Source: Escherichia coli (GTDB lineage Bacteria; Pseudomonadota; Gammaproteobacteria; Enterobacterales; Enterobacteriaceae). From it: a stretch of DNA of 64,000 nt. Position numbers and translations under genes: made by a program. Under the pieces are notes generated by a model. The model saw nothing but the letters and a program-made list of their open reading frames with translations. It had not been told where the DNA came from and did not search any database. Numbering within the stretch: position 1 is the first letter of the stretch; each line of letters starts with the position of its first letter. The stretch is from NCBI RefSeq assembly GCF_013122565.1, contig NZ_CP053258.1, one strand, 5' to 3'. Of the stretch, positions 1-64,000 are shown in pieces.

Positions 1-1325
<1,325 letters not shown>

Positions 1326-1488
1326 TTAAACGGCTTAACAAAAATCCAGTAATATGGATTAAAAAGCAGACTAAACCCCAAATATTTCTTATGTTTTACT
1401 TTAGACCTATTCACGGTGGTTATTGTGTGCAAATACGCCTCTTGTTACAACCTTAACCCCAATGACCGATTTTCGGGAGAGCGACACC

Positions 1489-2127
1489 ATGAGTTTATTT
1501 GATAAAAAGCATCTGGTTTCCCCCGCCGATGCCCTGCCTGGACGTAACACCCCGATGCCCGTAGCCACGCTGCATGCAGTCAACGGTCACTCAATGACCA
1601 ATGTACCTGACGGAATGGAGATTGCCATTTTTGCGATGGGTTGTTTCTGGGGTGTGGAGCGTCTGTTCTGGCAGTTACCCGGCGTTTACAGCACCGCCGC
1701 AGGCTATACCGGTGGCTATACGCCAAATCCGACTTATCGGGAAGTGTGCTCCGGTGATACGGGTCATGCCGAAGCGGTACGCATTGTTTACGATCCTGCC
1801 GTCATCAGCTATGAGCAGTTGCTACAGGTATTTTGGGAGAATCACGATCCCGCCCAGGGAATGCGTCAGGGCAATGACCACGGCACGCAGTATCGTTCAG
1901 CGATTTATCCGCTGACCCCAGAACAGGATGCCGCAGCTCGCGCCAGTCTGGAACGTTTTCAGGCAGCGATGCTTGCCGCCGATGACGATCGTCGCATCAC
2001 CACGGAAATTGCTAACGCCACACCGTTTTATTATGCCGAAGATGACCACCAGCAATATCTGCATAAAAACCCGTATGGTTACTGTGGAATTGGCGGAATT
2101 GGCGTCTGTCTGCCACCGGAAGCATAG
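1489..2127 (+). CDS. msrA: Peptide methionine sulfoxide reductase MsrA
   Basis: Translation [19 protein letters not shown]... with GCFWG active-site motif; start placed at ATG 1489 (212 aa) rather than upstream in-frame ATG 1423. Confidence 0.93.
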
Positions 2128-2174
2128 CGTTACGGGTACAAATGTAGTTTGTTGATAAAGTGCGTTTTGTTTAT

Positions 2175-2273
2175 GCCGGATGCGGCGTAAACGCCTTAAC
2201 AGGCCTACAAAATCGTCCAAATTCAATATATTGTGGGGACTGCGTAGGCCTGATCGGCATAGCGCATCGGGCA
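2175..2273. repeat. REP/BIME element (two inverted REP units)
   Basis: gccggatgcggcgtaaacgcctt...aggcctaca and tgcgtaggcctgatcggcatagcgcatcgggca, classic REP palindromes. Confidence 0.85.
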
Positions 2274-2449
2274 GTTTTGCATTTATCAGCAGCCTGAATT
2301 TTAACCCTCTGGCGGCTTTACAGTACCTTACGCTATACTAGCCACTGAAAATGCCGGTTCACTTTCTTCGAATCGGCTTTCAATGTGTATTTCACACAAA
2401 TTAATCAACTTCCCCTTCCGAGGATCTGGCCTGAAAGGTCGGATAAGAT

Positions 2450-3793
2450 ATGTTAAACAGTATTTTAGTCATACTCTGCTTGATCGCTGTAAGTGCGTTC
2501 TTCTCGATGTCCGAGATCTCGCTTGCCGCCTCACGCAAAATCAAACTTAAACTGCTGGCTGATGAAGGCAATATAAATGCCCAACGCGTTCTGAATATGC
2601 AGGAAAATCCCGGCATGTTCTTTACCGTGGTCCAAATCGGTCTGAACGCAGTGGCGATTCTCGGCGGTATCGTCGGTGATGCGGCATTTTCTCCAGCTTT
2701 TCACAGCCTGTTCTCCCGCTATATGTCGGCAGAGCTCTCTGAGCAACTGAGCTTTATTCTCTCTTTCTCGTTAGTGACTGGCATGTTTATCCTGTTTGCG
2801 GATTTAACCCCGAAACGCATCGGTATGATTGCGCCAGAAGCTGTGGCTTTGCGTATCATCAACCCGATGCGCTTCTGCCTGTACGTTTGCACCCCGCTGG
2901 TGTGGTTCTTCAACGGCCTGGCGAACATGATCTTCCGTATTTTCAAACTGCCAATGGTACGTAAAGATGACATCACTTCTGATGACATCTACGCGGTAGT
3001 GGAAGCCGGTGCGCTGGCGGGCGTGTTACGTAAACAGGAACACGAGCTGATTGAAAACGTCTTTGAGCTGGAATCCCGTACCGTTCCGTCGTCAATGACA
3101 CCGCGTGAAAACGTGATTTGGTTTGATCTCCACGAAGATGAGCAAAGTCTGAAGAATAAGGTGGCGGAACATCCGCACTCTAAGTTCCTCGTCTGTAATG
3201 AAGATATTGACCACATCATCGGCTATGTCGATTCTAAAGACCTGCTGAACCGCGTGCTGGCTAACCAAAGCCTGGCACTGAACAGCGGCGTACAAATTCG
3301 CAATACGCTGATTGTGCCGGATACGTTAACCCTTTCTGAAGCGTTGGAAAGTTTTAAAACCGCAGGTGAAGACTTCGCGGTGATCATGAACGAGTACGCG
3401 CTGGTAGTGGGGATCATCACCCTCAACGACGTGATGACCACGCTGATGGGCGATCTGGTCGGTCAGGGGCTGGAAGAGCAGATTGTCGCCCGTGATGAGA
3501 ACTCATGGCTGATTGACGGCGGCACCCCGATTGACGACGTCATGCGCGTGCTGGATATTGACGAGTTCCCGCAGTCGGGCAACTACGAAACCATCGGCGG
3601 CTTTATGATGTTTATGCTGCGTAAGATCCCGAAACGCACCGATTCGGTGAAATTCGCCGGCTACAAATTTGAAGTGGTGGATATCGATAACTACCGCATC
3701 GACCAGCTGCTGGTAACCCGGATCGACAGCAAGGCCACCGCCCTTTCGCCAAAACTGCCTGACGCTAAAGATAAAGAAGAAAGCGTCGCGTAA
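2450..3793 (+). CDS. ytfL: Inner membrane protein YtfL (CNNM/DUF21-CBS-CorC family)
   Basis: 447 aa ORF; hydrophobic N-terminal DUF21-like region followed by CBS/CorC-like C-terminus; synteny next to msrA. Confidence 0.9.
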   Translation: MLNSILVILCLIAVSAFFSMSEISLAASRKIKLKLLADEGNINAQRVLNMQENPGMFFTVVQIGLNAVAILGGIVGDAAFSPAFHSLFSRYMSAELSEQLSFILSFSLVTGMFILFADLTPKRIGMIAPEAVALRIINPMRFCLYVCTPLVWFFNGLANMIFRIFKLPMVRKDDITSDDIYAVVEAGALAGVLRKQEHELIENVFELESRTVPSSMTPRENVIWFDLHEDEQSLKNKVAEHPHSKFLVCNEDIDHIIGYVDSKDLLNRVLANQSLALNSGVQIRNTLIVPDTLTLSEALESFKTAGEDFAVIMNEYALVVGIITLNDVMTTLMGDLVGQGLEEQIVARDENSWLIDGGTPIDDVMRVLDIDEFPQSGNYETIGGFMMFMLRKIPKRTDSVKFAGYKFEVVDIDNYRIDQLLVTRIDSKATALSPKLPDAKDKEESVA

Positions 3794-3809
3794 CCCCCAG
3801 AAACATCAA

Positions 3810-3837
3810 CGGCTCCTGAATCAGGAGCCGTCTTATT
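3810..3837. terminator. Bidirectional intrinsic terminator between convergent ytfL and ytfK
   Basis: Perfect inverted repeat cggctcctga/tcaggagccg followed by T-rich tcttatt. Confidence 0.7.
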
Positions 3838-3854
3838 ACTGCATAGCACTTTGG

Positions 3855-4061
3855 TTAAGCCATCTCTGTTTGCAGACGCATAACCTGACGGTTAACTTCG
3901 GACATCACTGACAAATGCAGCTTATCCTTCACTTTTGGGATAAGAATCTTACCCTTATCAAATTCAAAAGCGCCAACGTCCTTGATGTATAACCGTCCAC
4001 GGAACAGGATCTTTACGTACTTCGCCACCTGAAGTGGGTTGTACCGTTGGAAAATTTTCAT
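3855..4061 (-). CDS. ytfK: Small protein YtfK (68 aa)
   Basis: Translation [38 protein letters not shown]...; start chosen at internal ATG giving 68 aa. Confidence 0.88.
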
Positions 4062-4385
4062 TGTTATCTCCTGCTGAGTATTACGCCTGTGCGGTGCCAC
4101 AATCGGCCCAACTATTATGAGGCGCAAATTTTAATGCTTAGTGACTATAGACTATCCGGGCAATGTTTCCACCGCGTATAACTTTTTTTACCTAAAGGTT
4201 ACAATTATTCAGAATTATCTTTTTACCGAAGCGCGGTCTTCAGTATAAGCATTCATTTTTCATATGATTTGTGCGCTTGACCGCAAACTGGCATCACACT
4301 TGCGGGAAATTCGATAAATAGCACATATGATTAAAACTCAGACCCAAGTGGTCGGATCACCTGCATATCATAAGAAGGAAACACC

Positions 4386-4940
4386 ATGACCCTACGCAAG
4401 ATTCTGGTACTCACCTGCCTGCTGTTGCCGATGATGGCTTCCGCACATCAGTTCGAAACCGGTCAGCGAGTGCCGCCGATTGGCATTACCGATCGTGGCG
4501 AGTTGGTGCTTGATAAAGATCAGTTTAGCTACAAAACCTGGAACAGCGCGCAGTTAGTGGGAAAAGTGCGAGTACTGCAACATATTGCTGGTCGCACCTC
4601 TGCAAAAGAGAAAAACGCGACGCTGATTGAAGCGATTAAATCAGCGAAGTTACCGCACGATCGTTACCAGACCACCACCATTGTTAACACCGACGACGCG
4701 ATTCCGGGTTCCGGCATGTTTGTGCGCAGCAGTCTGGAGAGTAATAAAAAGCTTTATCCCTGGTCGCAGTTTATTGTCGATAGCAATGGCATCGCGCGCG
4801 GTGCCTGGCAGCTGGATGAAGAAAGTTCCGCTGTAGTGGTGCTGGATAAGGATGGTCGCGTGCAATGGGCCAAAGACGGGGCGCTCACTCAGGAAGAGGT
4901 GCAGCAAGTGATGGACCTGCTGCAAAAGTTGCTCAAATAA
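4386..4940 (+). CDS. ytfJ: Periplasmic protein YtfJ
   Basis: 184 aa ORF with N-terminal signal peptide MTLRKILVLTCLLLPMMASA; synteny. Confidence 0.9.
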   Translation: MTLRKILVLTCLLLPMMASAHQFETGQRVPPIGITDRGELVLDKDQFSYKTWNSAQLVGKVRVLQHIAGRTSAKEKNATLIEAIKSAKLPHDRYQTTTIVNTDDAIPGSGMFVRSSLESNKKLYPWSQFIVDSNGIARGAWQLDEESSAVVVLDKDGRVQWAKDGALTQEEVQQVMDLLQKLLK

Positions 4941-5002
4941 TGGCAACAACATAGATTCTGCAAAAATAATATTCCCCTGTCGATACCTATGGGATAGGGG
5001 AA

Positions 5003-5785
5003 TTAAGTGTATGAGTTCTTACGCCGAACTAATACTGGTAACGCTAGTTGCTCTTTTTTAAACGCCTCAATGGTAGATTTATATTTCTCGCAAATCTCCT
5101 CTTCGGTAATATCACTATCTACCGCCAGATTCGCACTTACTATCGCATCCACTTGTTCGGCTAATTCCACTTGTTGGCAACCTGCATTAACCAGAAAATT
5201 ATAAATAAGAGAGTAATCTTCATCCTCCAAAACAACAAAGGAACCATTACGAAAACGTTCATCCCCTCCATAGATTGTAAGCACAGAGCCCAAAGATTCT
5301 ATGACTATGGCAAAATTATCATCAATTATTTTTTCGTAAATATACCATCCATCGCATTCTTTAATTCCACCTCCTGGTATTTGGAGTTCAAATTTACCCC
5401 GTTTTAATTTGCTTACTATATCCTCCAATAAGGCATAACCTAAAGACACGTCACCAAACGCCTGGCGAATATAACCTTTAATCCTTTTCGGTATGTCAGA
5501 CTGTTTTTTCTGTAAAATATCCCAGGCATACAATCTTCTGTTTTGTTCTAACGGAAACTCGCGGTTTTTGAAATCCATGAATGAGTTATACTCATTTATT
5601 GTTATGGGAATTTCTTCGTATTCAAACCCACTGCCTCGCAATGTCATTGTATATTCGGCACCGTTATCTTTAAGGCTGAAACTGATAAGAAACTTATCCA
5701 TGGCGTTAACAGTTTCATTTTTTGATGAAAGTACCTGATAACTATTTTTATCAATCTGAGTTGCGCAACGAAAGAACTCCCTCAA
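5003..5785 (-). CDS. Hypothetical acidic cytoplasmic protein, AT-rich orphan occupying the ytfI position
   Basis: 260 aa ORF starting at TTG (in-frame TAG 8 codons upstream); no recognisable motif; visibly AT-rich coding and flanks; weak ribosome-binding signals. Confidence 0.55.
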   Translation of the reverse strand: MREFFRCATQIDKNSYQVLSSKNETVNAMDKFLISFSLKDNGAEYTMTLRGSGFEYEEIPITINEYNSFMDFKNREFPLEQNRRLYAWDILQKKQSDIPKRIKGYIRQAFGDVSLGYALLEDIVSKLKRGKFELQIPGGGIKECDGWYIYEKIIDDNFAIVIESLGSVLTIYGGDERFRNGSFVVLEDEDYSLIYNFLVNAGCQQVELAEQVDAIVSANLAVDSDITEEEICEKYKSTIEAFKKEQLALPVLVRRKNSYT

Positions 5786-6152
5786 AGTTAAGAGGCTATC
5801 ATAATTCTAAACCCAATCTTTTTCCCTAAATGCATGCTGAATATTATTAAAAAAATTGTTTGAATGTGTTTTTGTATGCGATGATTTTACAAATAACTCC
5901 ACCGCACCAATAAAATTATTGTGTCTGATCCTGGGTAACATATGGCTACCTTATTTTATTTGGTTATTTTATGTCGCCATTAAATATCTCATTATAGAAG
6001 TAAACTATCAAAAAACGCTCATTATTAAAATGTTACTTATTAGCAATTGAATTTTTGCACTTTAAATACAATCTCTTTTTATTTATAACTTTTTAGGTTG
6101 GGAGAAATCAGCATGGCAGAATCAGGAAATACACTGTTTCTGCCATCTGAAT

Positions 6153-6893
6153 TTAGTAAATAGACACTCTGAACCCCGGATTCAGGAACGACTCGCGCGG
6201 AGTGTAATCCAGCGGTTTACCCTGCCAGTCGTGAACGTGCGCTCCGGCAGCTGCAGCCACAGCATGACCGGCGGCGGTGTCCCAAATATTCGTTGGTCCG
6301 AAGCGCGGGTACAGCTGCGCCTGTCCTTCCGCCACCAGGCAGAATTTCAGCGAAGAGCCGATGGACGTGGTCTGATGTTCGCCAAGCTGTTGCAGATACT
6401 CTTTCAGCTCCGCATCTGCATGGGAACGGCTGATAACCACCAGCGGCGGGCGCGCATCGCGGACCTGAATCTGCTTGCGCACACCGCACTCTTCTTTCCA
6501 GGCTTTGCCTTCTGCCGCGCTGTACATTACGTTCATTACCGGCGCATACACCACACCTAAAATCGGTTTGCCGTGGTCGATGAGCGCAATGTTAACGGTG
6601 AATTCGCCATTACGTTTAATAAACTCTTTAGTACCATCCAGCGGGTCTACCAGCCAGTAACGCTGCCAGTGCTGACGGACTTCCCAACCGGGAGGATCTT
6701 CTTCAGAAAGGACCGGAATATCCGGTGTCAGCGTACGTAAACCGTCCATGATAACGGTGTGTGCGGCAATATCCGCTGCCGTTACCGGAGAATTGTCCGC
6801 TTTGCTGACGACGTCCATCGGTTTCGTCCCGTCGTAGACCTGCATAATGGCATCGCCTGCATTCCGTGCAAGCTGGCATACTTGATCTAACAT
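6153..6893 (-). CDS. cysQ: 3'(2'),5'-bisphosphate nucleotidase CysQ
   Basis: 246 aa, inositol-monophosphatase-family motifs ([15 protein letters not shown]); C-terminus ...GFRVSIY. Confidence 0.93.
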
Positions 6894-7082
6894 TTCTCCA
6901 CCTCGTCTCTGTGAGCGGTGTTAACTTATTGTTTTACTTATACCCTATCGTTAATGAATGCGCCAACTGTGATAGTGTCATCATTTTCAAAGCGTAAAAT
7001 TGTGGCATTCTTCACTGTTCTATAAGTAAGACGTTTATTCTCCCTTTTCTTTCGTATTCCCGATGATAAAAGGATGTCCCTG

Positions 7083-9026
7083 ATGATTAAGTTTAGCGCA
7101 ACGCTCCTGGCCACGCTGATTGCCGCCAGTGTGAATGCAGCGACGGTCGATCTGCGTATCATGGAAACCACTGATCTGCATAGCAACATGATGGATTTCG
7201 ATTATTACAAAGACACCGCCACGGAAAAATTCGGACTGGTACGTACGGCAAGCCTGATTAACGATGCCCGCAATGAAGTGAAAAACAGCGTACTGGTCGA
7301 TAACGGCGATTTGATTCAGGGGAGTCCGCTGGCCGATTACATGTCGGCGAAAGGATTAAAAGCAGGTGATATTCACCCGGTCTATAAGGCATTAAATACG
7401 CTGGACTATACCGTCGGCACGCTTGGCAACCATGAGTTTAACTACGGTCTGGATTACCTGAAAAATGCGCTGGCAGGAGCGAAATTTCCTTATGTAAATG
7501 CCAACGTCATTGACGCCAGAACCAAACAGCCAATGTTTACACCGTATTTAATTAAAGATACCGAAGTGGTCGATAAGGACGGAAAAAAACAGACGCTGAA
7601 GATTGGCTATATTGGCGTCGTGCCGCCGCAAATCATGGGCTGGGATAAAGCTAATTTATCCGGGAAAGTGACGGTAAATGATATTACCGAAACCGTGCGC
7701 AAATACGTGCCTGAAATGCGCGAGAAAGGTGCCGATGTTATTGTCGTTCTGGCGCATTCCGGGCTGTCTGCCGATCCGTATAAAGTGATGGCGGAAAACT
7801 CAGTTTATTACCTCAGTGAAATTCCGGGCGTTAACGCCATTATGTTTGGTCATGCTCACGCCGTTTTCCCAGGTAAAGATTTTGCTGATATCGAAGGGGC
7901 TGATATCGCGAAAGGCACGCTGAATGGTGTTCCGGCGGTAATGCCAGGCATGTGGGGCGATCATCTTGGTGTAGTCGACTTACAACTCAGTAATGACAGC
8001 GGTAAATGGCAGGTGACGCAGGCGAAAGCGGAAGCACGACCGATTTACGACATCGCTAATAAAAAATCCCTCGCGGCGGAAGACAGCAAGCTGGTAGAAA
8101 CACTCAAAGCCGATCACGATGCCACACGCCAGTTCGTCAGCAAGCCAATCGGTAAATCTGCCGACAATATGTATAGCTATCTGGCGCTGGTGCAGGACGA
8201 TCCGACCGTGCAGGTGGTGAACAACGCGCAAAAAGCGTATGTCGAGCATTACATTCAGGGCGATCCGGATCTGGCAAAACTGCCGGTGCTTTCAGCTGCC
8301 GCACCGTTTAAAGTTGGTGGTCGCAAAAATGACCCGGCAAGCTATGTGGAAGTGGAAAAAGGCCAGTTGACCTTCCGTAATGCCGCCGATCTTTATCTCT
8401 ATCCCAATACGCTGATTGTGGTGAAAGCCAACGGTAAAGAGGTGAAAGAGTGGCTGGAGTGCTCCGCCGGACAGTTTAACCAGATTGATCCTAACAGCAC
8501 GAAACCACAGTCACTCATCAACTGGGATAGTTTCCGCACCTATAACTTTGATGTGATTGATGGTGTGAATTATCAGATTGATGTTACCCAGCCTGCCCGT
8601 TATGACGGCGAGTGCCAGATGGTTAATGCCAATGCGGAAAGGATTAAGAACCTGACCTTTAATGGCAAGCCGATTGATCCGAACGCCATGTTCCTCGTTG
8701 CCACCAATAACTATCGCGCTTACGGCGGCAAATTTGCTGGTACGGGCGACAGCCATATCGCTTTTGCTTCACCGGATGAGAACCGCTCGGTGCTGGCAGC
8801 TTGGATTGCTGATGAGTCGAAACGTGCGGGGGAAATTCACCCGGCAGCAGATAACAACTGGCGTTTAGCACCGATTGCCGGCGATAAGAAACTGGATATC
8901 CGTTTCGAAACCTCTCCGTCAGATAAAGCCGCAGCGTTTATTAAAGAGAAAGGGCAATATCCGATGAATAAAGTCGCGACCGATGATATCGGGTTTGCGA
9001 TTTATCAGGTGGATTTGAGTAAGTAA
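7083..9026 (+). CDS. cpdB: 2',3'-cyclic-nucleotide 2'-phosphodiesterase / 3'-nucleotidase CpdB
   Basis: 647 aa from [19 protein letters not shown] signal peptide; calcineurin-like metallophosphatase plus 5'-nucleotidase C-terminal region. Confidence 0.93.
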
Positions 9027-9044
9027 AACACTTCTTTTTCGGCC

Positions 9045-9236
9045 TATAAATCATCAACCGCATCCGGCACTTTTGGCGGATGCGCTGCTGGCGCATCTTA
9101 TCCGCCCTACAAGCCATGAACCGTTGACCATATAAGCGCAGCGCATCCGGCTCTTCCTGGCGGAGGCGATGCTGACGCATCTTATCCGCCCTACAAGCCA
9201 TGAACCATAGACCGGATAAGCGCAGCGCATCCGGCA
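9045..9236. repeat. Composite REP/BIME cluster with tandemly duplicated ~85 bp unit
   Basis: Two copies of gatgc(t)g...gcgcatcttatccgccctacaagccatgaacc...ataagcgcagcgcatccggc. Confidence 0.8.
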
Positions 9237-9237
9237 G

Positions 9238-9402
9238 TTATGCCGCACGTTCATCCCGCACCGCTAACACCTCGGGCAAATTCAACTCAATCCAGTCCGC
9301 CAGTGCAGCAACCTTTTCGCTCACCTGCTCGCCCAGCGGCGTGAGGCTGTATTCCACATGCGGCGGCGTTACTGGCGTTGTCCGGCCAATGTTAATAACT
9401 AG
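9238..9402 (-). pseudogene. ytfH: Truncated remnant of HxlR-family regulator ytfH (C-terminal ~45 codons only)
   Basis: Minus-strand frame reads ...PVTPPHVEYSLTPLGEQVSEKVAALADWIELNLPEVLAVRDERAA*; in-frame stop at 9403-9405 leaves at most 54 codons, no N-terminal HTH region. Confidence 0.55.
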
Positions 9403-9500
9403 TTAATTAAAGTGGCATCCTCCCGCATCCTCTCTGATAATGACGGGATGCCGGGAGCAATCATGTCTGCTTCCTGAACTTTCTTCTGACAGATCAATGG

Positions 9501-10502
9501 ATGCCAGTAATGATTAGCGGCGTGCTGTACGCCCTGTTAGCAGGGTTGATGTGGGGGCTTATCTTTGTCGGGCCGTTGATCGTGCCGGAATACCCGGCGA
9601 TGTTGCAGTCGATGGGGCGTTATCTGGCGTTAGGGTTAATTGCGCTACCCATTGCCTGGCTGGGACGCGTGCGTCTGCGTCAGTTGGCGCGTCGCGACTG
9701 GCTTACCGCCTTGATGCTCACCATGATGGGCAACCTTATCTATTACTTCTGCCTTGCCAGTGCCATTCAACGTACTGGCGCGCCTGTTTCCACGATGATT
9801 ATCGGCACCCTGCCGGTGGTCATTCCTGTCTTTGCCAATCTGCTTTATAGCCAGCGCGACGGCAAACTCGCATGGGGAAAACTCGCCCCGGCACTGGTTT
9901 GTATTGGCATCGGCCTGGCGTGTGTGAATGTTGCTGAGTTAAACCACGGACTCCCCGATTTTGACTGGGCACGTTATACCTCTGGCATCGTGCTGGCGTT
10001 AGTTTCCGTGGTCTGCTGGGCGTGGTATGCCCTGCGCAACGCCCGCTGGCTGCGGGAAAATCCCGACAAACATCCGATGATGTGGGCAACGGCGCAGGCG
10101 CTGGTCACGCTGCCGGTTTCTCTCATCGGCTATCTCGTCGCTTGTTACTGGCTGAATACGCAAACGCCGGATTTCACGCTTCCTTTTGGCCCGCGTCCGT
10201 TGGTTTTTATCAGCCTGATGGTCGCAATCGCTATTCTCTGCTCGTGGGTGGGCGCGCTTTGCTGGAATATCGCCAGCCAGCGTTTGCCTACGGTGATCCT
10301 CGGCCCGTTAATCGTGTTTGAGACGCTGGCGGGTTTGCTGTACACCTTTTTGCTACGCCAGCAATTGCCATCGCTGTTAACGTTTAGCGGCATTGCGCTG
10401 TTAGTGATTGGCGTGGTGATTGCGGTTCGGGCGAAGCCGGAGAAACCGTTGAGTGTCACTATTACCGACGTTAACAAACCCACTGCCACGAAAGGGTTAT
10501 AG
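9501..10502 (+). CDS. ytfF: Inner membrane DMT/EamA-family transporter YtfF
   Basis: 333 aa polytopic membrane ORF; synteny immediately upstream of ytfE; exact start uncertain. Confidence 0.85.
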   Translation: MPVMISGVLYALLAGLMWGLIFVGPLIVPEYPAMLQSMGRYLALGLIALPIAWLGRVRLRQLARRDWLTALMLTMMGNLIYYFCLASAIQRTGAPVSTMIIGTLPVVIPVFANLLYSQRDGKLAWGKLAPALVCIGIGLACVNVAELNHGLPDFDWARYTSGIVLALVSVVCWAWYALRNARWLRENPDKHPMMWATAQALVTLPVSLIGYLVACYWLNTQTPDFTLPFGPRPLVFISLMVAIAILCSWVGALCWNIASQRLPTVILGPLIVFETLAGLLYTFLLRQQLPSLLTFSGIALLVIGVVIAVRAKPEKPLSVTITDVNKPTATKGL

Positions 10503-10512
10503 CTTTACCTAA

Positions 10513-10535
10513 AAGATGCATTTAATATGCATCTT
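10513..10535. promoter_or_regulatory. NsrR-type operator upstream of ytfE
   Basis: aagatgcatttaatatgcatctt: 9-bp perfect inverted arms, 27 bp upstream of ytfE start; matches the known NsrR palindrome. Confidence 0.75.
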
Positions 10536-10561
10536 ATATTTTTCACCATGAGGTATCCGCT

Positions 10562-11224
10562 ATGGCTTATCGCGACCAATCTTTAGGGGAACTGGCACTC
10601 GCTATTCCTCGCGCTTCGGCACTGTTTCGTCAATATGATATGGATTACTGCTGCGGCGGTAAGCAAACGCTGGCGCGCGCGGCAGCACGTAAGGAGCTGG
10701 ATGTTGAGGTCATTGAAGCCAAACTGGCAAAGCTTGCAGAACAACCGATTGAGAAAGACTGGCGTAGCGCCCCGCTGGCGGAAATCATCGACCATATCAT
10801 CGTGCGCTACCACGATCGTCACCGCGAACAACTGCCAGAGTTGATCCTGCAAGCTTCTAAAGTCGAGCGCGTTCACGCCGACAAACCGAGCGTGCCAAAA
10901 GGGCTGACAAAATACCTGACCATGCTGCATGAAGAGCTTTCCAGCCACATGATGAAAGAAGAGCAGATCCTCTTCCCGATGATCAAACAAGGCATGGGCA
11001 GCCAGGCGATGGGGCCAATCAGCGTAATGGAAAGCGAGCACGATGAAGCGGGCGAACTGCTGGAAGTGATTAAACACACCACCAATAACGTCACACCGCC
11101 GCCGGAAGCCTGCACCACCTGGAAAGCGATGTATAACGGTATTAATGAATTGATTGATGACCTGATGGAGCACATCAGCCTGGAAAACAATGTGCTGTTC
11201 CCACGCGCGCTGGCTGGTGAGTGA
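10562..11224 (+). CDS. ytfE: Iron-sulfur cluster repair di-iron protein YtfE (RIC)
   Basis: 220 aa; ScdA_N plus hemerythrin-like region (HH..EE motifs); synteny. Confidence 0.93.
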
Positions 11225-11232
11225 TTCGTTCG

Positions 11233-11265
11233 ATCAACGATCCTGACATGTACGGGATCGTTGAT
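11233..11265. terminator. Hairpin between convergent ytfE and downstream repeat-protein gene
   Basis: 11-bp perfect stem atcaacgatcc/ggatcgttgat with 11-nt loop; weak T-tract. Confidence 0.5.
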
Positions 11266-11276
11266 TGTTAAGAGGT

Positions 11277-12770
11277 TCAGTCTTTCAATGGACGTAATTC
11301 ATTGTTGTAACTGGTGTAACTGCCTTCAACGGTAAGTAGATTGCCGTTTTCATCAAGATGCGCCGCATTGAGTTGTCGAGTTTCATTACGCCGCTTCGCA
11401 TCACGAACCAGCCCATCGCCTACGTAATAAATATAGTGGTCATCATGAGCAAAGGTATCTGATAATTGACCATTGGCGTATTTAAACCACGTCCATTGGC
11501 CTTTAAGCTCAAATTTCTCAACCGTGTCTTTATCAATAAAATACGTATAGCGATCGTCATGTGCCAAATAATTTAATGTTGTGCCATCGGGGCTTTTATA
11601 CCACTGCCATTGCCCATTGATATCAAAAATAGTCACATCATCCCTTGCAAGGAAATAAACTTTATTCCCTACAACATTAGCACCTTCCTGTAATTCTTGT
11701 TGCGGGTCTGGTAAATGAATGACCGAAAGCGTTTTTTCGACCGCAGAAATATACTTCACCAGATAGAGCGAATCTTTATATTGCGCCACATTCTTCGTCA
11801 GCGGGCGAAAATATTCCGGATCAACATCAGGAATGGTCGCAACCCGGCAGTCATTGGCACGCCAGGAAGCATCACGCGTCATCCAGGTTACTTTATCCCG
11901 CTGTAGGTCAAATGTATTCCGGCAATCTTTACCGAACGAATAACGTTTCTCCCCGTCCTTATCGCGATAAATCAGCAGGGAACCGGCTATCCAGCGCACA
12001 ATATGAAAGGTGTCCGGATCGGCGTCGATGGCATCTCCGTTCACAAAGACCTGCGATTTTGTCCGCCAGATTGTATCCCAGGGTGCGGGATGCCCCCAAC
12101 TTTCACAACTGTTTGGCAAATAAAGAATATTCCGTTGGGCCCAGGGTTTAATATCAAGAATAGAATATCCTTGGGTACTACCCAACCAGCGTCCCTGAAA
12201 GTAAAGATTGCGACGATCTTTCAGCACATCCGCGGAATCAACTGAATTCATCCTCCCCCCCACCTGTTGCAGCGAATCCATATCGACCTGCTTTTCGCCG
12301 TGATTATCATCCGTGCGTTCGCCGTCAAAATAGAGGCTGTCTTTATCGGCAGCAAAACGCCCCCATGCGCGGAATGTTGCGGCATCGACTTTCGGTGTTC
12401 CCGGCGGGTTCTGAACTATTTTCCCTGCCCATAAAATATGGCGACCATCGGTCAACCAGTCGAAACGCCAACTGCTGTTAGTTCTGATATTAGTGCCAGC
12501 ATCTACCTGAACAAAATCATTATTGATATCATCAGGAGAATCATATTTATCATCAGTGCCGTTGGGTACGCGGCGAAGTTGCTTAAACTTCACCTGCGAT
12601 AAATGAATATCCGGAAAATAGAGTCCGTAACCATCACTATCTTCAACGATATATTTTGTGCCTTGCCCCCACGGCTGGTAGTAAAACGCAGCATAAGGCA
12701 CACCAGAGCAAGCTATTGAAGCGGTTGAAAATAAAGCCAGTGCGAGACAAACAGGTTTAATTGGCAACAT
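11277..12770 (-). CDS. Secreted repeat protein, paralogue A (DKNYY-like repeats), function unknown
   Basis: 497 aa; N-terminal signal peptide MLPIKPVCLALALFSTASIACSG; repeated D-K-x-x-LYF/DA-x-TF blocks; ATG with AGGA RBS. Confidence 0.8.
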   Translation of the reverse strand: MLPIKPVCLALALFSTASIACSGVPYAAFYYQPWGQGTKYIVEDSDGYGLYFPDIHLSQVKFKQLRRVPNGTDDKYDSPDDINNDFVQVDAGTNIRTNSSWRFDWLTDGRHILWAGKIVQNPPGTPKVDAATFRAWGRFAADKDSLYFDGERTDDNHGEKQVDMDSLQQVGGRMNSVDSADVLKDRRNLYFQGRWLGSTQGYSILDIKPWAQRNILYLPNSCESWGHPAPWDTIWRTKSQVFVNGDAIDADPDTFHIVRWIAGSLLIYRDKDGEKRYSFGKDCRNTFDLQRDKVTWMTRDASWRANDCRVATIPDVDPEYFRPLTKNVAQYKDSLYLVKYISAVEKTLSVIHLPDPQQELQEGANVVGNKVYFLARDDVTIFDINGQWQWYKSPDGTTLNYLAHDDRYTYFIDKDTVEKFELKGQWTWFKYANGQLSDTFAHDDHYIYYVGDGLVRDAKRRNETRQLNAAHLDENGNLLTVEGSYTSYNNELRPLKD

Positions 12771-12802
12771 AGCGTCATCCTGAAGCTGTTAGCGTGAAGA
12801 GG

Positions 12803-13960
12803 TTATTTAAATAAGGGTTTAAGACCGCTCGGGGGTTGCTTCACCGATGACCAACCTCCCTTACCTAAGTTATAACGCAGCCATTTACCTTGTTGGACGT
12901 GCTCTTTCCCAACTCCAGTCGCTTGTTGAGTGTAAAGCTGCCCGTCTGTTGATATAAACGTGTTAGTTAATCCCCAACTACCACCTGCTTCAAGTGAGTC
13001 GGTGAGATCCTCTGGCTTGAGATTAATCAACTCCCCTTCGCCCAGGGCGTTGGTTGTGACTTTATAAATTTGGTTCTTATATAAACCGGTATTGCGAACA
13101 AACAGATAAAAATATTCCGGATCAACTCGCGGCAGCGTTTCATAAATACACTCACTGCCCGCTGGAGTGGCTTCATGTTTGAGCCAGGACACGTTATTCA
13201 GACCAATATTAAAAGGTGCACAGCGATAGCTGGTATCCTCCAGCTCATAGTCACGCTCACCGCTTTTATCGCGATAAACTAAGCGTTCGCCAGGCATCCA
13301 GCGGATTATCTGAAAGGTTTTACGATCGGCGGGCAGCGGCTTGCCATTAACAATCACCTGCGAATTTGTCAGCACAACAAATTGCAGGGCGGAATCATGC
13401 CGCACGATTTGAAACCCGTCAGCGCTTCCCAACCAGTGCCCCTTATGCCAAAGACTATTTTTATCACGCAGTAAATTCCAGATGTCCGTCTCTTCAAGCG
13501 TTGACATATCCACCTGCTTATCACCGCTATTATCATCGGTACGCTGACCGTCAAAATAGATACTGCGTTTATCAGCAGCGAAAGCGCCGAATGCCTGAAA
13601 ACTGGCAGCGTCGACTTTAGGTTTACCGGGGGGGTTTTTCAGGACTTTGCCAGACCAAAGGACAGAGCGTCCATCAGTGAGCCAGGCATGCTGGCAATCC
13701 CCCTCGTCATCACAATCGAACTTATCGGGATTAAAATCTGACAGTAACCGGCAATCTTGTTTATTGGTTAAATTGGCAATGCGCCAGAGGCGGGAAAAGT
13801 TAACGTCCAGCAGTTCGGAGAGGATCTCATCTTTTTGCCCCTTCTCTTCGGCAACGTAAACCGTGCCTTTCTCCTGCTGGCGGTAATAAAAATCCGCGCC
13901 CCAGGAAGGTGAAATGGAGAGCGGTAATGCGGTGATTAATAACCAACTTCGCGTAACCAT
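12803..13960 (-). CDS. Secreted repeat protein, paralogue B (DKNYY-like repeats), function unknown
   Basis: Signal peptide MVTRSWLLITALPLSISPSWGA; block WLTDGRSVLWSGKVLKNPPGKPKVDAASF...DKRSIYFDGQRTDDNSGDKQVDM nearly identical to paralogue A; start placed at ATG 13960 (track ORF starts at TTG 13984). Confidence 0.75.
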   Translation of the reverse strand: MVTRSWLLITALPLSISPSWGADFYYRQQEKGTVYVAEEKGQKDEILSELLDVNFSRLWRIANLTNKQDCRLLSDFNPDKFDCDDEGDCQHAWLTDGRSVLWSGKVLKNPPGKPKVDAASFQAFGAFAADKRSIYFDGQRTDDNSGDKQVDMSTLEETDIWNLLRDKNSLWHKGHWLGSADGFQIVRHDSALQFVVLTNSQVIVNGKPLPADRKTFQIIRWMPGERLVYRDKSGERDYELEDTSYRCAPFNIGLNNVSWLKHEATPAGSECIYETLPRVDPEYFYLFVRNTGLYKNQIYKVTTNALGEGELINLKPEDLTDSLEAGGSWGLTNTFISTDGQLYTQQATGVGKEHVQQGKWLRYNLGKGGWSSVKQPPSGLKPLFK

Positions 13961-14079
13961 AGTGATCTCTGAAATGAGTGGCAAAGATCCACAGTAAGTC
14001 CGCGCCTGGGGGGATGTCGATGACGGTAAGTTTTTTTAGGAATGTATAAAGACAAAGGAGATTGCTGACAAAGTGAGCT

Positions 14080-14190
<111 letters not shown>

Positions 14191-14226
14191 TGCGCCTGAA
14201 AGACACCCGCAGGTGCCTTAGCGGCA

Positions 14227-15630
14227 TTACTTCGCCATGCGTTTTTTACCAATAAACAACCAGCCCAGCCCCAACGCGATAAACCACAGCGGGGTGACCA
14301 GCAGCGCCTGGCGGGTATCATCTTCCAGCGTCAGCAGCACGATCACAAACACAAAGAACGCCATGCATACCCAGCACATCAGCTTGCCGAGCGGCATCTT
14401 GTAGATCGACTTCTCATGCAGATGAGGACGCTGTTTGCGATACACCAGGTACGAGCAAAGGATAATCGTCCAGACGAACATAAACAGAATCGCGGAAACG
14501 GTTGTAATCATCGTGAACGCGCCAATCACGCTAGGATTCACATACAACATCACCACGCCGCCGAGCAGACAGATACACGAGAAGGTCAATCCTTTCGCGG
14601 GTACTGCGCGCTTAGAAAGTTTAGCGAACGCTTTCGGCGCAACACCTTCCTGCGCCAGACCAAACAGCATACGGCTGGTAGAGAAGACACCGCTGTTAGC
14701 GGAAGACGCCGCAGAGGTCAGCACCACAAAGTTGATCACGCTGGCAGCCGCAGGCAAACCTACCAACACAAACAGTTCAACAAACGGGCTTTTCTCCGGG
14801 ACTACCGAACTCCACGGCGTCACGGACATAATCACAATCAGCGCGAAGACGTAGAACATAATGATACGGATCGGAATGGAGTTAATCGCGCGTGGCAGTG
14901 ATTTCTCTGGATCTTTGGTTTCCGCAGCTGTTGTACCTACCAGCTCAATCCCCACGAAAGCGAAAACCGCTATCTGGAATCCGGCAAAGAAGCCACTTAA
15001 ACCTTTCGGGAACCAGCCGCCGTCATTCCACAAATGCGCGAATGACGCTTCCACACCAGTCGGTGACTGAAAGTGCATCGCCACCATGACCAGGCCGACG
15101 ACAATCAGCGACACAATGGCGACGATTTTGATCATCGCAAACCAGAACTCCATCTCACCGAACATTTTCACGGTGGCGAGGTTAAGCGTCAGCAGCAGCA
15201 CTATCACCGCCAGCGAGGCGACCCAGTCGGAGAGATCGGGGAACCAGAACTGAGCATAAGCCGTGATCGCCACCACGTCTGCCATACCGGTTACAACCCA
15301 GCAGAACCAGTAAGTCCAGCCGGTGAAATATCCTGCCCACGGCCCGAGTAAATCGGAAGCGAAGTCACTAAAAGATTTGTATTCCAGATTCGAAAGCAGC
15401 AATTCCCCCATTGCCCGCATCACGAAAAAGAGCATAAAACCAATGATCATATAAACGAAAATGATCGACGGCCCGGCAAGGCTAATCGTTTTGCCAGACC
15501 CCATAAACAACCCCGTACCAATGGCACCGCCAATGGCAATAAGCTGAATATGTCGGTTTGTGAGATTGCGCCGTAGCGACTGTTCAGCCGGAGCCTGATC
15601 ATCGGCAACGACTTTTACCTGATCTACCAT
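14227..15630 (-). CDS. cycA: D-serine/D-alanine/glycine transporter CycA (APC family)
   Basis: 467 aa ORF MVDQVKVVADDQAPAEQSLRRNLTNRHIQLIAIGGAIGTGLFMGSGK... Confidence 0.93.
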   Translation of the reverse strand: MVDQVKVVADDQAPAEQSLRRNLTNRHIQLIAIGGAIGTGLFMGSGKTISLAGPSIIFVYMIIGFMLFFVMRAMGELLLSNLEYKSFSDFASDLLGPWAGYFTGWTYWFCWVVTGMADVVAITAYAQFWFPDLSDWVASLAVIVLLLTLNLATVKMFGEMEFWFAMIKIVAIVSLIVVGLVMVAMHFQSPTGVEASFAHLWNDGGWFPKGLSGFFAGFQIAVFAFVGIELVGTTAAETKDPEKSLPRAINSIPIRIIMFYVFALIVIMSVTPWSSVVPEKSPFVELFVLVGLPAAASVINFVVLTSAASSANSGVFSTSRMLFGLAQEGVAPKAFAKLSKRAVPAKGLTFSCICLLGGVVMLYVNPSVIGAFTMITTVSAILFMFVWTIILCSYLVYRKQRPHLHEKSIYKMPLGKLMCWVCMAFFVFVIVLLTLEDDTRQALLVTPLWFIALGLGWLFIGKKRMAK

Positions 15631-15938
15631 GTTTTTTTCTTCCTGTACCTGTCTGTGTTGTTCAGGCTCTACGGCCTTTAGTCAGTCTATGATACGACGA
15701 ATCTGTATCGGGACTCATCGATATTAGGTAACAATACGCGGGATGAATACTAAGATTTAGATCTAATGTTAATTTTATGTTTAAAGTGAGTGTCATATCA
15801 CGGTGATAACGCGAAACAGCTCACAAAAATACACGCTTACGGGGTCTTTGCAACACAAAATAGCGCCGTTTGGCAAACTGAAGGGTTTATTGCTGAATGC
15901 CTGCTCCCCTCTGGTTCGAGGGGAACAGAATGCGCTGC

Positions 15939-16559
15939 TTAGAGGATTTCCAGCAGTTCGACTTCAAACACCAGGGTGCTGAACGGAGGGATGGATGCGC
16001 CTGCACCGCGCTCGCCATATGCCAGTTCCTGCGGGATAGTCAGTTCCCATTTAGAACCTACCGGCATCAGAGTCAGTGCTTCAATCCAGCCAGGGATCAC
16101 GCCATTAACCGGAAATTCAGCGGGTTCACCACGAGCAACGGAGCTGTCAAACACGGTGCCGTCGATCAGTTTACCGGTGTAATGAACACGAACGCGGTCG
16201 GTACGTGCCGGAATTGCGCCTTCACCCTGGTTGATCACGCGGAATTGCAGGCCAGATTCGGTGCTATTCACACCTTCTTTTTTGGCGTTTTCTTCCAGGT
16301 ATTTCACACCTTCAGCAGCCATCGCCTGGAAACGCTGACGACGAACGGCATCGGCGCGCTCGTGGATTTCACGCAGCGCGCGATGCACCACATCAACCGG
16401 AACAGCCGGATGTTTGCCTTCCAGCGCATCGGCAATACCTGCAACCAGTGCTTCTGGCAGCAGCCCTTCCAGGCCAGATTCACTCAGTTGTTGCCCTACC
16501 TGCAAACCAATGCCGTAGCTTGCTTGCGCTTCGATGGTGTCAAAAGTTGGGGTGGTCAT
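15939..16559 (-). CDS. fklB: FKBP-type peptidyl-prolyl cis-trans isomerase FklB
   Basis: 206 aa from [25 protein letters not shown]; FKBP C-terminal domain. Confidence 0.92.
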
Positions 16560-16777
16560 CGTATTTCCTTTCTTAGGGTATAAAAGTAGCGGGCAGCATA
16601 TCAGCCACACTTCTTTGGGTAAAACTTTGTCGCAGGAATGATGACAAATCCCGGGGAAAAAGAAACAATAGCAATATCCCGTATGAATATAATAAAGGCG
16701 GGTTTACCACGGACATCATAGCGTTAGCTTATTCATAGGCTATGATTGAGGAACAAGACGCGGAGCAGGAGGAAACC

Positions 16778-17416
16778 ATGCCCGGGCGCTTTGAACTAAA
16801 ACCAACCCTGGAGAAAGTCTGGCACGCGCCGGACAATTTTCGCTTCATGGACCCGCTGCCGCCGATGCATCGTCGGGGGATCATTATTGCCGCCATTGTA
16901 TTGGTGGTCGGATTTCTGCTTCCATCTGATGATACGCCCAACGCGCCGGTGGTGACGCGTGAAGCGCAGTTAGATATTCAGTCGCAATCACAACCGCCGA
17001 CAGAAGAACAGCTGCGGGCGCAATTAGTCACACCACAAAATGATCCTGATCAGGTGGCTCCGGTCGCTCCAGAACCTATACAGGAAGGCCAGCCAGAAGA
17101 ACAGCCGCAAACTACCCAAACGCAACCATTCCAGCCAGATAGCGGAATTGATAATCAATGGCGCTCTTACCGTGTCGAACCCGGTAAAACGATGGCGCAG
17201 CTGTTCCGCGACCACGGACTGCCCGCTACCGATGTCTATGCAATGGCGCAGGTAGAAGGCGCGGGTAAGCCGCTGAGTAATTTGCAAAACGGGCAGATGG
17301 TGAAAATCCGCCAGAACGCCAGCGGCGTGGTGACGGGCTTAACCATTGATACGGGGAATAATCAACAGGTCCTGTTTACCCGTCAGCCGGATGGCAGTTT
17401 TATTCGCGCGCGGTAG
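16778..17416 (+). CDS. ytfB: Cell-division-associated OapA/LysM-domain protein YtfB
   Basis: 212 aa from MPGRFELKPTLEKVW (GGAGCAGGAGG RBS); proline/glutamine-rich linker; synteny after fklB. Confidence 0.88.
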   Translation: MPGRFELKPTLEKVWHAPDNFRFMDPLPPMHRRGIIIAAIVLVVGFLLPSDDTPNAPVVTREAQLDIQSQSQPPTEEQLRAQLVTPQNDPDQVAPVAPEPIQEGQPEEQPQTTQTQPFQPDSGIDNQWRSYRVEPGKTMAQLFRDHGLPATDVYAMAQVEGAGKPLSNLQNGQMVKIRQNASGVVTGLTIDTGNNQQVLFTRQPDGSFIRAR

Positions 17417-17428
17417 ATGAATCAACAT

Positions 17429-18064
17429 TCACATGCATGGGGTCACAAGGAGCCAGCTTAAAAGCGTCTCCTTGATAACCTTATGTCTGTTCTCCAAAGC
17501 CTCAGGAGATATCATACTGATGTGATAAACCAACCCTAAAGTATGTTGGTTAAGAATATAATATCCAGCAAGAGCGGCAAGGCTAATGTTTACCTGTAAT
17601 GGATCTATATCTTGCTTAAAGATATTTTGTTTTTTTCCTTCATCAAGCAACCTTTCCATAATCTCTAAATGCGAGTGGTTAATTTCGGGCAAACGAGTTG
17701 ATTTCTTGTAGTGCTCCCCTCGACTTTGGTTTTCGGAATGAATTATCTTTAAAAACCAAGGATTCTTCACATAATAATCCCACGTAAAATCAATAAATTT
17801 TTCAATGGATTGCAATGGGTTTAGTCCAGTAAAGTCCAGATCTCTTTCTTTTTGCCGGATGTCATTACACGTATATTCAAGGACTTCAATAAACAAATTC
17901 TCTTTATTACCAAAATGATGATAAACAGTCTGCTTACTACAACCGGCTGCTTTAACAATATTATCGACCCTGGCACCTTCATAGCCATACTCTGCAAATT
18001 CATTGATAGCGCACAGTAATAATTTTTCTTTCAAAATTTGCACTTTACTAGTATCAAAATACAT
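17429..18064 (-). CDS. TetR/AcrR-family transcriptional regulator
   Basis: N-terminal TetR HTH ([28 protein letters not shown]); AT-rich; start placed at ATG 18064 with GAGGG RBS (track ORF begins at GTG 18070). Confidence 0.85.
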
Positions 18065-18430
18065 CTTCACCCCTCACACTAATCTTGCCAACCTATTATA
18101 TACTCTTTTACCGCGTGACCACGCACATTTTTCATACAAAAATCATCATTATCTTACAGAGCATTAAACCTACTTACATTGTTTCGTTACTGTGAAACAG
18201 ACAGAAAATTTTTCCTTGATGCATATTTGTTAAAAATGGAATATGGCTTTAATTAATTATATTCATATAATGAATATTTAACTATAAATAATTAATTCCA
18301 TTTATTTTCAAAGAGTTATAATTTTAAATATGATCTCCCTCACGAATCAACCAACTAGATGGTTGGTTCAAATAAAATCTATAGGCATCTTTGTCTCCAT
18401 GATGAATCCTGTATTTAAAGAGGTCCAAAA

Positions 18431-19222
18431 ATGAAATCAAAAAAACCCGTTGCTATTATTACCGGTGCTGCCCGTGGTATCGGTAAAGGTTGTGCTATTG
18501 AACTAGCTCGCGCTGGATTTAATCTTCTAATAAATGATCGACCAGATAAAGACAGCATCGAAAAACTTAAAGCAACTCAAAAACTATGTATCGCTGAAGG
18601 TGTTGAAGTCATAACGTTTCCAGCCAACATTGGCGATTTAACGTTACATGAAAAGATGCTCGACGCGGCGCAAAATCAGTGGGAGCGTTTGGACTGCCTG
18701 CTCAATAACGCCGGAATTTCGGTGAAAAAGCGTGGTGATATTCTCGACCTGGAGCCAGACAGTTTCGACGATAACATTGCCATCAATACCCGCGCACCTT
18801 TCTTCCTCGCCCAGGCTTTCAGCAAGCGCCTGTTGGCGCAACCCAAACCAGAAGCTGAACTACCGCATCGCTCAATTATTTTTGTCAGCTCAATTAACGC
18901 CATCATGCTGGCGATGAATCGAGGTGAGTACACCATTGCCAAAACAGCTGTATCTGCCGCTGCCCGCCTGTTTGCCGCACGTCTTTGTGAAGAGCAAATT
19001 GGCGTTTATGAAATCCGCCCAGGTTTAATCAAAACCGATATGACTATTCCAGCAACAGCTTATTACGACGAACTGATCGCTAAGGGGTTAGTGCCATGGG
19101 GTCGTTGGGGTTTTCCACAGGACATCGCCTCCACTGTCCGTGCAATGGCGGAAGGCAAACTGATTTACACCTGTGGTCAGGCGGTCGCCATCGACGGCGG
19201 CTTAAGTATGCCACGCTTCTGA
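18431..19222 (+). CDS. Short-chain dehydrogenase/reductase (SDR) family oxidoreductase
   Basis: TGAARGIGKG nucleotide-binding motif, NNAG, catalytic Y-x3-K (YTIAK). Confidence 0.88.
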   Translation: MKSKKPVAIITGAARGIGKGCAIELARAGFNLLINDRPDKDSIEKLKATQKLCIAEGVEVITFPANIGDLTLHEKMLDAAQNQWERLDCLLNNAGISVKKRGDILDLEPDSFDDNIAINTRAPFFLAQAFSKRLLAQPKPEAELPHRSIIFVSSINAIMLAMNRGEYTIAKTAVSAAARLFAARLCEEQIGVYEIRPGLIKTDMTIPATAYYDELIAKGLVPWGRWGFPQDIASTVRAMAEGKLIYTCGQAVAIDGGLSMPRF

Positions 19223-19231
19223 GGCTGAACC

Positions 19232-20074
19232 ATGAGAGATCTGTTACATCGCCCGGATTTATTCAGCATCAATACCGCGACGCTGGGCTATAAAATGCCT
19301 CTGCCCGCCCTTATTGATGCTTGTGCCGCACGCGGCATCGGTGCGATTGCCCCCTGGCGCAGAGAGTTGCAGAGCGAAGATCTTCAGCAAATCGTCCGCC
19401 AGCTTGCCGCCAATAACATGAGCGTTTCTGGTTTATGCCGTAGCACCTACTACACCGCGCCGACGCTGGCAGAGCGCAAGCTGGCGATTGATGATAACCG
19501 CCGGGCGCTGGACGACGCAGCGATGCTGAACGCCGCCTGTTATATGCAGGTGGTTGGCGGTCTGCCAACGGGCACTAAAGATCTGTATGAAGCGCGGGAG
19601 CAAGTGAAAGAAGGGGTTCGCCAGTTGCTGTCACATTCGAAAGATGTCGGCGTGCCGATTGCACTGGAGCCACTGCACCCGATGACTGCTGCCGATCGCT
19701 CTTGCCTCTGCTCGCTACGTCAGGCGCTGGACTGGTGTGATGAACTCGATCCCGATGGTGAGTTTGGCCTCGGCGTGGCGGTCGATGTCTACCACGTCTG
19801 GTGGGATCCGGATCTCACCAGTCAGATCCTGCGCGCTGGAAAACGGATCCTCGCGTTTCATGTTTCCGACTGGCTGGTGCCGACGACCGATCTGGTCAAT
19901 GATCGGGGAATGCCGGGAGATGGCGTCATCAATATTCCGTCAATTCGTCGGCTGGTTGAAAACGCCGGATTTAATGGTTCTATCGAATTAGAAATATTTT
20001 CTTCATTCTGGTGGGAAAAGAATATCAACCAAATACTGGATAAAAGTATTAACGGACTTTCTTATTATTGTTAA
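19232..20074 (+). CDS. Sugar phosphate isomerase/epimerase-like TIM-barrel protein (xylose isomerase-like fold)
   Basis: 280 aa; family assignment by overall pattern only; 9 bp after SDR stop. Confidence 0.6.
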   Translation: MRDLLHRPDLFSINTATLGYKMPLPALIDACAARGIGAIAPWRRELQSEDLQQIVRQLAANNMSVSGLCRSTYYTAPTLAERKLAIDDNRRALDDAAMLNAACYMQVVGGLPTGTKDLYEAREQVKEGVRQLLSHSKDVGVPIALEPLHPMTAADRSCLCSLRQALDWCDELDPDGEFGLGVAVDVYHVWWDPDLTSQILRAGKRILAFHVSDWLVPTTDLVNDRGMPGDGVINIPSIRRLVENAGFNGSIELEIFSSFWWEKNINQILDKSINGLSYYC

Positions 20075-20223
20075 ACATCACACTATATTTTTCTCTCGAA
20101 ATTAGTTGATTGTTTAAATTTGCATGTTTTAGAAAGTTATGAGTGAAGTAATAAATCAATAAATTAAATATCTTACAGAGCATTGCGAGTGTTAGGTATT
20201 TATAATCAAATAGGGATTGGCAT

Positions 20224-21765
20224 ATGAGCAAGATTAATACTGCAGAAATACTGGTCGCAGGTATTAAAGATGGCGCAACAATCGCCATTAGCGGTAATGG
20301 CGGTGGAATGGTTGAAGCCGATCATCTACTACAAGCTCTGGAAACACGGTTTCTGGAAACCGGGCATCCATGTAACCTTACGCTTATACACTCATTAGGT
20401 GTAGGAGACCGTGAACACAAAGGCAGTAACCGTTTTGCTCATAAAGGAATGTTAAAGCGTGTTATTGCAGGACATTTCACATGGTCACCAAGAATGCAGG
20501 CTCTGGTTAAGAATAATGAGGTCGAGGCTTATTGCTTTCCTAGCGGAGTTATTCAGACATTATTACGTGAAATAGGCGCTGGACGTCCAGGACTGTTCAC
20601 CCATGTCGGGGTAGGAACTTTTATTGATCCGCGTAATGGAGGAGGGAAATCTAATTCACGAACGACAGAGGATCTGGTAGAGCTAATTGAAATTGATGGA
20701 GAAACAAAGCTACGCTATCGCCCATTTAAAGTTGATTACGCAATTGTGCGCGGTACTTATGCGGATTCACGCGGTAATATTAGCCTGGAAGAAGAAGCCG
20801 TCGATCTGGATTGCAATTCTATAGCTCTAGCTGCCCATAATAGCGGTGGTAAAGTCTTTGTGCAGGTACGTGACATTCTTGAAACAGGTGCGATTGAACC
20901 CAGACGAGTAAAAATACCCGGAATCTTAGTCGATGGCGTCGTGGAATATAGAGATCAACAACAAACATATCTTGGTGGTTACGATCTTACTATCAGCGGC
21001 CAGCATCGTCGTCTTTGTTCTCAAAACTCTATTGAACTGGTTTCAAACCCAATACGTCGATTAATTGCACGCCGTGCAGCACGCGAGTTAGTTGCTGGCG
21101 CATCCACAAACTTTGGCTTTGGCATGCCAGGAGGGATCCCAGGTATTGCTCTGCGTGAAGGAGTCCCTTTTGATACCCTTTGGCTCAGCGTGGAACAAGG
21201 TGTGCATAATGGCATGATGCTGGATGATGCTCTGTTTGGCTGTGCTCGCAATGCTGATGCGATAATTCCTTCTCTTGAGCAGTTTGATTTTTATAGTGGT
21301 GGTGGTGCCGATATAACTTTTCTCGGTATGGGGGAAATGGATCAGTATGGAAACGTGAATGTTTCCCATCTCAACAATAACCTTATCGGACCAGGCGGTT
21401 TTATCGAAATTGCACAGAATGCCCATAAAGTGGTGTTCTGCGGCACGTTTGATGCCAAGGGTAGCAAAATAAACGTCACAAATGCGGGCCTGGAAATCAT
21501 TCAATCCGGCCAGGTAGCAAAACTTGTTTCACAAGTAGAAGAGATAACTTTCAGCGGAGAATATGCGCAACAACGTAAACAGGATGTGTTGTACATTACC
21601 GAGCGCGCTGTATTCCAGTTAACGCCACAGGGTGTGGAACTAATTGAGGTTGCCCCTGGCGTGGACATTGACCACGACATTCTGCCGTATATGGCCTTCC
21701 GTCCAATTATCAAGCACCCACGCCTGATGGAAAGTAGTCTGTTTACGCCGATGGAGGATGCATGA
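20224..21765 (+). CDS. Acyl-CoA:acetate/3-ketoacid CoA-transferase, fused alpha-beta (YdiF-like, family I)
   Basis: 513 aa; clear colinear similarity to E. coli YdiF as recalled (GHFTWSPR, GVGTFIDPRNGGGK, FDFYSGGGADITFLGMGEMDQYGNVNVS, ITERAVF). Confidence 0.85.
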   Translation: MSKINTAEILVAGIKDGATIAISGNGGGMVEADHLLQALETRFLETGHPCNLTLIHSLGVGDREHKGSNRFAHKGMLKRVIAGHFTWSPRMQALVKNNEVEAYCFPSGVIQTLLREIGAGRPGLFTHVGVGTFIDPRNGGGKSNSRTTEDLVELIEIDGETKLRYRPFKVDYAIVRGTYADSRGNISLEEEAVDLDCNSIALAAHNSGGKVFVQVRDILETGAIEPRRVKIPGILVDGVVEYRDQQQTYLGGYDLTISGQHRRLCSQNSIELVSNPIRRLIARRAARELVAGASTNFGFGMPGGIPGIALREGVPFDTLWLSVEQGVHNGMMLDDALFGCARNADAIIPSLEQFDFYSGGGADITFLGMGEMDQYGNVNVSHLNNNLIGPGGFIEIAQNAHKVVFCGTFDAKGSKINVTNAGLEIIQSGQVAKLVSQVEEITFSGEYAQQRKQDVLYITERAVFQLTPQGVELIEVAPGVDIDHDILPYMAFRPIIKHPRLMESSLFTPMEDA

Positions 21766-23834
21766 GTCAGCTTGATGACACCATCCTTGATGCGCTGACA
21801 CACGTCACTTTCCCAAAGGGGTTTGTGTCAGCAGAGCCAACACCAATTGTCACCGTTGAGGATGTTGATTACCCGATCTGGCACGTTGATGCGCTGGTCG
21901 TTGGTAGCGGCGCAGCAGGATTACGTGCGGCAGTTGAACTTAAACGCCGCCAGCAAAATGTGCTGATCGCTACCGCCGGGTTATATATGGGGACGTCGGC
22001 ATGTTCTGGTTCCGATAAACAGACACTGTTTACCGCCGCTACCGCGGGCAACGGCGACAACTTCACCAAACTGGCAGAGGCACTGGCGAGCGGTGGGGCG
22101 ATGGATCACGACACCGCTTATGTCGAAGCGGTAGGTTCTCTGCACACTCTAGGCGGGTTGCAATATCTTGGTCTGGAATTACCGGAAGATCGCTATGGCG
22201 CGATTCTTCGTTATCAAACCGACCATGACGAAGCTGGGCGTGCAACCTCGTGTGGGCCGCGTACCTCAAGGTTAATGGTGAAAGTGCTGTTGGAAGAAGT
22301 ACAGCGCCTCGCCATTCCAGTGTTGACCAGTGCAACAGTGATTAAACTGCTGCATCAGCGTGACGAAAACGGCGAAGACCGCGTGGCAGGGGCAATCCTC
22401 GCGACCGGTCATCGCGCCCATAACCCATGGGGGCTGGCAATTGTGACTGCGCCCAATGTGGTACTGGCAACGGGCGGACCGGGCGAGCTTTATCGCGACA
22501 GTGTTTATCCACATAAATGCTTCGGCTCGCTGGGGCTGGCGCTGGAGGAAGGTCTGACGCTAACCAATCTGACCGAAAGCCAGTTTGGTATAGGCACACC
22601 GCGCAGCACGTTTCCGTGGAATTTGTCCGGCACCTATGTGCAGGTGATCCCGTATATCTATTCCGTGGATGCTGAGGGTAACGAGTATAACTTCCTCGCG
22701 GATTACTATCGCACCACCCAAGAGCTGGCTTCAAACATCTTCCGTAAAGGCTATCAGTGGCCGTTCCACGCCACGCGGGTAATGGATTTTGGCTCCAGCT
22801 TGTTAGATATGGCGGTGGCGCAAGAACAGCAACATGGTCGTCTGGTGTTTATGGATTTCAATCGTAATCCTGAAGCGGTGCCTGGTGATCTACCCTTCTC
22901 ATTAGATCGACTGGACGACGACGTTCGCGCGTATCTGGAAAATAACGACGCTCTGGCACCATCGCCCATCGAACGGCTGCAACGAATGAATCCGCTGTCT
23001 ATCTCGCTGTATAAGATGCACGGTTACGATCTCACCACGCAGCCATTGCAGTTTGCCATGAATAATCAGCACATGAATGGCGGCATTGAAGTGGATATCT
23101 GGGGACAAACATCCCTGCCCGGTTGTTTTGCAGTGGGAGAAGTAGCCGGTACTCACGGCGTTACCCGACCTGGCGGCGCGGCGCTGAATGCCGGACAGGT
23201 TTTTGCCGTGCGTCTGGCGCGCTTTATTGGTTGCACACAAAAGCGGTCTGTTGAGGAGGATGTCGCGCAGCTGGTAGCCTCATCTCTGCATATAGTCAGA
23301 GAAGTTATCGCTCAGGCACTGGCAAACGAGAACGGAATGGCGCTGGTAACGGTGAAAGAAAAAATCCAGGCGCGAATGTCTGATTACGCTGGATTTATTT
23401 GTCATGCCGATAAAGTTCGTCACGCCACCCGTGACGCCCTGCTGTTAAGTGAGTTTGTACAACAACACGGTTTGACCATCAAACATGTTGGCGAAATTGC
23501 CGAACTATTTATGTGGCGGCATATGGCACTGACTTCTGCCGCCATATTGACACAATTGACGCATTATATTGACGCAGGTGGCGGCAGTCGTGGGGCGCGG
23601 ATAATTATTGATCACTATGGGGAAGGTCTACCACAAACTCGACAGGGTGCAAAAGAAAAATGGCGTTTTAGATTGGAGTCTGAAAATGAAAGAGAATCAC
23701 GAGCAACGATTCAGCTTAACAATGGAGAATTTATAATAAATAAAAACAAGATACGTCAAATAATCAATTTCAAAAATAATTATTTTGAAAAAAATTGGCC
23801 GGAGTTTCTCCTTGGAGAAATCTATATAAAATAA
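21762..23834 (+). CDS. FAD-dependent oxidoreductase (fumarate reductase/succinate dehydrogenase flavoprotein-like), with unusual AT-rich C-terminal extension
   Basis: N-terminal dinucleotide-binding motif VVGSGAAGLRAA; 690 aa; ATGA start/stop overlap with upstream CoA-transferase. Confidence 0.8.
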   Translation: MSQLDDTILDALTHVTFPKGFVSAEPTPIVTVEDVDYPIWHVDALVVGSGAAGLRAAVELKRRQQNVLIATAGLYMGTSACSGSDKQTLFTAATAGNGDNFTKLAEALASGGAMDHDTAYVEAVGSLHTLGGLQYLGLELPEDRYGAILRYQTDHDEAGRATSCGPRTSRLMVKVLLEEVQRLAIPVLTSATVIKLLHQRDENGEDRVAGAILATGHRAHNPWGLAIVTAPNVVLATGGPGELYRDSVYPHKCFGSLGLALEEGLTLTNLTESQFGIGTPRSTFPWNLSGTYVQVIPYIYSVDAEGNEYNFLADYYRTTQELASNIFRKGYQWPFHATRVMDFGSSLLDMAVAQEQQHGRLVFMDFNRNPEAVPGDLPFSLDRLDDDVRAYLENNDALAPSPIERLQRMNPLSISLYKMHGYDLTTQPLQFAMNNQHMNGGIEVDIWGQTSLPGCFAVGEVAGTHGVTRPGGAALNAGQVFAVRLARFIGCTQKRSVEEDVAQLVASSLHIVREVIAQALANENGMALVTVKEKIQARMSDYAGFICHADKVRHATRDALLLSEFVQQHGLTIKHVGEIAELFMWRHMALTSAAILTQLTHYIDAGGGSRGARIIIDHYGEGLPQTRQGAKEKWRFRLESENERESRATIQLNNGEFIINKNKIRQIINFKNNYFEKNWPEFLLGEIYIK

Positions 23835-23937
23835 ACGCCTTTTAAATCGGTAGCTATTAAATAAATATTTTATGATTTGCAAAATTCACGCTTTTACATT
23901 GTGAGTATTTTCTATTGATAATATCAAAGGTTTAATC

Positions 23938-25218
23938 ATGAAAAAAATCAAGCACTATAGGTGGCATATTATCGTCTTAATATGTTTCATCACTGTAATT
24001 AATTATTTGGACAGAACAGCATTAGGCGTGGCCGCGCCCACAATAATGCAAACGATGGGGATAACTAAAGAGCAATATTCATGGGTTGTCAGTGCATTCC
24101 AGTTAGCATATACAATTGGACAACCTGTAATGGGATTCTTTATTGACCTTATCGGTCTGAAATTTAGCTTTTTCATTTGCATTATAATCTGGGGACTTGC
24201 CACTATGGGGCACGCATTAGCGGGATCCTGGCAAGGTTTGGCCTTTATGCGTGGCCTGATGGGAGTAAGTGAAGCCTCCGTCTTTCCCGCAGGGATAAAG
24301 ACTGTATCGACGTGGTTTCCTGCTAAAGAACGCGGTATTGCTGCGGGATTCTTCAACACGGGTACATCTCTTGGTGCCATGCTTGCTCCACCGCTTATTG
24401 CCTGGTGCATAATGTTCCATAGTTGGCAATTCGCATTTCTGGTTTCTGGCTGTCTGGCATTATTTGCGGCAGTGATGTGGTTTATCTTTTATAAAGACCC
24501 CAAAGATGCCAAAGGACTTTCTGAAGAGGAAAGACACTATATAGAGTCTGGGCAAGAAAAACATCTTGATTCTAATAAAAGTAAAAAAGCAACCATTCTT
24601 CATGTTATTAAAAAACGCAATTTCTGGGGTATTGGCATTACCCGTTTCCTGGCAGAACCAGCTTGGGGAACAATCAACTTTTGGGTACCTATATTTTTCG
24701 TTGAAACATTGCATTTCAGCTTAAAAGATATAGCAATGTTTATCTGGCTCCCGTTTTTATTAGGTGACTTGGGTTGTTTATCTAGTGGTTTTATCGCTAA
24801 GTTTTTTCACGATCGCGGGGTTAGCCTTCTTAATGCACGAAGAATTACATTTACATTCGCTGCAACAACGATGATGTCGATTGGTTTGGTTAGCATCGTC
24901 ACTAATCCGTACATTGCTGTATTACTAATTAGTATCGGTGCATTCTCACATCAATGCCTATCTACTGTTGTTGCCACTATGGGGGCCGATCTTTTTGAAA
25001 AAGAAGAAGTCGCAACAGTAGTTGGATTATCGGGAGGGTGTGGATATACAGGGCAACTGATATTTAATATATTCATTGGTGTATTCGTTGCTGCAATTGG
25101 CTTCTCGACATTCTTTGTGATACTTGCCTTCCTGGATATTATTGGTGCCATTATTTTATGGTCTGTAATTAGACCACCGAAACTTGTTGAACAAACAAAT
25201 TTAGTAACACAATCGTAG
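23938..25218 (+). CDS. MFS transporter, anion:cation symporter (ACS)-like, probable organic-acid permease
   Basis: 426 aa, 12-TM pattern, N-terminal YLDRTALGVAAP motif. Confidence 0.85.
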   Translation: MKKIKHYRWHIIVLICFITVINYLDRTALGVAAPTIMQTMGITKEQYSWVVSAFQLAYTIGQPVMGFFIDLIGLKFSFFICIIIWGLATMGHALAGSWQGLAFMRGLMGVSEASVFPAGIKTVSTWFPAKERGIAAGFFNTGTSLGAMLAPPLIAWCIMFHSWQFAFLVSGCLALFAAVMWFIFYKDPKDAKGLSEEERHYIESGQEKHLDSNKSKKATILHVIKKRNFWGIGITRFLAEPAWGTINFWVPIFFVETLHFSLKDIAMFIWLPFLLGDLGCLSSGFIAKFFHDRGVSLLNARRITFTFAATTMMSIGLVSIVTNPYIAVLLISIGAFSHQCLSTVVATMGADLFEKEEVATVVGLSGGCGYTGQLIFNIFIGVFVAAIGFSTFFVILAFLDIIGAIILWSVIRPPKLVEQTNLVTQS

Positions 25219-25269
25219 TTTTTATTTTTACCTATAGAATTTTAATCGAAAAAAAATAAAGGAAAGATT

Positions 25270-25749
25270 ATGTCTCAAACAGAAATTATTCTTCCTTCAG
25301 GAAGAGAACTTACTCCAGGTGAATATGGTTATGCCAATCTGGAACCTGGCGATCACTACCAGACTCCCGGTCTTAACGTAACAGAGTCACAGATTGTTGC
25401 TTTTGCGGGGATAAGCGGTGATTTTTTCGATGTTCATATGGATGATGAATTTGCAAGGGAAAAAGGATTTCCAGGACGCATTGCCCACGGTCTGTTAGGT
25501 TTAGCATTGACGGACGGCCTGAAGAATCGTTCTATTGTACGTTTACGTGCAGTTGCTACATTAAACTGGAACTGGTCATTCTGTGCACCATTATTGCCTG
25601 GAGATCATATTCACGCCGTTATTACTGTTGTTAAAAAACGCCCCACCAAACGTGAAGACCGAGGCATTGTGACTTTTGCTTTACAATTGTTTAATCAACA
25701 TGGAAAGATAATACAGCGAGGCGAAACTCTGCTGATGATGATGCAATAA
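25270..25749 (+). CDS. MaoC-like (hot-dog fold) dehydratase / enoyl-CoA hydratase
   Basis: 159 aa; GRIAHGLLGLALTDGL hot-dog motif; AGGAAA RBS. Confidence 0.8.
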   Translation: MSQTEIILPSGRELTPGEYGYANLEPGDHYQTPGLNVTESQIVAFAGISGDFFDVHMDDEFAREKGFPGRIAHGLLGLALTDGLKNRSIVRLRAVATLNWNWSFCAPLLPGDHIHAVITVVKKRPTKREDRGIVTFALQLFNQHGKIIQRGETLLMMMQ

Positions 25750-25760
25750 TCTGAGTTTGA

Positions 25761-25797
25761 AATACGTACCAACGAGTATGCTGGTACGTATTTCTTC
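25761..25797. terminator. Intrinsic terminator between convergent catabolic operon and HipA-like gene
   Basis: 10-bp perfect stem aatacgtacc/ggtacgtatt, 12-nt loop, followed by tttcttc. Confidence 0.65.
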
Positions 25798-25868
25798 GCA
25801 AACGCACTGTTTATGCTCTCTCCCTCATAATGACTGTTTCATCTAACTAATATTTCTAAATAACTGTC

Positions 25869-27137
25869 CTAAATTGACGACCTGAATGCCTCTGCCATTA
25901 ACTCTTGCTCACGATCAGGTAATCTAAGACGCTCGGCAATAGTTTGCCACTGACTGACAATCCCTCTAAAATTAGCAATAATGTCATCAGCTTCCGTCAA
26001 ACTAAGTCGAAAATACTCTGCAACTTCTCTAGCTAATTCCAAATCAAGTGCATTATCATTTTCCGTAATATTAAGCTTTAAACCGTCAGATCTGGAAACA
26101 GGATTCAAATCATATGCTTCAGAAAGCCGCCAACCTTTTCCCGGTATCAAGATATATCCATGATTACGTAAATGATCATCGGTATTAGAAACAAGAATAT
26201 TAAAAACAATTCTGGACCAGAGTTCTTTAAGGTCAGTATTGGTCTGCGCTCCGTGCCTGATAAGAACATCTGCTAATTCCAGATAACTTACACCTGTAGA
26301 GGCATCTTCACCATCCTGATGTCTGGTTAGTGTCATAGCCGAAGCAAAATGCAGACGCCTTCCCGCATTAGTGCGGTCAAAACGACGAACCATAAAACAA
26401 TGGTAATTGCTGGCAAATTTATGCGCCTGAGCAGGTGCAACATTCAGTCCACAGCCAACAGCAAGCGCATTAACGACCATTTCCCATCCACCAACATCAT
26501 ACTCATCTTTTGCACTGGGAAATTTAGCGATGTAAAGATGTCCGGCTTCATCAACCACACTGGCTTTTGGACGTGCACCCCCTAATGATCCCCCCGGAGC
26601 GATTAGCATTCTTAACCATTTTTGCCCCATGAGTTCTTTATTATCAGGATCTTCTTCAATTGCCCGGCTAGCCCTTTCCAGACTCGCTATTTCGGTAAAT
26701 GGTGGGGCTGCAACATTAATGCGGTTATCAAGAAACTCTCCAGCGTCTTCACGTTTGTATCGAAGAGCCCCAACCCGATAAAGATCATGAACACCTAATA
26801 GATAGTCAGACTCATAAAGGTGGGAGTCTTTATCAAATAACCCATCTCGAATATCCCTCTCAAAACGACGCTTCATTAGCATACGCCCCCAACGATCCGG
26901 GCAGGAATCACTAAACGCACCAAATTTATCCTTTGGAGGAATTGGGTACTGTGCTCCCTCATACAACATTATTTCAGGATCTAACTGAATGAAATTAAGT
27001 GCACGATCTGCAAGCGCCTTTTTATCGTACTCAAACTCAAATATCTCACGCGCCCGAGTGCGACGACTGTGTAAATAACCAATACGCGCAGGACCATCCA
27101 GGCCTTCCCAATCCGCATACACTCCGATTAATGCCAT
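25869..27137 (-). CDS. HipA-family serine/threonine kinase (type II toxin-like)
   Basis: 422 aa; P-loop-like GGSLGGARPK and catalytic NTDDHLRNHG motifs in HipA order; AAGGA RBS. Confidence 0.8.
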   Translation of the reverse strand: MALIGVYADWEGLDGPARIGYLHSRRTRAREIFEFEYDKKALADRALNFIQLDPEIMLYEGAQYPIPPKDKFGAFSDSCPDRWGRMLMKRRFERDIRDGLFDKDSHLYESDYLLGVHDLYRVGALRYKREDAGEFLDNRINVAAPPFTEIASLERASRAIEEDPDNKELMGQKWLRMLIAPGGSLGGARPKASVVDEAGHLYIAKFPSAKDEYDVGGWEMVVNALAVGCGLNVAPAQAHKFASNYHCFMVRRFDRTNAGRRLHFASAMTLTRHQDGEDASTGVSYLELADVLIRHGAQTNTDLKELWSRIVFNILVSNTDDHLRNHGYILIPGKGWRLSEAYDLNPVSRSDGLKLNITENDNALDLELAREVAEYFRLSLTEADDIIANFRGIVSQWQTIAERLRLPDREQELMAEAFRSSI

Positions 27138-27150
27138 AATTAATTTCCTT

Positions 27151-27642
27151 TTATCGGTTTTTTATCGGTTTTTTTATCGGTTGTAATAGTGCAGCAAGAG
27201 AGGTTGACGTTTCCCCTGGAATAGTTGGCGTTGAGTCTTTTGCCAGTGCTGTTAAATCCGTGGTGAGATGACCTTCTTTCTCGCGTTTCGTCTGAAATGA
27301 GGCTGTCTGAATCCCTTCTTCATTCTTAACTGATGAACGAGAAAGCCCTCTTTTTTTAATCAAACGGGAATCCTGGAGCTGATGCCCTAAGGCGTCTTCA
27401 GCTGCAAGCTTATTTAAATCCGTTTCCAGGCCCAAAACCTGCATCACAGACAAATATGCCCCTATCGTGACCCCTGCACTTCCTGCCTCCAGAGAACGCA
27501 ATGTGATTGGCGACATCCCTGCACGCTCAGCAACTTGCTTTGCGGTTAGCTTACGTCGTAAACGAGCAAGTTTCAGACGCTCACCAAATTCACTAAGCAT
27601 CTGATTCGTATAAGGGAGTAACGGTGCTGTTTTTTTACCCAT
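27151..27642 (-). CDS. XRE-family HTH protein (HipB-like putative antitoxin) with long low-complexity C-terminal tail
   Basis: 163 aa; HTH ~residues 16-75 ([23 protein letters not shown]); 13 bp upstream of kinase gene on same strand. Confidence 0.75.
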
Positions 27643-27663
27643 AGTGATAATATTTTATCTTTT

Positions 27664-27682
27664 TATGGCTATGATAGCCATA
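27664..27682. promoter_or_regulatory. Palindromic candidate operator upstream of the HTH/kinase operon
   Basis: tatggctat-g-atagccata, 9-bp perfect inverted arms, ~22 bp upstream of HTH start codon. Confidence 0.55.
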
Positions 27683-28000
27683 ATATTAGCATTTATTAGA
27701 TTGAACGCACCTGCAAAGCGTTCAGAATTATGGAAGAGATAATATCTTATCTTTTTATATATAAAAACAATAAAATAACAGCACATTAATATATAACTTA
27801 TTGTTTTTATTATCTTACAAGGGAGACACTCGCTGTATTGATGCTTTTGTCGTGTTTTATGTGTAAAAAACATGACACGAACTACCAGCGGCGAGACTGG
27901 GGGCTGGGGGCCTGGTATGGGTACTGCGAACTTTTTATAAAAGGAATAGCAAGAGATTTATGGAGGGAACGTCTATTTCTGCGGTTTTTATCACTTAAAA

Positions 28001-28030
28001 GCAAAACGCCGACCAATGGTCGGCGTTTTT
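28001..28030. terminator. Intrinsic terminator downstream of rplI (rpsF operon)
   Basis: Stem aacgccgacc/ggtcggcgtt with 4-nt loop, flanked by A-run and T-run (bidirectional capable). Confidence 0.8.
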
Positions 28031-28050
28031 ACGTCTCGTTGAATAACGAA

Positions 28051-28512
<462 letters not shown>

Positions 28513-28541
28513 TCAAAGTCGTATTAATGGACCGTGACCGA

Positions 28542-29088
<547 letters not shown>

Positions 29089-29094
29089 CAGAAA

Positions 29095-29508
<414 letters not shown>

Positions 29509-29816
29509 TTATTCAGCCTCCTGTCTGGGTCAGCCGAATCCCGGGGAGGCAAGGAACGTGTTAAAGGTCGGCTGAAAAATGACGCGTTATAGTACTGACA
29601 TACCCCGCTAAACTCAAGGGCAGAGCCGAAATAAATCTCCCCTTTCGCAAATAACCTCTAAACCGCTGATTTGGAGTTCATCACACTTCATCATGGTGTT
29701 TTTTCGAACAACTGCATCAGAAATGGTCACCATCAACTTCTTTATCATTGATTAAAATTAAATCAGAAGATCATCACAGAGGAGAGCACACAAAGTCAGC
29801 CGTCGAGGAGGTATCT

Positions 29817-30092
29817 ATGTTCAGTCGAGTTTTAGCCCTTCTGGCTGTGCTTTTGCTAAGTGCAAATACATGGGCAGCCATTGAAATTAATAACCACCAG
29901 GCTAGAAATATGGACGATGTGCAAAGCTTAGGCGTGATTTATATCAATCATAATTTCGCCACTGAAAGTGAAGCACGTCAGGCATTAAATGAAGAAACAG
30001 ATGCGCAGGGCGCAACGTACTACCACGTAATTCTGATGCGGGAACCGGGGAGTAACGGCAATATGCACGCCAGCGCGGATATTTATCGCTAG
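29817..30092 (+). CDS. yjfY: DUF1471-family periplasmic small protein YjfY
   Basis: 91 aa from MFSRVLALLAVLLLSANTWA signal peptide; GAGGAGG RBS. Confidence 0.85.
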   Translation: MFSRVLALLAVLLLSANTWAAIEINNHQARNMDDVQSLGVIYINHNFATESEARQALNEETDAQGATYYHVILMREPGSNGNMHASADIYR

Positions 30093-30132
30093 CACCAGGT
30101 ATAACCAACGAAACATTGCCATAGTTTGCTTT

Positions 30133-30157
30133 GCCCCCTTCGCAGGGGGCTTTTTTT
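30133..30157 (+). terminator. Intrinsic terminator after yjfY
   Basis: gcccccttcgcagggggc hairpin followed by ttttttt. Confidence 0.85.
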
Positions 30158-30220
30158 GAAAAACGGCTGCGGAATTAGACCAGTTATCTCCCGAGGAAGG
30201 AAATTTCCGCAGCGCGTGTT

Positions 30221-30907
30221 TTACTTCTGCCCGTAATAAGCGTTAGGACCGTGTTTACGCATGAAGTGTTTATTCATCAGGAAGCTGTCGATGTGATTGA
30301 GTTGTGGGTTAATACTGCGCGCAATCCACGCCATTTTCGCCACTTCTTCCATCACCACCGCGTTATGCACCGCATCGTGGGCATCTTTCCCCCAGGCGAA
30401 CGGTCCGTGCTGATACACCACAATTCCCGGCGTATGCAGCGGCTCGGCGTTGCCCAGCGTTTCGATAATCACTTTGCCAGTGTTCAGTTCATACTCGCCC
30501 TGCACCTCTTCTTCGCTTAACCCGCGCGTACACGGGATGTCGCCAAAGAAGTAGTCGGCGTGCGTGGTGCCTAACGCCGGGATCGCCAGCCCCGCCTGCG
30601 CCCATGCGGTGGCATGAGTGGAGTGGGTATGGACAATGCCGCCAAGCGACGAGTAACGACGGTAGAGTTCAAGATGCGTTGCGATGTCGGAAGACGGACG
30701 ATATTCCCCTTCCACTACCTTGCCGCTCATATCAACTACCACCATATCGTCTGCTTTCATGGTTTCATAGGCGACACCGCTGGGCTTGATCACCACCAGC
30801 CCGCGTTCGCGGTCAATGGCACTAACGTTACCCCAGGTAAAGGTCACCAGCCCATAGCGCGGCAGATCCATGTTGGCTTCAAACACCTGCTGTTTCAGGT
30901 TTTGCAT
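30221..30907 (-). CDS. ulaF: L-ribulose-5-phosphate 4-epimerase UlaF
   Basis: 228 aa class II aldolase/adducin family; last gene of ula operon; 1-nt overlap with ulaE. Confidence 0.92.
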
Positions 30908-31761
30908 TATGCCGCCTCCACCATGCCTGCTTTAACCATGCGCGCTTTCACCCAATCGCGCGCTTTCGCCACTTCTGCCGCCGGGTCTTCCGCCGTTTCG
31001 CTCCACATCTCAATCAGGTACGGCCCGCAATAGCCACTCTGTTTGAGCGTTTCGAAGCAACGTTCGAAATCCACTACGCCTTCACCAAACGGCACGTTTT
31101 TAAAGACGCCCGGTTTAGTGTCTTTCACATGCACCGCAACGATATGCCCGATTCCGGCCTGCAATTCCATCTGCACGTCGTTATCCCACGCCGACAGGTT
31201 GCCAATGTCCGGATAAAGCTGGAACCACGGATTGTTGAGATAGTGCGCGTAGCCCAGCGCCTTGCTGATGGAGTTCATCAACGGGTAATCCATGATCTCC
31301 ATCGCCAGCGTCACCTGCGCGCGGCTTGCCATCTCAACGCTCTCTTTCAGCCCGTCACGGAAACGACGACGCGTTTCGTTATTGGCTTCCTGATAGTAAA
31401 CGTCATAACCCGCCAGTTGGATCACGCGAATGCCGACATCCTGGGCGAACTGGATAGCTTTACGCATAATCTCCAGCCCCTGCGCCCGCACTGCGTCATC
31501 TTCGCTGCCCAGCGGGAAACGACGATGGGCAGAAAGGCACATGGACGGCACACGCACGCCGGTTTCAACAATCGCGTTGACCAGCGCCAGACGCTGCTCG
31601 CGACTCCAGTCGAGGCGCGAAAGGCGCTCGTCCGTTTCATCTACCGACATCTCGACAAAATCGAAACCTAACGTTTTTGCCAGTTGCAGCCGTTCCAGCC
31701 AGCACTCCCCGGCGGGGAGCGCTTTTTCATAGATACCAAGCGGGATTTGTTTGGACAACAT
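30907..31761 (-). CDS. ulaE: L-ribulose-5-phosphate 3-epimerase UlaE
   Basis: 284 aa xylose isomerase-like TIM barrel; operon position. Confidence 0.92.
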
Positions 31762-31770
31762 ATCCGCTCC

Positions 31771-32421
31771 TTAGCCCCACAGTTCGGCGATGGAACGTTT
31801 GAACTGACGTGCGGCTTCCACCGGAGAAGCGGCATCACGGATACTACGGCCCGCGATAAAGACGTGAATCGGAATGCCTTTGAACAGCGGCAGATCTTCC
31901 AGCGCCAGGCCACCAGTGACGGTTACTTTGAAGCCCATATCGGAAAGACGTTTGATCGCGGTAATGTCCGCTTCGCCCCACGCTACGCCTGCGGCCTGTG
32001 CGTCACGGCTGCGGTGATAAACCACCTGCTGAATGCCTGCGTCGCGCCACTGTTGCGCCTGTTCCCAGGTCCAGTAACCGGTCAGTTCGATCTGCACGTC
32101 GCCGTTAAACTCTTTTGCCACGTCCAGAGCGCCTTTGGCGGTGTTGATATCCGCACAGCAAATTACCGTCACCCAGTCAGCGTTGGCTTCGAAGCACATA
32201 CGAGAGAGGATTTTGCCCGCATCGGCAATTTTGGCATCTGCCAGCACGATTTTGTGCGGGTAAAGCGCTTTCAGGTCACGAACCGCACGCACGCCTTCGC
32301 CCACACACAGAATGGTGCCCACTTCGATAATGTCGACTTCTTCGGCAATCAGGCGAGTGGTTTCGTAGGCGCTGTCCATAGTCTGGTTGTCCAGCGCGAC
32401 TTGCAACATGGGTAATGACAT
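31771..32421 (-). CDS. ulaD: 3-keto-L-gulonate-6-phosphate decarboxylase UlaD
   Basis: 216 aa from [36 protein letters not shown]; AAGGA RBS. Confidence 0.92.
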
Positions 32422-32434
32422 CTTCAATTCCTTC

Positions 32435-32899
32435 TTAAGCTGCCGCGTTGGTGCGGTCAATGAGATCCAGTACTTCCTGCTCGGTACGGCAGGCACGTAA
32501 ACGGTCGAAATTCTCTTCATCTTCAAACAGGTTGACGATCTGCATGATGCCCACTTCCTGGTGAGTGTTGGCATCGACCGCCGCCATGGTGATGAGGATA
32601 TCCACCGGGTCGTTATCTTCGTGGTTAAACACCAGAGGCTTTTTCAGCGTCACCAGCGCAAAACCGGTTTTCTTAACACCCTCTTCCGGCCGCCCGTGCG
32701 GCATCGCCAGCCCCGGAGCGATAACGAAATAAGGGCCAAACTGTTCCACGCCATCCAGAATCGCCTGGTAATAGCGCGGCTCGACAACGTCCGCCGCCAC
32801 CAGCAGATCGACGCCGATTTTCACCGCGTCCTGCCAGGTTTCAGCTTCAGCCTGCAGGCGGATGGATTTATTTTCAGCCAGCGAATCACGTAATTTCAT
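32435..32899 (-). CDS. ulaC: Ascorbate-specific PTS EIIA component UlaC
   Basis: 154 aa PTS EIIA (mannitol/fructose-type) fold; operon position. Confidence 0.92.
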
Positions 32900-32908
32900 G
32901 GCGCGTCC

Positions 32909-33214
32909 TTACTTCACATCCTGCGGGAAATGCTCTTTGATCACTTCCAGCAGTTTCGGGCCAAAATCAGCAGGAGAGAGCATGTTGCGCACGCCAACCA
33001 CGTATTTGTTGCCGGTAACGGTGATTTCGCCCGCAATGTGCGTAGAAGCGATGATGATATCCGCGCCGCTCAACTCACTTTTGTATTCGCCAACCGCGCA
33101 GCTATTTACCGTGTGGTCAATCTTTGATTGGGTTAAAAACTGGTCCACTTTCATTTTCATGATCATGGAACTGCCTTGTCCGTTGCCACACACAGCCAGA
33201 ATACGTACGGTCAT
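32909..33214 (-). CDS. ulaB: Ascorbate-specific PTS EIIB component UlaB
   Basis: 101 aa from [16 protein letters not shown] (active Cys); AAGGAG RBS. Confidence 0.92.
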
Positions 33215-33229
33215 AATCAAAACTCCTTA

Positions 33230-34981
<1,752 letters not shown>

Positions 34982-36046
34982 ATGAGTAAAGTGAAAAGTA
35001 TCACCCGTGAATCCTGGATCCTGAGCACTTTCCCGGAGTGGGGTAGCTGGTTAAATGAAGAAATTGAACAAGAACAGGTCGCTCCTGGCACATTTGCGAT
35101 GTGGTGGCTTGGCTGCACCGGGATCTGGTTAAAATCGGAAGGTGGCACCAACGTTTGCGTTGATTTCTGGTGCGGCACTGGCAAACAAAGCCACGGTAAC
35201 CCGTTAATGAAACAGGGTCACCAGATGCAGCGCATGGCTGGCGTGAAAAAACTGCAGCCAAACCTGCGTACCACCCCGTTTGTTCTTGATCCGTTTGCGA
35301 TTCGCCAGATCGACGCGGTACTGGCGACTCACGATCACAACGATCATATCGACGTCAACGTCGCTGCTGCTGTGATGCAGAACTGTGCTGATGACGTACC
35401 GTTCATTGGACCGAAAACCTGTGTGGATTTGTGGATTGGCTGGGGCGTACCGAAAGAGCGTTGCATCGTGGTCAAACCGGGCGATGTAGTAAAAGTGAAA
35501 GACATTGAAATTCATGCGCTTGATGCTTTCGACCGTACTGCACTGATCACCCTGCCTGCCGATCAAAAAGCGGCTGGCGTATTGCCAGATGGCATGGACG
35601 ATCGCGCAGTAAACTACCTGTTCAAAACGCCTGGCGGCTCCCTGTATCACAGCGGCGACTCCCACTACTCTAACTACTATGCAAAACATGGTAATGAGCA
35701 TCAGATCGACGTGGCTTTAGGTTCATACGGCGAAAACCCGCGCGGTATCACTGACAAAATGACCAGCGCCGATATGCTGCGTATGGGTGAAGCGCTGAAT
35801 GCGAAAGTAGTGATCCCGTTCCACCACGATATCTGGTCAAACTTCCAGGCCGATCCGCAAGAGATCCGCGTGCTGTGGGAGATGAAAAAAGATCGTCTGA
35901 AGTATGGCTTCAAGCCGTTTATCTGGCAGGTTGGCGGCAAATTTACCTGGCCGCTGGATAAAGACAACTTCGAGTACCACTATCCGCGCGGTTTCGATGA
36001 TTGCTTCACTATTGAACCGGATCTGCCGTTCAAGTCATTCCTGTAA
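34982..36046 (+). CDS. ulaG: L-ascorbate-6-phosphate lactonase UlaG (metallo-beta-lactamase fold)
   Basis: 354 aa from [23 protein letters not shown]; HxHxDH motif ([10 protein letters not shown]). Confidence 0.92.
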
Positions 36047-36153
36047 TCTGTCGTTTATACCGGATAGCGTGGAGAAGTTCGCGCTATCCGGCGTAGTATT
36101 TCCTGGCTATTTCAAATATCATCTAAAAAAATCAAATTTTATCGGAATAGCTC

Positions 36154-36909
36154 ATGACTGAAGCACAAAGACATCAAATCCTCCTGGAAATGCTCGCACA
36201 ATTGGGCTTTGTGACCGTTGAGAAAGTCGTTGAGCGTCTGGGAATTTCGCCTGCCACTGCGCGACGCGATATCAATAAACTTGACGAAAGCGGCAAACTG
36301 AAAAAAGTGCGCAATGGCGCAGAAGCTATTACCCAACAGCGCCCGCGCTGGACGCCGATGAATCTGCATCAGGCGCAGAATCACGATGAAAAAGTACGTA
36401 TTGCTAAAGCGGCCTCGCAGCTGGTTAATCCGGGCGAAAGCGTAGTCATCAACTGCGGCTCCACCGCGTTTCTGCTTGGGCGGGAAATGTGTGGCAAGCC
36501 AGTGCAAATCATCACTAATTATCTACCGCTGGCAAATTACCTGATCGATCAAGAACATGACAGCGTGATCATTATGGGCGGACAGTACAACAAAAGTCAG
36601 TCCATCACTTTAAGCCCGCAGGGCAGCGAAAACAGTCTCTATGCCGGGCACTGGATGTTTACCAGCGGTAAAGGGCTGACCGCAGAAGGGTTGTATAAAA
36701 CCGATATGCTGACGGCAATGGCAGAGCAGAAGATGCTGAGCGTGGTAGGGAAACTGGTGGTACTGGTTGATAGCAGTAAGATTGGCGAACGCGCGGGAAT
36801 GCTTTTTAGCCGTGCCGATCAAATTGATATGCTGATCACCGGCAAAAATGCTAACCCGGAAATCCTGCAACAACTGGAAGCGCAAGGGGTCAGCATTCTG
36901 CGTGTTTAA
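36154..36909 (+). CDS. ulaR: DeoR-family repressor UlaR
   Basis: 251 aa [43 protein letters not shown]... Confidence 0.92.
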
Positions 36910-37655
36910 AGATGCTGGCGGAAAAATGTCACGGCAGCATCTAACGCTTCAGGCGTAATGCGGTGACGCACGCCTGGCTGCCATGAACAGATTAGCAGTT
37001 TATCCCGTCCCGTCTCGCTTAAGGCCTGCTGCAAACGTAGTGATTCTTCGGCAGACACAACGTCATCGTCGAGGCCATGCCACAGCAGTAGAGGTCTGTC
37101 ACCAAGTTGTTCCAGGTGGTTTGTCGCTTCCCACTCTGCCAGCGGCGCGATAATGTTATTGAATTCATTCTGCTGTGCTGCCGTTTCAGGTATCAGCGGT
37201 GGAAACAGTGAACGGGCGAGTGATGTAAAATAGCCCGATCCCATCATGCTGGCGGTACATCTCACCGTGGGGTGGCGAGCGGTAATCCCCAATGCCGTCA
37301 TCGCGCCCATCGACGCGCCACCGACTGCCAGACGGTCATCAAGCAGCCAGTTTTCTTCGGCTATTGCCGCACGTAAAGTAGTGAATTCCTGCATACTTTG
37401 TAGCAAGATTTGCCAGAATTGATTTAACCGCCGCGCTGCGTCGCCACTAAAACGGCTACCGTGAACGGGCGCATCCGGCATGATCACCCGCAAACCAGTC
37501 TGCGCCAGCGCAACGGCAAAATAGCTATACACCAGACTGGACGAAGTAAAGCCGTGATAAAAAATCACGCACGGTAACGGGGTATCTTTTTGTCCGACAG
37601 GATAAGCATGAAGAACGGGAATATCTGCCAGCTCGCGTGATTCTATTTCAATCAT
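36906..37655 (-). CDS. yjfP: Esterase YjfP (alpha/beta hydrolase)
   Basis: 249 aa; GxSxG motif GGASMGAM; synteny. Confidence 0.88.
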
Positions 37656-37836
37656 CTGTCTCTCCTTTTTGTCTGGTATGACATGAAGAAATCCTTAGCA
37701 CAAGTTTCTGTTGGCGGTATTAGTTCATAATGTTGAGATGTGGATTACGCTTTCGTCACGTTTTCATTCGAAAATCGCGTACCAGGTAACAATTCGGGAA
37801 CATTCCCCCAAAGTTAAATTAATAAGGCACTACACT

Positions 37837-38166
37837 ATGGTTAGCAGGAAACGTAATAGCGTTATTTACCGGTTTGCCAGTTTATTATTGGTGTTGATGT
37901 TAAGTGCCTGTAGCGCACTGCAAGGTACGCCACAGCCAGCACCACCAGTAACCGACCATCCGCAAGAGATTCGCCGCGACCAGACGCAAGGGTTACAGCG
38001 AATAGGTAGCGTAAGCACGATGGTTCGGGGTTCTCCGGATGACGCATTAGCAGAAATCAGAGCGAAAGCTGTCGCTGCAAAAGCTGATTATTACGTTGTC
38101 GTCATGGTGGACGAAACCATCGTCACAGGACAGTGGTATTCACAAGCCATTTTGTACCGTAAATAA
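37837..38166 (+). CDS. bsmA: Biofilm stress and motility lipoprotein BsmA (YjfO)
   Basis: 109 aa from MVSRKRNSVIYRFASLLLVLMLSAC (lipobox). Confidence 0.85.
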   Translation: MVSRKRNSVIYRFASLLLVLMLSACSALQGTPQPAPPVTDHPQEIRRDQTQGLQRIGSVSTMVRGSPDDALAEIRAKAVAAKADYYVVVMVDETIVTGQWYSQAILYRK

Positions 38167-38314
38167 ATCAGAAAACTTACATAGTCAGCTTTACATTGCT
38201 TTGCGTCCCTATGCGTTTACCTGTGCACAATAAATTACCGGCTGGAAGCCTGGGCGTTTATTACCGCGATGGAATGCCCTGCAACATGTGGGGAAATGAA
38301 AAATGGAGCTGACG

Positions 38315-38590
38315 ATGAAACAATTACTTGCCTCACCCTCGCTGCAATTAGTGACTTATCCTGCGAGCGCCACGGCACAGTCTGCAGAATTCGCCAGTGC
38401 TGACTGCGTGACGGGCCTGAATGAAATAGGTCAGATCTCAGTTAGCAATATTTCAGGGGATCCGCAGGACGTGGAACGTATCGTGGCGTTAAAGGCCGAT
38501 GAACAAGGTGCGTCATGGTACCGCATTATTACCATGTACGAAGACCAGCAGCCTGATAACTGGCGTGTACAGGCGATACTGTATGCATGA
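38315..38590 (+). CDS. yjfN: DUF1471-family protein YjfN
   Basis: 91 aa from MKQLLASPSLQLVTYPASA; GGAG RBS. Confidence 0.8.
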   Translation: MKQLLASPSLQLVTYPASATAQSAEFASADCVTGLNEIGQISVSNISGDPQDVERIVALKADEQGASWYRIITMYEDQQPDNWRVQAILYA

Positions 38591-38615
38591 GTGTCATCTA
38601 CAGCAAATGAACAAT

Positions 38616-38650
38616 GCCGGATGCGGCGCGAGCGCCTTGTCCGGCCTACA
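38616..38650. repeat. REP element
   Basis: gccggatgcggcgcgagcgccttgtccggcctaca. Confidence 0.85.
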
Positions 38651-38706
38651 ATTTTCACATATTTCATTGAGTTAATCGAAACCAGCGTCGCATCAGTCGT
38701 ATACGC

Positions 38707-40332
38707 TTACACACACACTCCCCCCGTCGCCCGCAGCAATAAATCATTCTGGATCTGCTCTGACAACCGTACGCCGCCGCGCGTATCTAACATCACCTGG
38801 CACCACGCCTGTGCCATTGGCGGAGAGGCATATTTCAACATTTGCGCACCGCAGCCCAGCAGGAATAGCTGATGAGTAATCTCTCGCCCCAGTTCTTCAG
38901 CAGGCTTACGCAGCTGCTGCTGTAAACGACGAACCGCGCGATCAAAATAGCGATCCTGCCCTTTCACTTCCACAAATGCTTCCGACAATAAGTCGTATAC
39001 GCCCGCTTGCTTATTGAGAACGCGCAGCACATCCAGGCACATAATATTGCCGGAACCTTCCCAAATACTGTTTACCGGCATCTCCCGGTAAAGCCGCGGC
39101 AACTCGCTCTCCTCGCAATAACCAATGCCGCCCAGCACCTCCATCGCTTCGGCCACAAACGGCATACCTCGTTTGCAGATCACAAATTTTGCCACAGGCG
39201 TAAATAAACGCGCCCACAGGGCTTCTTTGGCATCGGCACGCCGGTCCCACGCTCGCGCAAGACGAAACAGCAACGCCGTTTGCCCTTCAAGCTGAAGTGC
39301 CATGCGACTTAAGACATGACGCATAAGGGGCTGTTGGATCAATGGATTACCAAAAACATGGCGTTGATGCGCATGATAAATCGCCAGCGAGAACGCACGG
39401 CGCATCATGGCATGGCTACCCAGGGCGCAATCAAAACGCGTCATCCCACCCATTTTCAGGATCAGACGAATTCCTTCCCCTTCCTGCCCCAACAACCAGC
39501 CAATGGCATCCTGAAACTCCACTTCGCAACTGGCGTTAGAGCGATTACCCAGCTTATCTTTCAGCCGCTCGAGGCGAATCGCGTTACGTTGTCCGTCAGG
39601 CAAAAAGCGCGGCACAAAAAAGCAGGACAGACCGCCCGCGGTCTGCGCCAGCACCAGATGCGCATCGCTTTGCGGCACCGAGAAAAACCATTTATGCCCC
39701 ACCAGCCGATAAGAGCCATCTTCCAAACGCTCTGCACGGGTGGTGTTGCTCATGACATCGGAACCACCCTGCTTTTCCGTCATTCCCATGCCAATCAACA
39801 AACCGCGTTTTTGCCCACCTGGCAATAAGTGAGAATCGTAGCGATCGCTCAGCAGCGGGGTGGTCCAGTCCTGAAACGGCGCGGGTAACATCTGTAACAG
39901 CAATGGCGTGGCGGCAAAGGTCATGGTTATCGGACATAACGACCCTGCCTCAACCTGTGCGTGCAACATAAAACGCGCCGCGCGCGCCACAAATGCGCCG
40001 GAGCGAGCGTCTTCTTCCCAGGCCAGATTGTGCACCCGATTGGTACATAGCGCCTGCATCAGCAGGTGCCAGGCGGGGTGAAAACGCACATCGTCCAGAC
40101 GGCGTCCTTGCGCATCGTAGCGCAATAATTCAGGCGGATTCACATTCGCCAGCCGCCCCAGTTCAAGGGATTCAGCCGTTCCTAACTGCTGACCAATACT
40201 GGCTAGAAAATCGCTATCCCAGCCAGCACCTTCACGCGTTACCGCTTCGCAAAGCGCGCCATCAGACAGGTATAAGTTGCTGTTATTTAATGGTATAGGT
40301 TGATTAAAAACGGTGTGAGTTTGCCAGTGCAC
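38707..40332 (-). CDS. aidB: Acyl-CoA dehydrogenase-family adaptive-response protein AidB
   Basis: 541 aa from GTG (VHWQTHTVFNQPIPLNNSNLYLSDGALCEAV...). Confidence 0.9.
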   Translation of the reverse strand: MHWQTHTVFNQPIPLNNSNLYLSDGALCEAVTREGAGWDSDFLASIGQQLGTAESLELGRLANVNPPELLRYDAQGRRLDDVRFHPAWHLLMQALCTNRVHNLAWEEDARSGAFVARAARFMLHAQVEAGSLCPITMTFAATPLLLQMLPAPFQDWTTPLLSDRYDSHLLPGGQKRGLLIGMGMTEKQGGSDVMSNTTRAERLEDGSYRLVGHKWFFSVPQSDAHLVLAQTAGGLSCFFVPRFLPDGQRNAIRLERLKDKLGNRSNASCEVEFQDAIGWLLGQEGEGIRLILKMGGMTRFDCALGSHAMMRRAFSLAIYHAHQRHVFGNPLIQQPLMRHVLSRMALQLEGQTALLFRLARAWDRRADAKEALWARLFTPVAKFVICKRGMPFVAEAMEVLGGIGYCEESELPRLYREMPVNSIWEGSGNIMCLDVLRVLNKQAGVYDLLSEAFVEVKGQDRYFDRAVRRLQQQLRKPAEELGREITHQLFLLGCGAQMLKYASPPMAQAWCQVMLDTRGGVRLSEQIQNDLLLRATGGVCV

Positions 40333-40415
40333 TGTGTCTCCCTCCATCAATGGCAGTCACCATTAGTATGGTCACTGCCATGGATTCATGACAGAAAGAG
40401 ATTGCTAAAACATTC

Positions 40416-41579
40416 TTATCCAGCAATGTAATGCGGAACGAAACGTGAGGTGTCTTTGGTGATCAGTGTGTTATCTTCACGGATCCCCATTCCGCACGCT
40501 TCATCATCGACAATCCAGCTACCGATGAGTGTGTAGCTATCGCCAAACCGCGGCAGAGGTTGAAACGCCTGGTAGATCATCGGTTCATCGGCGTAATCAC
40601 CATCAGCGTGGTCAACGACGTTATTCTGGCCGTCGAAAATGGTGACATTTCCGCCTTCACGCGAGTAGATCGGTTTACGCACATAGCTTTCGCCAGCGGC
40701 AATCTGCGGTTTTTCACCCTCAAACCAGGATGCAAGAAGGTTAGGATGACCAGGGAAGAAGCGCCAAAGCAGCGGCATTAGCCCTTTATTACTCAAGATA
40801 CTTTTCCATAACGGCTCCACCCATTGCTCGCGATGCTTGCGCAGCAGCGGACCGTTATCGTCACGCATCATCCACTCAAGCGGATACAGCTTAAATGCAC
40901 GCTGGATGACATTATCATCAAGATCGGTCAGTACGCCGCCGACGCCCAAACCGAGATCTTCAATGTAGATAAACCGCGACTCCTGCCCTGCCTGCTGGGC
41001 GCAGTCCTGCAAGTACAGCACGGTACTCCTGTCTTCATCGGTGTCCTGACAGCAGCAGAAATAAAACGGCTCCCGGCTATAAAGCTCGCTAAAGCGTGAA
41101 ATCAGGCGTTCCTGAATGGCATTGTACTGATCGGCATCACGCGGAATAATGCCGCTGCGCCGGGCATCCTCCAGCCACAACCACTGGAAATAAGCCGACT
41201 CATACAACGAGGTCGGCGTATCGGCGTTGTACTCCAGCAGCTTCACCGGCGCATTGCCACACCAGGCAAAATCCATCCGGCCATACAGCGAAGGATCGCG
41301 TGCGCGCCAGCTTTCAGCGATCACATCCCAGTACAACGGCGGGATCGCCAGTTGCGTCAGGATCTCTTCGTCTTTAACCGCGCGATCCACCACCTCAAGG
41401 CACATCTGATGCAGTTCCGCAGTCGGTTTTTCGATCTGCTCTTCAATCTGGCGCAGAGTAAAACGGTAAGCCCGACTCTCGTCCCAATAGATTTCATTGT
41501 CGATGATATGAAAGTCGAAACCGTTGTCAGCGGCGATTTGGTCCAGATCCCGCCGCACAGGAACGTTGTGTCTCAGCAT
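40416..41579 (-). CDS. yjfC: Glutathionylspermidine synthase-like ATP-grasp protein YjfC
   Basis: 387 aa from MLRHNVPVRRDLDQIAADNGFDFHIIDNEIYWDESRAYRF. Confidence 0.88.
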   Translation of the reverse strand: MLRHNVPVRRDLDQIAADNGFDFHIIDNEIYWDESRAYRFTLRQIEEQIEKPTAELHQMCLEVVDRAVKDEEILTQLAIPPLYWDVIAESWRARDPSLYGRMDFAWCGNAPVKLLEYNADTPTSLYESAYFQWLWLEDARRSGIIPRDADQYNAIQERLISRFSELYSREPFYFCCCQDTDEDRSTVLYLQDCAQQAGQESRFIYIEDLGLGVGGVLTDLDDNVIQRAFKLYPLEWMMRDDNGPLLRKHREQWVEPLWKSILSNKGLMPLLWRFFPGHPNLLASWFEGEKPQIAAGESYVRKPIYSREGGNVTIFDGQNNVVDHADGDYADEPMIYQAFQPLPRFGDSYTLIGSWIVDDEACGMGIREDNTLITKDTSRFVPHYIAG

Positions 41580-41581
41580 GA

Positions 41582-42220
41582 TTAGCCTCCCCAATGCCCA
41601 CGGGCGCTGGAAGAACGACCATAGCCGCCGCGTGAAACGGTCGACGCTTTTCTGGTGGTAAAGCCGCCTGAAGAGTAAGACTCTTTTTTGCCAGAACCGG
41701 AGCGCCAGGAGTAATCACCAGAAGTGTTGCGCCAGACGGGGCGCGAAGCAAAAGATGAACCGCCGCTGTTATAAACAAACTGCTCATCGCGATCTTTACG
41801 AATAACCCGGCTTAACAAAAATCCAGAAACGACCGGGATCCAACTCTGTTCAACATTGTCGTAGTAGCAATTTTCGTACTTAGACTGACAATTCTGCTGA
41901 GTCATATTCTTCGGAACATCGGCATAAAATGCTGCTTTGGCGTTGTTCCAGCCACGCGCGCAAATGTCTGCATTATTACCGTCATCAATACAATCCTGCA
42001 CAGTCGAGTAAAACGTTCCGTCGCCGTCGTTATCGACATCGCTACTTTCACTCCATCCTTTGACTATTAAAAAAGCGGCACCGCCCATAAGCGCCAACGT
42101 TAAGTATTTTTGTGCGTAACGATTGCGACGCGGTTCAAAAGGATTATTCGGTCTACCAATGCGACTGATCGCTCCGTGACCAATTTTACTGTTATTTCTT
42201 GATTTGCGTTTTCTGGCCAT
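41582..42220 (-). CDS. yjfM: DUF1190-family protein YjfM
   Basis: 212 aa, basic N-terminus, Gly/Ser-rich C-terminus; operon position. Confidence 0.82.
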   Translation of the reverse strand: MARKRKSRNNSKIGHGAISRIGRPNNPFEPRRNRYAQKYLTLALMGGAAFLIVKGWSESSDVDNDGDGTFYSTVQDCIDDGNNADICARGWNNAKAAFYADVPKNMTQQNCQSKYENCYYDNVEQSWIPVVSGFLLSRVIRKDRDEQFVYNSGGSSFASRPVWRNTSGDYSWRSGSGKKESYSSGGFTTRKASTVSRGGYGRSSSARGHWGG

Positions 42221-42229
42221 GATCGTCCA

Positions 42230-42628
42230 TTACCATGTCATACAAGCTGCGTTAAAAATACCGCCAGCCAGCGCGGCGGTTCCCATAAACATTCCTGCTG
42301 CGGTATTGTGATTAATAATTTTTTCGCTTAATGCGGGCATATAAAGTCTGACACCAGCAAAAACGAGTAACTGAATCACTAGTGCGATCCCGCCCCAGGC
42401 GAAATAGTCTGGAATACTCACCGCATTGATTGCCGCACTGGATAAGGGGATCACGTAACCCAACAATGTACCGCTGAATGCCAGTGACGCCGCGGTATTA
42501 TTGTTTTTGATTAATTGCCATTCGTTGTGCGGTGTAATTTTGGAGTAGATAAACAGAAAAATAATCACCATAGCCACGCCAATAAAAAAATAGGCACTAA
42601 AGGCAAGAAGTGAATCCAGTATATGCAT
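42230..42628 (-). CDS. yjfL: DUF350-family inner membrane protein YjfL
   Basis: 132 aa from MHILDSLLAFSAYFFIGVAMVIIFLFIYSKI. Confidence 0.82.
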   Translation of the reverse strand: MHILDSLLAFSAYFFIGVAMVIIFLFIYSKITPHNEWQLIKNNNTAASLAFSGTLLGYVIPLSSAAINAVSIPDYFAWGGIALVIQLLVFAGVRLYMPALSEKIINHNTAAGMFMGTAALAGGIFNAACMTW

Positions 42629-42645
42629 TGTAAACGTCCTTGTAA

Positions 42646-43305
42646 TTAACCAATAATATGAAGTGATGTCAGCGGGATATCGACACCCAACGCGCGCGAA
42701 AATAACCACTCTGGCTCGCCGAGATCGTTAAAAGATTCCTCACCATTTAATAGCAAATATTCGTAAGTATCTTCAGTCACTTGCCGTTGGTAGCCCATGG
42801 TAAAATTATGGACCTCCCATTTGGCATGGTTTTGATTTTCTACTTTTTCCAGCATGTAGACGGGTTCGATATTTCCCGGTTCTTCGCTGTTAAAAAATCG
42901 CTGCCAGCGTTTTTCCTGCCAGTTTAAGGTCATTGCCCCCATCGCTTTGGCGTTGATCGCCTCGCGCCAGTGACTCTCTTTACTGATACCGTAGCTCTCT
43001 TCATAGACAAAGAGCTTGATATCATCAATGTCATCAATATCTTTGCCGCCGGTAGTATTGATTTGCAGAAACTCATCGCCTGAAGTGTAGTAGCGGAAAA
43101 TCTGGCTACCGCCGCCCAGATCGATGTGACTGACAGCGGCTACCGTAAATTCCTCACCCGGCAGCGCAATCAGCAATTCATCTTCCAGCAAACGAAACGC
43201 TAACGTGTCGAGCGTAAAGCCACTATTGAGATGAAGTCCCAGCGGACCGCGAGCGATAGCAGGCTTATTATCCTTGCCAAACAGACGCTGGAAAAAACCA
43301 GACAT
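42646..43305 (-). CDS. yjfK: DUF2491-family protein YjfK
   Basis: 219 aa MSGFFQRLFGKDNKPAIARGPLGLHLNSGF...; operon position. Confidence 0.82.
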   Translation of the reverse strand: MSGFFQRLFGKDNKPAIARGPLGLHLNSGFTLDTLAFRLLEDELLIALPGEEFTVAAVSHIDLGGGSQIFRYYTSGDEFLQINTTGGKDIDDIDDIKLFVYEESYGISKESHWREAINAKAMGAMTLNWQEKRWQRFFNSEEPGNIEPVYMLEKVENQNHAKWEVHNFTMGYQRQVTEDTYEYLLLNGEESFNDLGEPEWLFSRALGVDIPLTSLHIIG

Positions 43306-43355
43306 ATTTTATCCTTAAAATAGTTGCCAGCCTTGCAGTGAGGCTGGCAAAAAAA

Positions 43356-44054
43356 TTACTCGCCCTGTTGGCGTTGCAGTCTTGCTAATACATCCTGGGC
43401 GCTACTTTTATTGCTACCGCCAATTCCGGCTTCTGCCAGCTTTTCGTCAAGGTCGCGACCGTCTGCGACTTTCTCCAACTGTGCGGCAGCATCCAGGCGA
43501 GCCTGACGTTCGGCCTGACGCGTTTGCAGGCGTTTTAAGGATTCTGCCGCTGTCGAAACGCTGGAAGATGCGCCAACGGTAGAGGTTGTTACAGCCTGTT
43601 GTGCACGCTGCATGGCTTCAGTGGCTTTAACGACTTCCATTTGCTGCTCAAACTGAGCGATACGCTGCGCTGTCGCTGTAACTGCTTTTTCCACGCCATC
43701 ACGGGAGACTTCCAGATTCGACAACACTTGCTCTTCAGCGGTAATGAGATTCTCAAGGCGCGCGATTTCTTCAGCAACTTCGTTAATCAACGACGGATTA
43801 ACGTTCTTGCTTAACGCTTCCAGCGCACGAGCTTCCAGACTGGCTTTGCGCTCACGTAAATCTTTCAGCTTATCGTGACTTAACTTCACCCGCGCCAGCA
43901 GATCAACGCGAGATTTTCCGGCTTTATCGAGTTCAGCTTTAGCGTCACGAATATGCTGTTCCAGCATGCGCACACCCTGGGTTTCTTCAATGGATTCTTC
44001 CGCCTGAGAGATAAACGATTTCCCCAGCGTAAATAAACTTTTTAAAATTCCCAT
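43356..44054 (-). CDS. yjfJ: PspA/IM30-family protein YjfJ
   Basis: 232 aa coiled-coil; operon position. Confidence 0.85.
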   Translation of the reverse strand: MGILKSLFTLGKSFISQAEESIEETQGVRMLEQHIRDAKAELDKAGKSRVDLLARVKLSHDKLKDLRERKASLEARALEALSKNVNPSLINEVAEEIARLENLITAEEQVLSNLEVSRDGVEKAVTATAQRIAQFEQQMEVVKATEAMQRAQQAVTTSTVGASSSVSTAAESLKRLQTRQAERQARLDAAAQLEKVADGRDLDEKLAEAGIGGSNKSSAQDVLARLQRQQGE

Positions 44055-44072
44055 AAATACCCGTCCTTGTAA

Positions 44073-44474
44073 TTAGTGTGAATATTCTTCTGTAATTTCA
44101 GCCAGATCCAATGCGTTATCTACCAGCGAGGTTATCTCAAGCAGGATATCTTCAAGAGAAGATTTAAGCGATAACGCACCGAAAACAATGTAATACTCTT
44201 CTTGTTGTACGCTGGAGATTCCTACCGATGACAACGGCATCATCTTCTGATTTCTTAATAAGAAGGTATTAAATTCATCTGGATTGCTGATACTACTTAC
44301 CGGACAAATAAAGGTTTCGATAATCATTTGGCGGGAAGTAAAAAGAATATTGATTTGCAAATCGCCATAATCATTCATTTTAATAATTAATGCGTTCTCG
44401 CTATTTGTTACATCAATATTTTGTTCATGTTCAGTTTGCAGCGCCGTCGCCAGCGCCAACGGATTCCATGTCAT
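44073..44474 (-). CDS. yjfI: DUF2170-family protein YjfI
   Basis: 133 aa MTWNPLALATALQTEHEQNIDVTNSENALIIKMNDYGDLQ... Confidence 0.82.
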   Translation of the reverse strand: MTWNPLALATALQTEHEQNIDVTNSENALIIKMNDYGDLQINILFTSRQMIIETFICPVSSISNPDEFNTFLLRNQKMMPLSSVGISSVQQEEYYIVFGALSLKSSLEDILLEITSLVDNALDLAEITEEYSH

Positions 44475-44553
44475 ATATTATTCCATATAGATTAAGTTTA
44501 AATATTAATAAAATGAATATTTGCAGTACATAATTATCTTACCAGCTATAGAC

Positions 44554-44580
44554 AAAAAAAAACCATCCAAATCTGGATGG
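44554..44580 (-). terminator. Intrinsic terminator closing the accessory catabolic operon ahead of yjfI
   Basis: Minus strand reads hairpin ccatccagatttggatgg followed by a T-run of 9. Confidence 0.75.
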
Positions 44581-44664
44581 CTATTAAGAAGAACCAAAAA
44601 TTTAACGCTATGCATACGATAAAAAATGCGCCAGTCTACATACACTGACGCTAATGATTAGTCA

Positions 44665-46266
44665 CTACAAGTCTAACGACCGCTTCCACAACATAAAATC
44701 AAACTGTTCGAGTTTGTCTGCCTTCACGACGTAGTCCTTACTGGCAGTTTCAATAACTTTTTCAAATAATTCTCTACTCACATCTTCCAGCGGAGTGCCG
44801 TCAATCACTGGGCCACAGTCGAAATCAATCATGTCAGACAATCGTCTGGCAATCGTGCTGTTGGTGGATATTTTTAACACCGGAACAATCGGGTTACCGG
44901 TGGGCGTACCAAGACCCGTCGAGAAGATAACCACATTACATCCTGCTGCTACCAATCCGGTTACCGCGTCCACGTCATTGCCCGGAGTACACACCAACGA
45001 TAATCCACTATCGGGCATAGGCTCAGCGTAATCGCATACACTCACAATTGGCGCTCGCCCGCCTTTTTTCGCTGCTCCGGTAGATTTTATTGCGTCAGTA
45101 ATCAACCCATCCGCGATGTTGCCAAAACTTGGGTTATCCGCAATGGTGGTATCGAAAAAGTTCGCTGTCTTTTCGTAGCCTTGCATTAGATTGAGGAACT
45201 TTTTTTTATCCTCAAGATTAATACAACGCTTAACCATATCACCTTCTGCCCCACATAATTCTGGAAATTCTGCTAACCCGGAAGCGCCACCAAGCGTTGT
45301 CAACCAGTCAGAAACCAGCCCCATTGCAGGGTTGCCGGAGATACCAGAAAAACCATCGGAACCACCACACTTCATCCCCACTTTGAGACAGGAAAGAGGG
45401 ACCTCTACTCTTTCTGTCGGCTTCACCGCTTTCATTGCCGCGAAAGTCTGCTGTAAAGCGGTCTGCATCATCCGCTCTTCGCTGTCCCACTCCTGTTGGA
45501 GAAAGTAGAGCGCAGGTTTATCAAATTCAGGATTACGTCTCGCCAGCGCATCCTTAAACATTTTCTGCTGCGCTTTTTCACATCCTAAACTGAATACCGT
45601 CATACCGATTACATTCGGATGGTCAGCATAAGCAGCTAATACATCGCACATAGTTTCACAGTCTGAAGTTGCACCACCACAACCACTGGTGACCGTAATA
45701 CAGCGAACACCTTCAATATGCGGAAACATTCTCGCGGTTTCGATCAGTTCATCGCTACCGGACGTCAGATTAAGAGCAAACTTTTTCAGTGAGTTATTGG
45801 TATAACCCAAAGCATCATTCAAAGCATTGGTTAACTTACTGACATTACGGTTCTCGCAAAATACCAATGGAAAGACTAACCAGTAACTGGCAGTACCCAC
45901 TCTGCCATCGTCACGGACATAACCTTTAAAAGTGCGGGTGCTCCAGTCAGAGACATCCGGTGCCTGCCAGTGGTAGGGTTCAACATCCTCCAGTGTGACA
46001 GGAGCTGCATAGTGGCGAATATTATCAACGGTAATCGCTTCTCCCTTAACGATGGGACGCGTGGCCTTGCCAACTGGCGTACCGTACATCGAAACAATGC
46101 CATCCAGAGGAATATCTTGCGTCGCAAACTTATGTTTAGCCTTAACATCAGTTACTAACGTTATGTTGTCGTCATCCCACGAGTACGATTCTCCAGCGTG
46201 CAGGTCTTTCAACGCGACAATGAGATTATCGTTACTGTCGATACGTAATATTTTTTGCATAATCAT
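44665..46266 (-). CDS. UxaA/GarD-family sugar-acid dehydratase (altronate/galactarate dehydratase-like, SAF N-terminal domain)
   Basis: 533 aa; Cys-rich motifs (ITVTSGCGG, CGGSDGFSGISGNP) typical of the family; probable true start at second ATG (46260). Confidence 0.78.
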   Translation of the reverse strand: MIMQKILRIDSNDNLIVALKDLHAGESYSWDDDNITLVTDVKAKHKFATQDIPLDGIVSMYGTPVGKATRPIVKGEAITVDNIRHYAAPVTLEDVEPYHWQAPDVSDWSTRTFKGYVRDDGRVGTASYWLVFPLVFCENRNVSKLTNALNDALGYTNNSLKKFALNLTSGSDELIETARMFPHIEGVRCITVTSGCGGATSDCETMCDVLAAYADHPNVIGMTVFSLGCEKAQQKMFKDALARRNPEFDKPALYFLQQEWDSEERMMQTALQQTFAAMKAVKPTERVEVPLSCLKVGMKCGGSDGFSGISGNPAMGLVSDWLTTLGGASGLAEFPELCGAEGDMVKRCINLEDKKKFLNLMQGYEKTANFFDTTIADNPSFGNIADGLITDAIKSTGAAKKGGRAPIVSVCDYAEPMPDSGLSLVCTPGNDVDAVTGLVAAGCNVVIFSTGLGTPTGNPIVPVLKISTNSTIARRLSDMIDFDCGPVIDGTPLEDVSRELFEKVIETASKDYVVKADKLEQFDFMLWKRSLDL

Positions 46267-46293
46267 ATTCTTCCAGTCAGATGTTCAATCTTA

Positions 46294-47595
46294 TTAACTG
46301 TATGCTTTTGCTGCCTGTTGGCTCTTTTGCAGCAATCCAATCAATAATGCGCAGCCGATGGTAATTACAGACAACGCCATCAATCCGGCGATGCTGCTAT
46401 CCATTGCCCGATCAACCTCAACACGGATAAGAGGAGCAAGGAACGAGCAGAAAGCGCCCATCGTGGTGCAAAAACCGATCCCCGCAGCCAGTGCCGGACC
46501 AGTAAGAAGTTGTGGAGGGAAAGTCCAGAATATTGGCTGTACTGAGAGGAAACCAACCGCACTTAAACAAAGTGCACCAATCGCCACAACAGGCCCCGCA
46601 AATGCGGAAAGGGCAAGGCCGACAGCAGCAGCCAACATACACATAACCGAAATGGCCACACGCTGGGAAGGATTGCGGTCAGCAATTCGCGGAATGTAAT
46701 AGACGCCAAAAGCAGAGCACGCCCATGGTATTGCCGCGACTAATGACTGCTTAAAGCCAAGGCTTTCTCCCATCAGCGATGCAACCTGTGACGGAAGGAA
46801 AAACATTAAACCATATACTGATATCTGGATGGTGCCGTAGATTAATGCCAGATGCCAAACTTTGGCATTTTTCAATGCTGAAATCACTGAACTGGTTTCT
46901 GTTTTCTGTCGTTCAGATTCCAGTTGCTTATTCAAAGCGTCTTTTTCTTCCTGGGTAAGAAATCGCGCTTTCGTCGGATTATCATCAAGGTAGAACCAGG
47001 CAAAGATACCAAGCACTAATGCCGGCAATCCCTCAATGACAAACATCCAGAACCATCCTGGACGTCCCATCCAGCCATGTAGTTCAAGTAAAGCTCCCGA
47101 TATTGGCGAACCGAGCGTTAACGCCAGCGGCACCCCCAACACAAATATTCCCACGACCGATCCGCGAACCTTGTTAGGAAAATAAATGGATGCGAGCAGT
47201 AAAATTCCGGGATAGAACCCCGCCTCGCCCAGCCCTAACAGAAAGCGCAAAATAATAAATTGCGTTTCACTGGTGACAAATCCCGTCATTGCCGAGAGAA
47301 GGCCCCAAATTGCAGTTGTAATACTTAACCACTTTTGTGCGCCGATTTTATTGAGGATCAGGTTAGCTGGAATGCCGAAAAGTGCATAGGCAGCGAAAAA
47401 TATTCCTGCACCGAGAGCGAATGCCGACTCTGATAATCCAATATCCAGTTTCATTGCATCTTTGGCAAAGCCAACATTTACCCGATCAATAAAGGCAACA
47501 AAATACATTATGAACATTAAGGGTACTAAACGTTTCCACGATTTTTGAATTGCGGAATTCAACAGCGGATTATCGTATTGGGTTATATTAGCCAT
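46294..47595 (-). CDS. MFS transporter, ACS family (sugar-acid/anion permease)
   Basis: 433 aa; N-terminal FIDRVNVGFA motif, 12-TM pattern; AAGGA RBS. Confidence 0.85.
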   Translation of the reverse strand: MANITQYDNPLLNSAIQKSWKRLVPLMFIMYFVAFIDRVNVGFAKDAMKLDIGLSESAFALGAGIFFAAYALFGIPANLILNKIGAQKWLSITTAIWGLLSAMTGFVTSETQFIILRFLLGLGEAGFYPGILLLASIYFPNKVRGSVVGIFVLGVPLALTLGSPISGALLELHGWMGRPGWFWMFVIEGLPALVLGIFAWFYLDDNPTKARFLTQEEKDALNKQLESERQKTETSSVISALKNAKVWHLALIYGTIQISVYGLMFFLPSQVASLMGESLGFKQSLVAAIPWACSAFGVYYIPRIADRNPSQRVAISVMCMLAAAVGLALSAFAGPVVAIGALCLSAVGFLSVQPIFWTFPPQLLTGPALAAGIGFCTTMGAFCSFLAPLIRVEVDRAMDSSIAGLMALSVITIGCALLIGLLQKSQQAAKAYS

Positions 47596-47645
47596 AAATA
47601 AATCCTTAGTTCTGTTGGTAAGATATTCTATTTATAGGTTTTATA

Positions 47646-48539
47646 TTATTTATAATAATCGGTGACAGATAAAATTTCCTGCAATCTCCGGGATTGAATA
47701 TCATCAAGTATATTAAATGGTGAAGAACACCGCTCTGATTGAATAACCCCCTTTAACTGAAGGGCTTTTTTGAAAGTGGGAATAAAAGGAGAATTCACGC
47801 TGTAAACGGCCATTAGTTGATCGACTATCTGCTGATGCTGCGCGACTGCAAGTAAATCGTCATTCGTGAATGCTTGCATCCAGGAGGCAAAAAATTCAGG
47901 GACAATATTGGATAAACCACCAATACAGCCATCTCCACCAGATAGTATGTTGTGGGCAAAATTATTGTCATATCCTGCATACACTTCAAAATGAGGGATA
48001 TTTTTCTTTACGGTATTGATAACCTGCGCAGTATGGAAAGCATCAGGGACGGTATCTTTCATACCAATAATATTGGGATATTTATCTGCCAGTCGTAAAC
48101 AAATCTCTGGTGATACGCTGTACCCGGTTCTCTCCGGGAAGTTATAAATAAAAATATGAGCCGGGGTTTGGCTTGCAATCGTACTGTAGAAATCAAAAAT
48201 AGCTTCATCATCCAGAGGGAAATAATAAGGACTGATGATCATCACACCATCCAATCCTTGCTCCCAGGCGTAATTGGCCAGTGATATTGATTCATTGACG
48301 TCCATGCGACTGGCTCCGGCATAAACCTTCATATCGCCTCGGGAAAACTCACTACAGGTTTTAATCATTTGGCGGGCGTTTTCCATATTAAGAGAAAAAA
48401 ACTCACCAGTACTGCCCATCACAACAAACCCGGACACGTGATTTTTAATAAAATCATAAACCTGAGTGTTTTGCTCAGGATCGATTCGCCCTTGTTCATC
48501 AAATATGGTGACAACGGGGGTTATGTAACGACTTTTCAT
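47646..48539 (-). CDS. Dihydrodipicolinate synthase-family (class I) aldolase, probable 2-keto-3-deoxy sugar-acid aldolase
   Basis: 297 aa; N-terminal TPVVTIFDEQGRID and GSTGE motif; GAGGTAGG RBS. Confidence 0.8.
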   Translation of the reverse strand: MKSRYITPVVTIFDEQGRIDPEQNTQVYDFIKNHVSGFVVMGSTGEFFSLNMENARQMIKTCSEFSRGDMKVYAGASRMDVNESISLANYAWEQGLDGVMIISPYYFPLDDEAIFDFYSTIASQTPAHIFIYNFPERTGYSVSPEICLRLADKYPNIIGMKDTVPDAFHTAQVINTVKKNIPHFEVYAGYDNNFAHNILSGGDGCIGGLSNIVPEFFASWMQAFTNDDLLAVAQHQQIVDQLMAVYSVNSPFIPTFKKALQLKGVIQSERCSSPFNILDDIQSRRLQEILSVTDYYK

Positions 48540-48867
48540 GCCTACCTCATCATAGTTTTATTGTTCATATATACAAACAACGTTTTTAAATACAAACTAA
48601 AATGAGTATACCCAACCTCAGAAATGAGTCAAATTTAGCCAATCACAGAAGTGATACAGCTAAGCTATTGATATATTTGGAGTAATTATGTCGGAGACCT
48701 GCATAAAAAACAATCGCAGTTCTTTTTTTATCCGTTTTATGACCAGTATCACGCTAAAAAAGGACTGATGGGCTCAACAGCAGTCAAGGAACGCGAGGGG
48801 GTTAATTTACTTGAATTATAATTCTCCCTAGAATGGTGCATTACTCATGGTAAGGGAAATAGTCATT

Positions 48868-49647
48868 ATGGAACATAAGCCTACCATCCGGGTGTTAGAG
48901 ATACTGGAAGCACTGGCAGCGGAGAATCAGGGTGTTTCATTAACTCACCTTTCGGAAAAAACAGGCATCCTGAAAGGAACGATTTTTCCCATCCTCAAAA
49001 CGCTGGTTGAACAGCGGTACATCAGTTATGACGCTAATACCCAGCTTTATAATCTGGGGATCTCCTGCTCGATTCTGTCCCGTGCTTTCCTCGACAGATC
49101 GTACTGGTTAAAAATGGTTTACAAAGAGATGAACAACATTGTCAAAGAGTGCAATGAAGTTTGTCAGATGGGGATCCTGGACGGTGCAGATGTTTTATAT
49201 ATCAATAAGGTGCAGGCGGCACAAACCGTACAACTGGTTTCACATATTGGGACTCGTCTGCCTGCTATCTATTCTGCGCTGGGAAAAGCCATTATCTGTG
49301 AATACAGTGATCAACAAATTCGGCAACTCTACCCTGACGGTTTTGTTCCCATGACATCGTATAGCGTTACGACCCTGGAACAATTGCGCCAACAACTTGA
49401 GGATGCCAGAGTAAATGGCTATGCATTTGATAACAGGGAAATCAATGAGGAGACGGTATGTTATGCTGTTGCCTTAAAACAGCGAAATAAAACGCTTGCC
49501 GCCATCAGCATTTCAATACCCGTATTTCGTGCGACAAAAGAAAAAATTGCCGATGTCACGCGTATCCTGCTGAATGCACGTTCGCGTATTGAACAGGAAC
49601 TCAACACCTTACAGGATATCAATATCGGTATTGATTCCCACCATTAA
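48868..49647 (+). CDS. IclR-family transcriptional regulator
   Basis: N-terminal wHTH (RVLEILEALAAENQGVSLTHLSEKTGILKGTIFPIL) plus effector domain; start at ATG 48868 (alternative 48847). Confidence 0.85.
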   Translation: MEHKPTIRVLEILEALAAENQGVSLTHLSEKTGILKGTIFPILKTLVEQRYISYDANTQLYNLGISCSILSRAFLDRSYWLKMVYKEMNNIVKECNEVCQMGILDGADVLYINKVQAAQTVQLVSHIGTRLPAIYSALGKAIICEYSDQQIRQLYPDGFVPMTSYSVTTLEQLRQQLEDARVNGYAFDNREINEETVCYAVALKQRNKTLAAISISIPVFRATKEKIADVTRILLNARSRIEQELNTLQDINIGIDSHH

Positions 49648-49723
49648 GGGTATTTTCCATTCGAAGCCCGATACGTAAAAATTATCGGGCTAACAAAATA
49701 TCCATTGAATGGATAGCGATGAA

Positions 49724-50455
49724 CTAGCTGCGCTGGCGCACCGCTTCAAATAAGCAAATTCCGGTCGCAACCGAAACGTTCAGGGAAGAAACGCTTCCAG
49801 CCATCGGGATGCTGATCAACTCATCGCAATGTTCACGAGTCAGGCGACGCATACCTTCACCTTCCGCACCCATCACCAGCGCCAGGCGTCCGGTCATTTT
49901 GCTCTGATAGAGTGTATGATCCGCCTCGCCTGCCGTACCGACGATCCAGATATTCTCTTCCTGCAACATACGCATGGTGCGCGCAAGGTTAGTCACCCGA
50001 ATCAGCGGAACGTTTTCTGCCGCGCCGCAGGCTACTTTTTTCGCCGTGGCGTTGAGCTGTGCGGAGCGATCTTTCGGCACAATCACCGCATGAACGCCAG
50101 CGGCGTCCGCGCTACGCAGGCACGCGCCGAGGTTGTGCGGATCGGTTACACCGTCGAGGATCAGCAGGAACGGTTGATCGAGCGAAGCGATCAGATCCGG
50201 CAGATCGTTTTCCTGATACTGACGTCCTGGCTTCACACGGGCAATAATGCCCTGATGCACGGCACCGTCGCTTTTCTCGTCGAGATACTGACGGTTCGCC
50301 AACTGGATAACCACGCCCTGGGACTCAAGGGCGTGAATCAGCGGTAACAGACGTTTATCTTCACGGCCTTTTAAAATAAAGACTTCCTGAAAACGTTCAG
50401 GGGCGCGCTCCAGCAGGGCCTGCACTGCGTGGATGCCGTAAATCATTTCGCTCAT
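49724..50455 (-). CDS. rlmB: 23S rRNA (guanosine2251-2'-O)-methyltransferase RlmB
   Basis: 243 aa SpoU/TrmH-family MTase [36 protein letters not shown]. Confidence 0.92.
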
Positions 50456-50479
50456 TAATGTACTCGTTGTTTACGTTTT

Positions 50480-50578
50480 GCCTGATGCACTACGTTTATC
50501 CGGCCTACATGATCTCTGCAATATATTGAATTTGCGTGATTATGTAGGCCGGATAAGGCGTTCACGCCGCATCCGGCA
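50480..50578. repeat. REP/BIME element (two inverted REP units)
   Basis: tgcctgatgcactacgtttatccggcctaca ... tgtaggccggataaggcgttcacgccgcatccggca. Confidence 0.85.
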
Positions 50579-50634
50579 TGAACAAAGCGCATTTTGTCAG
50601 CAATCTAACCCTCTTCTTTTAAAGAGGGTAATGA

Positions 50635-53076
50635 TCACTCTGCCACTTTTTTCTTCGCCGCACGCTTCGCTTTGGTCGCTGCAGCTATTTTCTGCGTTTT
50701 CGCCGATGGCTTTTTCGCTTTTCTCGCGTCTTTCTTCGCTGCTTTCGGCTTCGTTTTTTTCTCACCGCGGAAGGCGCTGTCTGGCTCAAAGTTTACCTTT
50801 TTACCGACCTGACGACGCTTGCCGCCTTTTTTACCTGTATCGCCTTTTTTCGCTTTCTCGCGCGCCGTTTTACCGACGTTGCGCGGTGCGCGTTCGCTGG
50901 AGATCAGGCTAAAGTCGATTTTGCGCTCGTCCATATTAACCGCTTCGACGCGAACTTCCACGCGATCGCCCAGACGATAAGTCTGGCCGCTGGATTCACC
51001 CATCAGCCGTTGCCCTACCTGGTCAAAGCGATAGTAGTCATTGTCCAGCGAAGAGACATGGACCAGACCATCAATGAACAAGTCGTCCAGACGGACGAAG
51101 AAGCCAAAGCCAGTGACGCTGGAAATTACGCCTTTAAAGACGTTACCTACCTGGTCGAGCATGAAGTCACACTTCAGCCAGTCAGCTACATCGCGCGTTG
51201 CTTCGTCGGCACGACGTTCCGCCATCGAACAGTGCTGACCCAGTTGCAGCATCTCTTCCATCGAATAATGGTAGCCGCCGGTTTCAGTGGTGTTGCCCTG
51301 ATGCCCCTGCTCTTTCGCCAGCAGATATTTAATGGCGCGGTGCAACGTCAGGTCAGGATAACGACGAATCGGCGAAGTAAAGTGCGCATAGGACTGCAAT
51401 GCCAGACCGAAGTGACCACGGTTTTCCGGATCGTAAATTGCCTGTTTCATCGAGCGCAGCAGCATGGTTTGCAGCATTTCTGCATCAGGACGATCGGCAA
51501 CCGACTCCAGCAGCTCCGCGTAGTCACGCGGTTCCGGCTTGTTACCACCCGGCAGTTCCAGCCCCAGCTCCGCCAGAACAGAACGGAAAGAGGTAATCGC
51601 TTCGGTGCTCGGCTTGTCGTGAATACGGAACAGTGCCGGTTCTTTGGCTTTCTCAACGAAACGCGCCGCCGAGATATTCGCCAGAATCATGCACTCTTCA
51701 ATTAACTTGTGCGCGTCGTTACGCTGAGTCTGTTCGATACGCTCAATACGGCGTTCAGCGTTGAAAATAAACTTCGCTTCTTCGCTCTCAAATGAGATCC
51801 CACCGCGTTCTTCACGGGCTTTATCCAGCACTTTATAAAGGTTATGCAACTCTTCGAGATGCTTAACCAGCGGGGCGTATTGCTCGCGCAGATCCTGATC
51901 GCCCTGCAGAATATGCCAGACTTTGGTGTAGGTCAGACGCGCGTGAGAGCTCATCACCGCTTCGTAGAATTTGTAGCCAGTCAGGCGGCCTTTCGACGAA
52001 ACCGTCATCTCGCACACCATACACAGGCGGTCTACCTGCGGGTTGAGCGAACACAGGCCGTTAGAGAGCACTTCCGGCAGCATCGGGATAACCTGCGAAG
52101 GGAAGTACACCGACGTGCCACGGTTACGCGCTTCTCTGTCCAGCGGCGTTGGCGGACGCACATAGTAGCTGACGTCGGCAATCGCGACCCATAAACGCCA
52201 GCCGCCGCCGCGTTTTTTCTCGCAGTAAACTGCATCGTCAAAGTCACGGGCGTCTTCGCCATCAATGGTGACCAGCGGTAAATCACGCAGATCGACACGG
52301 CCCGCTTTTGCTTCTTCCGGCACTTCTTCTTTCAGCCCGGCAACCTGTTGCTCAACAGCCTGCGGCCAGATGTACGGAATTTCATGGGTACGCAGAGCGA
52401 TATCAACCGCCATGCCGGTGCCCATATTGTCGCCCAGCACTTCGACGATTTTACCCACCGCTTTGGTACGGCGAGTCGGGCGTTGGGTCAGTTCAACTAC
52501 GACCACAAAGCCCATCCGCGCGCCCATGATCTGATCGGGCGGGATTAAGATATCGAAGCTCAGACGGCTATCGTCAGGAACCACAAAGCCGACGCCCGCT
52601 TCGGTAAAGTAGCGACCAACAATCTGGCTGGTTTTTGGCACCAGTACGCGGACAATACGCGCTTCACGACGACCTTTACGGTCAGCGCCCAGCGGCTGAG
52701 CCAGCACCTGATCGCCATGAATGCAGGTTTTCATCTGCTCGCTGGAGAGATACAAATCATCTTTACGCCCTTCAACCCGCAGAAAGCCGTAGCCATCACG
52801 GTGGCCAATAACGGTACCTTTCACCAGGTCGAGGCGTTCCGGCAGCGCATAGCACTGACGACGAGTGAAGACCAGTTGACCATCGCGCTCCATCGCGCGC
52901 AGGCGGCGACGCAGGCCTTCAAGCTGCTCTTCGCCTTCAATGTGCAGTTCTACCGCCAGCTCATCACGGCTGGCCGGTTTTTCACGTTTGGTTAAATGTT
53001 CGAGGATAAATTCCCGACTAGGGATGGGATTCGCGTATTTTTCAGCTTCGCGTTCCTGGAAAGGATCTTGTGACAT
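50635..53076 (-). CDS. rnr: Ribonuclease R
   Basis: 813 aa from [28 protein letters not shown]; RNB domain, lysine-rich basic C-terminal tail. Confidence 0.93.
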
Positions 53077-53114
53077 CTCGGTTCCTCCGTTGTCATCTCT
53101 GATGAAGATTTTCG

Positions 53115-53540
53115 TCACTCCACCAGCAATAATTTATAAAGCGGTTGATTCTCTTCAACCAAATCGGCAAGCGTGTAGTTATCCAGTTCCGTAAGAAAAC
53201 TTTGCACGGCCTTAGAAAGTGCCTGTTTCAACCGACAGGCAGGTGTAATGTGGCAAAACTCACTGCTGCAATTCACCAGCGATAAAGGTTCCAGCTCGCG
53301 CACCACATCACCAATACGTATCGCACTCGCCGGTTTACCCAGGCGAATGCCGCCATTTTTTCCACGAACAGCAGTCACGTAGCCGGCACGACTAAGTTGA
53401 TTGATTATTTTGACCATATGATTACGGGAGACGCCGTAGACGTCAGTCACTTCAGAAATACTGGTCATCCGCCCTTCTGGCAATGACGCCATGTAGATCA
53501 GCGCACGTAATCCGTAATCAGTGAAACTCGTTAACTGCAC
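53115..53540 (-). CDS. nsrR: Nitric-oxide-sensing Rrf2-family repressor NsrR
   Basis: 141 aa [49 protein letters not shown]...; three-Cys cluster. Confidence 0.93.
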
Positions 53541-53744
53541 ATCAACCTCAAAAGGGAAATCGGGAAAAAATACATTTATATTGATGATAAACCAGCCACA
53601 AGCTGTGTCGCTAATTTATTTCAGTTCGGGGAAGGAAAAAAGCGAGGATTTAACACTGTGTCGGATAGCGTAATGGCTTAACCGACACAGCAATGTATCA
53701 CACTGTTAGCCCGGCAGGCAAAATATCTGCCAGGCGTACCAGAA

Positions 53745-55046
<1,302 letters not shown>

Positions 55047-55146
55047 TCAAAATCACCGTTTGCTTAAAAATGGATTCTACCATCGCTTTTTCAGAGTTAC
55101 AGCACTTTTTGCACTCAAAAATGACCTCGATCAGTCTGTTTTTTGT

Positions 55147-55344
55147 TCAGCCAATCGTTTTCCTCAACATGTAGTAGACCACAACGCCCGCAACCACAAG
55201 TCCACCGCCAAAACGACGTAAAATATTATCGGGCAAATTGGTCATCGCAGAGATCATCTTCTTCCATGCCTTCGGGTAAAGCATCGGCCCTAAACCTTCC
55301 AGTACCAAAACCAGGGCAAGCGCCAGCCAGATTGTCGAATTCAT
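55147..55344 (-). CDS. yjeT: Small membrane protein YjeT (DUF2065)
   Basis: 65 aa hydrophobic ORF between purA and hflC. Confidence 0.78.
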   Translation of the reverse strand: MNSTIWLALALVLVLEGLGPMLYPKAWKKMISAMTNLPDNILRRFGGGLVVAGVVVYYMLRKTIG

Positions 55345-55425
55345 TCATTATCCTTATAGAAAAAGAAAACCACCGACATCCCTGAGGATGCGGTGGCTTT
55401 ATTGACCTGTACCGCAGTCGTTATA

Positions 55426-56430
55426 TTAACGCGTTGCGGAAGTCGGCGTCTTCATGTAGCGGAAGAAATCGCTATCCGGGCTCATGACCATCACGTCCTG
55501 ATTGCCAGAGAAGCTGTTCTCATAAGCACGCAGGCTACGGATGAATGCGTAGAAGTCCGGATCTTTACTGAATGCATCAGCAAACAGTTTGGCTGCTTCG
55601 GCATCGCCTTCACCGCGCATGATGCGGCCCTGACGCTCAGCTTCTGCCAGCGTTCTGGTCACTTCATAGTCGGCAGTCGCGCGCAGTTTTTCCGCTTCTT
55701 CCTGACCTTGTGAACGGTGACGACGCGCTACCGCTTCACGCTCGGCGCGCATACGGTTGTAGATCGCTTCAGACACTTCGGTCGGGAGGTTGATCTGCTT
55801 GATACGCACATCGACAACTTCAATACCCAGCGCCGCCATACTGTTCGGGTTGATGACCGGAACTTTGCCCTTCGTCTCAGCCGTTACGCGCTCTGCCGCT
55901 TCGGCAATGGCGTTATCTGCCGCCGGGGTAGTAACTTCATCTTCTGTACCCGCAGAACCGGAGTTCAGCGCATCACGTACTTCGAGGGTCAGACGACCAC
56001 GGGAATCGGTGACGATATCTTTCACGTCCAGGCGACCAATTTCAGAACGCAGACGGTCAGAGAACTTACGTTTCAACAGCACTTCCGCTTGCGAAATGTC
56101 GCCACCACCCGTTGCCAGGTAGTAACGGCTGAAATCGCTGATGCGCCATTTGATGTAAGAGTCGACGATCAGGTCTTTCTTCTCTTTGGTCACAAAGCGG
56201 TCGGCCTGGTTGTCCATGGTCTGAATACGTGCGTCGAGCATTTTCACCGTTTCAATGAACGGTATCTTGAAATGCAGACCCGGCTCATAAACCAGAGGTT
56301 TGTTGTCATCGTCACGCAGTACCTTACCAAAACGCAGCGTAATACCGCGCTCACCTTCTTTGACGACAAAGACAGACATGTAAAGCACTACCAGCACGAT
56401 GATGATAATCGCGATAACTGACTTACGCAT
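55426..56430 (-). CDS. hflC: Modulator of FtsH protease HflC
   Basis: 334 aa SPFH/band-7 protein; operon position after hflK. Confidence 0.93.
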   Translation of the reverse strand: MRKSVIAIIIIVLVVLYMSVFVVKEGERGITLRFGKVLRDDDNKPLVYEPGLHFKIPFIETVKMLDARIQTMDNQADRFVTKEKKDLIVDSYIKWRISDFSRYYLATGGGDISQAEVLLKRKFSDRLRSEIGRLDVKDIVTDSRGRLTLEVRDALNSGSAGTEDEVTTPAADNAIAEAAERVTAETKGKVPVINPNSMAALGIEVVDVRIKQINLPTEVSEAIYNRMRAEREAVARRHRSQGQEEAEKLRATADYEVTRTLAEAERQGRIMRGEGDAEAAKLFADAFSKDPDFYAFIRSLRAYENSFSGNQDVMVMSPDSDFFRYMKTPTSATR

Positions 56431-56432
56431 CG

Positions 56433-57692
56433 TTATTCCCCCTGACGCTGGTAGTCGTTACGCTGCGCGTTGGCGCGGCGTTGGTCCATAATATCGCCCT
56501 GACTGGTGGACGACGTGTTGCTTGCTCCACTGGTTGTGGAGGAAGAGGCTGGCGGCAGACGTAGCAGATTGCTGGCACCGTTATCGCTCTTCGCTGCAGG
56601 GGCGTTACCACCTTTCAGCATCTGGTCTAACGGCAGAACCATCAGGTTGCCACCTTTATCGTTAACCAGCACTTTGCGGGTGTTGCCCAACACTTTTTCC
56701 ATCGTCTCGATATACAGACGCTCGCGAGTAATTTCCGGCGCGGCTTTATATTCCGGCAGAAGTTTAGCAAAGCGCGCCACTTCACCCTGGGCTTCCAGGA
56801 TGGTCTGGGCCTTGTACGCACGCGCCTCTTCGAGGATACGTTGCGCCTGACCGTTCGCACGCGGCTGAACTTCGTTGGTATACGCTTCTGCTTCACGAAT
56901 GTATTGCTGTTCGTTTTCACGCGCGGCAATCGCATCGTCAAACGCCGCTTTTACTTCTTCCGGTGGACGAGCAGCCTGGAAGTTGACGTCCAGCAGCGTG
57001 ATACCCATGTCATACGGACGAATCGTCTCTTCCAGTTCGCGCTGAGTATCGCTACGAATCACGGTACGACCTTCCGTCAGAATGCGGTCCATGGTGTATT
57101 TACCGATAACTCCACGCAGGGCGCTGTCGGTAGCCTGACGCAGGCTGTCATCCGGGCTGGTCACGCTATACAGATATTTTTCCGGATTGGTGACGCGGTA
57201 CTGCACGTTCATCTCAACGCGCACTACGTTCTCGTCCGACGTCAGCATCACACCAGAAGCGGCCAGTTCACGCACGGCTTCCACGTTCACCGGTTTGACT
57301 TCGTCGATAAACGTCGGTTTCCAGTTCAGACCCGGCTCAACCAGATGGCTGAATTTACCAAAGCGTGTTACCACGCCGCGTTCGGCTTCTTTAATGGTAT
57401 AGAAACCACTGGCCGCCCAGATAATGACAATCGCTGCCGCTGCGATGGTAACGACACGACCGCCAAGCTGCGGGCGCGGGCCTTGCGATGAACTGCCACC
57501 GCCAGATCCGGTGCCTTTACCGCCGCCCAGACCACCGAGCTTTTTGCTCAGTTTGCGGAAGATATCATCTAAATCAGGTGGCCCTTGATCGCGACCGCCT
57601 TTGTTTCCATTTCCCTCAGAGTTGCCGCCAGGTTTGCTGCTTCCCCACGGGTCGCGGTCTTGTCCGTTATTACCGGGCTGATTCCACGCCAT
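56433..57692 (-). CDS. hflK: Modulator of FtsH protease HflK
   Basis: 419 aa; Gly-rich N-terminal region, SPFH domain. Confidence 0.93.
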   Translation of the reverse strand: MAWNQPGNNGQDRDPWGSSKPGGNSEGNGNKGGRDQGPPDLDDIFRKLSKKLGGLGGGKGTGSGGGSSSQGPRPQLGGRVVTIAAAAIVIIWAASGFYTIKEAERGVVTRFGKFSHLVEPGLNWKPTFIDEVKPVNVEAVRELAASGVMLTSDENVVRVEMNVQYRVTNPEKYLYSVTSPDDSLRQATDSALRGVIGKYTMDRILTEGRTVIRSDTQRELEETIRPYDMGITLLDVNFQAARPPEEVKAAFDDAIAARENEQQYIREAEAYTNEVQPRANGQAQRILEEARAYKAQTILEAQGEVARFAKLLPEYKAAPEITRERLYIETMEKVLGNTRKVLVNDKGGNLMVLPLDQMLKGGNAPAAKSDNGASNLLRLPPASSSTTSGASNTSSTSQGDIMDQRRANAQRNDYQRQGE

Positions 57693-57777
57693 GTTTGTGC
57701 TCCATATTTGTTATGCGGTGATCCCTGTTGTCTTTCGACGCCAGAGGATATGACTCCACGCTTCAGACGCTACGCCG

Positions 57778-59058
57778 TTAGATCAGGTAATCGATCAACG
57801 CCGGTTCTTGTTTACAGAGGCGACGCCAGTCAACGATCGGCATACGAACTTGCAGACTTACGCTGCCGTCCTCCTCCATCCACTCTTTTTCTATTGCCTG
57901 AAGCTGATAAAAACGACTTCTCAGACGTCCTTCCTGCGGCGGCAAACGCAATGTATGCTGCGCCACCTCGCCGGAAAGCCGCTCCGTCAAAGCCTGAAAA
58001 AGCTGTGGTATCCCCGCTCCGGTCTGTGCGGAAAGCCAGACACGGATCGGTTTGTTCTCTTCGTCCCGATCAATACGCGGTTCGAAATCTTCCAGCATAT
58101 CGATCTTGTTCATCACCAGCAGGGTTGGGATCTCGTGAGCGTCGATCTCTTCAAGAACCGTATTCACCGCTTCGATGTTTTCTTGTACACGCACATCCGC
58201 CGCATCAATGACGTGCAGCAGTAATGTGGCTTGCCGCGTCTCTTGTAACGTGGCTTTAAATGCTGCCACCAGATCGTGCGGCAGGTGGCGAATAAACCCT
58301 ACGGTATCTGCAAGTACGGTTTCACCGACATCCGCGACGTCAATACGCCGCAACGTCGGGTCGAGGGTGGCAAACAACTGGTCTGCCGCGTAGACCCGCG
58401 CTTCGGTGATGCGATTGAAAAGGGTAGATTTACCGGCGTTGGTATATCCCACCAGCGAAACAGTAGGAACGTCGGCTTTGATACGCGATTGCCGCCCCTG
58501 CTCACGCTGCTTTTCAACTCTTTCCAGGCGCGACTGTATCTGCACGATGCGATTACGCAACAAACGACGGTCGGTTTCGAGCTGGGTTTCACCCGGACCA
58601 CGCAAACCTATCCCGCCTTTCTGTCTTTCAAGGTGGGTCCAGCCACGCACCAGGCGCGTAGCCAGATGGCGCAGCTGCGCCAGCTCAACCTGCAACTTAC
58701 CCTCATGGGTACGCGCACGTTGGGCGAAAATATCTAAAATAAGGCCGGTGCGGTCGATGACACGACACTCGCACAAACGCTCCAGGTTACGCTCTTGCGC
58801 CGGGCTCAGGGCATGATCAAAAAGAACGACCGAAGCACCCGTCGCTTTGACAGCTTCCGCAATTTCAACTGCTTTACCTTCACCTACAAAATACTTTGGG
58901 TGCGGCGCTTTACGGCTACCGGTAATCACCTGCAATGCTTCGACACCGGCGGAAGAGACCAGAGATTCAAACTCCTGGAGGTCTTCCATATCTTTGTCTT
59001 GCGTAAAATAGATGTGTACCAGTACCGCCTGCTCACCAGCATCATAACGGTCAAACAA
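57778..59058 (-). CDS. hflX: Ribosome-associated GTPase HflX
   Basis: 426 aa; G-motifs [18 protein letters not shown]. Confidence 0.93.
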
Positions 59059-59134
59059 GCGTATAACCCTCTAAATAGATCAGCGGGGAACGCAGGATCG
59101 CTGGCTCCCCGTGTAAAAAAAACAGCCCGAAACC

Positions 59135-59455
<321 letters not shown>

Positions 59456-59528
59456 TTATATGCTTATTTGTACTTTGAACCTTTCGATTCTGAAAAAATT
59501 GCGCACGATACGTCTCAATTGTACACAT

Positions 59529-60479
59529 TCAGCCTGCGATAGCACCAACAACCTGTAATACTTCGTCACGCGCCTGTTCTGGTTTTTCACTGTCAAGCCA
59601 GTGAACCCCTTCCCAACCACGCAGCCAGGTTATCTGCCGCTTCGCCAACTGTCTCGTGGCGCAAACACCTCGATAAACCATTTCATCGTATGAGATTTCG
59701 CCTTCAAGGTAAGACCACATCTGGCGATAACCCACGCAACGAATGGAAGGCAAGTCCGTATGCAAATCTCCTCGGGCAAAAAGCGCCCGGACTTCTGCTT
59801 CAAAACCTGAAGCCAACATCTGATGAAAACGCTGCTCAATGCGTTGATGGAGCAGTTCACGGCTCGCCGGGGCGATGGCGAACTGATGCACCTGATACGG
59901 TAGAGCGTCTCCTGACGTTTGCGTCAGTTCCGTTAAAGTTTTACCCGAAATGAAAAAAACTTCCAGTGCCCGGGAAAGCCTTTGTGGATCATTTGGATGA
60001 ATCCTTGCTGCCGCAACCGGATCGATCTCCTGAAGTTGACGATGCAATGACTCCCAACCTTGCTCTGCCGCCTGTTGCTCAATTCTGGCCCGTACTTCCG
60101 GGTCTGCCGACGGTAGCGGCGACAACCCTTCCAGCAATGCCTTGAAATACAACATCGTACCGCCCACTAACAGTGGGATCCGCCCCGCCGCGGTGATATC
60201 GGCCATTTCCGCCAGCGCATCGCGGCGAAAATCAGCAGCCGAGTAAGCCTGCGACGGATCGCGAATATCCAGCAATCGGTGCGGCGCGGCGAGTAACTCT
60301 TCAGCGTTCGGCTTCGCCGTCCCGATATCCATCCCTTTGTAAATAAGGGCTGAATCAACGCTTATCAACTCTACTGGTAAAATTTTACGCAGCTCAATGG
60401 CTAACGCCGTTTTACCGGAGGCCGTCGGCCCCATCAAAAAAATCGCCTTAGGCAGGCTCGCCTTACTGATATCACTCAT
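59529..60479 (-). CDS. miaA: tRNA dimethylallyltransferase MiaA
   Basis: 316 aa; P-loop GPTASGKT; 8-nt overlap with mutL 3' end. Confidence 0.94.
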
Positions 60480-62325
60480 CTTTCAGGGCTTTTATCGCCG
60501 GATGTAAATCAACAGATTGTAACAGACCACCCGGCGGCGTTTTCACAAGTTGCGGACATAACCGTTCCACGTCCGCCAGCAGGGTTATGGCCTGTGCCAT
60601 TGACCACTGCGCATGTTCGCTCATCAGATTTCGTGCAATCCACTGCGCAATATTGCCAGGTTCGAATACGGACTGCTTCGCCAGGTAGCCTATCAGTTCA
60701 GGAATCAAGATTTGTAAATTTTGTTGGCGTAAGGGTAAAGGCACGGCCCTGATGGTCACATGCTGTGCATCTGACTGGAAATCAATACCCAATTCCGCCA
60801 GGGCAGACTGCGCTTTTTCTAATGCCGATTTTTCTTCGCCAGAAACTTTTAGCCGCAACGGAATCAGCAGCGGCTGGGCGCAAACGGGCGCTTCACCCGG
60901 CGTCAATTGTGCCTGACGCAGCCAACGTTCTGCCACTGGCAAGGCTAAAAGTGAAATGTTGCCGTCGCGCTCCAGCAACGCACAGTCGGAATGGACGATA
61001 GTCAGTACCCGACCAAAACTCTGACTGTTCGCCGCAAGTGCAGGTTCCTGCGGTTCTGGCGCTTTTGCTTTTGGTTTTTGCATCAGCGCGGGCGTTTGCA
61101 AAAGCTGGCGATACACTTCACCTTGCTGTTTCTGGTAGCCTGGCTGCGCATTCGGCCAGGGGGCAGCCGGACGACTGCCTGAGGCGGGCGCAGGAGTGTA
61201 ACGCGGAGCTACTGGCTCACGAACTGCCGGTTCAGCAAAATGATTGCGCCCCGCCGCCACGCGGTTTTCCGGAATAGCACGCGGTGCAGGTTGGGGTTCA
61301 TCGTCCAGCGGTAGCGGTGTTTCCAGTTGCTGTTGTAGCACGCTCAGCACGCCCTGATAGATAAAGTCATGCACCAGACGCGACTGATGAAAACGCACTT
61401 CGTGTTTGGCGGGGTGCACGTTGACGTCCACCTGATGTGGGTCGATCTCCAGATACAGCACAAATGCCGGTTGTTGATCGGCCCCCAGTTTGTCTTCACA
61501 GGCCTGGCGGATCGCATGATTGATCAGGCGATCGCGCATCATGCGACCATTCACGTAGCAATACTGAATTTCTGCCAGGGCGGGCGTGGTGTGATTTGGA
61601 TCGGCCACCCAGCCGCGCAGGGTGAGATCGCCGTGTTGCCATTCAATCGCCAGCGCTTGTTCGAGAAAAGCGGTGCCGCAAATCGCGCCTAAGCGCCGTT
61701 CTTTTTGCCCGCCTTCCGGCACTGCGCGGTACTGACGCACAATTTTACCGTTATGCGACAGGTTGATCGTGACGTCGAAACGCGCCAGCGCAATGCGGCG
61801 GATGATTTCATCGATATGGTTAAATTCGGTTTTCTCGGTGCGCAGGAATTTGCGCCGCGCCGGGGTGTTGTAGAACAGATCCAGCACCTCCAGCGTCGTT
61901 CCCACCGGATGCGCCGCCGGTTTAACCGTCACGTCCATATCGCGCCCTTCGGCATAGGCCTGCCAGGCTTCCTGCTGTTCTGCGGTGCGTGAAGTGAGCG
62001 TCAGGCGGGAAACCGAACTGATACTCGCCAGCGCCTCACCGCGAAAGCCCAGGCTGATAATGGCTTCGAGATCGTCCAGAGAGGCGATTTTACTGGTGGC
62101 ATGACGAGCCAGCGCCAGCGCCAGCTCATCTTTTTTGATACCGCAGCCGTTATCACGAATGCGGATAAGTTTCGCCCCACCGCGTTCGATATCAATATCG
62201 ATACGCGTCGCACCTGCATCGAGGCTGTTTTCCACCAGTTCTTTGACTACCGACGCAGGTCGCTCGACCACCTCACCTGCGGCAATCTGGTTCGCCAGTT
62301 GTGGCGGTAAGACCTGAATTGGCAT
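60472..62325 (-). CDS. mutL: DNA mismatch repair protein MutL
   Basis: 615 aa from [50 protein letters not shown] (GHKL ATPase). Confidence 0.95.
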
Positions 62326-62334
62326 CAATCGTCC

Positions 62335-63672
62335 TTAGTTTGGCAGCGTGCGATCTGGCGTCGTCACCGTACTGGCAGTTTGTGCCGTTGCCCCCTGCGG
62401 CGCAGATTGCATCGGATGCGCAAGGAAATAATTGCGCAGGCCTTTGTAAATGGCTTCTGCCAGCTGTTGTTGGTAATCGTCGCTCGCCAGCAAACGTTCT
62501 TCGCTGTTGTTGCTGATAAAACCGGTTTCGACCAGTACTGACGGGATATCCGGCGAACGCAGAACGCCGAGACTCGCGTGTTCTGGCCGACGTTTATGTA
62601 TTTCGCCAATGCGTTGCAACTGACTGATCATACTGGTCGCTACATCATACCCTACCCGCTGGGAATGACCGAACTGTAAATCCAGCACCGCCTGGCTTAA
62701 ATAGGGGTCAGACTGACTGTTCGCCAGCACATCGCCCGCTCCGCCCAGTAGCTCCGACTGTTTCTCGTGCTGCTCCAGCCAGCTGGCCATTTCGCTGTTG
62801 GCGCGACGGTTAGAGAGCACCCATACGGAAGCGCCGGTCGCACTGCGGTTCGGTGCGGCATCAGCGTGAATCGACACGAGGAAATTGGCGTTTTGCTTAC
62901 GTGCCACATCGCTGCGCCCCATCACCGATATAAAGTAATCCCCGTCACGGGTTAAAACGCCCTTAAACATCGGATCGTCATTGAGCAAAGTACGCAATTT
63001 ACGCGCGATGGCGATGGTGACATTTTTCTCCCGCGTACCACCGGGGCCGATAGCGCCAGGGTCCTGACCGCCGTGTCCGGCATCAATAGCGATGATAATT
63101 TTATCGCCAGTGTTAGCCGTCGCGCGCGCAGCCGGTCGCGTTACCGTATTACTGCTGATAACACCCGTAGTGCGGTTACTTTCCGTTTTAAACGGATTGC
63201 GCGCTGGTTCACTGACGCGCGGTGCGACAACCGCAGGCGTTTCAACGCGTTTCGCAACCACGGGCGGCGGAGGAGGCGGTGGCGGCGCATCGGCGTTAAT
63301 CGTAAAGACGACAGTGTAATTACTGCCATTCTGCCGCTTCACCGCTTCGGTTTTACCATTTTCGGTAAGATCGACCACCAGCCGTAGCGTTTGTGCATCT
63401 TGAGGCGTTCCGGAGCGAATCGCCTTCACCAGATTATTGCCGCTGAACAACAACGGCAGTCCCTGAATCACGCCCGTTTGTTTGATATCGAGCGCCACGG
63501 TGCGTTTGCTTTGATGGCTAAACGCATAATCAGGATCGCCAATAAAACTCAACGTTATCCGCGCCTGTTGGTTGCCGTTAGAAACCTGAATATCAGAGAG
63601 CGTCGCGGCACTCACCTGCGCGCACAGCAGCAGCAACGTCGCTACCAACCAATTTCTGATGCGATACATCAT
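62335..63672 (-). CDS. amiB: N-acetylmuramoyl-L-alanine amidase AmiB
   Basis: 445 aa from [23 protein letters not shown]; AMIN domain, poly-Pro linker, Amidase_3 domain. Confidence 0.92.
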
Positions 63673-63690
63673 CCCGCCACCTTTCAAAGG

Positions 63691-64000
<310 letters not shown>

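Follow-up and report, generated by a model that had tools for sequence, protein, structure and literature searches.

The yjfIJKLMC operon, well conserved and previously described in Escherichia coli, occupies positions 40416-44474 of the window, a stretch of 64,000 nt that we analysed from contig NZ_CP053258.1. Its six genes, called by reference to RefSeq annotations, that of a 98.5%-identical genome and that of E. coli K-12, all lie on the minus strand. The sequence-only reading had them as co-directional and tightly spaced; the open reading frame listing and the annotation confirm this, with intergenic gaps, in yjfI to yjfC order, of 18, 50, 17, 9 and 2 nt, and they place the ends of the operon exactly where that reading had put them. 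The operon region was found in 5425 of 5426 complete E. coli genomes, and genes of this type recur in the same order in dozens of other Gammaproteobacteria, which is more than chance would give.

The first gene, yjfI (44073-44474), encodes a DUF2170 protein (Pfam PF09938, E 9e-45) that matches Pseudomonas aeruginosa BacA (PDB 8Q8O, E 6e-17), and yjfJ (43356-44054) encodes a PspA/IM30 family protein with a full-length match to PF04012 (PspA_IM30, E 5e-58). These are followed by yjfK (42646-43305), for a soluble beta-rich DUF2491 protein that has no close relative of solved structure, yjfL (42230-42628), for a polytopic inner-membrane DUF350 protein with several hydrophobic stretches (PF03994, E 2e-33), and yjfM (41582-42220), for a DUF1190 membrane protein (PF06693). 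The last gene, yjfC (40416-41579), encodes an ATP-grasp peptide-spermidine ligase with a GSP_synth domain (PF03738, E 4e-149) and no amidase domain; its match to the YjfC structure 7UK6 has an E value of 8e-274. The pairing of a PspA-family protein with an ATP-grasp enzyme was thus rightly recognized from the sequence. Its partners had been taken for small membrane proteins, which holds for YjfL and YjfM, the only ones with hydrophobic segments, and not for YjfI and YjfK, which have none. DUF2170 proteins of the YjfI type are reported to be CesT/Tir-like chaperones (PMC10948618, PMC11237479), and we regard YjfI as the partner of YjfJ.

The operon had been called functionally undefined, which is correct for its physiological role and no longer so for some of its parts. 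YjfC and YgiC are reported, in papers citing Pederick 2023, to be peptide-spermidine ligases, with activity assayed on free peptides. Structures 7UK6-7UKA are in the PDB, YjfC being 7UK6/7UK7, and the K-12 RefSeq product name for yjfC is peptide-spermidine ligase. The ligase activity is given again in PMC11762307, where the physiological substrate and role are stated to be unknown. YjfC is also reported, by papers citing Sui 2012, not to make glutathionylspermidine. yjfIJKL was described in 2025 as a heat-tolerance operon activated by a 1-nt promoter deletion, and the YjfJ iModulon, active only in heat-evolved strains, takes in these four genes and not yjfM or yjfC (PMC12492005). According to a citing source, a tolC-null strain, already defective in growth, grows still more poorly when ygiBC and yjfMC are both lost. 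Comparative genomics has described the gene set as a whole (Ravi et al. 2024, mSystems, PMC11237479), and the sequence-only view of it as a membrane-stress module agrees with that work.

Upstream, the operon does adjoin an accessory island, as had been proposed. The island has four genes, for a UxaA-family hydrolase, an MFS transporter, a DHDPS-family protein and an IclR regulator, and is present in 518 of 5426 genomes. A terminator noted earlier at 44554-44580 proved credible: the terminator scan gives a minus-strand feature at 44552-44582, with a 9-bp hairpin (44582-44561; fold -12.3 kcal/mol, z = -3.1) followed by T9 (44560-44552). From this hairpin to the yjfI ATG the sequence equals that of K-12 except at two positions. 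Since the same sequence follows rlmB in K-12, which has no island, the feature is the ancestral rlmB terminator and also bounds the yjf operon on its upstream side, and arrival of the terminator with the island is ruled out. The island was inserted upstream of this old terminator, separating rlmB from both the terminator and yjfI. The scan also gives a second terminator-like hairpin on the minus strand (44620-44651), just past the stop of the island's UxaA-family gene; it (44651-44628; fold -13.7 kcal/mol, z = -3.75) has an 8-bp stem with 5 G-C pairs and the tail ATTTTTTATC. The two hairpins together would insulate the operon from upstream transcription.

The AT-rich region ahead of yjfI (44475-44551, minus strand) has no recognizable consensus promoter: no sigma-54 promoter was found in it with up to 3 mismatches allowed, and the best sigma-70 match was no better than 8/12. 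This fits the reported silence of the operon in K-12 outside evolved strains (PMC12492005), and the operon here may likewise be normally silent. The T-run of the old rlmB terminator lies at -88 to -80 relative to the yjfI ATG, a position that appears to coincide with the activating 1-nt deletion reported '80 bp upstream' (PMC12492005).

Within the operon, the 50-nt yjfJ-yjfK spacer (43306-43355, minus strand) carries a 10-bp hairpin (43350-43324; fold -17.1 kcal/mol, z = -3.1) without a proper U-run; its stem is identical in K-12, and all 3 differences from K-12 fall in the loop. Homology to an E. coli locus bearing a K+ channel gene ends near the yjfJ stop and resumes at about the yjfK start. 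The spacer occupies the place of that gene in an ancestral seven-gene operon, and the six-gene E. coli form reflects its loss; the channel gene is kept in only 19 of 5426 E. coli genomes. The hairpin after yjfJ may raise output of YjfI and YjfJ over that of the downstream products. At the other end, the yjfC-aidB spacer (40333-40415, minus strand) holds, before the GTG start codon of aidB, a 29-nt palindrome (40380-40352; fold -22.6 kcal/mol, z = -3.8). No T-run follows it, and the terminator scan found no canonical terminator in this spacer. The same spacer contains a candidate Ada-box-like element, AAT-N6-GCAA at 40414-40402, a reading suggested by what is known of the aidB promoter.

We collected 80 loci by ligase profile search. 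The invariant core among them is a gene for a DUF1190 membrane protein followed within a few bases by the ligase gene: DUF1190 is immediately upstream of the ligase in 78 loci, elsewhere in the cluster in one and absent from one. The order is the same for three diverse DUF1190 genes from metagenomes, and K-12 has a paralogous pair, ygiB-ygiC, beside tolC. Outward from this core the module is nested. Most loci (about 67/80) add a DUF350 gene, the counterpart of yjfL, before the pair, and many add the YjfI-YjfJ-YjfK block, ancestrally with a K+ channel; the full order DUF2170-PspA-(Kch)-DUF2491-DUF350-DUF1190-ligase is found in about 42/80 loci from distant Gammaproteobacteria, with short or overlapping junctions. 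About 32/80 loci, and ygiBC besides, have the pair without any PspA gene, so that the pair has a function that does not depend on PspA.

From a basic N-terminus YjfM runs through a hydrophobic anchor, an acidic domain with four cysteines and a conserved W-x-P-x-x-x-G-F segment to a basic tail rich in Ser and Gly; its segment charges are +11, -9 and +7. In the DUF1190 family the median charge is -5.5 in the middle domain and +8 in the tail, and the four cysteines are invariant in the alignment. The tail ends in a candidate docking motif and candidate Gly-Gly-COOH acceptor for YjfC, TVSRGGYGRSSSARGHWGG (41585-41641, minus strand). Across the family it consists of a conserved TxSRGG(F/Y)G, a nearly acid-free spacer and a terminal (W/F/M)-Gly-Gly-COOH; T194, R197, G198, G199, G211 and G212 of YjfM are invariant in the alignment. 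A terminal GG is found in 113 of 139 diverse DUF1190 representatives (50%-identity level) and in 77 of the 79 DUF1190 neighbours of a ligase gene, reading through two frameshifts. The final tripeptide is WGG, FGG or MGG in 151/207 tails (73%), MGG being that of YgiB. Asp and Glu make up 0.7% of residues after the motif versus 9.0% in the rest of the protein, and acidic residues are absent from 186/207 tails. Some representatives (about 10%) end in Ser instead of GG, with the ligase gene still following.

These features suggest YjfM as a candidate for the natural substrate of YjfC, which would attach spermidine to the C-terminal glycine of YjfM. An AlphaFold2 model of a YjfC-linker-tail fusion, made with a paired alignment, predicts with moderate confidence that the tail motif docks onto YjfC: the motif has pLDDT of about 74, with a beta-strand on TVSR, against about 32 for the linker. 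The last eight residues, SARGHWGG, were left unplaced (pLDDT below 50), so the model supports binding of the motif and not catalysis on the terminal glycine. We propose that YjfM crosses the inner membrane, with the acidic four-cysteine domain in the periplasm and the basic tail in the cytoplasm, where TxSRGG(F/Y)G would serve as the docking site and YjfC, using ATP and spermidine, would amidate the C-terminal glycine, the only carboxyl group of the tail. Glutathionylspermidine synthetase, which acts on the glycine carboxylate of glutathione, offers a parallel. The negative chain end would become a polycation at the membrane surface, which would change how the tail engages anionic lipids or partners (YjfL, and the channel where present), while YjfI would hold or deliver YjfJ for membrane protection of the PspA type. 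We put the probability of this joint reading, an envelope or inner-membrane stress module of nested parts in which YjfC spermidinylates YjfM, at roughly 0.45. It is testable, and the Gly-Gly tail of a neighbouring protein as candidate substrate is the main interest of the locus. New here are the DUF1190-ligase adjacency, the tail motif, its modelled docking, the channel loss and the rlmB origin of the terminator.

Docking of the motif with GG unplaced would also fit YjfM as a membrane anchor or regulator, with RGG(F/Y)G recruiting YjfC to the membrane, where the acceptor of spermidine would be a soluble small peptide or metabolite, in line with the published assays in vitro. The terminal GG would then have another purpose, such as stability or partner binding; the reported activity on peptides and the members ending in Ser fit well. 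We find this possible but somewhat doubtful, since it leaves unexplained both the near-absence of acidic tail residues and an aromatic-Gly-Gly end conserved beyond a spacer of variable length, and the established family precedent, glutathione in GspS, is a glycine carboxylate acceptor. The topology tells against the main reading: the second hydrophobic segment of DUF1190 proteins is weak (median Kyte-Doolittle 0.94 over 17 residues) and 78/108 family members have a lipobox, so the tail could be periplasmic, beyond a cytoplasmic ATP-dependent enzyme. Those lipoboxes and the invariant cysteines of the acidic domain would suit the proposal by Ravi et al. (PMC11237479) of a PspA system that senses polyamines, in which PspA-type remodelling of the membrane is tuned by levels of polyamines or of polyamine metabolites, DUF1190 is a periplasmic metal- or redox-sensing lipoprotein and no protein is covalently modified; so would the Cpx regulation of ygiB and the peroxide sensitivity of a Citrobacter rodentium ygiB deletion. 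The PspA-free pairs argue against it and the tail conservation is left unexplained, and we hold it to be unlikely. Least probable, in our judgement, is that yjfIJ and yjfKLMC form two transcription units that only happen to adjoin. The hairpin between yjfJ and yjfK, the name 'yjfIJ operon' in one paper (PMC10948618) and the DUF350-DUF1190-ligase block standing alone in many genomes would agree with two units; the missing U-run, the full gene order with its close junctions and the co-regulation of yjfIJKL as one iModulon (PMC12492005) speak for one.

The locus is orthologous to K-12 yjfIJKLMC (b4181-b4186), with the six genes, their order and spacing alike and the single genes 95.8-99.3% identical in nucleotides. 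At the protein level YjfJ and YjfL are identical, YjfC has three differences and the YjfM allele has 11, C31R and C56W among them; here, unlike in K-12, the four-gene island lies between rlmB and its terminator plus yjfI. The classical Psp system (pspF / pspABCDE) has its PspA in the same PspA/IM30 family as YjfJ, and membrane protection is presumed for both. It differs in that the yjf locus lacks genes for PspB and PspC, shows no sigma-54 promoter that we could find and, among its annotated immediate neighbours, has no enhancer-binding-protein gene; the partners of YjfJ are instead CesT-like, DUF2491 and polyamine-ligase genes. Tubulin tyrosine ligase and RimK, the latter on ribosomal protein S6, are ATP-grasp enzymes whose target is the C-terminal carboxylate of one particular protein. 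Their likeness to the proposed YjfC reaction would be one of analogy, as they belong to other subfamilies and attach amino acids instead of a polyamine. The glutathionylspermidine synthetase/amidase GspS and trypanothione synthetase share the ATP-grasp synthetase fold family (PDB 2IO7, 2VOB; E 1e-32 to 1e-37) and the joining of a carboxylate to a polyamine, whereas YjfC, at 387 residues, has no amidase domain. In P. aeruginosa the homologous genes make up the bac cluster (PA3732-PA3729), where a DUF2170 protein (BacA, crystal structure 8Q8O) and a PspA-like protein (BacB) form a dyad linked to biofilm and stress (PMC10948618); going by its published description, it has four genes and no reported DUF1190-ligase pair. 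The CesT/Tir-PspA operons with an ATP-grasp ligase, the 'third group' of Ravi et al. 2024, share the whole domain set of DUF2170, PspA, DUF2491, DUF350, DUF1190 and GSP_synth-type ligase, the E. coli form being without the K+ channel of that class. Finally, tolC-ygiB-ygiC differs in having no PspA, DUF2170, DUF2491 or DUF350 genes and, in YgiB, a lipobox and a longer tail; YgiB nevertheless shares with YjfM the four cysteines, W-x-P-x-x-x-G-(F/Y), RGGFG and the terminal GG, and YgiC is 51% identical to YjfC.

The yjfIJKLMC genes all lie on the minus strand of the window (40416–44474), in the order yjfI (44073–44474; DUF2170), yjfJ (43356–44054; PspA_IM30), yjfK (42646–43305; DUF2491), yjfL (42230–42628; DUF350), yjfM (41582–42220; DUF1190) and yjfC (40416–41579; GSP_synth), with intergenic gaps of 18, 50, 17, 9 and 2 nt. 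A mechanical ORF list puts the starts of yjfL (GTG) and yjfC (TTG) further upstream; the annotated ATGs are where the YjfL Pfam match and the YjfC PDB match begin. The 5-kb operon region is matched in 5425 of 5426 complete Escherichia coli genomes (best identity 98.5%), and in the RefSeq annotation that stretch carries yjfC, yjfM, yjfL, yjfK, yjfJ and yjfI. Annotated neighbours are an accessory island, rlmB and rnr upstream, and aidB, which flanks the operon downstream. This catalogued ‘y-gene’ cluster is an already known, conserved operon and an ordinary find within an E. coli window. A sequence-only reading had spotted it correctly, and ORF positions, RefSeq and Pfam domains bear out its six co-directional genes, with the strand corrected to minus for all of them. 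Its mention of small membrane proteins is narrowed to YjfL and YjfM, to which hydrophobic segments are confined among the six products. It had also called the operon functionally undefined, which is right only in part: ligase activity, structures and a heat-evolved iModulon have been published, and the biochemical and physiological picture, though still incomplete, is more advanced than was assumed. An Rfam scan of the whole window placed no RNA family inside or adjoining the operon; the matches, all far from it, were the RpsF leader (29488–29572), ES239 sRNA (6960–7082), STnc450 (2331–2388) and ES036 (CssrF; 2209–2251).

YjfC matches PF03738 (E 4.4e-149) and, over residues 1–387, the structure 7UK6_A (E 8e-274). 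PDB entries for YjfC and its paralogue YgiC, from the ygiB-ygiC pair beside tolC, are 7UK6, 7UK7, 7UK8 and 7UKA, and the K-12 RefSeq product name is peptide-spermidine ligase. Pederick 2023 is cited for peptide-spermidine ligase activity of both proteins in vitro, and Sui 2012 is cited for the finding that neither makes glutathionylspermidine; the physiological substrate is stated to be unknown in a 2025 review (PMC11762307). The growth defect of a tolC-null strain is cited as worsened by loss of ygiBC and yjfMC, and ygiB is under Cpx regulation in Citrobacter rodentium.

To survey gene neighbourhoods, a profile was built from four ligases of the YjfC family, and 80 loci (mostly from Gammaproteobacteria, with a few from Alphaproteobacteria) were taken from one-genome-per-species data and annotated with home-made HMMs. 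The order DUF2170-PspA-K+ channel-DUF2491-DUF350-DUF1190-ligase was found at 35 or 36 of the 80 loci and the channel-less six-gene order, the E. coli form, at six; with or without the channel, the full order accounted for 42. Smaller arrangements were DUF350-DUF1190-ligase (about 15 loci), DUF1190-ligase alone, as in ygiBC (12 loci), and channel-DUF350-DUF1190-ligase (a few). DUF1190 stood directly upstream of the ligase at 78 loci, elsewhere in the cluster at one, and was absent from one; three unrelated metagenomic DUF1190 genes showed the same DUF1190-ligase order. Because DUF1190 adjoins the ligase at nearly all loci, the pair is taken as the invariant core, around which, judged by gene order, DUF350 forms the nearer shell and the PspA block an outer, optional one. 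One distant metagenome copy of the operon adjoins SIR2/TIR and nSTAND (NTPase) genes, of the kind that characterises anti-phage defence islands; this neighbourhood is probably coincidental.

The channel is what E. coli has mostly lost. It is present in most versions of the operon outside E. coli, between yjfJ and yjfK, and just 19 of the 5426 complete E. coli genomes retain it. In one E. coli comparison locus that carries it (L008), the gene (L008 3070–4140) encodes a 356-residue K+ channel with an Ion_trans_2 match and a weak TrkA_N match, and overlaps the stop codon of yjfJ with its start. Homology between window and L008 breaks off close to the stop codon of yjfJ and picks up again at about the yjfK start; a 50-nt spacer (43306–43355) occupies the channel position in both the window and K-12. 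By gene order and alignment, the E. coli operon derives from a seven-gene ancestor through loss of the channel. The spacer folds into a 10-bp hairpin (−17.1 kcal/mol, z = −3.1) without a good U-run; its stem is identical in window and K-12, all three differences falling in the loop. The hairpin may attenuate transcription or stabilise the yjfIJ transcript.

The DUF1190 protein of the core has a distinctive C-terminus. YjfM matches PF06693 (E 1e-17); a word-based homologue search reached Enterobacterales only, and going beyond them required an exhaustive profile search, which yielded 1161 family members among 1.84 billion representative proteins. The invariant residues are C77, C87, C111, C118, R197, G198, G199, G211 and G212. 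All intact YjfM orthologues end ...SRGG(Y/F)GRSSSARGxWGG, and K-12 YgiB ends ...TRGGFGES...SRSMGG; the YjfM tail peptide, with its RGGYG motif and terminal GG, is STVSRGGYGRSSSARGHWGG. Across the family the tail opens with a TxSRGG(F/Y)G motif, continues with a spacer of 1–46 residues rich in Ser, Gly, Lys and Arg, and closes with an (aromatic or Met)-Gly-Gly end. Among 139 new representatives, a Gly-Gly end was seen in 113 and a Gly-Ser end in 10, the rest being mostly fragments; the 79 neighbours of ligase genes comprise 75 with GG, two with GS and two frameshifted. The latter appeared to end in ‘LA’, and were rejected as true exceptions to GG when the frameshifts were found to conceal ...WGG and ...RGG. 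That a DUF1190 protein lacking GG might also lack a ligase neighbour was likewise rejected: about a tenth of the representatives have a C-terminal Ser with the ligase still next to them, as in all four Ser-ending representatives followed up. Asp and Glu make up 0.7% of residues after the motif versus 9.0% in the rest of the protein, and 186 of 207 tails are entirely free of acidic residues.

Which side of the membrane the tail occupies bears on its access to the ligase. The YjfM segments carry charges of +11, −9 and +7 (family medians −5.5 and +8), a pattern that fits a cytoplasmic tail. A conserved W-x-P-x-x-x-G-F segment is only mildly hydrophobic, and no clear second transmembrane helix could be established in the DUF1190 family; lipoprotein signal peptides in most YjfM relatives count against a firm topology for the tail. 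As to variation, yjfM is the operon gene most divergent from K-12 (95.8% nucleotide identity, 11 amino-acid changes). Its changes cluster in the N-terminal anchor, leave the C-terminal motif intact and include C31R and C56W, the second of which removes a lipobox-like cysteine present in K-12, Salmonella and Klebsiella.

An acid-free tail offers a single carboxyl group, that of its C-terminus. Enzymes of the YjfC family use the C-terminal glycine carboxylate of glutathione as acyl donor. For these two reasons we propose, from sequence and by analogy, that the DUF1190 tail could be the natural acceptor for YjfC and YgiC. In its full form, to which we give a probability of roughly 0.3, the proposal is that YjfM and YgiB are the natural substrates, that spermidine amidates their C-terminal Gly to give a membrane-tethered polyamine, and that in the ancestral seven-gene operon this polyamine could act on the co-encoded K+ channel by gating or blocking it. 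Such an effect would resemble the block of inward-rectifier channels by free polyamines, and would couple envelope stress to ion flux and to repair of the PspA type.

The proposal was modelled with AlphaFold as a fusion in which a 30-residue Gly/Ser linker connected YjfC to the 30 C-terminal residues of YjfM, using a paired alignment from 30 genomes. Mean pLDDT was 85.4, with the linker at about 32. The GFTTRKASTVSRGGYGRSSS residues had pLDDT of about 74 and formed a short strand at TVSR, and the last eight residues of YjfM fell below 50. As a prediction, the model is supportive but not decisive evidence that the ligase and the conserved motif interact; it does not back a placement of the terminal glycine. 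The most useful outcome of the analysis is a specific and cheaply testable natural-substrate hypothesis for YjfC and YgiC, drawn from the comparative pattern of a ligase gene nearly always preceded by one for a protein with an acid-free aromatic-Gly-Gly tail, whose motif AlphaFold docks on the ligase. If true, the hypothesis would make C-terminal spermidinylation a new protein modification, protein C-terminal polyamination being previously undescribed, and would link polyamines, tolC-associated physiology and membrane protection of the PspA type.

Two terminator-like hairpins precede yjfI on the gene strand, both folding better than shuffled controls. One (44651–44628, minus strand, z = −3.8) directly follows the stop codon of a UxaA-family gene and derives from the island. 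The other has its stem at 44582–44561 and a T9 run at 44560–44552 (minus strand, z = −3.1), which agrees with the terminator placed at 44554–44580 by the sequence-only reading; with 9 bp, four G-C pairs, a 4-nt loop and T9 (44552–44582), it is predicted to be a Rho-independent terminator. Sequence from this second hairpin to the yjfI ATG is identical to K-12 at all but two positions. As K-12 carries the T9 hairpin directly after rlmB, it is read as the ancestral rlmB terminator, and on this comparison the island is inserted between rlmB and that terminator, adding a terminator-like hairpin of its own. The accessory island reported beside the operon is indeed there, four genes next to the yjfI upstream region (about 44590–49650): a UxaA-family hydrolase, an MFS transporter, a DHDPS-family protein and a divergent IclR regulator. 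It occurs in 518 of 5426 E. coli genomes at at least 99% identity. The MFS gene, a pseudogene in the closest complete genome, is an intact ORF (433 aa) in the window.

AT-rich sequence fills the 77 nt from the T-run to yjfI. A sigma-70 search upstream of yjfI gave no match better than 8/12, and no CpxR match of note was found there. Rychel et al. 2025 describe a yjfIJKL iModulon whose activity among all K-12 data sets is confined to heat-evolved strains; there a 1-nt deletion in a mutL hypermutator, 80 bp upstream of yjfI, turns it on (PMC12492005). The T9 run of the rlmB terminator occupies positions −88 to −80 from the K-12 yjfI ATG, and we therefore infer that the deletion is most simply T9-to-T8 slippage. 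Loss of one U should leave the terminator functional, and simulating the deletion produced no better consensus promoter in the scan.

At the other end, 83 nt (40333–40415) separate yjfC from the aidB GTG start, and no canonical terminator was found in this spacer. An AAT-N6-GCAA element, which we take to be Ada-box-like, starts 2 nt past the yjfC stop codon, and a near-perfect 29-nt palindrome (40380–40352) lies within the presumed aidB leader, ahead of the GTG.

The outer-shell proteins fit known families to differing degrees. YjfJ matches PspA_IM30 over its full length (PF04012, E 5.3e-58, residues 2–232 against profile positions 1–220 of 220); its sequence found no PDB match at E ≤ 0.01, and a homology model built on Vipp1 has been published (PMC12492005). 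A PDB sequence search with YjfK returned nothing useful; the fold considered for it was that of the triphosphate tunnel metalloenzymes (CYTH), which would call for an eight-stranded beta-tunnel with acidic/basic lining and a strong structural match. YjfI matches PF09938 (E 9e-45) and the BacA crystal structure 8Q8O (E 6e-17). In Pseudomonas the YjfI and YjfJ homologues are BacA and BacB of a biofilm-associated cluster, for which the BacA structure was solved (PMC10948618), and a CesT-like fold and chaperone role are claimed for YjfI (PMC10948618, PMC11237479).

Set against known systems, YjfC (387 aa) aligns in its best stretch to residues 253–444 only of GspS (619 aa), and to residues 501–626 only of trypanothione synthetase (652 aa). 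With no N-terminal amidase domain and, according to the cited literature, no Gsp synthetase activity on glutathione, YjfC is not a bifunctional GspS. Unlike the classical Psp regulon, the operon has no sigma-54 promoter match upstream of yjfI (TGGCAC-N5-TTGCW, up to three mismatches), and a Pfam search of its six products gave no match to the PspB or PspC families. The operon belongs to the class that Ravi et al. 2024 describe with exactly this gene set, one of the CesT/Tir-PspA operon classes, tied to polyamine metabolism, for which they propose that polyamines are monitored by PspA-based membrane dynamics (PMC11237479); yjfIJKLMC has all the genes of that class, co-linear, except the K+ channel.

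Follow-up and report, generated by a model that had tools for sequence, protein, structure and literature searches.

The fuc locus of Campylobacter jejuni encodes the IclR-type regulator FucR, the DapA-like protein Cj0481, the UxaA protein Cj0482/3 and the MFS transporter Cj0484, and degrades L-fucose and D-arabinose via L-fuconate (PMC6946681, PMC12566272). FucR is a repressor, which binds upstream of cj0481 (PMC6946681, PMC12566272). In the non-phosphorylative 'route 1' of this locus (cj0480c-cj0490), Cj0481 is the L-KDF aldolase and Cj0482/3 a UxaA-type L-fuconate dehydratase. Substrates of the UxaA/GarD superfamily share the D-arabinonate-type C2-C4 configuration, as in D-altronate, D-arabinonate, L-fuconate and L-galactonate (PMC6336799). 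Within this superfamily, specificity may differ even between enzymes sharing 67% identity (PMC6336799).

An accessory four-gene island between yjfI and rlmB

The stretch analysed here (the window) comprises 64,000 nucleotides of Escherichia coli contig NZ_CP053258.1. A base-by-base comparison with K-12 revealed an insert of 5,139 bp at about window positions 44583-49721, replacing about 16 bp of the yjfI-rlmB spacer, which measures only 126 bp in K-12. The insert contains four ORFs, all intact and full length relative to their homologues, with an IclR gene divergent from an aldolase-MFS-dehydratase operon:

44073-44474, minus strand: yjfI, flank of the island
44665-46260, minus strand: UxaA/GarD-superfamily sugar-acid dehydratase, 531 aa with the RefSeq start (mechanical ORF from 46266)
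46294-47595, minus strand: ACS-type MFS anion:H+ symporter, 433 aa (TIGR00893, 254.7 bits)
47646-48539, minus strand: DHDPS/NAL-family class I aldolase, 297 aa (PF00701)
48868-49647, plus strand: IclR-family regulator, 259 aa (mechanical ORF from 48847)
49724-50455, minus strand: rlmB, flank of the island (NF008386, 490 bits against a cutoff of 366)

Among 5426 complete E. coli genomes, 519 (about 1 in 10) carry the island, 512 of them at full length, and it is absent from K-12 and EDL933. Its copies share at least 99.3% identity in all E. coli carriers, with one per genome and always at the yjfI-rlmB locus. The GC content of the island is 44.1% and its GC3 ranges from 0.39 to 0.47, compared with 0.60-0.62 in rlmB and rnr; its base composition is foreign. 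The original prediction had regarded these genes as accessory and absent from K-12, and had assigned them to the UxaA/GarD dehydratase, DHDPS aldolase, ACS-type MFS and IclR families; both the accessory status and the four family assignments were borne out. The cluster lies outside the K-12 core, and no publication on its function turned up in a literature search. In NCBIfam, none of the four products reaches a curated equivalog cutoff.

A search for the same gene unit in other genomes, as the original prediction had proposed, recovered the IclR / aldolase-MFS-dehydratase arrangement in Morganella, Leminorella, K. oxytoca, Klebsiella sp. and Commensalibacter, at unrelated chromosomal sites. 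Thus, the cassette behaves as an autonomous functional module. A few E. coli genomes have IS2 or IS5 inside the island and seven retain only fragments of it, as might be expected of a decaying, non-functional remnant of horizontal transfer. This is nevertheless very unlikely given the four full-length ORFs, the conservation of the whole unit in hundreds of genomes, and the catalytic residues, promoter and putative operator kept across genera.

Enzymes, transporter and predicted substrate

The dehydratase is composed of SAF, GD_AH_second and GD_AH_C domains (Pfam), and its cysteines C135, C194, C227 and C298 are all conserved. It shares 34% identity with K-12 UxaA, 29% with GarD, about 32% with split UxaA enzymes of the kind present in Fusobacterium and Clostridium, and 57% with a Massilia protein encoded between uxaC and uxaB. 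Its sole NCBIfam match is the galactarate dehydratase model TIGR03248, and GarD (6u7l) is its top full-length PDB match. The top solved relative of the aldolase is E. coli YagE (4.6e-48), and its identity to YjhH is 32%. The protein falls below the DapA, NanA and KdgD cutoffs, retaining the GSTGE motif, the YNFP tyrosine and the Schiff-base lysine in GMKDT. In its YNFPERTG motif, an arginine occupies the position of a leucine in YjhH. The transporter is 50% identical over 98% of its length to YfaV/RhmT from the K-12 operon for L-rhamnonate (a 6-deoxyhexonate), a transporter whose substrate is assigned from operon context only, and 21-27% identical to LgoT (27%), GarP (24%), ExuT (23%) and DgoT; it is predicted to import an aldonate.

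The galactarate dehydratase match, together with weak matches of KdgD models to the DHDPS protein, could indicate an aldarate route, in which a galactarate dehydratase and a KdgD-type 5-dehydro-4-deoxyglucarate dehydratase/decarboxylase would act on galactarate or glucarate. This route is hardly credible: TIGR03248 gives 220 bits against a cutoff of 730.85, the KdgD models give 85-89 bits against cutoffs of 278 and 374 with YagE-type aldolases much closer, and the cluster has no alpha-ketoglutarate-semialdehyde dehydrogenase gene. The low identities to GarD and GarP also argue against it. Hexuronates and hexarates, which had been put forward for growth tests, are unlikely substrates in view of these scores and of the distant relationship of the transporter to ExuT, GarP, DgoT and LgoT.

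Uptake of an acidic sugar, its dehydration and aldol cleavage, as proposed in the original prediction, is the best-supported reading. That prediction had also remarked on the lack of kinase and oxidoreductase genes. None is indeed present within the four-gene cassette, but this does not leave a gap in the route, since a dehydratase and a class I aldolase make up a complete non-phosphorylative pathway to pyruvate and an aldehyde, and fucO and aldA, whose products handle the aldehyde, belong to the E. coli core (5425 and 5417 of the 5426 genomes, respectively). The cassette is probably a horizontally acquired, self-contained, non-phosphorylative unit of sugar-acid catabolism.

Gene contexts in more distant relatives point to L-fuconate-type aldonates as the substrate. 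The same direction is indicated by the resemblance of the transporter to RhmT and by the C. jejuni fuc locus, whose four protein families recur in the cassette. A Desulfovibrio MAG has the gene order IclR (45% identity) / aldolase (54%) - FucP - dehydratase (61%) - amidohydrolase - AKR. This FucP is an equivalog-level match (TIGR00885, 310 bits against a cutoff of 280.4), and the amidohydrolase has L-fucono-1,5-lactonase as its sole NCBIfam match and 4DLF as its sole PDB match. In Orbus, an IclR gene is followed by genes for the MFS protein (71%), the dehydratase (63%), an unrelated DHDPS aldolase and FucO (NF007911, 704 bits against a cutoff of 537; 71% identical to K-12 FucO). The aldolase (46-48%) and IclR (38-41%) of Fusobacterium and Clostridium are grouped with split UxaA, KdgT and FucO (672 bits against the same cutoff). 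As genes for FucO, FucP and lactonase are missing from the E. coli-type cassette, its connection to fucose comes from relatives sharing 54-71% identity.

The substrate, effector, direction of regulation and ecological role of the cassette are inferred here. The substrate is, in our judgement, rather likely to be L-fuconate (6-deoxy-L-galactonate), possibly with D-arabinonate as a second one. The RhmT-like symporter would take up the aldonate, most probably L-fuconate and perhaps D-arabinonate. The dehydratase, as a Fe-dependent UxaA-type enzyme, is predicted to convert it to 2-keto-3-deoxy-L-fuconate (or 2-keto-3-deoxy-D-pentonate), which the class I aldolase is predicted to cleave to pyruvate and L-lactaldehyde (or glycolaldehyde). 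The aldehyde could then be oxidised by the core AldA or reduced by the core FucO. The cassette would represent the lower, acid-scavenging part of a non-phosphorylative route for L-fucose, without fucose permease, dehydrogenase and lactonase. If so, carriers could use oxidised fucose shed by other microbes or by the host.

Against L-fuconate stands the observation that D-altronate dehydratases with uxaC and uxaB on either side are the nearest context-defined relatives of the dehydratase (53-58% identity); in the tree, its clade is sister to this clade and nested in a family dominated by such enzymes. Moreover, an enolase-type gene adjoins the cassette in both Leminorella and the Desulfovibrio MAG, with 76% identity between the two. 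The encoded enzyme has as its top PDB match a 3,6-anhydro-L-galactonate cycloisomerase, which forms 2-keto-3-deoxy-L-galactonate; this hints at L-galacto-configured hexonates rather than a 6-deoxy acid. By the same mechanism, a hexonate of this stereochemical class, L-galactonate or D-altronate, would be converted to 2-keto-3-deoxy-L-galactonate or KDG and then to pyruvate and L- or D-glyceraldehyde. DHDPS-family aldolases for both of these intermediates are known, and the YagE match is compatible with them; UxaA-family L-galactonate dehydratases have also been reported (Watanabe 2019). However, E. coli already has UxaA, KdgK and Eda for D-altronate and LgoT and LgoD for L-galactonate, so the cassette would be redundant. 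In addition, the transporter is much closer to RhmT than to LgoT or ExuT, and the clusters of the relatives recruit FucO and FucP, not glyceraldehyde- or glycerate-handling genes. A hexonate is thus an unlikely substrate.

The substrate might also be another acid from the host or diet, such as a 6-deoxy, 5-deoxy or otherwise modified aldonate, with the fucose link in the relatives reflecting a shared enzyme scaffold only. The sub-cutoff NCBIfam scores of all four proteins and the shifts of function documented at high identity in the UxaA/GarD superfamily are compatible with such an acid, and the arginine in the YNFPERTG motif of the aldolase could mean a different distal group on the substrate. 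We consider this improbable, as three independent contexts (Desulfovibrio, Orbus and Fusobacterium/Clostridium) converge on fucose or lactaldehyde genes.

Regulator, promoters and hairpins

The regulator has NCBIfam matches to the BhcR, KdgR, PcaR and IclR models, each below cutoff, and its orthologues contain HTH_IclR and IclR_C domains. The following elements were located around the four genes:

44561-44582, minus strand: ancestral intrinsic terminator of rlmB, with CCATCCAGATTTGGATGG and then a T run, same sequence in K-12 (terminator scan)
44628-44651, minus strand: terminator-like hairpin and U-tract belonging to the cassette, 14 nt past the dehydratase stop; stem of 8 pairs including 5 GC, tail ATTTTTTATC
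48561-48580, no strand: imperfect palindrome TTGTTCATATATACAAACAA, downstream of the operon promoter and upstream of the aldolase start codon (inverted-repeat search)
48605-48632, minus strand: sigma-70-like promoter of the aldolase-MFS-dehydratase operon; TTGACT, 16 nt spacer, TATACT (scan 10/12)
48806-48834, plus strand: promoter-like site for iclR; TTTACT, 17 nt spacer, TAGAAT (scan 9/12)
49665-49691, no strand: island-borne hairpin between the convergent iclR and rlmB stops, with a 9-bp stem (AGCCCGATA, 9-nt loop, TATCGGGCT)

In the operon promoter, ATTTGACT and the -10 hexamer are kept across five genera or species, and both iclR promoter hexamers are kept in E. coli, Leminorella and Morganella (alignment A2, columns 33-65). 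The palindrome is near-invariant in E. coli, Leminorella, Morganella and two Klebsiella, in intergenic regions otherwise 57% identical, and represents a putative IclR operator. The regulator is predicted to be a repressor released by a pathway intermediate. Bound to the palindrome downstream of the promoter, it would keep the operon off until this intermediate, probably the 2-keto-3-deoxy acid, appears.

Hairpins are present on both sides of the cassette, at 44561-44582 and 44628-44651 and at 49665-49691, as anticipated. The terminator expected beside yjfI does exist (fold -12.3 kcal/mol, z -2.5), but it is the native rlmB terminator and not part of the island; it remained next to yjfI when the cassette inserted, and is now positioned downstream of the new operon. 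The hairpin at 44628-44651 was seen both by the terminator scan and in the MFE fold. On the rlmB side, the 76-nt region around the hairpin has a folding energy of -20.6 kcal/mol (z -2.7) for the minus strand and -22.1 kcal/mol (z -3.3) for the plus strand, but this hairpin has no U-tract, which makes a function in termination uncertain.

Comparison with described sugar-acid pathways

The cassette is a so far uncharacterised representative of an already known type of pathway and not a new kind of system; its predicted route is analogous to those of E. coli yjhIHG and rhmRDTA and of the C. jejuni fucose locus. The C. jejuni cj0480c-cj0490 locus, compared from its published description, contains the same four families. 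In both, an IclR gene is divergent from an operon with the DHDPS-family aldolase gene first, and an aldonate is, or in the cassette would be, converted via a 2-keto-3-deoxy acid to pyruvate and lactaldehyde or glycolaldehyde. In contrast to that locus, the cassette has no FucP, FucX dehydrogenase, lactonase, mutarotase or aldehyde dehydrogenase, and therefore cannot use the sugar itself. Whereas the C. jejuni enzyme is split between cj0482 and cj0483, the dehydratase of the cassette consists of one 531-aa chain and falls in the 'long UxaA' clade; the gene order of the cassette is aldolase-MFS-dehydratase rather than aldolase-dehydratase-MFS.

The K-12 rhmRDTA genes (yfaXWVU) for L-rhamnonate follow the same logic, with IclR, MFS, dehydratase and aldolase proteins yielding pyruvate and L-lactaldehyde. 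Their transporter is homologous to that of the cassette (50% identity) and their regulator is of the same family (27%), whereas the dehydratase (RhmD, enolase superfamily) and the aldolase (RhmA, HpcH family) belong to families unrelated to those of the cassette. Judged by the substrates reported for these families, the stereochemistry of L-rhamnonate lies outside the UxaA/GarD preference. In the Dahms-type K-12 yjhIHG / yagEF clusters for D-xylonate, an IclR regulator is likewise found together with an acid-sugar dehydratase and an aldolase of the DHDPS family, and the products are pyruvate and glycolaldehyde. These clusters differ in their IlvD/Edd-family dehydratase and GntP-type transporter (YjhF), and identities to the cassette proteins are low (aldolase 32%, regulator 24%).

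The long-form UxaA enzymes of Betaproteobacteria and Bacteroidota, which act on D-altronate in the hexuronate isomerase pathway, share superfamily, domain architecture and cysteine ligands with the cassette dehydratase. Those of Massilia, Janthinobacterium and Silvimonas, encoded between uxaC and uxaB, are 56-58% identical to it and form its sister clade. Unlike that pathway, the cassette is devoid of uxaC, uxaB and kdgK, and combines the dehydratase with a class I aldolase and an RhmT-like transporter.

Anatomy, borders and distribution of the island

A base-by-base comparison with K-12 mapped the insertion between yjfI and rlmB to about 44583-49721. The corresponding K-12 spacer is 126 bp long and the island is absent from K-12 and EDL933, confirming that the four genes are foreign to this position in K-12. 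Only 2 nt past the rlmB stop codon are shared with K-12 at the right border, and on the yjfI side the K-12 spacer persists over its left 108 bp. The original prediction described the operon as closed by a strong terminator before yjfI. This hairpin exists (44561-44582), but it is the rlmB terminator and lies within the retained K-12 spacer, so it is ancestral and outside the island, which has a terminator-like hairpin of its own at 44628-44651. The hairpin on the other side of the gene cluster is at 49665-49691.

Features of the island and its flanks
44073-44474, minus strand: yjfI, left flank
44628-44651: terminator-like hairpin with U-tract, the island's own
44665-46260, minus strand: dehydratase of the UxaA/GarD family, 531 aa, intact ORF
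46294-47595, minus strand: MFS transporter, 433 aa, intact ORF
47646-48539, minus strand: DHDPS-family protein (aldolase), 297 aa, intact ORF
48561-48580: imperfect palindrome GTTTGTATATATGAACAA between the operon promoter and the aldolase start codon, almost invariant in a five-taxon alignment
48632 to 48605, minus strand: operon promoter, TTGACT, 16 nt spacer, TATACT
48806-48834: -35/-10 hexamers of the iclR promoter, conserved in three genera
48868-49647, plus strand: divergent IclR regulator, 259 aa, intact ORF
49665-49691: stable hairpin without U-tract between the convergent iclR and rlmB, the island's own
49724-50455, minus strand: rlmB, right flank

The island borders show neither direct repeats nor an integrase or transposase, and an Rfam search detected no RNA family within the island. 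Outside it, the rlmB-rnr spacer (50501-50583) gave sub-threshold Rfam matches to naRNA4 (38.2 vs 59.5 bits) and ES036 (30.6 vs 37.6 bits), which are probably REP-type repeats. The GC content of the island is 44.1%, with a GC3 of 0.39-0.47 vs 0.60-0.62 in rlmB and rnr.

The island was found in 519 of the 5426 complete E. coli genomes (512 at full length), without exception as a single copy at the same locus and with at least 99.3% identity. Seven genomes retain fragments only (in TUM9757 just the final 203 bp of the segment used as query, inside iclR), and IS2 and/or IS5 elements are present within or beside the MFS gene in some copies (E. coli genomes H42-H44, H54 and H90). These interrupted and fragmentary copies indicate that the island occasionally decays or is deleted. 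It is very unlikely that the island itself is a decaying remnant, as its ORFs, catalytic residues and regulatory sites are all conserved.

The island was also detected on the PLSDB "plasmid" records AP026530.1/NZ_CP128951.1 (655 kb) and NZ_CP134663.1 (4.9 Mb). All are either chromosome-sized or chromid-like at 655 kb and are predicted to be non-mobilizable; they probably represent pieces of a chromosome or wrongly labelled entries rather than a true plasmid vehicle. Since no other plasmid record carries the island, transfer on a plasmid is unsupported. A genome context search found the same IclR / aldolase-MFS-dehydratase unit at unrelated chromosomal sites in Leminorella (82-90% protein sequence identity to E. 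coli), Morganella (71-87%), Klebsiella oxytoca and Klebsiella sp. (57-81%), and Commensalibacter. Its behaviour is that of an autonomous functional module that can be transferred. The top DNA match of the island, from Leminorella, reaches only 74%, and the donor is therefore unsampled. In Morganella, a CBASS-like defence system (genes for a SMODS/DncV-like nucleotidyltransferase, ThiF, JAB and SAVED; L003:1-3559) is encoded some 1 kb upstream of the cassette, suggesting that the cassette occupies a variable region in this genome.

Protein families and regulation of the cassette

The family calls for the four products were upheld by Pfam and NCBIfam: the cassette proteins are assigned to the UxaA/GarD, DHDPS/NAL, MFS and IclR families and fall outside the GarD, E. 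coli-UxaA, DapA, NanA and KdgD orthologous groups. The dehydratase belongs to the UxaA/GarD superfamily, with matches to PF08666 (SAF, 2.2e-10), PF04295 (1.6e-30) and PF20629 (2.8e-83), giving the domain set SAF, GD_AH_second and GD_AH_C. For this superfamily, PMC6336799 puts forward four conserved Cys residues (C134, C173, C208 and C276 of C785_RS13685) as iron ligands. In the cassette enzyme, C135, C194, C227 and C298 align with Cys residues of K-12 UxaA, are invariant in 13 homologues, and would represent the published putative ligands, matched to that numbering via motif context only. Assignment as the galactarate dehydratase GarD was rejected (TIGR03248 score 220.1 vs a cutoff of 730.85 bits, 29% identity to K-12 GarD), as was orthology to the E. 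coli-type UxaA (only 34% identity to the K-12 protein). Neither uxaB nor uxaC is present in or near the island.

To place the dehydratase, 100,044 species genomes were scanned and the results combined with context analysis and a neighbour-joining tree. The protein falls in a "long UxaA" family. In Betaproteobacteria (53-58% identity) the genes of this family lie between uxaC and uxaB, and several of these loci continue with genes for an MFS protein, a GH28 polygalacturonase and KdgK. These betaproteobacterial proteins are genuine D-altronate dehydratases. For many of the Bacteroidota members (45-48% identity), uxaB and uxaC are linked as well. The sister clade of the betaproteobacterial group consists of the cassette dehydratases, among which every one with visible context is adjoined by a DHDPS-family gene and none by uxaB or uxaC. 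A third context for this clade is found in Budvicia aquatica (L103:5560-9548), where a 62%-identical dehydratase is accompanied by a different ACS-type MFS protein (25% identity to that of the E. coli island) and a regulator of the AraC family, and the neighbourhood contains no aldolase.

The transporter scores 254.7 bits with the ACS family model TIGR00893 (subfamily cutoff 395) and shares 50% identity with K-12 YfaV/RhmT over 98% of its length, but only 21-27% with LgoT, GarP, DgoT and ExuT.

The remaining protein of the operon is a putative class I aldolase of the DHDPS/NAL family. PF00701 is precomputed for P0121, a protein 99% identical to it, and the GSTGEF, YNFP (catalytic Tyr) and GMKDT (Schiff-base Lys) motifs are kept in an alignment with YjhH (32% identity) and relatives. 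Its nearest solved relative is E. coli YagE, a 2-keto-3-deoxy-pentonate/galactonate aldolase (4.6e-48). In the Y-N-F-P-x-R-T-G motif (YNFPERTG), the Arg residue is present in the cassette, Clostridium, Fusobacterium and Orbus aldolases and is replaced by Leu in YjhH; DapA has an Arg (R138) at the equivalent position. The protein is not a true DapA (165.5 vs a cutoff of 206.15), NanA (149.8 vs 281) or KdgD (85.4 vs 373.95). With equivalog scores below the cutoffs and no semialdehyde dehydrogenase in the cluster, an aldarate/KdgD route is scarcely credible.

The regulator is a member of the IclR family. It gave full-length matches to IclR-family NCBIfam models, each below its equivalog cutoff, and its orthologues at 57-85% identity contain PF09339 and PF01614. 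The divergent promoter region with its conserved palindrome fits this assignment. When the intergenic sequences of five taxa were aligned (mean identity 57%), ATTTGACT and the -10 hexamer, which constitute the operon promoter, emerged as conserved. Such an arrangement is expected of an IclR repressor whose operator overlaps the transcription start of the operon, both the binding and the direction of regulation being inferred.

Genomic context and the candidate substrate

The UxaA/GarD enzymes characterised so far act on acids of the D-arabinonate C2-C4 configuration, namely D-altronate, D-arabinonate, L-fuconate and L-galactonate (PMC6336799). Aldolase homologues with 46-54% identity to the cassette protein sit in clusters with FucO or FucP. 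In a Desulfovibrio metagenome-assembled genome (MAG), the gene order is IclR (45% identity to the E. coli island protein) / aldolase (54%)-MFS-dehydratase (61%)-amidohydrolase-EIIC-GAT-aldo/keto reductase-enolase-type enzyme. The MFS protein of this cluster is FucP by the equivalog TIGR00885 (310 bits, cutoff 280.4). The sole NCBIfam match of the amidohydrolase is L-fucono-1,5-lactonase (189 bits, under the cutoff of 400), and its sole PDB match is 4DLF, the L-fucono-1,5-lactonase of Burkholderia multivorans. In this cluster, orthologues of the island aldolase and dehydratase form the core of a full non-phosphorylative L-fucose pathway.

Two further contexts involve different parts of the cassette. 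Orbus hercynius has the order IclR-MFS (71%)-dehydratase (63%)-DHDPS aldolase of another lineage (34%)-FucO, the last identified by NF007911 (704 bits vs a cutoff of 537) and 71% identical to K-12 FucO. In Fusobacterium and Clostridium the order is IclR (38-41%) / KdgT-split UxaA-FAH hydrolase-aldolase (46-48%), with a bona fide FucO in Fusobacterium (672 bits vs 537) and a related Fe-ADH in Clostridium. Taken together with Desulfovibrio, these contexts tie the MFS-dehydratase and aldolase-IclR halves each independently to lactaldehyde/fucose genes.

A complete non-phosphorylative L-fucose pathway was rejected for the E. coli island itself, the fucose permease, L-fucose 1-dehydrogenase and fuconolactonase being missing among the four genes between yjfI and rlmB. 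Unlike its Desulfovibrio relative with these extra L-fucose-pathway genes, the E. coli-type cassette carries a RhmT-like acid transporter in place of FucP and has neither dehydrogenase nor lactonase; the natural reading is that it imports the acid itself. [quoted passage not shown] Comparative genomics thus narrows the predicted substrate to L-fuconate-type aldonates, and L-fuconate, with or without D-arabinonate, appears to be the probable one.

An enolase-superfamily gene, absent from the E. coli island, adjoins the cassette in two distant taxa, Leminorella (L004:10450-11550) and the Desulfovibrio MAG (L097:15428-16528), the two proteins being 76% identical. Its top PDB match is 3,6-anhydro-alpha-L-galactonate cycloisomerase (2.4e-66), and its top NCBIfam match, below the cutoff, is L-talarate/galactarate dehydratase. 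The cycloisomerase match and the sister position of the cassette dehydratases to altronate dehydratases would both suit L-galactonate or D-altronate as substrate, but such a cassette would be redundant with the UxaA/KdgK/Eda and LgoTD routes of E. coli. The affinities of the transporter and the linkage to FucO and FucP also speak against these acids, which we consider rather unlikely. An acid outside all those considered is less likely still.

Proposed biological role and relation to known pathways

The overall reading of the original prediction (acid uptake, dehydration, aldol cleavage) was essentially right. It had left the route unclear given the absence of a kinase or oxidoreductase; the cassette does consist of only four genes, but this is not a gap, because a dehydratase and a class I aldolase are a complete non-phosphorylative route, which yields pyruvate and an aldehyde and needs neither enzyme. 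The aldehyde-handling genes are core in E. coli (fucO in 5425 and aldA in 5417 of 5426 genomes).

A tentative interpretation, somewhat less probable than not, is that island-positive E. coli, Morganella, Providencia, Leminorella and some Klebsiella occupy an unrecognised niche by cross-feeding on L-fuconate through an acid-only cassette that bypasses fucPIKA, the classical fucose pathway. The acid would come from degraders of mucin-derived fucose (C. jejuni, for example) or be made by the host, and the RhmT-like protein would then be the first identified L-fuconate transporter. If the substrate assignment is correct, about 10% of E. coli strains and several opportunistic Enterobacterales could draw on an oxidised deoxy-sugar acid that is out of reach for K-12, a small but concrete case of metabolic niche partitioning between strains in the gut or urinary tract. 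The assignment would also provide functions for four genes widely annotated as "family proteins" (UxaA family hydrolase, DHDPS family protein, MFS transporter and IclR regulator) and identify a transporter for L-fuconate. For pathway annotation, the lower half of the non-phosphorylative fucose route would circulate as an autonomous acid-scavenging module.

A literature search found no publication on the yjfI-rlmB island, which represents an uncharacterised system of an already known type. The cassette brings neither a new mechanism nor a new enzyme family; its mechanism is unsurprising, and its value lies in functional annotation and in a testable hypothesis on strain-level niche use. The E. 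coli yjhIHG and yagEF genes for D-xylonate are a precedent for the dehydratase-aldolase route, and the cassette would work like the L-rhamnonate system rhmRDTA of the same species. It also resembles the lower half of the "route 1" L-fucose pathway of the C. jejuni fucose locus, which comprises the IclR regulator FucR, the aldolase Cj0481, the UxaA-type dehydratase Cj0482/3 and the MFS protein Cj0484 (PMC6946681, PMC12566272).
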